Source: Planctomycetota bacterium
GTDB lineage: Bacteria > Planctomycetota > J058
Direction of reading: 5' to 3'
NCBI GenBank assembly: GCA_041690735.1
Contig: JAWLGW010000001.1
Span: 1-26,958, forward strand
Length of the DNA: 26,958 nt
Shown here piece by piece: positions 1 to 26,958 of this stretch (the first letter of the stretch is position 1; each line of letters starts with the position of its first letter). The notes below the pieces were generated by a model that made no database searches, had not been told where the DNA came from, and was given only the letters and a program-made list of their open reading frames with translations. The position numbers and the translations under genes were made by a program.

Positions 1-2
1 CC

Positions 3-1235
3 TCGGCCCGCGAAGCCTTCGCGGCGGCGCCCGCGCTGGCCGCGCTGGTGGTGGACGGGGCGGGCGAGGACGACCTGGCCCTGGCCGACCTGATCCTCGA
101 GCAGATCGCCCCCCAGGGCCTGGTGCACACCGAGGCCTCCCCGGAGCTGACGCGGATCCGCGCCGCCAAGGCCTCGGCCCGCTCGGCGCTGCGGCAGGCG
201 CTCAACCGGCTGTGCCGCGAGCCCGAGCTCCAGCCGGCCCTCACCGAGCGGCGGCCGGTGGAGCGAGGCCGCCACCTGTGCCTCAAGATCGCCCGCGCCG
301 CGGCGCGGCGGGTGCCGGGCAGCGTCGTCGCGGAGGAGGGGGCGAGCCTGTTCGTCGAGCCCGACGCCCTGCACCGGGAGTACGCGGCGGTGCGCCGGAT
401 CGACCTCGAGGAGCGCGAGGAGGAGGCGCGGATCACCCGCGAGCTGTCGGACCGGGCGCTCCCCTCGCGTGAGGCCTACCAGCGGCTGGCGGTCGGGCTG
501 ATCGAGGCCGAGCTGCACGGCGCCATGGCCCGCCTGGCCCTCGAGCAGGGGCAGGTCGAGCCGGCGGTGACCGACACCTCGACCCTCGAGCTGCAGCGCG
601 CCCGCCACCCGCTGCTGGTCGCCGAGGGCGAGGGGTGCGTGCCGATCGACATCGCCATGGACGAGGGGCGGCGCCTGCTGGTGGTGTCGGGCCCCAACGG
701 CGGCGGCAAGACGGCGGCGATGAAGACCGTCGGGCTGGCGGCGGCGCTGGCGCAGACCGGCGCCTGGGTCCCTGCCGAGCGGGCCCGGCTGCCGGTGTTC
801 CGCGGCCTGTTCTCGGCCGGCGGCGCCACGTCCAGCGTCCACGCGGGGCTCAGCACCTTCCAGGCGCACGCGCGCGAGCTGGCGGCGGTGTGCGCGGGCT
901 GCAGCCGGGGCAGCCTGGTGCTCCTCGACGAGATCGGCCTCGGGACCGACCCCGGCGAGGCGGCGGCCCTGGCGCAGGCCTTCCTCGAGGACCAGCTGCG
1001 GCGGGGGCTGCTCACCCTGGCCACCACGCACCTCTCCCCGCTCAAGGCGTTCGCCGCGCGGACCGACGGCGCCGCCAACGCGGCCGTGGCGCTCGACGCC
1101 GAGGGGCGGCCGACCTTCGTGCTGCACCTCGGGCAGGCGGGGCGGAGCTACGCCCTGGAGGCGGCTCGCCAGGCGGGCCTGCCCGAGGCGATCTTCACGC
1201 GGGCGGCCGAGCTCCACTCGGGCGAGGCGTCGTGA
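3..1235 (+). CDS. mutS2: MutS2-family ATPase, 5'-truncated by the window edge, ending after the ATPase domain (no Smr/KOW tail)
   Basis: Frame is open from position 3. MutS2-like clamp region (ASPELTRIR...LFVEP), ARHPLL, Walker A SGPNGGGKT, LSTF signature, Walker B LVLLDEIGLGTDP, TTH, and GRSYALEAARQAGLP helix; stop at 1233-1235. Confidence 0.85.
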   Translation, partial: SAREAFAAAPALAALVVDGAGEDDLALADLILEQIAPQGLVHTEASPELTRIRAAKASARSALRQALNRLCREPELQPALTERRPVERGRHLCLKIARAAARRVPGSVVAEEGASLFVEPDALHREYAAVRRIDLEEREEEARITRELSDRALPSREAYQRLAVGLIEAELHGAMARLALEQGQVEPAVTDTSTLELQRARHPLLVAEGEGCVPIDIAMDEGRRLLVVSGPNGGGKTAAMKTVGLAAALAQTGAWVPAERARLPVFRGLFSAGGATSSVHAGLSTFQAHARELAAVCAGCSRGSLVLLDEIGLGTDPGEAAALAQAFLEDQLRRGLLTLATTHLSPLKAFAARTDGAANAAVALDAEGRPTFVLHLGQAGRSYALEAARQAGLPEAIFTRAAELHSGEAS

Positions 1236-1999
1236 GCTTCGGCCCCGACCGCGACGACGACCGCGAGGACGAGGACGGGCCTCCTCCCTGGGAGGCCGAG
1301 TCCTGCCGCCTCTTCGCGGGGCGGATCTGCGCGCGGCACGTCGGCCTCGACCGCCTGCAGCAGGCGCTCGTGAACCATCCCCACACCCCGGGCGAGGCGG
1401 CCGACCGGTGGGTCATGCGGCTGGGTCGAGCGCGCCGACAGCGCCCGCCGACCGTGCGCGAGGAGGCGATCGAGCCCCCCGAGCGGATCGCCACCGCCAT
1501 GCGCCGCTGCCAGAAGCCCTTCCAGCTGTGGAACGTGAACCGCGTCCAGCAGACCGAGCCCTACGCCCTCGAGCCGGGGCCCGAGCTGAAGCTGGGCGGC
1601 GCCGCCGACCTGCCCGAGGAGCTGCGCGTGCCCCGGCGCGTCGAGAAGGCGACGACGGCGCTCAAGGAGTGGGTCGAGGATCAGGAGTTCGAGGCCATGC
1701 TGCGCAAGGGCGACGCGCGGCGCCTCAAGCAGGCGCTGCGCGAGCCGCTCCCCTTCGGCAAGCCCGACCCCAAGGGGGACGGCGTCCCCGGGGGAAAGCC
1801 GGCGCGGCCGCCCGCTGTCGGCGGGTTCGGCGGGTTCGGCGGCTTCGGCGGGCCGCCGGGACCGGGGCCGGGGCAGGGCTTCCCCGGCTTCGGCGCGCCC
1901 CCGCCGCCGACGCCGGGGCCCCCGGGCGGCTTCCCCGGCTTCGGCGCGCCGGGCGGCTTCCCCGGATTCGGCGGCCTCGGGAACCCCGACGACGACTGA
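1232..1999 (+). CDS. Hypothetical protein (255 aa) with C-terminal Gly/Phe/Pro low-complexity tail
   Basis: GTG at 1232 overlaps the mutS2 stop (GTGA). Strong GC3 bias from 1232 onward. The N-terminal part of track ORF 635..1999 is a shadow of mutS2. Confidence 0.75.
   Translation: MSFGPDRDDDREDEDGPPPWEAESCRLFAGRICARHVGLDRLQQALVNHPHTPGEAADRWVMRLGRARRQRPPTVREEAIEPPERIATAMRRCQKPFQLWNVNRVQQTEPYALEPGPELKLGGAADLPEELRVPRRVEKATTALKEWVEDQEFEAMLRKGDARRLKQALREPLPFGKPDPKGDGVPGGKPARPPAVGGFGGFGGFGGPPGPGPGQGFPGFGAPPPPTPGPPGGFPGFGAPGGFPGFGGLGNPDDD
1820..1981 (+). repeat. Coding repeats GGF x3 and GFPGFG x3
   Basis: ggcttccccggcttcggcgcgcc at 1877-1899 and 1928-1950; variant ggcttccccggattcggc at 1955-1972. 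Confidence 0.9.
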
Positions 2000-2007
2000 C
2001 GTCCTCC

Positions 2008-2016
2008 TGCTACAGT
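2008..2016 (+). promoter_or_regulatory. Putative extended -10 promoter (TG-C-TACAGT)
   Basis: TGnTAnnnT in the intergenic gap about 40 nt upstream of the GTG at 2059; AT-rich hexamers are rare in this background. Confidence 0.4.
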
Positions 2017-2058
2017 TAGCCCTGCGCGCCCGAAGGCCAGGGGCGCGAGGGAGGGACC

Positions 2059-2637
2059 GTGGAGCCGAGCGAGCTGGAGGACGCCCGGGGGACGCTCGAG
2101 CAGGTGGAGCGCCGGCTGCGGCGCGACATCGCCGACATGGTCGGGGTGCTGGAGGCCGACGTGCCCGCCTTCGTGGGGCGCAGCGTGCGGCGCACCTTCG
2201 AGCAGGCGCCCGAGGCGGACCGCGTCGACGACGCGGCGGTCAAGCGGCTCAAGGAGGACACCACGCGGCTGGGCCAGGAGCTCGCCGCCGAGGTGGCCCG
2301 CGAGCTGGCGGGGTTCGAGGTGTGGACCTGGGAGGCGGGCTGGACCCTGCCGAGCGAGCCGCCCGAGGACCTCGACGCCCATCCGCGGGTCAGCGAGGTG
2401 CTGAGTCGGGTGGGGGCCGCCGTGCGGGAGCTCCTCGAGCGGCACGGGCTGCCGGCTCCGGCCGAGGCGACGCACTACCGGCTGCCGGCCTACTTCGTGG
2501 CGGGGCACTTCATGAAGAGCCTCGTCGCCAACTACTGGCGCGCCCTCGCCGACCACGAGGCCCTGCGGCGCGCGCTGGCGGAGGCGGACCAGCGCGAGGC
2601 CCGCGAGGCCCGCGCGGCTCGGTGGGACCGGGCCTAG
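2059..2637 (+). CDS. Hypothetical alpha-helical protein (192 aa)
   Basis: SD-like GGAGGGA upstream of GTG, strong GC3 bias, coiled-coil-like termini; no family recognised. Confidence 0.75.
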   Translation: MEPSELEDARGTLEQVERRLRRDIADMVGVLEADVPAFVGRSVRRTFEQAPEADRVDDAAVKRLKEDTTRLGQELAAEVARELAGFEVWTWEAGWTLPSEPPEDLDAHPRVSEVLSRVGAAVRELLERHGLPAPAEATHYRLPAYFVAGHFMKSLVANYWRALADHEALRRALAEADQREAREARAARWDRA

Positions 2638-2645
2638 GGTCGCTG

Positions 2646-2651
2646 TATACT
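2646..2651 (+). promoter_or_regulatory. Putative sigma70 -10 hexamer TATACT
   Basis: Intergenic TATACT upstream of SD GGAGGG and TTG 2672; no good -35. Confidence 0.45.
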
Positions 2652-2671
2652 TCCCGGACAGGAGGGACACC

Positions 2672-3352
2672 TTGGCGGACGGAGATCAGCTGGGTTACGC
2701 GGAGGGGATCCTGGAGCAGCTCCGGGCCTCGTACGAGCAGATGAGCCGCGAGCAGCTGCTCGACCTGGTGTGCCACCTCCAGAAGAGCTACGTCCTCGAC
2801 CAGACGATCCCGTTCGACTTCCCCCTCCCCGAGCGGGCGGAGGAGCTGCGGGCCGACCGCCCCGACGCCCCCGACGCCGAGGAGGACGACCCCGCCGACC
2901 CCCCCGAGGTGCGCTTCGGCCGCCTGATCGAGGGGCTCAAGCGCCGCACCGGGCTGCCGCAGTTCTCGGGCTTCGCCCTGGAGGAGGGGCGCGCGGTGCT
3001 GGTGGTCGACAACCAGAAGGTGACCTTCGGCGAGCGGGTGACGGTGGAGTTCGTGCCGCTGCGCCAGCCCCCGCGGAGCGCCCCGGCGTCGGCGCCCTCC
3101 GCGCCCGAGCCGGCGGCGGCGGCGCCCCCGCCGCCGAGCGCGCCGGCCGCCCGCCCGGCGCCCGCCCCGTCGCGGCCCGGCCCGGCCCGCCCCGCCCCGG
3201 CCCGCCCCGCCCCGAGCCGACCTGCCCCGAGCCGTCCCGGCCCGAGTCGGCCTGGCCCGAGCCGACCGGCTGCCGCCCGTCCGGCGGAGCCGCCCGCCGA
3301 GGGCGACTACGACGCCGGCGCGGAGCGCTTCCGCCGGCTGGACCTCGACTGA
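2672..3352 (+). CDS. Hypothetical protein (226 aa): globular N-terminus, Pro/Ala/Arg linker, C-terminal RFRRLDLD motif
   Basis: SD GGAGGG before TTG, strong GC3 bias, lies directly upstream of the AAA+ gene. Confidence 0.75.
   Translation: MADGDQLGYAEGILEQLRASYEQMSREQLLDLVCHLQKSYVLDQTIPFDFPLPERAEELRADRPDAPDAEEDDPADPPEVRFGRLIEGLKRRTGLPQFSGFALEEGRAVLVVDNQKVTFGERVTVEFVPLRQPPRSAPASAPSAPEPAAAAPPPPSAPAARPAPAPSRPGPARPAPARPAPSRPAPSRPGPSRPGPSRPAAARPAEPPAEGDYDAGAERFRRLDLD
3167..3286 (+). repeat. Eight 15-nt tandem coding repeats, P(S/A)RP(A/G)
   Basis: PSRPG PARPA PARPA PSRPA PSRPG PSRPG PSRPA AARPA read directly from the sequence; synonymous sites have diverged. Confidence 0.9.
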
Positions 3353-3435
3353 GGGCGCGTGGACCCCGCCCGGCCTGACCCGATCCCTTCGACGGCGCGC
3401 GCGCGCGTCGCCGCTCCTCACCCCGGAGGCACCCC

Positions 3436-5028
3436 ATGACGACCGAGGCCGCCCCCCAGCCGCAGACGGACGCTCCCGTGTTCGAGGGCGGCGCCGTCCG
3501 CACCACCAGCGAGGAGCAGATCAAGTTCCTGATCAAGGCCCGCTACCCGCTGATCTACGTGATCTCGCCCGAGGAGGAGCGCGTGGAGCGGATCCTCCAG
3601 CGGGTGGCGAACGACACCAAGAGCAAGGTGATCTGGTGGTCGATCACCCAGGGCTTCTCCGCCCAGGGCGGCGCCGACGTGAAGGAGCCGATCGCGGCCC
3701 TCAACTACATGATCGACGCCAAGGAGACGGCGATCTTCGTGCTCCGTGACTTCCACGAGTACATGAAGAACCACGCCGTGAAGCGGCGCCTGCGCGACCT
3801 GGCCCGGGAGTTCCGCACCTCCTCCAAGAACTGCGTCCTGCTGTCGCCGGTGCAGGCGATCCCCCAGGAGATCGAGAAGGAGTTCGCGGTCGTCGACTTC
3901 GACCTGCCCAAGATCGAGGACATCTACCGGATCATGAACCGGCTGCTGACCGGGATCACCCCCGAGTCGCGAGCCTACGCCTGGAAGAGCCAGTTCCAGC
4001 AGGACGAGGCGGAGAAGCTCAAGGTCGCCGAGGCGGCCCTCGGCCTGACCGAGGTGGAGATCGAGAACGTCCTCGCCAAGTCGCTGGTGCAGGTGCGGCG
4101 GTTCGACATCGATATCATTCACTCCGAGAAGGAGCAGATCATCCGCAAGAGCGGCACCCTCGACTTCATGCACACCGACGCCTCCTTCGGCGGCGTGGGC
4201 GGCCTGGAGCTCATGAAGGACTGGCTGCGCAAGCGCGCCAAGGCCTTCTCCCACGAGGCCCGCGAGTTCGGCCTCCCCGAGCCGCGCGGGATCCTCATGC
4301 TCGGCATTCCGGGCTGCGGCAAGTCGCTCATGGCCAAGGCGGTCGCCTCCCTGTGGCGCCTGCCCCTGATCCGCCTCGACATCGGCAAGGTCATGGGCTC
4401 GCTGGTCGGCTCCTCCGAGGAGGGGATCCGCCGGGCGATCAAGACCGCCGAGTCGGTGGCCCCCTGCATCCTGTGGCTGGACGAGCTGGAGAAGGGGCTG
4501 TCGGGCACCCAGAGCTCGGGGCAGTCGGACGGCGGCACCACGGCCCGCGTGTTCGGCACGTTCATCACCTGGCTGCAGGAGAAGGACTCGCCGGTGTTCG
4601 TGATCGGCACCGCCAACAACGTCAAGCAGCTCCCCCCCGAGCTGCTGCGCAAGGGCCGCTTCGACGAGATCTTCTTCGTGGACCTGCCCAGCCGCGAGGA
4701 GCGGCGGGCGATCGTCGAGATCCACATCAAGCGCCGCCGCCGCGACCCCGCCAACTTCGACATCGACGCCCTGGTCGACGCCACCGACGGCTTCTCGGGC
4801 TCCGAGATCGAGCAGGTGGTGATCTCCGCCCTGTACGACGCCTTCGACAAGGACGAGGAGATCAACGACGAGTACCTGCTGCAGGGCGTCGAGGAGACGG
4901 TCCCCCTGTCGCGCACCATGCAGGAGGAGATCGCCTCCATGCGCGACTGGGCCAAGAGCCGCGCCCGCCTGGCCAGCCGGGCGGTGGAGCTCGAGGACCG
5001 CGACGCCGTGCGCAAGATCGACATCTGA
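3436..5028 (+). CDS. ycf46: Ycf46/SpoVK-type AAA+ ATPase (degenerate N-terminal AAA module plus active C-terminal module)
   Basis: N-terminal IKARYPLIYV..EEERV and IFVLRDFH; Walker A GIPGCGKS, Walker B ILWLDELEKG, TAN sensor, PPELLRKGRFDEIFFVDLP; followed by DUF1257- and DUF2997-like genes. Confidence 0.92.
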   Translation: MTTEAAPQPQTDAPVFEGGAVRTTSEEQIKFLIKARYPLIYVISPEEERVERILQRVANDTKSKVIWWSITQGFSAQGGADVKEPIAALNYMIDAKETAIFVLRDFHEYMKNHAVKRRLRDLAREFRTSSKNCVLLSPVQAIPQEIEKEFAVVDFDLPKIEDIYRIMNRLLTGITPESRAYAWKSQFQQDEAEKLKVAEAALGLTEVEIENVLAKSLVQVRRFDIDIIHSEKEQIIRKSGTLDFMHTDASFGGVGGLELMKDWLRKRAKAFSHEAREFGLPEPRGILMLGIPGCGKSLMAKAVASLWRLPLIRLDIGKVMGSLVGSSEEGIRRAIKTAESVAPCILWLDELEKGLSGTQSSGQSDGGTTARVFGTFITWLQEKDSPVFVIGTANNVKQLPPELLRKGRFDEIFFVDLPSREERRAIVEIHIKRRRRDPANFDIDALVDATDGFSGSEIEQVVISALYDAFDKDEEINDEYLLQGVEETVPLSRTMQEEIASMRDWAKSRARLASRAVELEDRDAVRKIDI

Positions 5029-5037
5029 GAGGTCGCC

Positions 5038-5427
5038 ATGTCCCACTTCACGACCGTCAAGACCAAGATCAAGTGCCTGGTCACCCTCAAGAAGGTGGTC
5101 GAGGAGATGGGCTTCACCCTCAAGGAGGGTGTGACCCACGTCCGCGGCTACCAGGGGGAGCTGACCGAGGCCATGGCCGTGATCGACACCAAGTCGAGCT
5201 ACGACATCGGGATCGTGCAGGAGGGCGACACCTACGCCCTGGTGGGCGACTGGGAGATGCTGCAGGTCCGCGCCGGGATCGAGCAGGACGAGTTCATGAA
5301 GACCCTCAACAAGAAGTACGCCTACTTCAAGGTCCTGGAGGAGATCTCCAAGCAGGGCTACGCCGTCGTCGAGGAGACCGAGGACGAGAAGCAGGTGGTG
5401 CACGTGCGCGTGCGGCGCTGGAGCTGA
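5038..5427 (+). CDS. DUF1257 (Ycf35-like) family protein
   Basis: MSHFTTVKT N-terminus, VRGYQG, YDIG..Y.LVGDW motifs, and typical position next to a Ycf46 ATPase. Confidence 0.88.
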   Translation: MSHFTTVKTKIKCLVTLKKVVEEMGFTLKEGVTHVRGYQGELTEAMAVIDTKSSYDIGIVQEGDTYALVGDWEMLQVRAGIEQDEFMKTLNKKYAYFKVLEEISKQGYAVVEETEDEKQVVHVRVRRWS

Positions 5428-5444
5428 AGGCAGGACATAAGAAG

Positions 5445-5530
5445 TGAACCGCAGAGATCGCAGAGGACGCAGAGATTCGCAGAGGAGCTCCTCGGCGCCT
5501 CTCTGCGCTCTCCGCGCTCTCTGCGGTTCA
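5445..5530. repeat. Intergenic imperfect palindrome (REP-like element) built from cgcagag units
   Basis: Left arm tgaaccgcagagatcgcagaggacgcagaga (5445-5475) pairs with right arm 5500-5530 (reverse complement tgaaccgcagagagcgcggagagcgcagaga); gcagag recurs at 9-10 nt period. Confidence 0.85.
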
Positions 5531-5581
5531 TCTCTTCAAGGATCGCTGCGCTAGCGCGCGGGCACGACGAGAGAGACACGC

Positions 5582-5794
5582 ATGGCCGACATGGACGAGC
5601 TCGAGATCCAGATCGACGACGAGGGCAACGTCACGATCAAGGTGGTGAACGGCCCGGGCGGCGCCGACTGTCTCAAGCTCACCAAGGAGATCGAGGAGGC
5701 CCTGGGCCTGGTCGCCGAGCGGGAGCTGACCGCCGAGTATTACGAGGAGAAGACCGAGGCCGAGGGTCAGATCGAGCTGGGGGGCGGGCAGTAG
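5582..5794 (+). CDS. DUF2997 family protein (70 aa), C-terminus GGGQ
   Basis: IQIDDEGNVTIKV..G.G..C...T..IEEALG...ER.LTAEYY pattern; third member of the Ycf46/DUF1257/DUF2997 triad. Confidence 0.85.
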   Translation: MADMDELEIQIDDEGNVTIKVVNGPGGADCLKLTKEIEEALGLVAERELTAEYYEEKTEAEGQIELGGGQ

Positions 5795-5808
5795 CCCGCC
5801 GCTAGGGC

Positions 5809-6525
5809 ATGGCGGAGTACGTCAACAGGTTCCAGCGCGAGGAGCTCCTGGCGGTGATCCGCGCCTCGGGGAGCCTGGACGAGGACACGGTCCACGAGGT
5901 GGACCTCACCGGGATCACCCGCGACGGCTTCTCGGTCCGCAAGAGCGTCCTCCGCAACGCCACCCTGGCCCAGGCCCAGCTCCCCGGCAGCCGGTGGGTC
6001 GAGACCGCCTTGCAGGGGGTCAGCCTGCGCCAGGCCGGCCTGCGGGAGGCGGTGCTGGAGGCCTGCGGCGTGTACGGCTCCGACCTGATCGAGGCCGACC
6101 TCGAGGACGCCAAGGTGGCCGGCGTCCGGTTCGAGGGCTGCGGCCTGGTCAACCTCAAGGCCCCGGGCGCGGTCCTCGCCGACTGCAGCTTCGAGGGGAC
6201 CGACCTGTACCGCGCCGACCTGCGCGGGGCCCGCCTCCTCCACTGCCGCTTCCGCGCCCCTCAGCTGGGCGGCGCGTCGCTCACCCGGGCCCGCCTGCAG
6301 GGCGCGGTCCTGATCGACTGCGACCTCAAGGAGGCCAACCTGCGCGAGGCCGAGCTCGACGGGGCGATCCTGGTCTCGTGCGACCTGCGCGGCGTCAACG
6401 CTACCGAGGCCAGCTTCGTGGGCGCCCGCCTGGTCGCCTGCAACGCCGAGGGGATCCACCTCGAGCGCGCGAACCTCGACGGCATGAAGCACGCGGGGAC
6501 GAGGTGGTTCCACGCGGTCAGGTGA
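5809..6525 (+). CDS. Pentapeptide-repeat protein
   Basis: Long run of A(D/N)LxxA-type pentapeptides (ADLRGARLL, ANLREAELDGAIL, ASFVGARL). Confidence 0.92.
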   Translation: MAEYVNRFQREELLAVIRASGSLDEDTVHEVDLTGITRDGFSVRKSVLRNATLAQAQLPGSRWVETALQGVSLRQAGLREAVLEACGVYGSDLIEADLEDAKVAGVRFEGCGLVNLKAPGAVLADCSFEGTDLYRADLRGARLLHCRFRAPQLGGASLTRARLQGAVLIDCDLKEANLREAELDGAILVSCDLRGVNATEASFVGARLVACNAEGIHLERANLDGMKHAGTRWFHAVR

Positions 6526-7336
6526 CCACCGAGCTGTCGCTTGCCGGTCCTTCCTCCTCGTCGCGCAGCGCGTCGCGACGCGCCCGCCATGCCCGAGCTC
6601 GGACGTATCCCAGCGCCAGCGAGACCTGCAGTGCGGCACCCAGCGCGACGGCGAGCCGTGGGGGCACCCACAGGAGGTCTCGGAGGGGGCGCGGGAGCGC
6701 CGGCGCGAGCCACCAGGCGATGGGCGCGACCAGCAGGACCCACGGCGTGGCGGCCGCCGCGAAGCGAGTGACTTCGCGGCGCGCCCGCACGTCGGGGGGC
6801 GCCAGGAGCAGCGCCGCGCCGCCCACGAGCCAGGCCAACGCCAGGATCGTACCCAGGACCATGGCCGCACTCTGCAGGGCCGCTGCGCCGTGGGGGCTCC
6901 CGTAGAGGACGCCCACCGTCGAGGAGAGCGGGCCCCGAAGCAGGCCCGCGTGACCCGGACACGAGCAGGCGGGTCTAAGGTCGCTGTGCACGGCGTAGTC
7001 TCCGCAGAGCCATGCGGCCAGCAGACCCGCCTGGACCGTGGCCGCCCGGTAGACGAGGATCGCCTCGGACCGCGCGGTCATTCCCTCGAGCCCTGGCGCC
7101 GCGGCGGCAGCCAGCAGCATGAGCGTTAGCCCTAGCCCGATCGGGTGGGTCCAGACCTCACGCAGCCAAAACCATCCCTCGCCCAGCGGGATGTGGGGTC
7201 GCCACTGCACGCCCGACCACCCGACCAGCGTCACCACCAGGGCGTACAGCGCGGCCCACGACAGCACGAACACGATCGCCGCGCTCCGCGGGCTGGCGCG
7301 GGCCGCGGGCGCCGAGTTGCTGTTCACTGTTCCCAC
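6518..7336 (-). CDS. Hypothetical multi-pass membrane protein
   Basis: Several hydrophobic segments of about 20 aa; fills the gap between flanking genes; 8-nt convergent overlap with the pentapeptide gene. Codon usage is atypical (CTA, CTT, AGA); start uncertain (7336 or 7327). Confidence 0.6.
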   Translation of the reverse strand: MGTVNSNSAPAARASPRSAAIVFVLSWAALYALVVTLVGWSGVQWRPHIPLGEGWFWLREVWTHPIGLGLTLMLLAAAAAPGLEGMTARSEAILVYRAATVQAGLLAAWLCGDYAVHSDLRPACSCPGHAGLLRGPLSSTVGVLYGSPHGAAALQSAAMVLGTILALAWLVGGAALLLAPPDVRARREVTRFAAAATPWVLLVAPIAWWLAPALPRPLRDLLWVPPRLAVALGAALQVSLALGYVRARAWRARRDALRDEEEGPASDSSVVT

Positions 7337-7392
7337 ACGCGGTCCACTAAGGCTTACTCCCCTGGACGCATCGGCCTCTCCTCCGTACGCGC

Positions 7393-7423
7393 CGCGGGCC
7401 GCGCCAGATTGGCGCGGCCCGCG
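7393..7423 (-). terminator. GC-rich hairpin downstream of the secreted-protein gene
   Basis: Perfect 14-bp stem cgcgggccgcgcca / tggcgcggcccgcg with 3-nt loop, 30 nt past the stop at 7454; no U-tract. Confidence 0.6.
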
Positions 7424-7453
7424 TGGTTCCGTTCAGTGGTCGGTGGCTAGTGC

Positions 7454-9388
7454 CTACCAGCCCTCGTCGAACGAGCCCATCTCGTCCTCGCTGAGGCCGC
7501 CCACGCCCTTGTCGCCGTCGGCGGGGGCGGCGTCGGGGTCGAGGCTCTCCATGTCGGCCGGGGGCTTCTCGGCGGACAGGATCACCTGCACCACCTCGAG
7601 CTCCTTGACCTGGCCCTTGATCTCGTCGAGGACGCGCCGCTCGAGGTCGAGCTCACGCTCCACGCCGCGGACCACCAGGACGCCGCCGTGGACGGGCTCG
7701 AGGTCCTTGACCTCGGGGTCGAGCTTCACCTTGTAGCGGACCGGCTCCTTGCCGTCCTTCCAGGTGTCGCGGCTGATCACCCACAGCTCCACCTTGGAGA
7801 GGTCGATCTTGCCGTCTCGGTCGCGGACCTCCTTGAAGGGGTCCTTCTCGCTGGCGCCCGCGGCCTGGTAGCCGGACATGCCGTCGTCCTGGAACCCGTA
7901 GGGGTCCTCCTCGCCGTAGGGCTGCCCCTCCTGCTCCTGCTTGCGCCACTCGGCGATCACGGTCTCGACGCGGATGATCTGGTCGACGAGCTCGGCGGCG
8001 GCGTCAGCGTCCTTGCCCGACTTGCCGCCCTTGGCGCCCGAGCCCTTGTTGGGCTTCTTGCCCCACTCGTCGTCGCCCCAGCCGTCGTCGGCCCAGTCGT
8101 CGCCCCAGTCGCCGTTGTCGGTGGCGTCGTCCCAGCCGTCGTCGGCCCACTCGTCCTCCCAGGTCTCGCTGGGGTTCGCCTCGGCCTTGCGGTTGCCGGC
8201 CAGGTCCTCGAACTCGAGCTTGGGGACCACCACCACGCGGCCGATGAACGTCGAGAGGGGCTTGCCGTCGGCCGCCAGGGCGCCGCCCTTGACGGTGGCG
8301 CCGCCGCCGGCCGCCGCGGCGCCCGGACCCGCCGCCAGGCCGTTCTCCTCACCGGAGGTCCCGCCCACGCCGGGGATCGAGTCCTCGCCGTCCTCGCCCT
8401 CCTCGCCCTCGGCGTTCGCCATGGCGCCGCCGGGCATACCGGGCATGCCGCCGGAGCCGGCGCCCATGCCGCCGCCGAAGCTCGGGCCGCCGCCGCCGCC
8501 GCCGCCGGCCAGGAGCGGGTCGTCCTTGTCCGGGTTCGGCAGGGGGATGTCGACCCGTCCGTCGCCGTCGCGGTCGAAGCCGTAGTTCCCGTCGCTGTCG
8601 GTGATCAGGTTGCCCAGCCCGCCGCCGTTGCCCGAGGCGAAGTCGTCGCCGTAGGCGTAGGGGTTGGTCGGGTTGTAGCTGCCCGTGCTGCCGTCGCCGT
8701 TGATGGGGATGTCGACGTAGCCGTCGCCGTCACGGTCGTAGCCGTAGGTGCCGGTGGGGTCGGTGATCACGGTGCCGAGGCCGTTGCCGGTGTCGTTCCG
8801 GTTCTCGTCGAGCCGGTCGTACTCGTCCTGCAGGCGGGTCAACTCGTCGATCAGCGCCTGGTTCTCGGCGTCGCTCCCCTTGTCGGGGTTGAACAGGTTG
8901 TCCACGAACTTGCTGCCCGCCTGGTTGAGCATGTTCTTGCCCACGTCGAGCAGGGCGTCGCCCACCTTGTCCCAGAACCCCGGCGGCTTGGCGGCCTCGG
9001 CCTCGGCCTTCTCGCGCTCGATCTGGGCGGCGAGGCGCTCGTTCTCGAGGCGCTGGCGCTCGAGGTCGTGCTCCCGGCTCGCGTCGTCGTGCTCCATCAT
9101 CTGGGCGACGCGGTCGACGTGCTGCGCGGCGCCCTTGGTGCGGGTCTGGTCCCCCGCGTGCCGGTTCTCCTGCTCGTAGATGTTCCGCAGCGCCTGCTCG
9201 CGCTGCTGCGGTGTGCTGTCGGGGTCGTCGGCGACGCTGCGCCAATACTCGACCATCTCCTCGTTGCTCTCGGCGATGCGGTCGCTCGGGGACTCGCTGC
9301 CGCTGTCCTGGGCGCGAGCCGGCAAGACCGGCGCCCCCAACGCCAGCCCGAACGCCATCAGCAGGGCCACGCTTCTCGTCTTCACCAT
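7454..9388 (-). CDS. Secreted acidic Gly-rich repeat protein (644 aa) with DxDGDG Ca-binding-like repeats and a Trp/Asp tract
   Basis: Signal peptide MVKTRSVALLMAFGLALGAPVLPARA, SD GAGGGAG, strong GC3 bias, internal repeats read directly. Confidence 0.85.
   Translation of the reverse strand: MVKTRSVALLMAFGLALGAPVLPARAQDSGSESPSDRIAESNEEMVEYWRSVADDPDSTPQQREQALRNIYEQENRHAGDQTRTKGAAQHVDRVAQMMEHDDASREHDLERQRLENERLAAQIEREKAEAEAAKPPGFWDKVGDALLDVGKNMLNQAGSKFVDNLFNPDKGSDAENQALIDELTRLQDEYDRLDENRNDTGNGLGTVITDPTGTYGYDRDGDGYVDIPINGDGSTGSYNPTNPYAYGDDFASGNGGGLGNLITDSDGNYGFDRDGDGRVDIPLPNPDKDDPLLAGGGGGGGPSFGGGMGAGSGGMPGMPGGAMANAEGEEGEDGEDSIPGVGGTSGEENGLAAGPGAAAAGGGATVKGGALAADGKPLSTFIGRVVVVPKLEFEDLAGNRKAEANPSETWEDEWADDGWDDATDNGDWGDDWADDGWGDDEWGKKPNKGSGAKGGKSGKDADAAAELVDQIIRVETVIAEWRKQEQEGQPYGEEDPYGFQDDGMSGYQAAGASEKDPFKEVRDRDGKIDLSKVELWVISRDTWKDGKEPVRYKVKLDPEVKDLEPVHGGVLVVRGVERELDLERRVLDEIKGQVKELEVVQVILSAEKPPADMESLDPDAAPADGDKGVGGLSEDEMGSFDEGW
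8060..8161 (-). repeat. Trp/Asp/Gly-rich coding repeat (WEDEWADDGWDD...DWGDDWADDGWGDDEWG)
   Basis: 34-aa tract containing WADDGW twice and seven Trp. Confidence 0.85.
8543..8776 (-). repeat. Two 24-aa repeats containing DRDGDG
   Basis: GTVITDPTGTYGYDRDGDGYVDIP (8705-8776) and GNLITDSDGNYGFDRDGDGRVDIP (8543-8614). Confidence 0.9.
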
Positions 9389-9507
9389 CGCTCCCTCGCT
9401 ATGCCTGGAGGCAGAGTGCCTCGCGCCTCCGACCGACGCAATCGCCTGACCGAGGTCTGAACCGACCTAACTTCTTCTTCACGAACACCGGGTGTCGGCC
9501 AACCGGT

Positions 9508-9553
9508 TTGCGACGAAACGCAACGGCGCCGGCACTGAAACGCAACCGGCGCC
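9508..9553. promoter_or_regulatory. Direct repeat pair plus overlapping palindrome between arcC stop and secreted-protein promoter
   Basis: gaaacgcaacggcgcc (9515-9530) and gaaacgcaaccggcgcc (9537-9553), 22 bp apart; TTGCG-N6-CGCAA at 9508-9523. Function is inferred. Confidence 0.45.
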
Positions 9554-9554
9554 A

Positions 9555-10493
9555 TCAAGCGACCACCCGCGTCCCGGCCTCATCCCGCAGCGCGGCCGTG
9601 AGGTGCTCGGGGCTGGTGATCACCGCCTGGCGCGCGTGGCCGCCGCCCGCGCGGATGAAGTTCACCGCGCCCTGGACCTTGGGCCCCATGGAGCCCGGCG
9701 GAAACTCGTTCGCCGCCAGGTAGCGCTCCGCCTCCGCGACGGGGAGGCGATCGAGGGGGCGCTCGTCGGGGCCGCCGAAGTCGAGGAACACCCGGTCCAC
9801 GCCGGTCGAGAACACCAGGACGTCCGCCTCGAGCTCGTGGGCCAGCAGAGCGGAGGCCCGGTCCTTGTCGATCACGGCCTGCACGCCCTGCAGCCCCTCG
9901 GGCGTCTCGACCACCGGGATCCCGCCGCCGCCGCAGGCGACCGCCACCGCGCCCGCGCTCAGCACCCCGCGCACGGCCCACGACTCCACCACCCGAAGGG
10001 GCTGCGGCGAGGGCACCACCCGCCGCCAGCCGCGCTTCTTCTCGAACACCATCTGCCAGCCCTGCGCCATGCGGGCCCGCGCCTCCTCCTCCTCGTAGGC
10101 GCGCCCGATCGGCTTGCTGGGCTCGGCGAAGGCGGGGTCGTCCGCCGCCACCACCACCTGGGTGACCAGCGACACCACCCGGTCGGCCACCCCCCGCCGG
10201 CGCAGGGCGTTGCCCAGCGCCTGCTGGATCTGGTAGCCGATCGCCCCCTGGGTGTCGGCGTCGATCGAGTCGAGGGGCACCTCGTGCAGCACCGAGGCCG
10301 ACAGCTCGCTCCGCAGGAGCATGAAGCCCACCTGCGGGCCGTTGCCGTGGGTCACCACCAGCTCGTGGCCGTCGGCCACCACCGCGGCCAGGTGCTCGGC
10401 CGTCCTGGCGATCGCCTGGTACTGGTCCGCGACCGAGGTCCGGGCCGGGTCCTCGATCATGGAGTTGCCGCCGATGGCCACGAGGACGCGCAC
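9555..10493 (-). CDS. arcC: Carbamate kinase (312 aa)
   Basis: VAIGGN, THGNGPQVG, GGGGIPV, VIDKDRAS and GSMGPKV motifs; start placed at GTG 10493 (VRVLVAIGGN) rather than 10556. Confidence 0.95.
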   Translation of the reverse strand: MRVLVAIGGNSMIEDPARTSVADQYQAIARTAEHLAAVVADGHELVVTHGNGPQVGFMLLRSELSASVLHEVPLDSIDADTQGAIGYQIQQALGNALRRRGVADRVVSLVTQVVVAADDPAFAEPSKPIGRAYEEEEARARMAQGWQMVFEKKRGWRRVVPSPQPLRVVESWAVRGVLSAGAVAVACGGGGIPVVETPEGLQGVQAVIDKDRASALLAHELEADVLVFSTGVDRVFLDFGGPDERPLDRLPVAEAERYLAANEFPPGSMGPKVQGAVNFIRAGGGHARQAVITSPEHLTAALRDEAGTRVVA

Positions 10494-10526
10494 GAACCCT
10501 CGATCTCGGTGTGGGAGAGCACGCAG

Positions 10527-10556
10527 AGCATACGCCCCGCCGCGATCCCATGGCAA
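10527..10556 (-). promoter_or_regulatory. Sigma70-type promoter for arcC: TTGCCA-N18-TATGCT
   Basis: Minus strand ttgcca (10556-10551), 18-nt spacer, tatgct (10532-10527), 33 nt upstream of GTG 10493. Confidence 0.65.
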
Positions 10557-10639
10557 GAACCGGGGTGGGGCCGGCTCGGCGTGCAGGCGTCCGTGCCCTC
10601 CGTTACAACGGCACCAGCCCCCTACCCCAAGGAGTCGTC

Positions 10640-11722
10640 GTGAGCTCGCCCACCCCCCCCACCATGGAGAAGGCTCCCCAGCCGCAGGGCACCAAGGTCC
10701 AGGTCGTCCCTCGGCCGGAGCGGATCCCCGAGGCGCTGCGGGCGATCGCCAAGGTCGAGCTGCACCAGCACGTCGACGGCTCGATCCCGGTCGAGGTGAC
10801 CTGGGGGCTCATGCGGCAGCACGGGCTGGCGCCCGTCGAGACCCAGGAGGAGATGGCGAAGCTCCTGGTGCTGCAGCCCGAGGAGGAGGGCGCGGGCCTG
10901 CTGAAGTACCTCGACAAGTTCCACTACCCGCTGTGGGTGACGCAGTTCTACGAGAACGTGGCCGAGGTCGGCTACTCGATCGCCAAGGCGGCCTACGCGC
11001 AGGGGGTGCGGCTGCTGGAGATCCGCTACTCGCCGATCATCCACGTGTACGCGGGGCTCACCCCCCGCCAGGCGATCGTGTCCCTCCTCGAGGGGCTCAA
11101 CCGCGCCGAGGCCGAGCTCGAGGGGCTGACCTGCGGCGTGATCATCATCGCCATGCGACACATGGGGCCGCACATCGCCAAGATCGTGGCCCGCCAGGCG
11201 ATCGCCGAGGGGCAGCACCTGCACGACCGGGTGGGCGTGGTCGGGTTCGACATCGCGGGGGCCGAGCGGGGCAACCCGCCGCACCTGTTCCGCGAGGCGT
11301 TCGAGATCGCGCGCAAGGGCGGGCTGGGCCTGACCGCCCACGCCGGCGAGGACGAGGGGCCCAAGGCGGTGTGGCAGGCCGTCGACGAGCTGGGGGTGAA
11401 CCGGATCGGCCACGGCTGCTCGGCGATCCGCGACAAGGAGCTGCTGCGCCGCCTGGCGCGGGACCAGATCCTGGTCGAGTGCTGCCAGACCTCCAACTAC
11501 CAGACCGGCGCCGTCGAGCCGGGGGGCGCGCACCCGATCTACGCCTTCCTGGAGCACGGGGTGCCGGTCGCGATCTGCACCGACAACACCACCGTCTCCA
11601 ACACCTCGCAGCTGAACGAGAACGCCCTGCTCCACCCGCGCATGTCGGTGGACGAGATCGCCGGGGTCCACGACCGCGCCCGGGCGCACAGCTTCATTCC
11701 CGCCGAGCGACGGCGCCTGTAG
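10640..11722 (+). CDS. add: Adenosine/adenine deaminase family amidohydrolase (360 aa)
   Basis: ELHQHVDGS (HxHxDG), LLEIRYSP, GFDIAGAE, TAHAGE, RIGHG, ICTDN; SD AAGGAG before GTG 10640. Exact substrate cannot be determined from sequence. Confidence 0.88.
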   Translation: MSSPTPPTMEKAPQPQGTKVQVVPRPERIPEALRAIAKVELHQHVDGSIPVEVTWGLMRQHGLAPVETQEEMAKLLVLQPEEEGAGLLKYLDKFHYPLWVTQFYENVAEVGYSIAKAAYAQGVRLLEIRYSPIIHVYAGLTPRQAIVSLLEGLNRAEAELEGLTCGVIIIAMRHMGPHIAKIVARQAIAEGQHLHDRVGVVGFDIAGAERGNPPHLFREAFEIARKGGLGLTAHAGEDEGPKAVWQAVDELGVNRIGHGCSAIRDKELLRRLARDQILVECCQTSNYQTGAVEPGGAHPIYAFLEHGVPVAICTDNTTVSNTSQLNENALLHPRMSVDEIAGVHDRARAHSFIPAERRRL

Positions 11723-11826
11723 CCCGGCCTTGCCGGCCGAGGCGAAGCGCTGCGCCGAGCCCACGGAGCTCGGCCCGGCCCTGTAGGGGAATCCCTGACC
11801 GGCTGCGGACCGCACGCGCCTTGCCC

Positions 11827-11832
11827 TACAAT
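11827..11832 (+). promoter_or_regulatory. Putative -10 hexamer TACAAT
   Basis: Intergenic, about 50 nt upstream of ATG 11886; weak -35. Confidence 0.4.
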
Positions 11833-11885
11833 GTGAAGCGGGGTCCACCTGACCGCGTCCCGCGCAGGTGGAGAGGTCGGTCCGA

Positions 11886-12998
11886 ATGTTGGCGTCGCTG
11901 CGCTCGCTCCTGGTGCTGAGTGCGCCGCTCGTCCTGAGCGGCTGCCTGGTCACGCAGCCGCCCGGCCTCGACGACGCCGTGATCCAGGACCTCGAGTCGG
12001 TGTGGAGCGCCGACCGCGCGGCGCGCGTGATCTGCTACGAGGTCGAGCGGTCCGCGGCAGAGCGGCTGCTCCCCGACGTGGCCGCTGTGCGCTCGGACGT
12101 GCACGAACAGCTGGGGCTGAGCCCGCCGCGCACGGAGGTGCTGCTCTATCCCCTCCGCGGGCCTCAGGGTCGGGAGGGCGAGGTCGTGCGGGAGACTCGC
12201 TGCGACCTGACCCATGGCCCCGAGGGCTGGCGGCTGCGCTTCCGGTACCCCTGGTCCGAGGAGCCGGCTCATCGTCCCACGCTCCTCGGGACCACCGCCC
12301 ACGAGGTGGCCGAGGCCACGGTCCTGCTGCAGGTGACGGTGCTCGACCCCTACCTGCGCTGGATGCACGACGGGATCGCCGAGTTGATCGAGCACCAGGT
12401 CCTGCGCCGGACCGAGCCCTCGGCGGCCCGCCTCGACCTGCAGCGCATGGTCGCGTTCCTCGAGGAGCGGCTGGCCGACGGGGTCGAGTGGGCCGACCTG
12501 ACCCGCTGGCGTCAGCTGGCCTCGTGGGTGGTGCGCTCCCACCGCTTCATGGGGCCCGGCGCCGCCAACCTGTCGCTGGACCACCTCGACAGGTCGGTGG
12601 CGCGGGTGCGAGAGGCGCTGGCGCAGGCGCCCCAGCCGGTCGTGCAGACCGGGCTCGAGGAGCTGGAGGCGATGCTCCTGCGCGCCCAGGCCATGGAGCG
12701 CCGCCCCTGGGCCGACGGCGAGGCGCGCCCCGACGACCCCGCCACCCGCGACTACGTGTTCTACACCCTCGCCTTCGCCTTCTGGCTGGAGGTCGAGCGG
12801 GAGCAGCCGGAGACGGTCCGCCGGTACGTGCAGGCGCTGGGAGGCCACCGGGAGAGCGGGGACCACGTCCTGTCCGCCCACGAGGCGCTCCACCTGCTGC
12901 GCCGAGCGGCCGGCGACGATCTGCCCCCGCTGACCCGTTTCCCCGTGCGCCTGGCCCTGGAGACCCTGCGGGCGGAGCTGCAGGCGCTGGGGTCGTGA
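11886..12998 (+). CDS. Lipoprotein with gluzincin/peptidase MA-like motif variant (HExxE-x18-D)
   Basis: SD GGAGAGG, lipobox LSG-C20, TTAHEVAE...WMHDGIAE, and a later FYTLAFAFW helix. Confidence 0.72.
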   Translation: MLASLRSLLVLSAPLVLSGCLVTQPPGLDDAVIQDLESVWSADRAARVICYEVERSAAERLLPDVAAVRSDVHEQLGLSPPRTEVLLYPLRGPQGREGEVVRETRCDLTHGPEGWRLRFRYPWSEEPAHRPTLLGTTAHEVAEATVLLQVTVLDPYLRWMHDGIAELIEHQVLRRTEPSAARLDLQRMVAFLEERLADGVEWADLTRWRQLASWVVRSHRFMGPGAANLSLDHLDRSVARVREALAQAPQPVVQTGLEELEAMLLRAQAMERRPWADGEARPDDPATRDYVFYTLAFAFWLEVEREQPETVRRYVQALGGHRESGDHVLSAHEALHLLRRAAGDDLPPLTRFPVRLALETLRAELQALGS

Positions 12999-13140
12999 GC
13001 CCCTGCCCCAGCCCGACGCGCGGCGCGAGCAGCTGCCGCTGAGCGAGGGCTCCGGCTCCCGACGGGCCAGGGCACGAGCACGGGCACGGGCAGGCAAGGG
13101 AAAGCGATGATCGCGTGCCTTCCGGACTCCACCCTCGTCT

Positions 13141-13149
13141 TGCTATCCT
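13141..13149 (+). promoter_or_regulatory. Putative extended -10 promoter (TG-C-TATCCT)
   Basis: TGnTAnnnT 60 nt upstream of ATG 13209. Confidence 0.45.
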
Positions 13150-13208
13150 CCTCGCCTTCGAACGCGCGTCCGCGCGCGATCCGATCCGTCGACACGGGGT
13201 GCTGCGCG

Positions 13209-13910
13209 ATGTCGATCAAGTTCGCCTGCAGCTGCGGCAAGGCCTACAAGGTCCCCGAGAAGTTCTCGGGCAAGCGGGTCAAGTGCAAGCAGTGCGGGGA
13301 GCCGATCCGGGTGCCCTCGCAGTCGCAGGCGGACGTGGCCTCCACCCGCGCCTCCGCGGTGTCGAAGCGCTCGGTGCTCGAGTCGCAGAAGCTGCAGGCC
13401 CGCTCGTCCCGGCGGGAGGCTGCCAAGCGCAGCGGCCGGACGTCCGCCCGGACCTCGGCCCGGACCTCGGCCACCTCGGCCCGGACCTCGGCCCGGACCT
13501 CGGCCGCCTCGGCCCGCTCCTCCGCGCCCGGCAGCAAGACCGAGCGGTTCACGCCGATCGACCTCAACGAGGGCAACCAGCTCAAGAAGTATCAGGCCAA
13601 GAAGGAGGAGGAGTTCAAGCGGGGCGAGGGCCGCTTGACCCTCTATCAGGACGGCAAGCCCTCCAAGGCGTATCGCCTCAGCAAGAGCGAGGCGAGCATC
13701 GGGCGCGGCGACGACTGCGGGATCAAGCTCGACCTCCCCAGCGTGTCGCGGGACCACGCCCGCATCGAGTACAAGCTGGGGACGTTCATCATCACCGACC
13801 AGCAGAGCAAGAACGGCCTGGTGGTGAACGGCCGCGCCGTCCGCCGCAGCTCCTTGCGCAACGGCGACATCCTCCAGATCGGCGAGGGGATCCTGCGGAT
13901 CGACTGTTGA
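13209..13910 (+). CDS. Zn-ribbon plus FHA domain protein (233 aa)
   Basis: N-terminal IKFACSCGK...VKCKQCG Zn ribbon; C-terminal FHA motifs IGR, SVSRDHARI, DQQSKNGLVVNG, LRNGDILQIG. Confidence 0.9.
   Translation: MSIKFACSCGKAYKVPEKFSGKRVKCKQCGEPIRVPSQSQADVASTRASAVSKRSVLESQKLQARSSRREAAKRSGRTSARTSARTSATSARTSARTSAASARSSAPGSKTERFTPIDLNEGNQLKKYQAKKEEEFKRGEGRLTLYQDGKPSKAYRLSKSEASIGRGDDCGIKLDLPSVSRDHARIEYKLGTFIITDQQSKNGLVVNGRAVRRSSLRNGDILQIGEGILRIDC
13437..13526 (+). repeat. 12-nt tandem coding repeat RTSA (five full units plus partials)
   Basis: cggacctcggcc units; protein reads RTSARTSARTSATSARTSARTSAASARSSA. Confidence 0.9.
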
Positions 13911-14095
13911 CGTCGACGTCAGCTTTCGGACGAGGCGACGGGAATCCCACGCTCAACTTCTAGAGACCCCATCAAGATATTTCTCGGGCCTTCCTAGTCG
14001 ATCGGGCCTTCTCGCAGCAGCTAACCCCTTCCTGAACAACGCCGAACGTTTGGCCCTTCGCTTGCAAGAGCGCCGCGCCGCTTCACGGGGGTTCC

Positions 14096-14404
14096 ATGAT
14101 TCAGCGTGCGACCGACAACCGGTACCTCGAGATCGGCGACAAGCTCCTCCGTCGCCGCAAGTTCTCCACGGCTGTCGCGGTCTACTCCCGCTTCGCCGAC
14201 AAGACGGTGGGGGAGACCTGCATGACCCTGGCCCGCGAGTGCGTGACGCGCGACCCGCTCATGGCGCTGCGGGCCCTCGCCAAGGCCGAGCGGCTGATCG
14301 GCCCCAGCGAGGAGGGCCGCCTGCTCTCGGCGGAGGCGTACCAGCGCCTCGGCCAGGAGTCGATCGCCGAGTCGTTCCGGCGCGCCTCCGCTCCCGCGAG
14401 CTAG
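14096..14404 (+). CDS. Small alpha-helical (TPR-like) hypothetical protein
   Basis: Good GC3 bias and helical-hairpin pattern (ALRALAKAE...LLSAEAYQRLGQ); the TPR call is tentative. Confidence 0.65.
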   Translation: MIQRATDNRYLEIGDKLLRRRKFSTAVAVYSRFADKTVGETCMTLARECVTRDPLMALRALAKAERLIGPSEEGRLLSAEAYQRLGQESIAESFRRASAPAS

Positions 14405-14431
14405 CCGTCCCGCCCGTCAAGTCGCCCGTCG

Positions 14432-14437
14432 TATACT
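14432..14437 (+). promoter_or_regulatory. Putative -10 hexamer TATACT
   Basis: Intergenic, upstream of SD AAAGGAG and ATG 14480. Confidence 0.45.
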
Positions 14438-14479
14438 CCTCGCTCGGTCGCCACGACTCGAGCGAAAGGAGCGGCGGTG

Positions 14480-14812
14480 ATGACCCCCTGGGCCTTCTCG
14501 AAGTACCTGATCCAGTCCTCGCCGCCCGACATGGCGGAGGCGCGCGAGCGGTGGACCTTCGGGCTGTACGAGATCCTCGACCAGCGCAGCAGCCCGATCG
14601 ATCCCCGGGTGATCCACTGCACCTATCGCGGCGTGGTCGAGCTCGACCCCGACGAGGTGCCCGACCCCGCCGACGTCGCCTTCGCGCCCAAGCTCGAGGA
14701 GGCGGTGATCGCCAAGTGGAAGCGGCTCCAGGAGGGGATCCTGCGCCCGATCCGCCGCGCGCCCGAGGGCGACGAGGAGCCGAGCAAGAAGAAGAAGAAG
14801 GCCAAGGACTGA
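14480..14812 (+). CDS. Hypothetical protein (110 aa) with poly-Lys tail
   Basis: SD AAAGGAG 8 nt before ATG, strong GC3 bias. Confidence 0.75.
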   Translation: MTPWAFSKYLIQSSPPDMAEARERWTFGLYEILDQRSSPIDPRVIHCTYRGVVELDPDEVPDPADVAFAPKLEEAVIAKWKRLQEGILRPIRRAPEGDEEPSKKKKKAKD

Positions 14813-14950
14813 CGCCCCGGGCTTGAAGATCCTGTAAACGGCTCCCCGCGGGCCTTCGTCGCGCGGCTCGATTCGCGGTAGAACCTCGCCTCGTCGCGGG
14901 GGGAACCTGGAGCGGACGCGGCCAAGCCGCGCTGCGCCCACGGAGGAGCG

Positions 14951-16288
14951 ATGAGGCGAGCCGCGCCACTGGCGCTGCTGCTCACGACCGCAGGGGTCGT
15001 GCAGGGACAAGACGACGGGGTGGCGCCGGTCACCACCGCGCAGGACGCCACCGCGCAGGACGCGGCGGAGACCGCCCCCGCGATCGCGGACCCGGCGGTC
15101 GCCCCCGACGCGGCGCCGCCCTGGTACGAGCGGATCGAGGTCAAGCCGTTCAGCGTCGAGACCAAGGACGGCAAGTGGCGGCTCAGCCTGCGCGGGCGCA
15201 CCCAGGTGGACGGGCGGTTCGTCCCCAGCGACGGCGAGGAGGTCGACGACGGCTTCACGGTCCGGCGGGCGCGGGTCGAGCTGCGCGGCACGCTGTACGA
15301 GCGGGCGACGTTCGAGCTCGGCCTGGAGTTCGGCGGCACCAGCGACGCCGACCTGCGGAACGCCTACATCAGCCTGGAGCTGCACCGGTCGCTGACCCTG
15401 CGCGCCGGGCAGATGCTGCTGCCCTTCAGCGACGAGCGGATGACGTCGTCGAACTACCTGAATCACCCGGAGCGCTCGATGCTCGTGGCGCACATGGTGG
15501 GCCAGCGGGACATCGGACTGCTCGTCCACGGGCCGCTGTTCGGCAGGGCGCTGTATTACAGCATCGGGCTGTTCAACGGCGCCGGACAGAACGTGAAGGT
15601 CGACGTCGACGACGACCTCGACCTCGCAGCGCGCCTCGAGCTCCGCCCCTTCGAGGACGACGACCTGCGCCTCACCGCCAGCTGGATCTACAGCCCCTCG
15701 GACCCCGACCACCCCGGACCCAAGGACGTGCGCACCGTCGGCAACGAGCTCACCCGCTTCCTCGACTACGACGCGGGCAACGTCCAGCGCGGCCCCCGCC
15801 ACCGGGTGAGCCTCGGGGCCACGTGGGGGAGCGGGCCCCTCCAGCTGGGCGGCGAGGTCAACCTCGACCACTACGCCGACGTCGTCGCGAGCGGCGGCGA
15901 GCGCGACGACCTCGCCCACTGGGGGTTCCAGGTCGAGGCGAGCCACGTCTTCCTGGGCACGGTCGACCGCCGCCACTCGGGGCAACGGGTCGAGCCGGAC
16001 GTGCCCCTGTGGGACCCCGAGCACGAGTCCTGGGGCCCGGGCGCCTTCCAGCTCGCCCTGCGCTACGAGGAGTTCCACGCCGACGAGGACGCGCTCTCGG
16101 GCGGCTTCGCCGAGGGGAGCGACGTCGCCCGAGCCGTGACGGGGACGCTCCACTGGTTCTGGTGGAAGGAGGTGCGCCTCACCGCCTCCTACACCTACAC
16201 CCACTTCGAGGAGGCGGTGCTCGACGCCGACGGCGACCGGCACCGCGACGAGCACGCGGTCATCACGCGCCTGGCCTTCTTCTTCTGA
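14951..16288 (+). CDS. OprO/OprP-family (phosphate-selective) outer-membrane porin
   Basis: Signal peptide; DGFTVRRARVELRG, DLRNAYI, LRAGQ...PFSDE..TSSN...PERS, RDIG; terminal Phe (RLAFFF). Confidence 0.85.
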   Translation: MRRAAPLALLLTTAGVVQGQDDGVAPVTTAQDATAQDAAETAPAIADPAVAPDAAPPWYERIEVKPFSVETKDGKWRLSLRGRTQVDGRFVPSDGEEVDDGFTVRRARVELRGTLYERATFELGLEFGGTSDADLRNAYISLELHRSLTLRAGQMLLPFSDERMTSSNYLNHPERSMLVAHMVGQRDIGLLVHGPLFGRALYYSIGLFNGAGQNVKVDVDDDLDLAARLELRPFEDDDLRLTASWIYSPSDPDHPGPKDVRTVGNELTRFLDYDAGNVQRGPRHRVSLGATWGSGPLQLGGEVNLDHYADVVASGGERDDLAHWGFQVEASHVFLGTVDRRHSGQRVEPDVPLWDPEHESWGPGAFQLALRYEEFHADEDALSGGFAEGSDVARAVTGTLHWFWWKEVRLTASYTYTHFEEAVLDADGDRHRDEHAVITRLAFFF

Positions 16289-16468
16289 AGTTCGGCGGGC
16301 GGCTCCTCCCAGCGACGTGGGCCACCGATGGTTGGTGGCGTGGGTCCAGGTCTGCAGGGTCTGCAGGCGCGGCCGCGGCTCACGGGCGGCTGGGTGGGGC
16401 GCGGCTCGGCGGTCGGACTCCCCCTCGCCGACCGTACTTGGCCGCGGGCGAGGGTGTCTCGACCGTTC

Positions 16469-18496
16469 CTACCCTTCGCCCTCCGCCTGCGTCGTCTTCT
16501 CCGCCGCCAGCAGCTCCTCCAGCGCCGGGAGCGCAGTCTGGTCGGGGTCCTTCAGGTCGAACCGTCGTCCGCCCTCGCTGGGGCCCACCTCGATCCGATC
16601 CCAGCCGGCGCGCACCCGCTTGGCGCGCTCGCCCAGCCGGCCCAGCCGAGCGATCGCCAGGCCGCGCAGGCGGGCGCGGGTGGTCTGGGGCGGCTCGCTG
16701 CGGGCGCGCTGCACCCCGGCCGGGTCGAGGAGCCGGGCCACTCGCCCCTCCTGCTCCAGCCAGTCGTAGTAGCCCCCCTCCGCCGACAGCTCGTGGTACT
16801 TGAGGTCGACGACCTTGAGCCGCAGCCAGGCGGCGCGCACCGCGGGCAGCTCCGCCCAGTCGAGCTCCGCCTGCGCGGCCGCGCGCCGGGCGCGGCCGAA
16901 GCGCGCCCGCCCCAGCGCCGTGCGCAGGCGGGCGGCGACCGCCTCGGCGGGGGCGCCCGGCGGAGGCAGGGGCGCCTCCGGGGCGTGGCGTTCGAGGAGC
17001 GCGTTGATCGGCCCCCAGGCCCGCAGGGCGCTCCAGGCCTGCTCGGGCGTGCGCGCGGGCAGGGCGTCTTGCAGGGTGGCCCGCAGCAGGTCGAGCTTGA
17101 TCGCCCAGTCGAGCTCCCGAGCGAGGGAGGCGGGCTCCTCCTGCACCCGGCGCAGGGCGTCGTCCCAGCGGCGCAGGGCGTCCACCAGCTCGGCGGGCCA
17201 GTCGCCGTCGGCGCGGGCCCGGGCCCAGGTGGCCTCGAGGTAGCGCCGCTGCACCCCCGCCGCCGTGAGGGTCTCGCCGGTGGCGCGGTCGATGGCGACC
17301 GTCGCCTGCAGCGACAGGTCGGCGCAGGTGCGGCGGAAGGCGGCCAGGGGACCGTCCACCAGCTCGATCCGCGCGACCAGGCCGTCGAGGGCGCCGGCCT
17401 CGAGGGCCTCGAGCACCGCGGCGGTGGCGCCCAGCTTGAGGAGCGCCGAGGCCTCGGCCCGGTTGGCGTCGCCGCACAGCAGCTGCAGCCGCTTGCGCGG
17501 CGCCCGGTAGGCGAACAGGCGCTGGAAGAAGAACTCCTTGAGGTCGACCAGCGGCCGGGTGGGGCCGTACACGAAGGCCGCCGCCACCCGATCGGTGATC
17601 CGCCCCCGGGCCGACAGCTCGAACCGCCCCTCGGCGGTGAGGTGGCCCGCGCCGCACAGGAGCGGGCGCGTCACCAGGAACGGGACCAGCGCCGGCAGGT
17701 GCCCGGTGAACAGCACCTCGCGGGCGGTCAGGCTGAACCCCCAGGCGAGGGCCCGGAACAGCACCAGGAACAGGCGGGCCACGGCCCCCTGGCCCGGGAG
17801 CGGCCCCGGCTGACCGAGGTACTGGCCCGCGCCCACCAGGGCGCGCTGCGCGAGGCGCGCCAGGGCGCCCAGCAGCGGGAGCGGTGAGAGCACCTCGAGC
17901 AGGCCGTACGCCAGGGCCGCGACCCGCACCACCCCCACCACCGGCGCCGAGATCACCAGCAGGACCGCCAGGCCCAGGGCCAGGACCAGCGGGTGGAGGA
18001 GGTAGGCGAACAGGGCCCGGCGCAGGCCGCCGGGCCGCTCCTGCACCGAGTACGACTCGTGGCAGCCGTAGGCGTTCCCCGCCCGGTCCACGTTGTTCTT
18101 GAGCAGGAACACCTGCCCCGGGCGTCCCTCGCCCGCGAAGGCCGCGCTGGCGTCGGCCGCGGCCTCGCGCAGCAGCTCCTCCTGGGCGCGCCCCACGCAG
18201 GCCAGCTCGACGGCGCCGCGGCACTCGGGCGTGGCCCACTCCAGCAGCCCCACCTCGAGGTCGGCGAGCTGCGACAGCTCGAAGTGGATCAGCGAGCCGT
18301 CGCCGAGGAAGTCGCCTTCCTTGTAGTACAGGGCCTCGCAGGAGGGGAGCCGGCGGCGGAGGGCCTCCACCACGGCCTCGAACAGCTCCTTCTGGGTGGG
18401 CGAGGCGCCGCCCGGCTCGCGCGGCGTGAAGCCGAGGGCGTACTCGGTCTCGACGCCCTGAATGCGGAGGAGGCGGGCTGGCGCGGGCGAGGTCGT
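16469..18496 (-). CDS. PafA/Dop (Pup-ligase/deamidase) family protein, PafA-like, with a hydrophobic membrane insertion; probable non-canonical start
   Basis: RIQGVETEY, EWATPEC, LKNNVDRAGNAYGCHESY, LVPFLVTRPLLCGAG, RLQLLCGDAN..E....LKLGAT..VL, LDWAIK, VDLKYHEL, PPQTTRARLRG, KDP. The frame is open to a TGA at 18536-18538, but the first canonical start (GTG 18376/18373) lies after the GVETEY motif; ACG at 18496 is proposed. Confidence 0.88.
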   Translation of the reverse strand, partial: TTSPAPARLLRIQGVETEYALGFTPREPGGASPTQKELFEAVVEALRRRLPSCEALYYKEGDFLGDGSLIHFELSQLADLEVGLLEWATPECRGAVELACVGRAQEELLREAAADASAAFAGEGRPGQVFLLKNNVDRAGNAYGCHESYSVQERPGGLRRALFAYLLHPLVLALGLAVLLVISAPVVGVVRVAALAYGLLEVLSPLPLLGALARLAQRALVGAGQYLGQPGPLPGQGAVARLFLVLFRALAWGFSLTAREVLFTGHLPALVPFLVTRPLLCGAGHLTAEGRFELSARGRITDRVAAAFVYGPTRPLVDLKEFFFQRLFAYRAPRKRLQLLCGDANRAEASALLKLGATAAVLEALEAGALDGLVARIELVDGPLAAFRRTCADLSLQATVAIDRATGETLTAAGVQRRYLEATWARARADGDWPAELVDALRRWDDALRRVQEEPASLARELDWAIKLDLLRATLQDALPARTPEQAWSALRAWGPINALLERHAPEAPLPPPGAPAEAVAARLRTALGRARFGRARRAAAQAELDWAELPAVRAAWLRLKVVDLKYHELSAEGGYYDWLEQEGRVARLLDPAGVQRARSEPPQTTRARLRGLAIARLGRLGERAKRVRAGWDRIEVGPSEGGRRFDLKDPDQTALPALEELLAAEKTTQAEGEG

Positions 18497-18512
18497 CGGC
18501 GGGCGCGCCCCT

Positions 18513-18917
18513 CTACTCGCCGCCGCCGGGGGTGGTCAGGCTCAGCACGCCCTGGGCGCCGGGCAGGCGGGTCGAGGCGACCGCGCGGGCCACGGCGGGA
18601 TCGGCGGGCGCCAGCGCGGGGGCCGCCTCGGCCCCGGGGGCGACCGGAGCCGGCGCGGCCGGGGCGCCGATCCCCGGCTGGGGCGCACTCCGCAGGGCGG
18701 CCGCGACCGCCAGCGCGAGCAGCGCGGCGGCGCCCGTCGCCGCCACCAGGGGCTCGCTGGTAGCGCCCTCCAGCAGGGCGCTCGAGACGCGGGACAGGGA
18801 GTGCTGCAGGACCTCGAAGCCGTAGTTCATGGCCGCCTCGTTGCCGACGCCGCGGAGGACCTCGGAGGAGTCGTCGGTGGACGGTCTTAACGTGGCAGCG
18901 TCCTCCGTCTCCTGCAA
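18513..18917 (-). CDS. Small Ala/Pro-rich protein with one hydrophobic segment and C-terminal GGGE; candidate Pup-like modifier
   Basis: Strong GC3 bias; start TTG 18917 (SD GGAGG) or ATG 18830 (SD GAGG); ends ...LSLTTPGGGE-stop, 16 nt before the proposed PafA-like start. Modifier role is inference. Confidence 0.65.
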   Translation of the reverse strand: MQETEDAATLRPSTDDSSEVLRGVGNEAAMNYGFEVLQHSLSRVSSALLEGATSEPLVAATGAAALLALAVAAALRSAPQPGIGAPAAPAPVAPGAEAAPALAPADPAVARAVASTRLPGAQGVLSLTTPGGGE

Positions 18918-18980
18918 CCCTCCTCCGGGCCCGCGGTCGCGAGGGGGCGAGGCGGCCTCGTCGGGGGCGGCTGCAATTCC

Positions 18981-18986
18981 TATACT
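18981..18986 (+). promoter_or_regulatory. Putative -10 hexamer TATACT for the sigma54 activator gene
   Basis: Divergent intergenic region, 32 nt upstream of GTG 19019. Confidence 0.45.
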
Positions 18987-19018
18987 CCCAACGGGCTAAC
19001 ACCAAGCCGAGGCTGCCA

Positions 19019-21331
<2,313 letters not shown>

Positions 21332-21334
21332 CGC

Positions 21335-22582
21335 TCACCTCGCCCGGGGCCCCACCGTCAGCGCCGGATCACCGTACAGGATCCCGCTGAGGGCCTCGCG
21401 CTGGACCTCGGCCCGCTCCTCCGGGGTGGACACGTTGGCCATGCCGAGGGTGTGGTAGGTGTCGATCGTCTCCCACAGGACCACGCCCAGGGGCTGCCCC
21501 TCGGCGAGGCGCTGCGCCACGTCCATGACCGCGCCGAAGCCGGCGCCGCCCCCCGAGGTGGGGTCGATCACGGTGGTCGCGCCCACGAACCCCGCCGCGC
21601 CGCTGGCGAGGGCGTCCTCCCCCAGGCGCAGCCCGTCGCCGGGGTCGCCCGCGTCGCAGGAGGCGGCCACCAGCACCGGCGGCCGGTCGCGGGGGAGCTG
21701 CGCCATTTGGGTGGCGAAGAACACCGCCATGCTCCCGCTCGGCTCGGCCGAGGTGAGGGCGGTGGGGCTGCCGTGGGCGACGAAGAACACGGCGCCCCGC
21801 GGCTGCTGCTGCAGCTCGGTGACCACCGTGTCGGAGGTCAAGGGCACGTCGCCCTGCAGGTCGGAGCTGGGGGAGTAGGCGCGGGTGACCTGCCAGCCCT
21901 GGGGGTCGAAGTAGATGGTGCGCAGGGTCTCGGCCCCCTGGGCGCCGTCGCCCGTCTTCACGATGTTCCCGGCGACCAGCAGCAGCTCGTCCCGCCAGGG
22001 CTCGCCCTGGGGGCGGGCGGCCTCGATCGCGCTCACGGCGGCGCGCACGTCGGCGGGGGCGCCGTAGGGGATCCGCCCCACCCGCAGCTCGGCCGTAAAG
22101 TCGGGGGCGTCGTCGTCCAGCTCGCCGTACAGCCCGTCGCCGTCGCGGTCCCATTCGCCGGTCAGGTCGGCGTAGTACAGGTCGCTGACGGCCGTGTGGC
22201 CCGGCGCGACGGTGCAGGTGCGGTAGGGGATCGCCTCGGGGGACCCGATCAGGAGCAGGTCGCGCGGGCCGCCGGCGCGGTAGTGCTCCACCAGCCAGGT
22301 CCGCAGCTCCTCGGCGCGGTCGCGCCCGGGGGCGTTCACCTGGTCCAGGGGCACGATCGTGACCTGCCGGCCCATGGCCTCGTGGGCGGCCACCAGGGGG
22401 CCGACCTCCCCCTCCAGTCCGGGCTCGAGCAAGATCACCGTCTCGGTGGAGGCTGGGACCTGGCTGGCGCTGGCGGGTCCGCCGCTGTCGCCGGAGGACG
22501 AGCCGCCGCCGTCGGCGCAGCCGGCGGCGCTGAGGGCGAAGGCGAGCGAGGCGATCGAGGCGGCGTAGGCGCTGCGGTGCAC
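21335..22582 (-). CDS. Peptidase C25 (gingipain/clan CD) family lipoprotein
   Basis: Lipobox LSAAG-C; LLLIGS...IP, SDLYYADL, ELRVGRIP, catalytic-type His (VAHG) and Cys (AASCDAG), GFVGAT, ILYGDPAL; SD AAGGAGG. Confidence 0.85.
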   Translation of the reverse strand: MHRSAYAASIASLAFALSAAGCADGGGSSSGDSGGPASASQVPASTETVILLEPGLEGEVGPLVAAHEAMGRQVTIVPLDQVNAPGRDRAEELRTWLVEHYRAGGPRDLLLIGSPEAIPYRTCTVAPGHTAVSDLYYADLTGEWDRDGDGLYGELDDDAPDFTAELRVGRIPYGAPADVRAAVSAIEAARPQGEPWRDELLLVAGNIVKTGDGAQGAETLRTIYFDPQGWQVTRAYSPSSDLQGDVPLTSDTVVTELQQQPRGAVFFVAHGSPTALTSAEPSGSMAVFFATQMAQLPRDRPPVLVAASCDAGDPGDGLRLGEDALASGAAGFVGATTVIDPTSGGGAGFGAVMDVAQRLAEGQPLGVVLWETIDTYHTLGMANVSTPEERAEVQREALSGILYGDPALTVGPRAR

Positions 22583-22611
22583 GGGGGTCCCTCCTTGGGG
22601 CGGACGGGCGG

Positions 22612-22627
22612 TGCAAGCCCGGTGCCC
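22612..22627 (-). promoter_or_regulatory. Sigma54 (-24/-12) promoter of the C25 gene
   Basis: Minus strand GGGCACCGGGCTTGCA versus consensus TGGCAC-N5-TTGCA, with exact GG-N10-GC spacing; predicted TSS near 22601, just upstream of the SD and GTG 22582. Confidence 0.8.
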
Positions 22628-22711
22628 CGACGGAAGGCGCGCGGCTGCGGCGCAGGGCCGGCGTCGCGCGGGGAAGTTCCCGCACCCGCCGCGACCGATC
22701 GCGCTGGGCGC

Positions 22712-23470
22712 TCAGGCCCGGCCGCGCCGCCCTCGCGCCTTGCGCTCCTGGCAGCCGGCGATCGAGCAGCCGGCGCCCTCCTCGAAGCAGCTCGGGTGGT
22801 GGGGCGCGTCGCAGGCCGCGCAGTGAACGACGGGCGCGGCGTCGCTGAGGGCGTCGTGGCAGAAGGGGCACCGCAGGCCGGCGGGGGAGCGAGGGGCGGC
22901 GGCGAGGGGCGGCGCCGCCGCGGTCGGCGCGCCCTCGCGGGCCCGGACCCGCACCGGCACCGCGGGCGCCCAGGCGAGCTCCACCAGCGCCACCGCCAGG
23001 GCGCGGAGGCGCGCGACGTCGAGCCCCACCAGCCCGCGCGCCACGAGCTGGCCGTGGCGCACCTCGAGGCGCTCGAGGTCGAACCGGCGGGTCAGCTCCT
23101 GCGCGTGGGCCTGCCACCCCTCCGAGCTCGGCGAGAAGCGTAGGCCGCCGCCGAAGAGGCGCCCCAGCAGCCCCCGCGACAGGAGCAGGTGGAGGTCGCC
23201 CGAGGCTCGGCAGCGCACCTCGACCCGGCCGCGGCCGAGCCAGATCAGCTCCACGTCGCGCCCCTCGTGGTGGCCTAGCACCCGCGGCTTGCGGAACCAG
23301 GGCTTGCGGAAGGTGCCCTCCAGGGCGTGGGCGACCCGGAGCAGCGTCCCGCTGACCTCCTCGCGGCGGGAGCGGCGACGGCGGTCGTCGGTATCCGTGG
23401 CCGCGTTGGCGGCGCCCAGGGCGAGCACCTCGCCCAGGAAGCCCAGCAGCTCGCCGATCAAGAGGAGCAT
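22712..23470 (-). CDS. Prokaryotic RING-finger (Prok-RING_1-like) protein, paralog 1
   Basis: C-terminal C-x2-C-x12-C-x2-C-x3-HH-x2-C-x6-C-x4-C (22751-22870); hydrophobic N-terminus. Confidence 0.75.
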   Translation of the reverse strand: MLLLIGELLGFLGEVLALGAANAATDTDDRRRRSRREEVSGTLLRVAHALEGTFRKPWFRKPRVLGHHEGRDVELIWLGRGRVEVRCRASGDLHLLLSRGLLGRLFGGGLRFSPSSEGWQAHAQELTRRFDLERLEVRHGQLVARGLVGLDVARLRALAVALVELAWAPAVPVRVRAREGAPTAAAPPLAAAPRSPAGLRCPFCHDALSDAAPVVHCAACDAPHHPSCFEEGAGCSIAGCQERKARGRRGRA

Positions 23471-23476
23471 GCAGGG

Positions 23477-23482
23477 ATCTTA
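23477..23482 (-). promoter_or_regulatory. -10 hexamer TAAGAT 6 nt before the start codon (leaderless-type promoter)
   Basis: TAAGAT-ccctgc-ATG; no SD. Confidence 0.55.
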
Positions 23483-23623
23483 ATGCGGGGGAAGGGGCGC
23501 GGCGGTGTTTCGGGACTCGGGGAGCGCCGACCGCACCCGCGCTGCAGCGCAGGCCCGGGCGCGGCAGGAGTTGCGTGAGCGGTGAGGCTTGGCCTGGGGG
23601 CTGCTCGCCCGCCCATCCGTACG

Positions 23624-23647
23624 CCCCACCCAAGAAGCCGGGTGGGG
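23624..23647. terminator. Hairpin between the RING paralogs
   Basis: ccccaccc-aagaagcc-gggtgggg, 8-bp stem, 60 nt past the paralog 2 stop; no U-tract. Confidence 0.4.
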
Positions 23648-23707
23648 GTGGGTCGTGGCCTGAGCCGGCCACCCAGCCATGTCGCGACCTGCCTCCGTCC
23701 CCTCCCC

Positions 23708-24385
23708 TCACCGCCCCCGGCCGGCGCGGCACCCGGCGATCGCGCAGCCGGCGACCCGCAGGCAGTCCGTGTGGTGGTCGGCGCCGCACGTCGCGCAGGC
23801 GACGCCCGCGCTCGGCGGCAGGTCGTCATGGCAGTACGGGCAGCGGACGTCCGAGGGCCGCGGCGCCGCCGTGAGCGGGCCGAGTCCGGGGCCGGGCGCC
23901 ACCCTGAGCGCGCCGACGCCGGAGAGCGGCGTCCAGGCCAACTGCACGGCCGCCGACACCAGGTCCAGCCACCGCTCGGGATCCGCGCCGATTCGGCCCC
24001 ATAGGGTCAATCGGCCGCCCCACAGGAGCAGGCGCTGCACCCCGAAGCGACCCACCAGCGCAGCGCCCTCGTCACACAGCTCCTCGGGTCCCATGAAGCT
24101 CAGCTGCCGACCCAGCAGTCGGCGGCGGATCCTCAGCCGAAGACCGGGGCGCGCCTCGCTGCGGAGCGCGAACCGAGGCGCTCCGAGGCTGCGGACTTGC
24201 ACCCGTGAGCCCTTGTACGTGCAGCGGAGACAGGAGTGGTCGGCGGTGCCCTCGAGTCGCACGGCCAGGGTCTGGAGGAGCTCGGCGACCCGATCCTTGA
24301 CTTCGGGGCGGGGGCCATCGGGATGCGTGCGGAAGATCCACGAGAGCTCGTACAGCGTCGCCAACAGCCAATCGCTTGGGTCCAC
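23708..24385 (-). CDS. Prokaryotic RING-finger (Prok-RING_1-like) protein, paralog 2
   Basis: C-terminal C-x2-C-x11-C-x2-C-x3-HH-x2-C-x5-C-x4-C (23729-23842); shares LLGR and V(E/Q)LAW.P segments with paralog 1. Confidence 0.72.
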   Translation of the reverse strand: MDPSDWLLATLYELSWIFRTHPDGPRPEVKDRVAELLQTLAVRLEGTADHSCLRCTYKGSRVQVRSLGAPRFALRSEARPGLRLRIRRRLLGRQLSFMGPEELCDEGAALVGRFGVQRLLLWGGRLTLWGRIGADPERWLDLVSAAVQLAWTPLSGVGALRVAPGPGLGPLTAAPRPSDVRCPYCHDDLPPSAGVACATCGADHHTDCLRVAGCAIAGCRAGRGR

Positions 24386-24391
24386 GCCCGG

Positions 24392-24397
24392 ATGCTA
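24392..24397 (-). promoter_or_regulatory. -10 hexamer TAGCAT 6 nt before the start codon (leaderless-type promoter)
   Basis: TAGCAT-ccgggc-GTG; no SD; same geometry as paralog 1. Confidence 0.55.
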
Positions 24398-24601
24398 TCC
24401 GCTCGCTCTTTCCGACTGGTGCCGCCCGACGCGGAAACGTCGACCGACGCGCTGGGCTCACACCCCGCGGCGCCATCGGCGCCACCCGCGGGTGCTGGCG
24501 CAGCCGCGCGGGCCGAGCTTGACCTACCTCACGCCGGCCTCCCGTCCTCCCCAGCCGCGGGCCCTCCGGGTTAACCTCTGGCCCACACAAGGAGCCCTGC
24601 C

Positions 24602-26425
24602 ATGGCCGACTCGCCCCTGCAGATGCGCGACATTCGCTTCGTCCTGTTCGAGCACCTCGAGGTGCACGAGGAGGGCCTCGACCGGGACACCTTCGAGCAG
24701 TTCCTCGACGCGGGGTTCAACTTCGTGAGCGAGTTCCTGGCGCCGATCAACGCCGAGGGCGACCGCGTCGGCTGCGTGCGCCACGAGGACGGGTCGGTCA
24801 CCTCGCCGCCCGGCTACAAGCGGGCCCTCGACCAGTGGCGCGAGGACGGCTGGGGGAGCATGCCCCACCCCGAGGACCTCGGCGGGCAGGAGCTGCCGCA
24901 GACGCTGGTCACCGCCATGGACGAGCTGATCATTGGCTCGTGCTGCGCCTTCCACAACTACACCGGCCTCACCCGGGCCTGCGCCAACATGCTGGTCCGG
25001 CGGGCGAACGACGCCCAGAAGGAGACCTGGGCCAAGCCGCTGATCTCCGCCGAGTGGCAGGGCACCATGTGCCTCACCGAGAGCGGGGCCGGCTCCGACG
25101 TCGGCGCCTCGCGCACGACCGCCGAGCTGATCGAGGGCGACCGGTACGCGATCCAGGGCGAGAAGGTGTTCATCACCTCGGGCGACCACGACATGGTCGA
25201 CAACGTGGTGCACATCGTCCTGGCCCGGATCGAGGGCGACCCCGACGGGGTGAAGGGCCTGTCGATCTTCATCGTGCCCAAGCTGCGCCTCGACGGCGAC
25301 GGCCAGCCCACCATCCCGAACGACGTGTTCTGCGCCGGGATCGAGGAGAAGATGGGGATCCACGGCTCGGTGACCACCACCATGAAGTTCGGCGAGAACG
25401 GGGGGTGCGAGGGCTACCTGATCGGCGAGCCGCGCCAGGGCATCTCGATCATGTTCGACATCATGAACGAGGAGCGGGTCGTGGTCGGCCAGCAGGGCCA
25501 GGCCCTGGCCGCCACCGCCTACGGGCTGGCGCTGCGCTACGCCAAGGAGCGGGTGCAGGGCTCCTCGATCGCGAAGGGCAAGTCGCTCACCCAGGACAAG
25601 GTGGCGATCATCGAGCACCCCGACGTGCGCCGCATGCTGCTGACCGTGAAGTCCCAGAGCGAGGCGGCCCGGGCGCTGCTGTTCTGGACGGGGCACCTGC
25701 TGGAGCAGGAGGCCGCGGCCGAGGGCGAGGAGCGCCAGCGGATCGCCCGGCGGGTCGCCCTGCTGACGCCGATCTGCAAGGCCTGGGGCAGCGAGATCGG
25801 CTTCCAGGCCAGCTCCACCGCCATGCAAGTGTTCGGCGGCTACGGGTACTGCACCGAGTACCAGGTCGAGCAGCTGGTGCGCGACGCGCGGATCGCCTGC
25901 GTGTACGAGGGCACCAACGGGATCCAGGCCATCGACCTCCTGTTCCGCAAGGTGGCGGGCGACCGGGGCGAGGCCCTCAAGGAGCTGCTGGGCGAGATCG
26001 GCGCCTTCCTCGAGCAGAGCAGCGGCGCCAACGGGGGCGTGTTCGACCCCGAGCTGGTGGAGCTCGGCCGCCGGGCCAAGGAGGTCGGCGCCGTCGCCAT
26101 GCAGCTGGCGGGCGCCCTGGGCAGCAAGGACTTCGTGGGCGCCGCCCTGGGCGCGACCCCGTTCCTCACCCTGGCCGGCAACCTCGTCGGCGCCTACCTG
26201 CTCCTGCAGCAGGCGCTCATCGCCGAGTCCTGGCTGGCCGAGAACGGCGCCCCCGCCGACGCCGCCAAGCGGGCCGAGTGGGCGGCCGGCGACGACGAGA
26301 AGGGCTTCTACGCCGCCAAGGTGGAGACGGCCCGGTTCTTCGTGCACCAGGTCCTGAGCGAGAACGCCTGGCGCGCCGCCCAGGCCGCCTCGTCCGACCG
26401 CTCGGCCATGCACGCCGCCTTGTAG
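24602..26425 (+). CDS. Acyl-CoA dehydrogenase (long ~600-aa subfamily with C-terminal extension)
   Basis: GTMCLTESGAGSDVG, GEKVFITSGDHD, KGLSIFIVPK, IEEKMGIHGS, MFDIMNEER, QVFGGYGY..EY.VEQ..RDARI..VYEGTNGIQAIDL; SD AAGGAG. Confidence 0.95.
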   Translation: MADSPLQMRDIRFVLFEHLEVHEEGLDRDTFEQFLDAGFNFVSEFLAPINAEGDRVGCVRHEDGSVTSPPGYKRALDQWREDGWGSMPHPEDLGGQELPQTLVTAMDELIIGSCCAFHNYTGLTRACANMLVRRANDAQKETWAKPLISAEWQGTMCLTESGAGSDVGASRTTAELIEGDRYAIQGEKVFITSGDHDMVDNVVHIVLARIEGDPDGVKGLSIFIVPKLRLDGDGQPTIPNDVFCAGIEEKMGIHGSVTTTMKFGENGGCEGYLIGEPRQGISIMFDIMNEERVVVGQQGQALAATAYGLALRYAKERVQGSSIAKGKSLTQDKVAIIEHPDVRRMLLTVKSQSEAARALLFWTGHLLEQEAAAEGEERQRIARRVALLTPICKAWGSEIGFQASSTAMQVFGGYGYCTEYQVEQLVRDARIACVYEGTNGIQAIDLLFRKVAGDRGEALKELLGEIGAFLEQSSGANGGVFDPELVELGRRAKEVGAVAMQLAGALGSKDFVGAALGATPFLTLAGNLVGAYLLLQQALIAESWLAENGAPADAAKRAEWAAGDDEKGFYAAKVETARFFVHQVLSENAWRAAQAASSDRSAMHAAL

Positions 26426-26431
26426 GAGTCG

Positions 26432-26824
26432 GTGGAACCATCCCCCGACCCCGCGGGTGAGGATGGCGTGGACCCGCAGCCGGACCCGCCCCTCTCGACC
26501 CCCCTCTCGCGCCTTGGCGCCAGCGACGACTGGACCGACGGCTCGAGCGAAGAGACCGAGGCCAGTGAGCCGGAGCGCGCCGATCCGGGCGCGCCGGGCT
26601 CGCGCTCTGCTGCCGCCGAGGACGAGGACGGCGAGGACGAGGGCGGCGAGGGCGAGGGCGAGGAGGACGCCGCCGAGCCGCCGCTCGACGCCACGACGCG
26701 CGCCCGCCGCGCCCGCGAGCAGCGGGTGGCGCGCGAGAGCCTGGAGGCGAAGGTGGTAGTCGCCGGCGCCCTCCTGGGCGGCGTCACGGTGATCGTGATC
26801 ATGCTCCTGTTCGATCTGCTGTAG
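26432..26824 (+). CDS. Acidic disordered protein with a single C-terminal transmembrane helix (tail-anchored)
   Basis: SD AGGAG overlapping the ACAD stop; D/E-rich body; terminal VVVAGALLGGVTVIVIMLLFDLL. Confidence 0.6.
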   Translation: MEPSPDPAGEDGVDPQPDPPLSTPLSRLGASDDWTDGSSEETEASEPERADPGAPGSRSAAAEDEDGEDEGGEGEGEEDAAEPPLDATTRARRAREQRVARESLEAKVVVAGALLGGVTVIVIMLLFDLL

Positions 26825-26957
26825 CGCCGGGCGGCCACTCGATCCGCTCGTACAGCGCTCGCAGCTTGTCCCCCCGCGCCGGGTCGACCTGCTCGAACCA
26901 CGCCACCCGCCCCCGCAGGTGCGCCGCGAAATCCGGGTGACCGGCGCGGTTCTGGGT
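26799..26957 (-). CDS. C-terminal 52 aa of a probable retron-like reverse transcriptase (gene starts beyond the window; absent from the ORF track)
   Basis: Manual translation TQNRAGHPDFAAHLRGRVAWFEQVDPARGDKLRALYERIEWPPGATADRTGA-stop resembles, from memory, the tail of retron-type RTs of GC-rich bacteria. The YADD core is not visible. Confidence 0.6.
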   Translation of the reverse strand, partial: TQNRAGHPDFAAHLRGRVAWFEQVDPARGDKLRALYERIEWPPGATADRTGA

Positions 26958-26958
26958 C

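Follow-up and report, generated by a model that had tools for sequence, protein, structure and literature searches.

A small GGGE-tailed protein beside a PafA/Dop-family enzyme: a probable membrane-anchored, proteasome-independent pupylation-type system in Planctomycetota

Does a small protein ending in GGGE, encoded upstream of a PafA/Dop-family gene in a planctomycete, belong to a modifier class of its own, or is it a distant relative of Pup? The gene pair lies in a 26,958-nucleotide stretch of DNA from a Planctomycetota bacterium (the window), where a first-pass annotation made from the sequence alone had proposed a third class of Glu-linked modifier. The locus is best explained, and we think probably, as a proteasome-independent, membrane-anchored conjugation system of the pupylation type that is found in Planctomycetota.

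The longest small open reading frame occupies 18513..18917 on the minus strand and encodes 134 aa from TTG 18917, with the C-terminus LTTPGGGE directly before the stop. Its position upstream of a PafA/Dop-family gene, with both genes on the minus strand, is confirmed from the sequence. ATG 18830 is the better start, because relatives start at the equivalent position (MNYGFEVL.. vs MSASSFEVL..) and because TTG 18917 belongs to a conserved non-coding motif, TTGCA-N14-CTGCCA. The gene of the Pup-like modifier, in its long form, thus spans 18513..18830 (minus strand, stop codon TAG at 18513-18515) and encodes 105 aa without a single lysine; Pfam and NCBIfam gave no match for it. Its GC content by codon position (0.81/0.65/0.93) matches the coding expectation for a genome of 74% GC, and the close pair L007 and L010 differ at 9, 10 and 25 nucleotides in the three codon positions. 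The tail codons lie at 18516..18527 (minus), the last encoding the presumed conjugating Glu. Residues 28-47 (LVAATGAAALLALAVAAALR, followed by Arg; 18690..18749, minus) form a hydrophobic helix that is a candidate membrane anchor, with a top 17-residue Kyte-Doolittle window of 2.28. An equivalent segment occurs in L006, L007, L010, L013 and L017, and sequence comparison finds none in the short forms of L008, L009 and L014; the short modifiers of these three loci and across the phylum measure 45-62 aa and do without it. Trypsin is predicted to leave a C-terminal remnant of 17 residues, LPGAQGVLSLTTPGGGE. The modifier gene is unannotated though conserved and, if called, is labelled 'hypothetical protein', as it is in Ca. 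Uabimicrobium amorphum, a cultured carrier of the short-form system.

The tail is well conserved. GGGE is found upstream of the ligase in 10 family loci (the window, L006, L007, L008, L009, L010, L011, L013, L014 and L017). Among the 13 homologous loci from genomes, all of them from Planctomycetota, 10 have a GGGE frame that ends 13-250 nt upstream of the ligase. Approximately 17 further single-ligase loci across the phylum carry upstream ORFs of 45-62 aa with tails G[GA]E, DGE or HGE, while at four single-ligase loci no tail ORF was found within the flanks examined. The consensus of the phylum-wide small-protein alignment is I..DA...P..YV..W.VPGGGE. Genome-wide, 8 of the 62,142 stop-to-stop frames of at least 50 aa end in GGGE (1.3e-4 per frame); against the frequency at the homologous loci, a chance pairing of tail and ligase is excluded. 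The first-pass annotation had proposed to check whether the ORFs before homologous ligases share a GG[EQ] end, and this conservation is borne out by the 10 family loci and the ~17 distant ones. So is its claim that no deamidation is needed, since the tail residue is Glu at all single-ligase loci with a tail ORF; it is Gln at the two-ligase loci (GGQ in L029, VGQ in L019). From this conservation we take the small protein to be, very probably, the cognate modifier, ending in Glu, that belongs to the neighbouring PafA/Dop-family enzyme.

The enzyme itself, a homolog of the PafA/Dop ligases, covers 16469..18466 (minus), ~665 aa counted from RIQGVETEY. It matches PF03136 with 246.9 bits (E 5.5e-73, cut-off 25 bits), and in the genome search the match falls on profile positions 1-359 and 368-440, with position 1 at 18466. 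The AF2 model is confident (pLDDT 89.6, pTM 0.89), and its top Foldseek matches are PafA-Pup 4bjr and Dop 4b0r, with 7oxv also found (E 1e-21 to 1e-23, target-normalised TM 0.75-0.84). The alignment places the motifs GVETE, HFE, EWATPE, GCHESY, PFLVTR, R269, R289, R306 and RLQLLCGD (RLQ-x4-D), such that GhExE on strand 1, the acidic residues of strands 2 and 3, the Arg fingers and [QH]x4D on strand 6 are all retained. Three features depart from the family. The position of the PafA/Dop catalytic Asp is occupied by Glu (HFE, strand 2), and is invariant as such in the clade. For the strand-4 motif [HQ]x[NH], most of the clade, the window included, has H-E-S; clade member P0021 keeps HEN, and the Dop-like outgroup P0030 also has HES. 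The NTRDEPHAD loop, conserved in PafA and Dop, is replaced. With Asp changed to Glu, the Asn of HxN changed to Ser and this loop replaced, the enzyme could use another chemistry or another acceptor. The Dop loop (~40 aa) was not found in the ligase alignment, where a short LYYK stands at the place of the loop in P0026 and P0030. The PafA and Dop equivalog cut-offs are not reached (TIGR03686, 203 vs 551 bits; TIGR03688, 160 vs 492 bits), and by these scores the ligase is not orthologous to either PafA or Dop. This assignment agrees with the use of planctomycete homologs as an outgroup in PMC7947786. A second helical insertion of ~80 aa in the C-terminal domain (16823..17071, minus), placed by alignment and AF2, splits the Pfam match. 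In a fusion model (P0167) the L006 modifier, its TAG read as Gln, and the ligase were joined in their one natural frame, the rows being the ligase alignment and the window's two pieces. The ligase fold of this read-through model is unchanged, but residues 1-115 have pLDDT <50, and no confident docked pose of the modifier emerges.

The start of the ligase is unusual. The first-pass annotation placed it 16 nt from the modifier gene, a distance that is not established, as it needs a hypothetical ACG start. The conserved N-terminus RIQGVETEY begins at 18466, ~47 nt after the modifier stop, and ATG, GTG and TTG are absent from the ligase frame between the in-frame TGA at 18536-18538 and position 18373. 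The first canonical start, GTG 18373, lies 139 nt past the modifier stop and would remove the GhExE strand: GVETE, the ATP/Mg motif, occupies 18443..18457 (minus), upstream of every canonical start codon, and the ORF from a canonical start covers only 16469-18373. The segment upstream of GTG 18373 is nevertheless conserved as protein (18/31 residues). At the position where relatives start the window has CTC and the nearest relative (68% identity) CTG, and the sole in-frame near-cognate start codon is ATT 18463. L015 shares the peculiarity. A soil read run contained 7% of the sampled words, and its contigs were fragments of relatives that do not cover 18433-18637.

Directly after GCHESY, the core strand 4/HxN strand, the ligase carries a hydrophobic insertion of ~110 aa (17714..18043, minus) that is a putative membrane anchor. 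It was placed by alignment against PafA and Dop, its hydropathy is kept across the clade, and AF2 folds it into helices at residues 150-195, 202-220 and 230-253. In other members of the phylum the gap from HxN to PFLVTR measures 106-124 aa. The insertion's position, its modelled helices and the clade's hydropathy support a membrane-associated ligase. Membrane tethering by the modifier could fit the long form with its hydrophobic helix, and that form only.

Whole-genome HMM searches bear out the expectation that the system stands apart from the proteasome, in that they detected neither a 20S proteasome nor ARC nor a canonical Pup. PF00227, PF16450 and PF05639 had zero matches in the window's own genome, whose assembly is 84% complete, so that absence of the proteasome is unproven there. 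This genome holds a single PF03136 ligase. Five relatives have one ligase each and a single PF00227 match, which is HslV where checked (2/5). PafA/Dop-family genes occur in approximately 1 in 10 sampled Planctomycetota genomes, single- and two-ligase loci together, and in 10/10 genomes of the window's own family.

The bipartite motif TTGCA-N14-CTGCCA lies at 18893..18917 (minus), 63 nt upstream of the modifier ATG. The window contains one match against 0.00 expected, and each family locus contains exactly one, in every case 35-66 nt before the small ORF begins. We read the motif as a promoter- or operator-like element that serves the operon of modifier and ligase. A conserved 9-mer, AGTATAGGA (18978..18986, minus), is common to the window, L006, L009 and L013, with variants elsewhere; its opposite strand reads TATACT, 32 nt before the GTG of the divergent gene, and is a possible -10 box of that gene. 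The divergent gene (19019..21331, plus) encodes a sigma54 enhancer-binding protein with TPR, GAF, AAA+ and winged HTH domains by Pfam. It is syntenic with the modifier-ligase pair, with the same arrangement in L003, L004 and L005, and its start sequence is kept in six loci. The pair's other neighbour is a convergent porin. No consistent canonical sigma54 site (GG-N10-GC) was found upstream of the small ORF in 11 loci, the scan for sigma70 promoters and terminators gave none, and Rfam returned nothing.

From the gene pair, fold, motifs, insertion, tail conservation and the lack of detected proteasome genes, we infer the catalysis, acceptor, topology and biological role of the system as follows. 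The modifier would be a divergent Pup-like protein of 105 aa whose disordered body, rich in Pro and Ala, is followed by a short C-terminal helix and then by a free GGGE tail. The hydrophobic helical insertion of 110 aa would hold its partner, a single-copy PafA/Dop homolog, on the cytoplasmic side of the inner membrane. With ATP/Mg bound through GhExE, HxS, the Arg fingers and QxxxxD, the enzyme would phosphorylate the gamma-carboxylate of the terminal Glu, by analogy with PafA, and the modifier would then be passed to lysine epsilon-amines of membrane-proximal proteins. A tail already ending in Glu would make a Dop deamidation step unnecessary, and the same enzyme may also run the reverse reaction. 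The tag is presumably regulatory or localising, not degradative, because 20S proteasome and ARC were not found. In the window's sublineage the modifier would have been extended at its N-terminus by a stretch that includes a hydrophobic helix, and this helix may enter the membrane or dock on the membrane helices of the ligase.

How the small protein relates to Pup decides whether a modifier class unrelated to Pup and UBact, converged on a GGE tail, needs to be invoked. Several searches would favour such a class. Neither the window protein nor its 33 relatives match PF05639 or the NCBIfam Pup models at E up to 10, no UBact-type NCBIfam match was obtained for the protein or its relatives, and no PF05639 match exists anywhere in the 84% complete genome; the Pfam and NCBIfam Pup/UBact models thus miss all of the 11 + 23 members. 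The profile of the window's long-form subfamily gives no direct alignment with Pup, and searching 1.84 billion representatives exhaustively with an HMM of the tail alignment returned 9 proteins, all of its own family and none of them Pup. A word-based search with the small protein found only itself, and the tail profile matched low-complexity noise alone among PDB sequences. The long form also has the hydrophobic helix and roughly double the length of Pup. Against this, the phylum-wide profile is in register with the C-terminal helix and tail of Pup to the last residue (hhalign, probability 66%, E 5.5e-5, end-to-end), the family's short forms align with Pup profile to profile (E 0.009), and the short form P0039 is identical to a Frankia-group Pup at 11/29 end-anchored positions. 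The long form aligns in turn with the short forms (E 6.3e-5) and shares with them position, promoter motif and tail region; the proposed homology to Pup is transitive and based on 17-29 columns. The same phylum-wide profile found no significant second modifier in the window's own genome, and it failed to recover the divergent modifier of the window as well. The enzyme beside this modifier is homologous to PafA and Dop, and profile searches in PMC2588565 had recovered planctomycete Pup orthologs. We therefore regard an unrelated class as improbable. The proposed third class, or new system, is unsupported because the arrangement was predicted in 2008 (PMC2588565) and the phylum-wide family aligns end-to-end with Pup; judged by these profiles, the small protein is probably a divergent member of that already predicted Pup-like tagging system.

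The remaining alternatives concern what the enzyme does. A Dop-like hydrolase, or a small protein that occupies the active site as a regulatory or assembly subunit with no conjugation, could draw on three observations: phmmer scores Dop slightly above PafA, the residues beside the catalytic position combine both types (A-T-P, with the Ala of PafA and the Pro of Dop), and Hecht et al. (PMC7947786) put planctomycete homologs outside the PafA and Dop clades. However, the missing Dop loop, a tail that offers no substrate for deamidation, a genome with no second ligase to form the conjugates to be removed, and an ancestor that Hecht et al. argue to have been a ligase make it quite unlikely. Slightly less credible still is an enzyme that joins Glu to a non-protein amine such as phosphatidylethanolamine or an ornithine/lysine lipid, the tag being lipidated like Atg8-PE. 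It would suit the predicted membrane insertion, the replacement of the target-contacting loop region of PafA together with the NTRDEPHAD loop, the change of the catalytic base position from Asp to Glu, and the use of small amines as common substrates in the carboxylate-amine ligase superfamily (PMC2588565), but it has no direct support, the phylum's short modifiers resemble ordinary Pup, and a membrane helix in the long form itself would make lipidation redundant. Decay of the window copy after loss of the ligase start codon ranks equally low. The stretch from the in-frame stop to GTG 18373 lacks ATG, GTG and TTG, with CTC where relatives start; yet the 665 codons of the ligase form an uninterrupted frame that preserves every catalytic motif, and its nearest relative (68% identity) likewise has no canonical start (CTG). 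The protein is also conserved upstream of GTG 18373, ATT 18463 is in frame, and L015 shows the same feature. A different role for the modifier, as an integral or peripheral membrane protein whose cytoplasmic GGGE tail the membrane-embedded ligase links to lysines of soluble targets (a covalent tethering, perhaps reversible) or, like Atg8-PE, to a lipid amine, is somewhat less remote than any of these, though still doubtful; if true, either version would be a bacterial mechanism of protein localisation without characterised precedent.

The conjugation of a Pup-like modifier by a membrane-anchored enzyme is thus the reading that we prefer, and its planctomycete arrangement is already known as a computational prediction of 2008 (PMC2588565). 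New are the long modifier with its conserved hydrophobic helix, the Glu at the catalytic-Asp position, the ligase without a canonical start, the conserved promoter-like motif and the divergent sigma54 activator. Almost all that is understood of pupylation comes from Actinobacteria, in which it supplies the proteasome with substrates. The planctomycete pair gives constructs for studying non-degradative, membrane-localised pupylation, and its ligase is a natural outgroup enzyme for the divergence of PafA and Dop.

The closest known system is that of Iyer, Burroughs and Aravind (PMC2588565), in which Pup orthologs of 50-90 aa with G[EQ] ends adjoin Pup ligases. Those ligases carry a 4-TM insertion after core strand 4 and occur in planctomycetes (Rhodopirellula) and in Plesiocystis; the systems are unlinked to proteasome genes, and modification of membrane proteins was proposed. 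The window shares the insertion after core strand 4, the adjacent G[EQ] protein, the lack of proteasome linkage and the phylum Planctomycetota, and from these shared defining features it would belong to the same clade as the Rhodopirellula/Plesiocystis system. Unlike that system, its modifier has 105 aa and a hydrophobic helix of its own, and no separate membrane-protein gene is linked; a divergent sigma54 activator stands there instead, and the long modifier is the only linked hydrophobic product at the locus.

The likeness to actinobacterial Pup lies in the ligase fold and ATP/Mg motifs, in the adjoining modifier and ligase genes, and in a modifier whose N-terminus is disordered and whose C-terminal part consists of a helix and a GG[EQ] tail. 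However, the actinobacterial system has both PafA and Dop, ARC/Mpa, the 20S proteasome (PrcAB) and a Gln tail, whereas the window has one enzyme and a Glu tail, and neither ARC/Mpa nor 20S was found. Its ligase differs from the actinobacterial ones by the membrane and 80-aa insertions, Glu for the catalytic Asp and Ser in HxN, and the window's modifier is not recognised by PF05639. In Corynebacterium, pupylation tags proteins without 20S degradation, and soluble PafA, Dop and ARC are retained; the window is alike in having no detected 20S and unlike in its single membrane enzyme, with ARC not found. UBact, as reportedly described by Lehmann et al. in 2017, has a tail of the form R[TS]G[EQ], and its gene is linked to those of Mpa, Dop, PafA and the proteasome. 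The UBact/two-ligase loci of Gram-negative phyla (in this phylum, for example, L019 and L029) resemble the window in a small protein with terminal G[EQ] beside PafA/Dop homologs outside Actinobacteria. They combine a pair of ligase paralogs with Gln tags and an AAA ATPase that bears a proteasomal OB domain, none of which the window has; in place of the UBact signature, with no NCBIfam match and with no ARC OB domain or 20S found in the genome, the window modifier ends in PGGGE.

The small gene preceding the ligase occupies positions 18917..18513 of the minus strand and ends in ...LSLTTPGGGE, followed by TAG. It encodes 134 amino acids from TTG 18917 and 105 from ATG 18830. The ATG was chosen because the closest homologs begin at the corresponding position (MNYGFEVLQHS.. 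vs MSASSFEVLLQS..), and because the TTG opens a non-coding motif that is itself conserved. The window has a GC content of 74% and is contig C1 of a 1192-contig genome with 84% completeness; GC at codon positions 1, 2 and 3 of the ORF (0.81, 0.65 and 0.93) supports coding. Differences between the modifiers of the close pair L007 and L010 (9/10/25 by codon position) also support coding; counted along the entire ORF with its N-terminal extension, codon changes are synonymous in 22 cases and non-synonymous in 17. The window modifier contains no lysines.

Relatives of the ligase comprise ~22 proteins at 44–68% identity, all from Planctomycetota assemblies. The reading frame that terminates shortly before the ligase was surveyed in 13 genome loci plus the window. 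The GGGE tail, seen in the window by the first-pass annotation, is conserved in nine of these loci (L006–L011, L013, L014 and L017), with the variants GGAE in L015 and HGE in L018; no tail ORF was found in L012 or L016. As a chance baseline, among the 62,142 frames of ≥50 aa in the genome that contains the window, 8 end in GGGE.

PF03136 is present in 42 of 401 sampled Planctomycetota genomes, and in 10/10 genomes of the window's family. Among 30 loci examined, almost all single-ligase loci carry an upstream ORF of 45–62 aa (consensus ...I..DA...P..YV..W.VPGGGE), and the ligase gap after HxN is 106–124 aa where the motif pattern caught both flanking motifs. The single-ligase tags end in GGGE, AGGE, RGGE, KGGE, DGGE, GGAE, KGAE, RGAE, SGAE, MGAE or SDGE, and the last residue is always Glu (L027–L047). 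At two-ligase loci the tag ends in Gln, as GGQ in L029 (1234-1443) and VGQ in L019 (4793-4999); L019 additionally encodes an AAA ATPase that carries a proteasomal OB domain. This split is what a requirement for a Dop-type deamidase limited to Gln tags would predict. No G-E-type tail ORF was found in the DNA examined around the ligase in L012 (= L050), L016, L038 and L041.

The modifier occurs in two forms. The short form consists of 50–55 aa (L008, L009 and L014; for example MTPNDTHPSPTVSDPRIERKLGDALLDELVAQTLDPEARRVLALEVPGGGE). The long form, of 94–117 aa (window, L006, L007, L010, L013 and L017), is extended by an amphipathic segment at the N-terminus and by a hydrophobic helix ending in Arg or Trp-Arg; the helix spans residues 28–47 in the window (Kyte-Doolittle 2.28). 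The C-terminal regions of the two forms align (hhalign E 6.3e-5), and the same promoter-like motif precedes both. The cultured planctomycete 'Ca. Uabimicrobium amorphum' has a short-form system (L040, 3075-3209, minus strand) whose 45 aa tag ends in VVPKGGE and bears no annotation beyond 'hypothetical protein' (WP_173013340.1), as is the case for planctomycete small tag proteins generally, where annotated.

The promoter-like motif, TTGCA-N14-[CG]TGCCA, lies at 18893-18917 (minus strand) and is the single match in the window (0.00 expected). Exactly one copy is present at each family locus (L003–L010, L013, L014, L017, L046 and L048), with strict spacing, 35–66 nt ahead of the modifier start. 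Its sequence fits neither a -24/-12 sigma54 site nor a consensus sigma70 promoter, and no -24/-12 site was found upstream of the modifier. Further upstream, an AT-rich island within the GC-rich spacer contains the conserved AGTATAGGA (18978-18986). This may be the -10 box of a divergent activator, since on that strand it reads TATACT, 32 nt ahead of GTG 19019; the two elements look like back-to-back promoters. The activator, a sigma54 type with TPR-GAF-AAA+-wHTH architecture, is divergent from the modifier in the window, L003, L004 and L005 and, judging by its conserved start sequence, also in L007–L010 and L013. Genes downstream of the ligase are not conserved among loci. In the window, a phosphate-selective porin O/P homolog (14951-16288, plus strand) is convergent with the ligase, and a peptidase C25 (gingipain-family) protein (21335-22582, minus strand) with the activator. 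A Prok-RING_1 zinc-finger gene lies two to three genes past the activator in the window (22712-23470, minus strand) and in the same-genus L003 (1725-2465, plus strand). The 6-kb flanks of L004 and L005 lack it, and it therefore probably reflects local synteny rather than a system component.

The ligase frame (16469..18373, minus strand) matches PF03136 (Pup_ligase, E 5.5e-73), and its score falls well short of the equivalog cut-offs that NCBIfam sets for PafA and Dop. Its AF2 model, built with 16 homologs, is confident (pLDDT 89.6, pTM 0.89), and in structure comparison it matches best to 4bjr, a PafA-Pup complex, and to Dop (4b0r, 7oxv and 7oxy), at E 1e-21 to 1e-23. In an alignment with one Dop, several PafA-like proteins and two planctomycete paralogs, the window ligase keeps GVETE, EWATPEC, KNN.D..GN.YGCHE, PFLVTR..GAG, three arginines and RLQ-x4-D, and lacks the Dop loop. 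The catalytic Asp position of PafA/Dop is Glu (HFE, invariant in the clade), HEN is replaced by HES, and the NTRDEPHAD loop by D.KE.F. An insertion of ~110 aa directly after GCHESY (17714-18043, minus strand), strongly hydrophobic in every clade member, is predicted to form long helices (150–195, 202–220 and 230–253); a second, helical insertion of ~80 aa lies within the C-terminal domain. The ligase is a third branch of the PafA/Dop family. Single-copy planctomycete homologs of this kind have served as an outgroup to PafA/Dop (Hecht et al., PMC7947786).

The family's first strand, RIQGVETEYALGF, is encoded upstream of GTG 18373, and the HMM match begins at 18466 at profile position 1. From its opening at 18535 down to 18373, the ligase frame contains no ATG, GTG or TTG, and ATT 18463 is the sole near-cognate codon upstream of 18373. 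Most relatives (eight counted) have GTG or ATG four codons ahead of the Gly of GxETE (MRIVGLETEY). At that place the window reads CTC, followed two codons on by ATT, and L006, the window's closest relative, reads CTG; L015 offers only ATC or CTG before this strand. The stretches lacking a canonical start are 18373-18538 (minus strand) in the window, 2959-3012 in L006 and 2782-3009 in L015. An inactive copy in the window is a less likely reading. The gene is intact: every motif is kept at 68% identity to L006, and the protein sequence encoded ahead of GTG 18373 is conserved, so we read the start as a case of non-canonical initiation or of coupling rather than decay. The 16-nt spacing between modifier and ligase proposed in the first-pass annotation depends on an ACG start and is not supported; from the modifier stop to the conserved N-terminus the distance is 47 nt. 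The window ligase is in the +1 frame relative to the modifier, and its frame opens 20 nt ahead of the modifier stop. In L006 (2647-5025, equal to L003 5560-7938) the two share a reading frame, separated by one TAG and a stretch of 18 codons that offers no canonical start; read-through of the TAG would yield a modifier-ligase fusion.

A less likely reading is that the small proteins are unrelated to Pup and similar by convergence. No family member matches the Pup models of Pfam or NCBIfam. The tail profile, run as an exhaustive HMM search against 1.84 billion representatives, returned nothing beyond the window's own modifier family, and the window's long-form subfamily profile alone does not match Pup. 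Nevertheless, when a 23-member phylum-wide profile is compared with that of Pup, 29 end-anchored columns align (probability 66%, E 5.5e-5). The short form, aligned to the last residue with a Frankia-group Pup, is identical at 11/29 positions (DALLDELVAQTLDPEARRVLALEVPGGGE vs DSLLDE-IDDVLEENAEEFVRGYVQKGGE). We conclude, on homology evidence that is moderate and transitive, that these proteins are probably remote relatives of Pup, with the window modifier as the family's most divergent extreme.

The lack of proteasome and ARC genes, first noted for the window, extends to its own 84%-complete genome, where searches for a 20S proteasome, an ARC OB domain and a PF05639 Pup were all negative. In each of five related genomes there is one ligase and one PF00227 match; of these five matches, the two checked are both HslV. 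The parts of the system are present, with their fold, motifs and conservation, and we consider it fairly probable that they make up a working membrane-anchored, proteasome-independent pupylation-type system. The ligase, at the cytoplasmic face, would activate the gamma-carboxylate of the terminal Glu with ATP and join it to a lysine, and the tag would have a non-degradative role. Less probably, the acceptor could be a lipid rather than a protein lysine, the enzyme could be a hydrolase, or the small protein could be a regulatory subunit.

Such pairings have a precedent. Iyer, Burroughs and Aravind (2008, PMC2588565) described G[EQ]-ending Pup orthologs adjoining PafA homologs in planctomycetes (Rhodopirellula) and Plesiocystis, without linkage to proteasome genes and with an insertion of four TM segments in the ligase behind core strand 4, and suggested that pupylation there regulates membrane-associated proteins. 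The window locus has every defining feature of that system, and the 'third class' of Glu-linked modifier put forward in the first-pass annotation is therefore a rediscovery; its underlying observation is confirmed, and its interpretation is supported in part. No later experimental work on the system was found in the literature searched. Compared with the 2008 description, the features new here are the long modifier form with its hydrophobic helix, the strict Glu ending of single-ligase tags, the Asp-to-Glu and Asn-to-Ser changes in the ligase, ligase genes without canonical starts, the conserved intergenic motifs, and the linkage to an activator.

Follow-up and report, generated by a model that had tools for sequence, protein, structure and literature searches.

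The Pup-ligase-family (PafA/Dop-like) enzyme encoded in the 26,958-nucleotide stretch of planctomycete DNA analyzed here (the window) carries, within its catalytic domain, a 121-residue hydrophobic insertion that is probably a lineage-specific module anchoring the enzyme at the cytoplasmic face of the membrane. Insertions of this kind are already on record: Iyer, Burroughs and Aravind (2008, Biol Direct 3:45, PMC2588565) predicted from genome data Pup ligases with a transmembrane insertion in Rhodopirellula baltica and Plesiocystis pacifica. What is added here is a module defined by a fixed length of about 121 aa, an apparent single origin, and a composition of two membrane-like halves plus two amphipathic helices, together with the replacement of the catalytic Asp by Glu, the existence of two modifier size classes and a set of testable members. 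In the literature searched, we found no experimental study of a membrane-anchored or planctomycete Pup ligase. The features discussed below are collected in Table 1.

Table 1. Position of the ligase, its sub-elements and its neighbors in the window
Feature	Coordinates	Strand	Basis or remark
Pup-ligase-family (PafA/Dop-like) gene	16469..18472	-	PF03136 match and AF2 fold
His-Phe-Glu, with Glu at the position of the PafA catalytic Asp	18278..18286	-	Profile alignment
121-residue insertion (residues 142–262 of the extended protein), from the HESY strand to the PFLVTR helix	17687..18049	-	Alignments, length, tree
48-residue, almost charge-free hydrophobic stretch (residues 154–201), proposed membrane part	17870..18013	-	Kyte-Doolittle hydropathy (KD), charge, conservation
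Helix B, amphipathic, Arg/Lys-rich (residues 202–221)	17810..17869	-	muH 0.45, <H> 0.13; AF2 helix 202–220
Pro/Gly loop, consensus EPGPxPGSG, Gly229 invariant	17786..17809	-	Conservation
Helix C, amphipathic (residues 230–256), leading back to the catalytic domain	17705..17785	-	AF2 helix 230–253
Second clade-specific insertion, about 72–82 aa (residues 468–549), helical and soluble	16826..17071	-	Alignment gap
Small ORF ending in Gly-Gly-Gly-Glu, presumed Pup-like modifier	18513..18830	-	Directly upstream of the ligase
Divergent TPR-GAF-sigma54 activator with a winged-helix tail	19019..21331	+	Conserved beside the GGGE-ligase pair

The assignment of the gene to the Pup-ligase family relies on both profile and fold. 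The ORF as called (16469–18373, minus strand, 634 aa, GTG start at 18373) matches PF03136 (Pup_ligase) with 246.9 bits against a curated cut-off of 25, and a whole-genome Pfam scan places profile positions 1–359 at 17069–18466 (193.3 bits) in a 688-codon open frame, across which GC3 is 0.97–0.98. A Foldseek search of the PDB with the AF2 model (pLDDT 92.6) returned Dop and PafA as the top matches (E 1e-24 to 1e-15, TM-score by target 0.71–0.82), with glutamine synthetase decamers also among the hits. The protein nevertheless scores below PafA proper (TIGR03686, 203.1 bits versus a cut-off of 551.3) and below Dop proper (TIGR03688, 159.8 bits versus 492.3). It shares with PafA (4b0t, 4bjr) the Pfam family, the fold, the GxExE, HE-x-Y and PFL-x-TR motifs, a colinear N-terminal region devoid of the Dop loop, and an active-site cradle in which the modifier tail is modeled; it differs from PafA by the Glu in place of the catalytic Asp, by two sizeable insertions of about 106 and about 72 aa, and by the failure to find a proteasome, Mpa or Dop partner for it. 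Dop (4b0r, 7oxv) is its best structural and profile match (TM-score by target 0.82; 232 bits), but the N-terminal part of the ligase aligns end to end with PafA and only piecewise with Dop, and its colinearity with PafA residues 11–136 leaves no room for a Dop loop; besides, deamidation, which Dop carries out in addition to depupylation, is not needed for a modifier that already ends in Glu.

The start of the gene calls for a comment. GVETE, the conserved N-terminal GxExE motif (nucleotide/Mg motif; Mg/ATP), is encoded in frame at 18443–18457, and no ATG, GTG or TTG is present 5' of it in the ligase frame, back to the stop codon at 18536–18538, so that the true start is uncertain; the nearest relative has a CTG at the site where other relatives have an ATG. 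Since GVETE precedes any canonical start, the activity and expression of this particular copy should be regarded as putative.

The insertion starts one residue past HESY. More specifically, GCHESY corresponds to residues 103–108 of the 634-aa call and LVPFLVTR begins at residue 229, so the 120 intervening residues of the original prediction, encoded by 17690–18049, are recovered on the ORF, as are the three hydrophobic strings that it quoted. The spacing of about 15 residues that it gave for soluble PafA/Dop also holds, the two motifs being about 14–16 residues apart in PafA, Dop and Nitrospira homologues (14–16 in the Nitrospira and Vicinamibacterales sequences). In phmmer alignments with solved structures, query residues 45–110 pair with Dop 99–160 and residues 221–434 with Dop 165–374, while positions 2–143 and 259–467 of the family profile pair with Corynebacterium glutamicum PafA 11–136 and 146–360, respectively. 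Altogether, these alignments leave about 106 residues in excess, close to the 105 initially estimated. The insertion is hydrophobic, with a 19-residue Kyte-Doolittle maximum of 2.68 versus 1.1–1.3 in insertion-less homologues. Its in-frame GC3 of 0.98 indicates coding sequence and not a frame artefact, and its near-constant length, 117–122 aa in all 32 clade members of our sample (the relatives examined, drawn from independent assemblies), rules out chance or misassembly; far from being absent from close homologues, it is present in all of these relatives.

The insertion also defines a clade, a point that had been left to a phylogeny: a tree computed after removal of the insertion columns places every carrier on the same side of one branch (SH-aLRT 98). 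It occurs once per genome in the 10 other species of the window's family (10/10) and in one of the two genomes of a second family. Of 10 matches obtained by searching 1.84 billion representative sequences with an insertion-only profile, eight are members of this clade or fragments thereof; the two others are unrelated repeat proteins matched piecewise, and an origin from another protein family was rejected, as the profile matched none in that set. The insertion has an apparent single origin. Distant members of the same architecture exist, one of them in the Planctomycetales.

The core of the insertion is the stretch of residues 154–201. Uncharged runs of 43–58 residues are found in most clade members, and over the family this stretch has a mean KD value of about 2.05, with about 0.5 Lys plus Arg per half and almost no Asp or Glu; each flank, by contrast, carries 2.6–2.7 Lys plus Arg, forming Arg clusters on both sides. 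Conserved within it are a His-Pro close to the beginning, Pro177 at the center (25 of 30 sequences) and Pro199 (22 of 30). Both halves (154–176 and 178–201) have Eisenberg values like those of membrane helices (<H> 0.66–0.68, muH 0.13–0.15), whereas helices B and C resemble surface helices. The frequency of the most common residue is 0.45–0.49 in the stretch versus 0.64 elsewhere, yet hydrophobicity is retained, a combination expected of lipid-facing helices. Further along, helix B contains 2.7 Lys plus Arg per sequence, helix C has conserved arginines at 233, 240 and 251, and the top-residue frequency of the Pro/Gly loop and helix C is 0.57–0.67.

Hydropathy, charge distribution, conservation, family-wide presence and the 2008 prediction all speak for the membrane-embedded ligase originally proposed, but the AF2 model does not settle its topology: residues 150–195 form one continuous 46-residue helix (pLDDT about 90), whether the whole protein or the insertion alone is modeled. 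If the insertion is a membrane anchor, then the module, which sits in the glutamine-synthetase fold right after the strand bearing the His-Glu-Ser-Tyr active-site motif, would be embedded in the cytoplasmic membrane through its 48 near-uncharged residues, with Arg clusters on either side; the fold demands that both ends of the insertion lie on the same side of the membrane, and the Arg clusters on both flanks agree with this. The stretch might do so in two ways: (i) as a tight two-helix hairpin turning at the conserved central Pro, or (ii) as the buried face of an in-plane slab, two helices thick, as in the AlphaFold model. When a hydrophobic stretch of 40 residues has a Pro at its center, it reportedly forms a helical hairpin (work attributed to Monne, Nilsson and von Heijne, 1999). 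Against the hairpin stands the continuous helix predicted in both contexts, as folding the isolated insertion gave no hairpin. A crude Hessa-type sum, which we treat as weak evidence, yields only one 19-residue window per sequence that is clearly favorable for insertion, often straddling the central Pro. Helices B and C and the Pro/Gly loop would then return the chain to the catalytic domain, which would remain at the cytoplasmic face with access to ATP. There, the Pup groove of the ligase would accommodate some 40 C-terminal residues of the GGGE protein; ATP would serve to activate the terminal Glu, which the enzyme would join to amines of membrane or membrane-proximal proteins, with no proteasome in the pathway. 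The insertion with its conservation and composition, the fold and the gene pairing are observed here, and from them we infer the membrane location and topology of the ligase, its ligase activity and the nature of its targets.

The arrangement resembles that described by Iyer et al. in several respects, the likeness being drawn from the description in their paper: a planctomycete ligase, a hydrophobic insertion right after the core strand with the active-site His-Glu, an adjacent small gene ending in G-[EQ], no proteasome linkage, and a proposed role in anchoring at the cytoplasmic face and modifying membrane-associated proteins. It departs from it in two ways. Iyer et al. predicted four transmembrane segments, whereas we find two membrane-like halves of one 48-residue stretch, the two other helices being amphipathic and Arg-rich (counting the long helix twice brings the helical elements of the insertion to four). 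Furthermore, the linked 'membrane protein gene' of the 2008 description is not recognized here, the conserved neighbor being a sigma54 activator.

Could the insertion be a soluble oligomerization arm instead, its long helix buried in a multi-protomer bundle with helices B and C outside and the enzyme cytosolic? AF2 did produce, twice, a straight 46-residue helix against which two helices fold back, an arrangement seen in helical bundles; the amphipathic helices B and C turn their charged faces outward, and other enzymes of the glutamine-synthetase fold are oligomeric, such as the glutamine synthetase decamers retrieved by Foldseek. We nevertheless consider this reading unlikely, given the uncharged stretches of 43–58 residues in most members, which to our knowledge are uncommon in soluble proteins. 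In addition, the stretch retains its hydrophobicity but little residue identity, whereas protein-protein cores usually conserve identity; distant members have segments that are still more membrane-like; and PafA and Dop act as monomers.

A rather improbable alternative is that the hydrophobic arm, more than a plain anchor, serves to bind the acceptor and brings the active site to the bilayer, the GGGE protein being joined either to a lipid amine (e.g. phosphatidylethanolamine) or to lysines in membrane-protein loops recognized by the arm. The insertion begins directly after the active-site HESY strand, the conservation of its Pro/Gly loop and helix C exceeds what simple anchoring would call for, and enzymes sharing this fold are established to link carboxylates with a variety of amines (glutamine synthetase, gamma-glutamylcysteine ligases; PMC2588565). 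Conversely, the complex model described below shows no confident contact of the insertion with the modifier or the active site, and the neighborhoods contain no conserved lipid-related genes. Finally, the reading of the segment as an artefact of assembly, frame or annotation, or of the gene as a decaying pseudogene, has a negligible probability and was rejected on the basis of the family-wide conservation of the insertion (equal length in 32 sequences and in all 10 genomes of related species) and of the in-frame codon bias over 688 open codons (GC3 0.97–0.98), despite the fragmented source bin (1192 contigs, 84% complete) and the lack of a canonical start before the N-terminal motif.

We next turn to the presumed modifier. 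The ORF upstream of the ligase codes for 105 aa from its ATG, or up to 134 aa from a TTG at 18917, with an in-frame GC3 of 0.95, and the protein contains an Ala/Leu-rich hydrophobic segment (KD maximum 2.33). At 10 of 14 related loci, the ORF immediately upstream of the ligase likewise ends in GGGE or GGAE; in the four others (L005, L012, L016 and L031), no GGGE ORF was found beside the ligase. Note that, at L012, a TPR gene abuts the ligase where the GGGE ORF is otherwise expected. Nine of the 10 aligned proteins end in GGGE and one in GGAE, and they fall into two size classes, a long one (94–117 aa, 6/10) with the Ala/Leu-rich hydrophobic segment and a short one (51–63 aa) devoid of it. Like Pup and UBact, which are small and disordered and end in GG-[EQ], the GGGE protein is a small, ligase-adjacent protein with a C-terminal Gly-Gly-Glu, in which the 30 residues preceding the GGGE tail are conserved and modeled in the ligase groove. 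It differs from Pup by its GGGE terminus, by the hydrophobic segment of the long forms, which is not known from Pup, and by the lack of a match to the Pfam Pup model or to any NCBIfam model: PF05639 (Pup) has none across the window's genome, and Pfam and NCBIfam scans with E-values up to 10 gave no Pup/UBact match. Scans of three GGGE proteins against both collections retrieved no meaningful family.

The modeled complex between the ligase and the modifier obtained a score of 0.85, the best control scoring 0.00; among 80 solved complexes, 58 attain this mark, as do two of 110 mismatched pairs. Agreement between runs extends to at least 67% of contacts, with a partner pLDDT of at least 57. Modifier tail residues 98–105 contact ligase residues 10–16, 65–76 and 122–138, i.e. 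in the active site, and the edges of the second insertion (residues 468–470 and 475–481) also contact the modifier. The model thus supports binding of the modifier tail in the ligase groove, with the proviso that a PafA-Pup complex has already been solved and that the good score may reflect likeness to it. The original prediction had matched the insertion with the GGGE protein's hydrophobic segment. This match is only partly retained: the upstream GGGE ORF is conserved and its long forms (6/10) have the segment, but the short forms lack it while their ligases keep the insertion. In the complex model, neither the insertion nor that segment is among the confident contacts. It is conceivable, albeit quite doubtful, that in the window's subclade the modifier is anchored in the membrane by its Ala/Leu-rich segment and that the membrane-bound ligase joins its cytoplasmic GGGE tail to target lysines, thereby tethering targets covalently to the membrane. 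If so, the outcome would be sequestration or scaffolding and not degradation, and the system would parallel, in bacteria, the ubiquitin-like tags that carry a lipid anchor.

Nearly all that is known about pupylation comes from actinobacteria, in which it feeds a proteasome, and the clade described here appears to represent a stand-alone variant, consisting of a probably membrane-associated ligase, a GGGE-tailed small protein and a sigma54 regulator that is conserved beside them; neither a proteasome nor Mpa nor a depupylase was found. All sampled species of one planctomycete family retain the ligase, with one Pup-ligase gene per genome and no second paralogue found. PF00227 (20S proteasome) has no match in the window's own genome (84% complete) and one match in each of 10 relatives, the one examined being HslV beside HslU; pup_AAA (Mpa) does not exceed the cut-off in any of the 11 genomes, and the neighborhoods of the GGGE-ligase loci examined contain no proteasome genes. 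The sigma54 activator has the same architecture and position in six further loci. We found no convincing sigma54 -24/-12 promoter between 18830 and 19019, matches in the window being no commoner than in shuffles. A Pup-type ligase bound to the membrane could also lend itself to proximity labeling at membranes, in the manner of the PafA-based PUP-IT method.

Two further features distinguish the clade. First, profile alignment places its HFE motif opposite LYLD of 4b0t and LYLN of the D-to-N mutant 4bjr; all 30 of 30 clade sequences have this Glu, which is found in distant members too, so that Glu for the catalytic Asp is, according to this alignment, a conservative, clade-wide substitution. The replacement counts as a point against the proposed ligase reading. 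Second, query residues 435–517 have no match between Dop 374 and 385 and correspond to the second insertion, which is also carried by a Vicinamibacterales homologue that lacks the first.

Exactly 120 residues, encoded by 17690..18049 on the minus strand, separate GCHESY (residues 103–108) from LVPFLVTR (from residue 229) in the ligase ORF as called, in agreement with the original prediction, and the three hydrophobic strings quoted there are all present in the ORF. The third-position GC across this segment is 0.98 in frame. When compared with sequences of solved structures, query residues 45–110 aligned to Dop 99–160 and residues 221–434 to Dop 165–374; similarly, the family profile aligned to C. 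glutamicum PafA through positions 2–143 (PafA 11–136) and 259–467 (PafA 146–360), a gap which implies that about 106 residues are extra at the insertion site. Homologues from Nitrospira and Vicinamibacterales have only 14–16 residues between the two motifs, consistent with the spacing of about 15 originally stated for PafA and Dop. A search of 5.8 billion proteins retrieved 37 relatives, at 42–69% identity and mostly 636–681 residues long, two of which are labelled as coming from Planctomycetota MAGs; when 30 of these were aligned, the inserted segment spanned 117–122 residues in every sequence. The insertion is therefore real and conserved, and its presence in all close homologues aligned leaves practically no room for an artefact.

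In a scan of species genomes, the long form occurs only in Planctomycetota bins, the nearest relatives beyond it being short Nitrospirota genes (25–32% identity). The inserted segment is found, once each, in all ten other species genomes of the window's family, which belongs to the window's own class, and once in one of the two genomes of a second family of this class; at least 18 of the 401 sampled species of the phylum give a detectable match. Related genomes carry a single Pup-ligase gene. When 1.84 billion cluster representatives were searched with a profile built from just the insertion, 10 proteins matched, eight of which are members of the insertion clade or fragments thereof and two of which are unrelated repeat proteins, so that the module is private to the clade. 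In the phylogeny that the original prediction called for, a maximum-likelihood tree computed with the insertion columns removed and including only nine insertion-free sequences, none actinobacterial, all 32 insertion-bearing sequences lie on one side of a branch (SH-aLRT 98); one change thus suffices to explain the insertion.

The ligase matches Pfam Pup_ligase with 246.9 bits and falls far below the NCBIfam equivalog cut-offs (203 versus 551 bits for PafA, 160 versus 492 bits for Dop). Its N-terminal motif Gly-Val-Glu-Thr-Glu is encoded at 18443–18457 (minus strand), 5' of the first ATG, GTG or TTG, indicating that the gene caller truncated the proteins of the window and of its closest relative. 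At the N-terminal position where homologues mostly have ATG, the window has CTC, followed two codons later by an in-frame ATT, and the closest relative has CTG.

Features of the ligase locus (residue numbers count from 18472)
Feature	Position	Strand	Remarks
Pup-ligase ORF	16469..18373	minus	634 aa as called
N-terminal region without canonical start before GVETE	18373-18538	minus	
Arg-rich charged short stretch	residues 148-153		after HESY
Hydrophobic stretch	residues 154-201		48 residues, almost charge-free (composition)
Amphipathic helix B	residues 202-221		2.7 Lys+Arg per sequence
Conserved loop Glu-Pro-Gly-Pro-x-Pro-Gly-Ser-Gly	residues 221-229		Gly229 invariant
Amphipathic helix C	residues 230-256		Arg at 233, 240, 251
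Second clade-specific helical insertion	16826-17071	minus	~72-82 aa; residues 468-549, before C-terminal domain
GGGE ORF	18513..18830	minus	directly upstream of ligase; terminus Gly-Gly-Gly-Glu; GC3 0.95
Two size classes of GGGE-tailed proteins	window 18513-18917; L006-L017 (related loci)	minus in window	
TPR-GAF-sigma54 activator with winged-helix tail	19019-21331	plus	divergent from GGGE-ligase pair

The hydrophobic stretch has a mean Kyte-Doolittle hydropathy of 2.05, each half containing about 0.5 Lys+Arg and fewer than 0.4 Asp+Glu. Residue identity is weakly kept there (top-residue frequency 0.45–0.49 versus 0.64 in the rest of the protein), whereas hydrophobicity is kept; the 19-residue hydropathy maximum is 2.0–3.4 in all members versus 1.1–1.3 in ligases lacking the insertion. 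His160-Pro161 is nearly invariant, Pro177 and Pro199 are present in 25 and 22 of 30 sequences, respectively, and distant members display Arg or Lys beside the central Pro. The Eisenberg mean hydrophobicity and moment are 0.66–0.68 and 0.13–0.15 for the two halves of the stretch, 0.13 and 0.45 for helix B, and 0.41 and 0.44 for helix C, which leads into His-Leu-Pro-Ala-Leu, a segment alignable with PafA and Dop.

An AlphaFold2 model of the ligase built from the 30-sequence alignment (pLDDT 92.6, pTM 0.91) had Dop and PafA as its top Foldseek matches (TM by target 0.71–0.82). Distant relatives with the same architecture exist, and a 653-residue AlphaFold DB entry named Depupylase matches the whole model (TM 0.83, 23% identity). 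The insertion is modelled as a continuous helix (150–195) followed by helices 202–220 and 230–253, all with pLDDT of about 90, and adopts the same fold in isolation. Judging from these lengths, it would form an arm about 70 Å long and two helices thick, with the long helix running out and helices B and C running back. Both ends should be cytoplasmic, since the fold requires them to share one side of the membrane and the domain depends on ATP, and this agrees with the Arg clusters on both flanks.

The hydropathy, the Arg-rich flanks and the conservation fit the membrane-embedded ligase originally predicted, and the insertion probably is a membrane anchor; AlphaFold gives a continuous helix and no hairpin. 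Two arrangements can be envisaged, reasoned from lengths and composition only since AlphaFold models no membrane. In the first, the hydrophobic stretch would form a tight helical hairpin turning at Pro177, as published studies of model hydrophobic segments that contain a central Pro would reportedly predict. Counting against it, no break appears at Pro177 in either the whole protein or the isolated insertion, and a crude insertion-energy sum yields only one clearly favourable window. In the second, which the AlphaFold model suggests, the insertion would lie as an in-plane slab, with the long helix embedded in the inner leaflet while helices B and C would turn their Arg-rich faces to the head groups. 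The main rival to membrane anchoring, a soluble bundle of several protomers, seems unlikely, and we give still less credit to the idea that the insertion is an acceptor-binding element.

Of 14 related loci, 10 have an ORF ending in GGGE (once GGAE) that stops 40–250 nt ahead of the ligase. The last 30 residues of these proteins are conserved, the remainder is not, and no family profile, Pup included, matches any of them. Short forms (51–63 residues) are soluble; long forms (94–117 residues) combine a hydrophobic Ala/Leu-rich segment with a Pro/Ala-rich linker, the Kyte-Doolittle maximum of the window protein being 2.33. Which form is present tracks the ligase subclade. At L012, a related locus, no GGGE ORF precedes the ligase (1330–3255), whose start is overlapped by 4 nt by a TPR protein gene (1–1333); the active-site motif of this subclade is Gly-Thr-His-Glu-Ser-Tyr.

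Binding of the GGGE protein to the ligase is supported by a complex model that scored 0.85 versus 0.00 for the best control, passing a mark that 58 of 80 solved complexes attained, as did 2 of 110 mismatched pairs; because the PafA–Pup complex is already solved, this pass may stem from resemblance to it and not be independent evidence. Runs share at least 67% of their contacts, with a partner pLDDT of at least 57. In the model, residues 98–105 of the GGGE protein pack against ligase residues 10–16, 65–76 and 122–138, and residues 66–96 against 448–481 and 550–577, the edges of the second insertion being in contact with the modifier. None of the confident contacts involves the hydrophobic insertion, which leaves its proposed match with the hydrophobic segment of the GGGE protein a conjecture; moreover, the short modifiers have no such segment, so the link could not hold generally.

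The clade departs from PafA in other respects. An invariant Glu in His-Phe-Glu (18278–18286, minus strand), followed by a 7-residue insertion, aligns with the catalytic Asp of PafA (Asn mutant in 4bjr); every ligase seen with the hydrophobic insertion shares it, distant members included, whereas Nitrospira homologues keep Asp. A Vicinamibacterales homologue, L033, has the second insertion and lacks the hydrophobic one.

The finding of the original prediction and its interpretation were already in print as a computational prediction (Iyer, Burroughs and Aravind 2008, PMC2588565). Compared by description only, the Rhodopirellula and Plesiocystis ligases of that study agree with ours in all describable features; the insertion belongs to the kind predicted in 2008 and is not a new kind. 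No experimental study of Pup ligases with membrane insertions was found in the literature library searched. What is added here is (i) a fixed insertion length and an apparent single origin; (ii) the division of the insertion into two membrane-like halves, on the one hand, and two amphipathic helices, on the other; (iii) the replacement of the catalytic Asp by Glu and the two modifier classes; (iv) a conserved TPR-GAF-sigma54 regulator and a model of the ligase–modifier complex.

In Plesiocystis and Rhodopirellula, Pup and Pup-ligase genes are unlinked to proteasome genes (Iyer et al. 2008). The window's own genome (84% complete) gave zero proteasome-family matches, the only such match of a related genome, in the one genome examined, is HslV beside HslU, and no Mpa equivalog reached the cut-off in 11 genomes searched. 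The divergent activator is present in seven loci (the window, L003, L004, L007, L009, L010 and L013); no convincing -24/-12 sigma54 promoter was found before the GGGE gene. A 530-residue AAA+ ATPase (3436–5028, plus strand), absent from the related loci examined, is encoded at a distance of 12 kb from the ligase. The ATPase module of this protein is similar to the CDC48, PAN and FtsH families, although at about 100 bits it falls well short of every cut-off; the N-terminal part (285 residues) has no match. Finally, a Prok-RING finger protein gene beside an acyl-CoA dehydrogenase gene (22712–23470, minus strand, in the window; 1725–2465 in L003, the closest relative) is syntenic, a few genes from the ligase.
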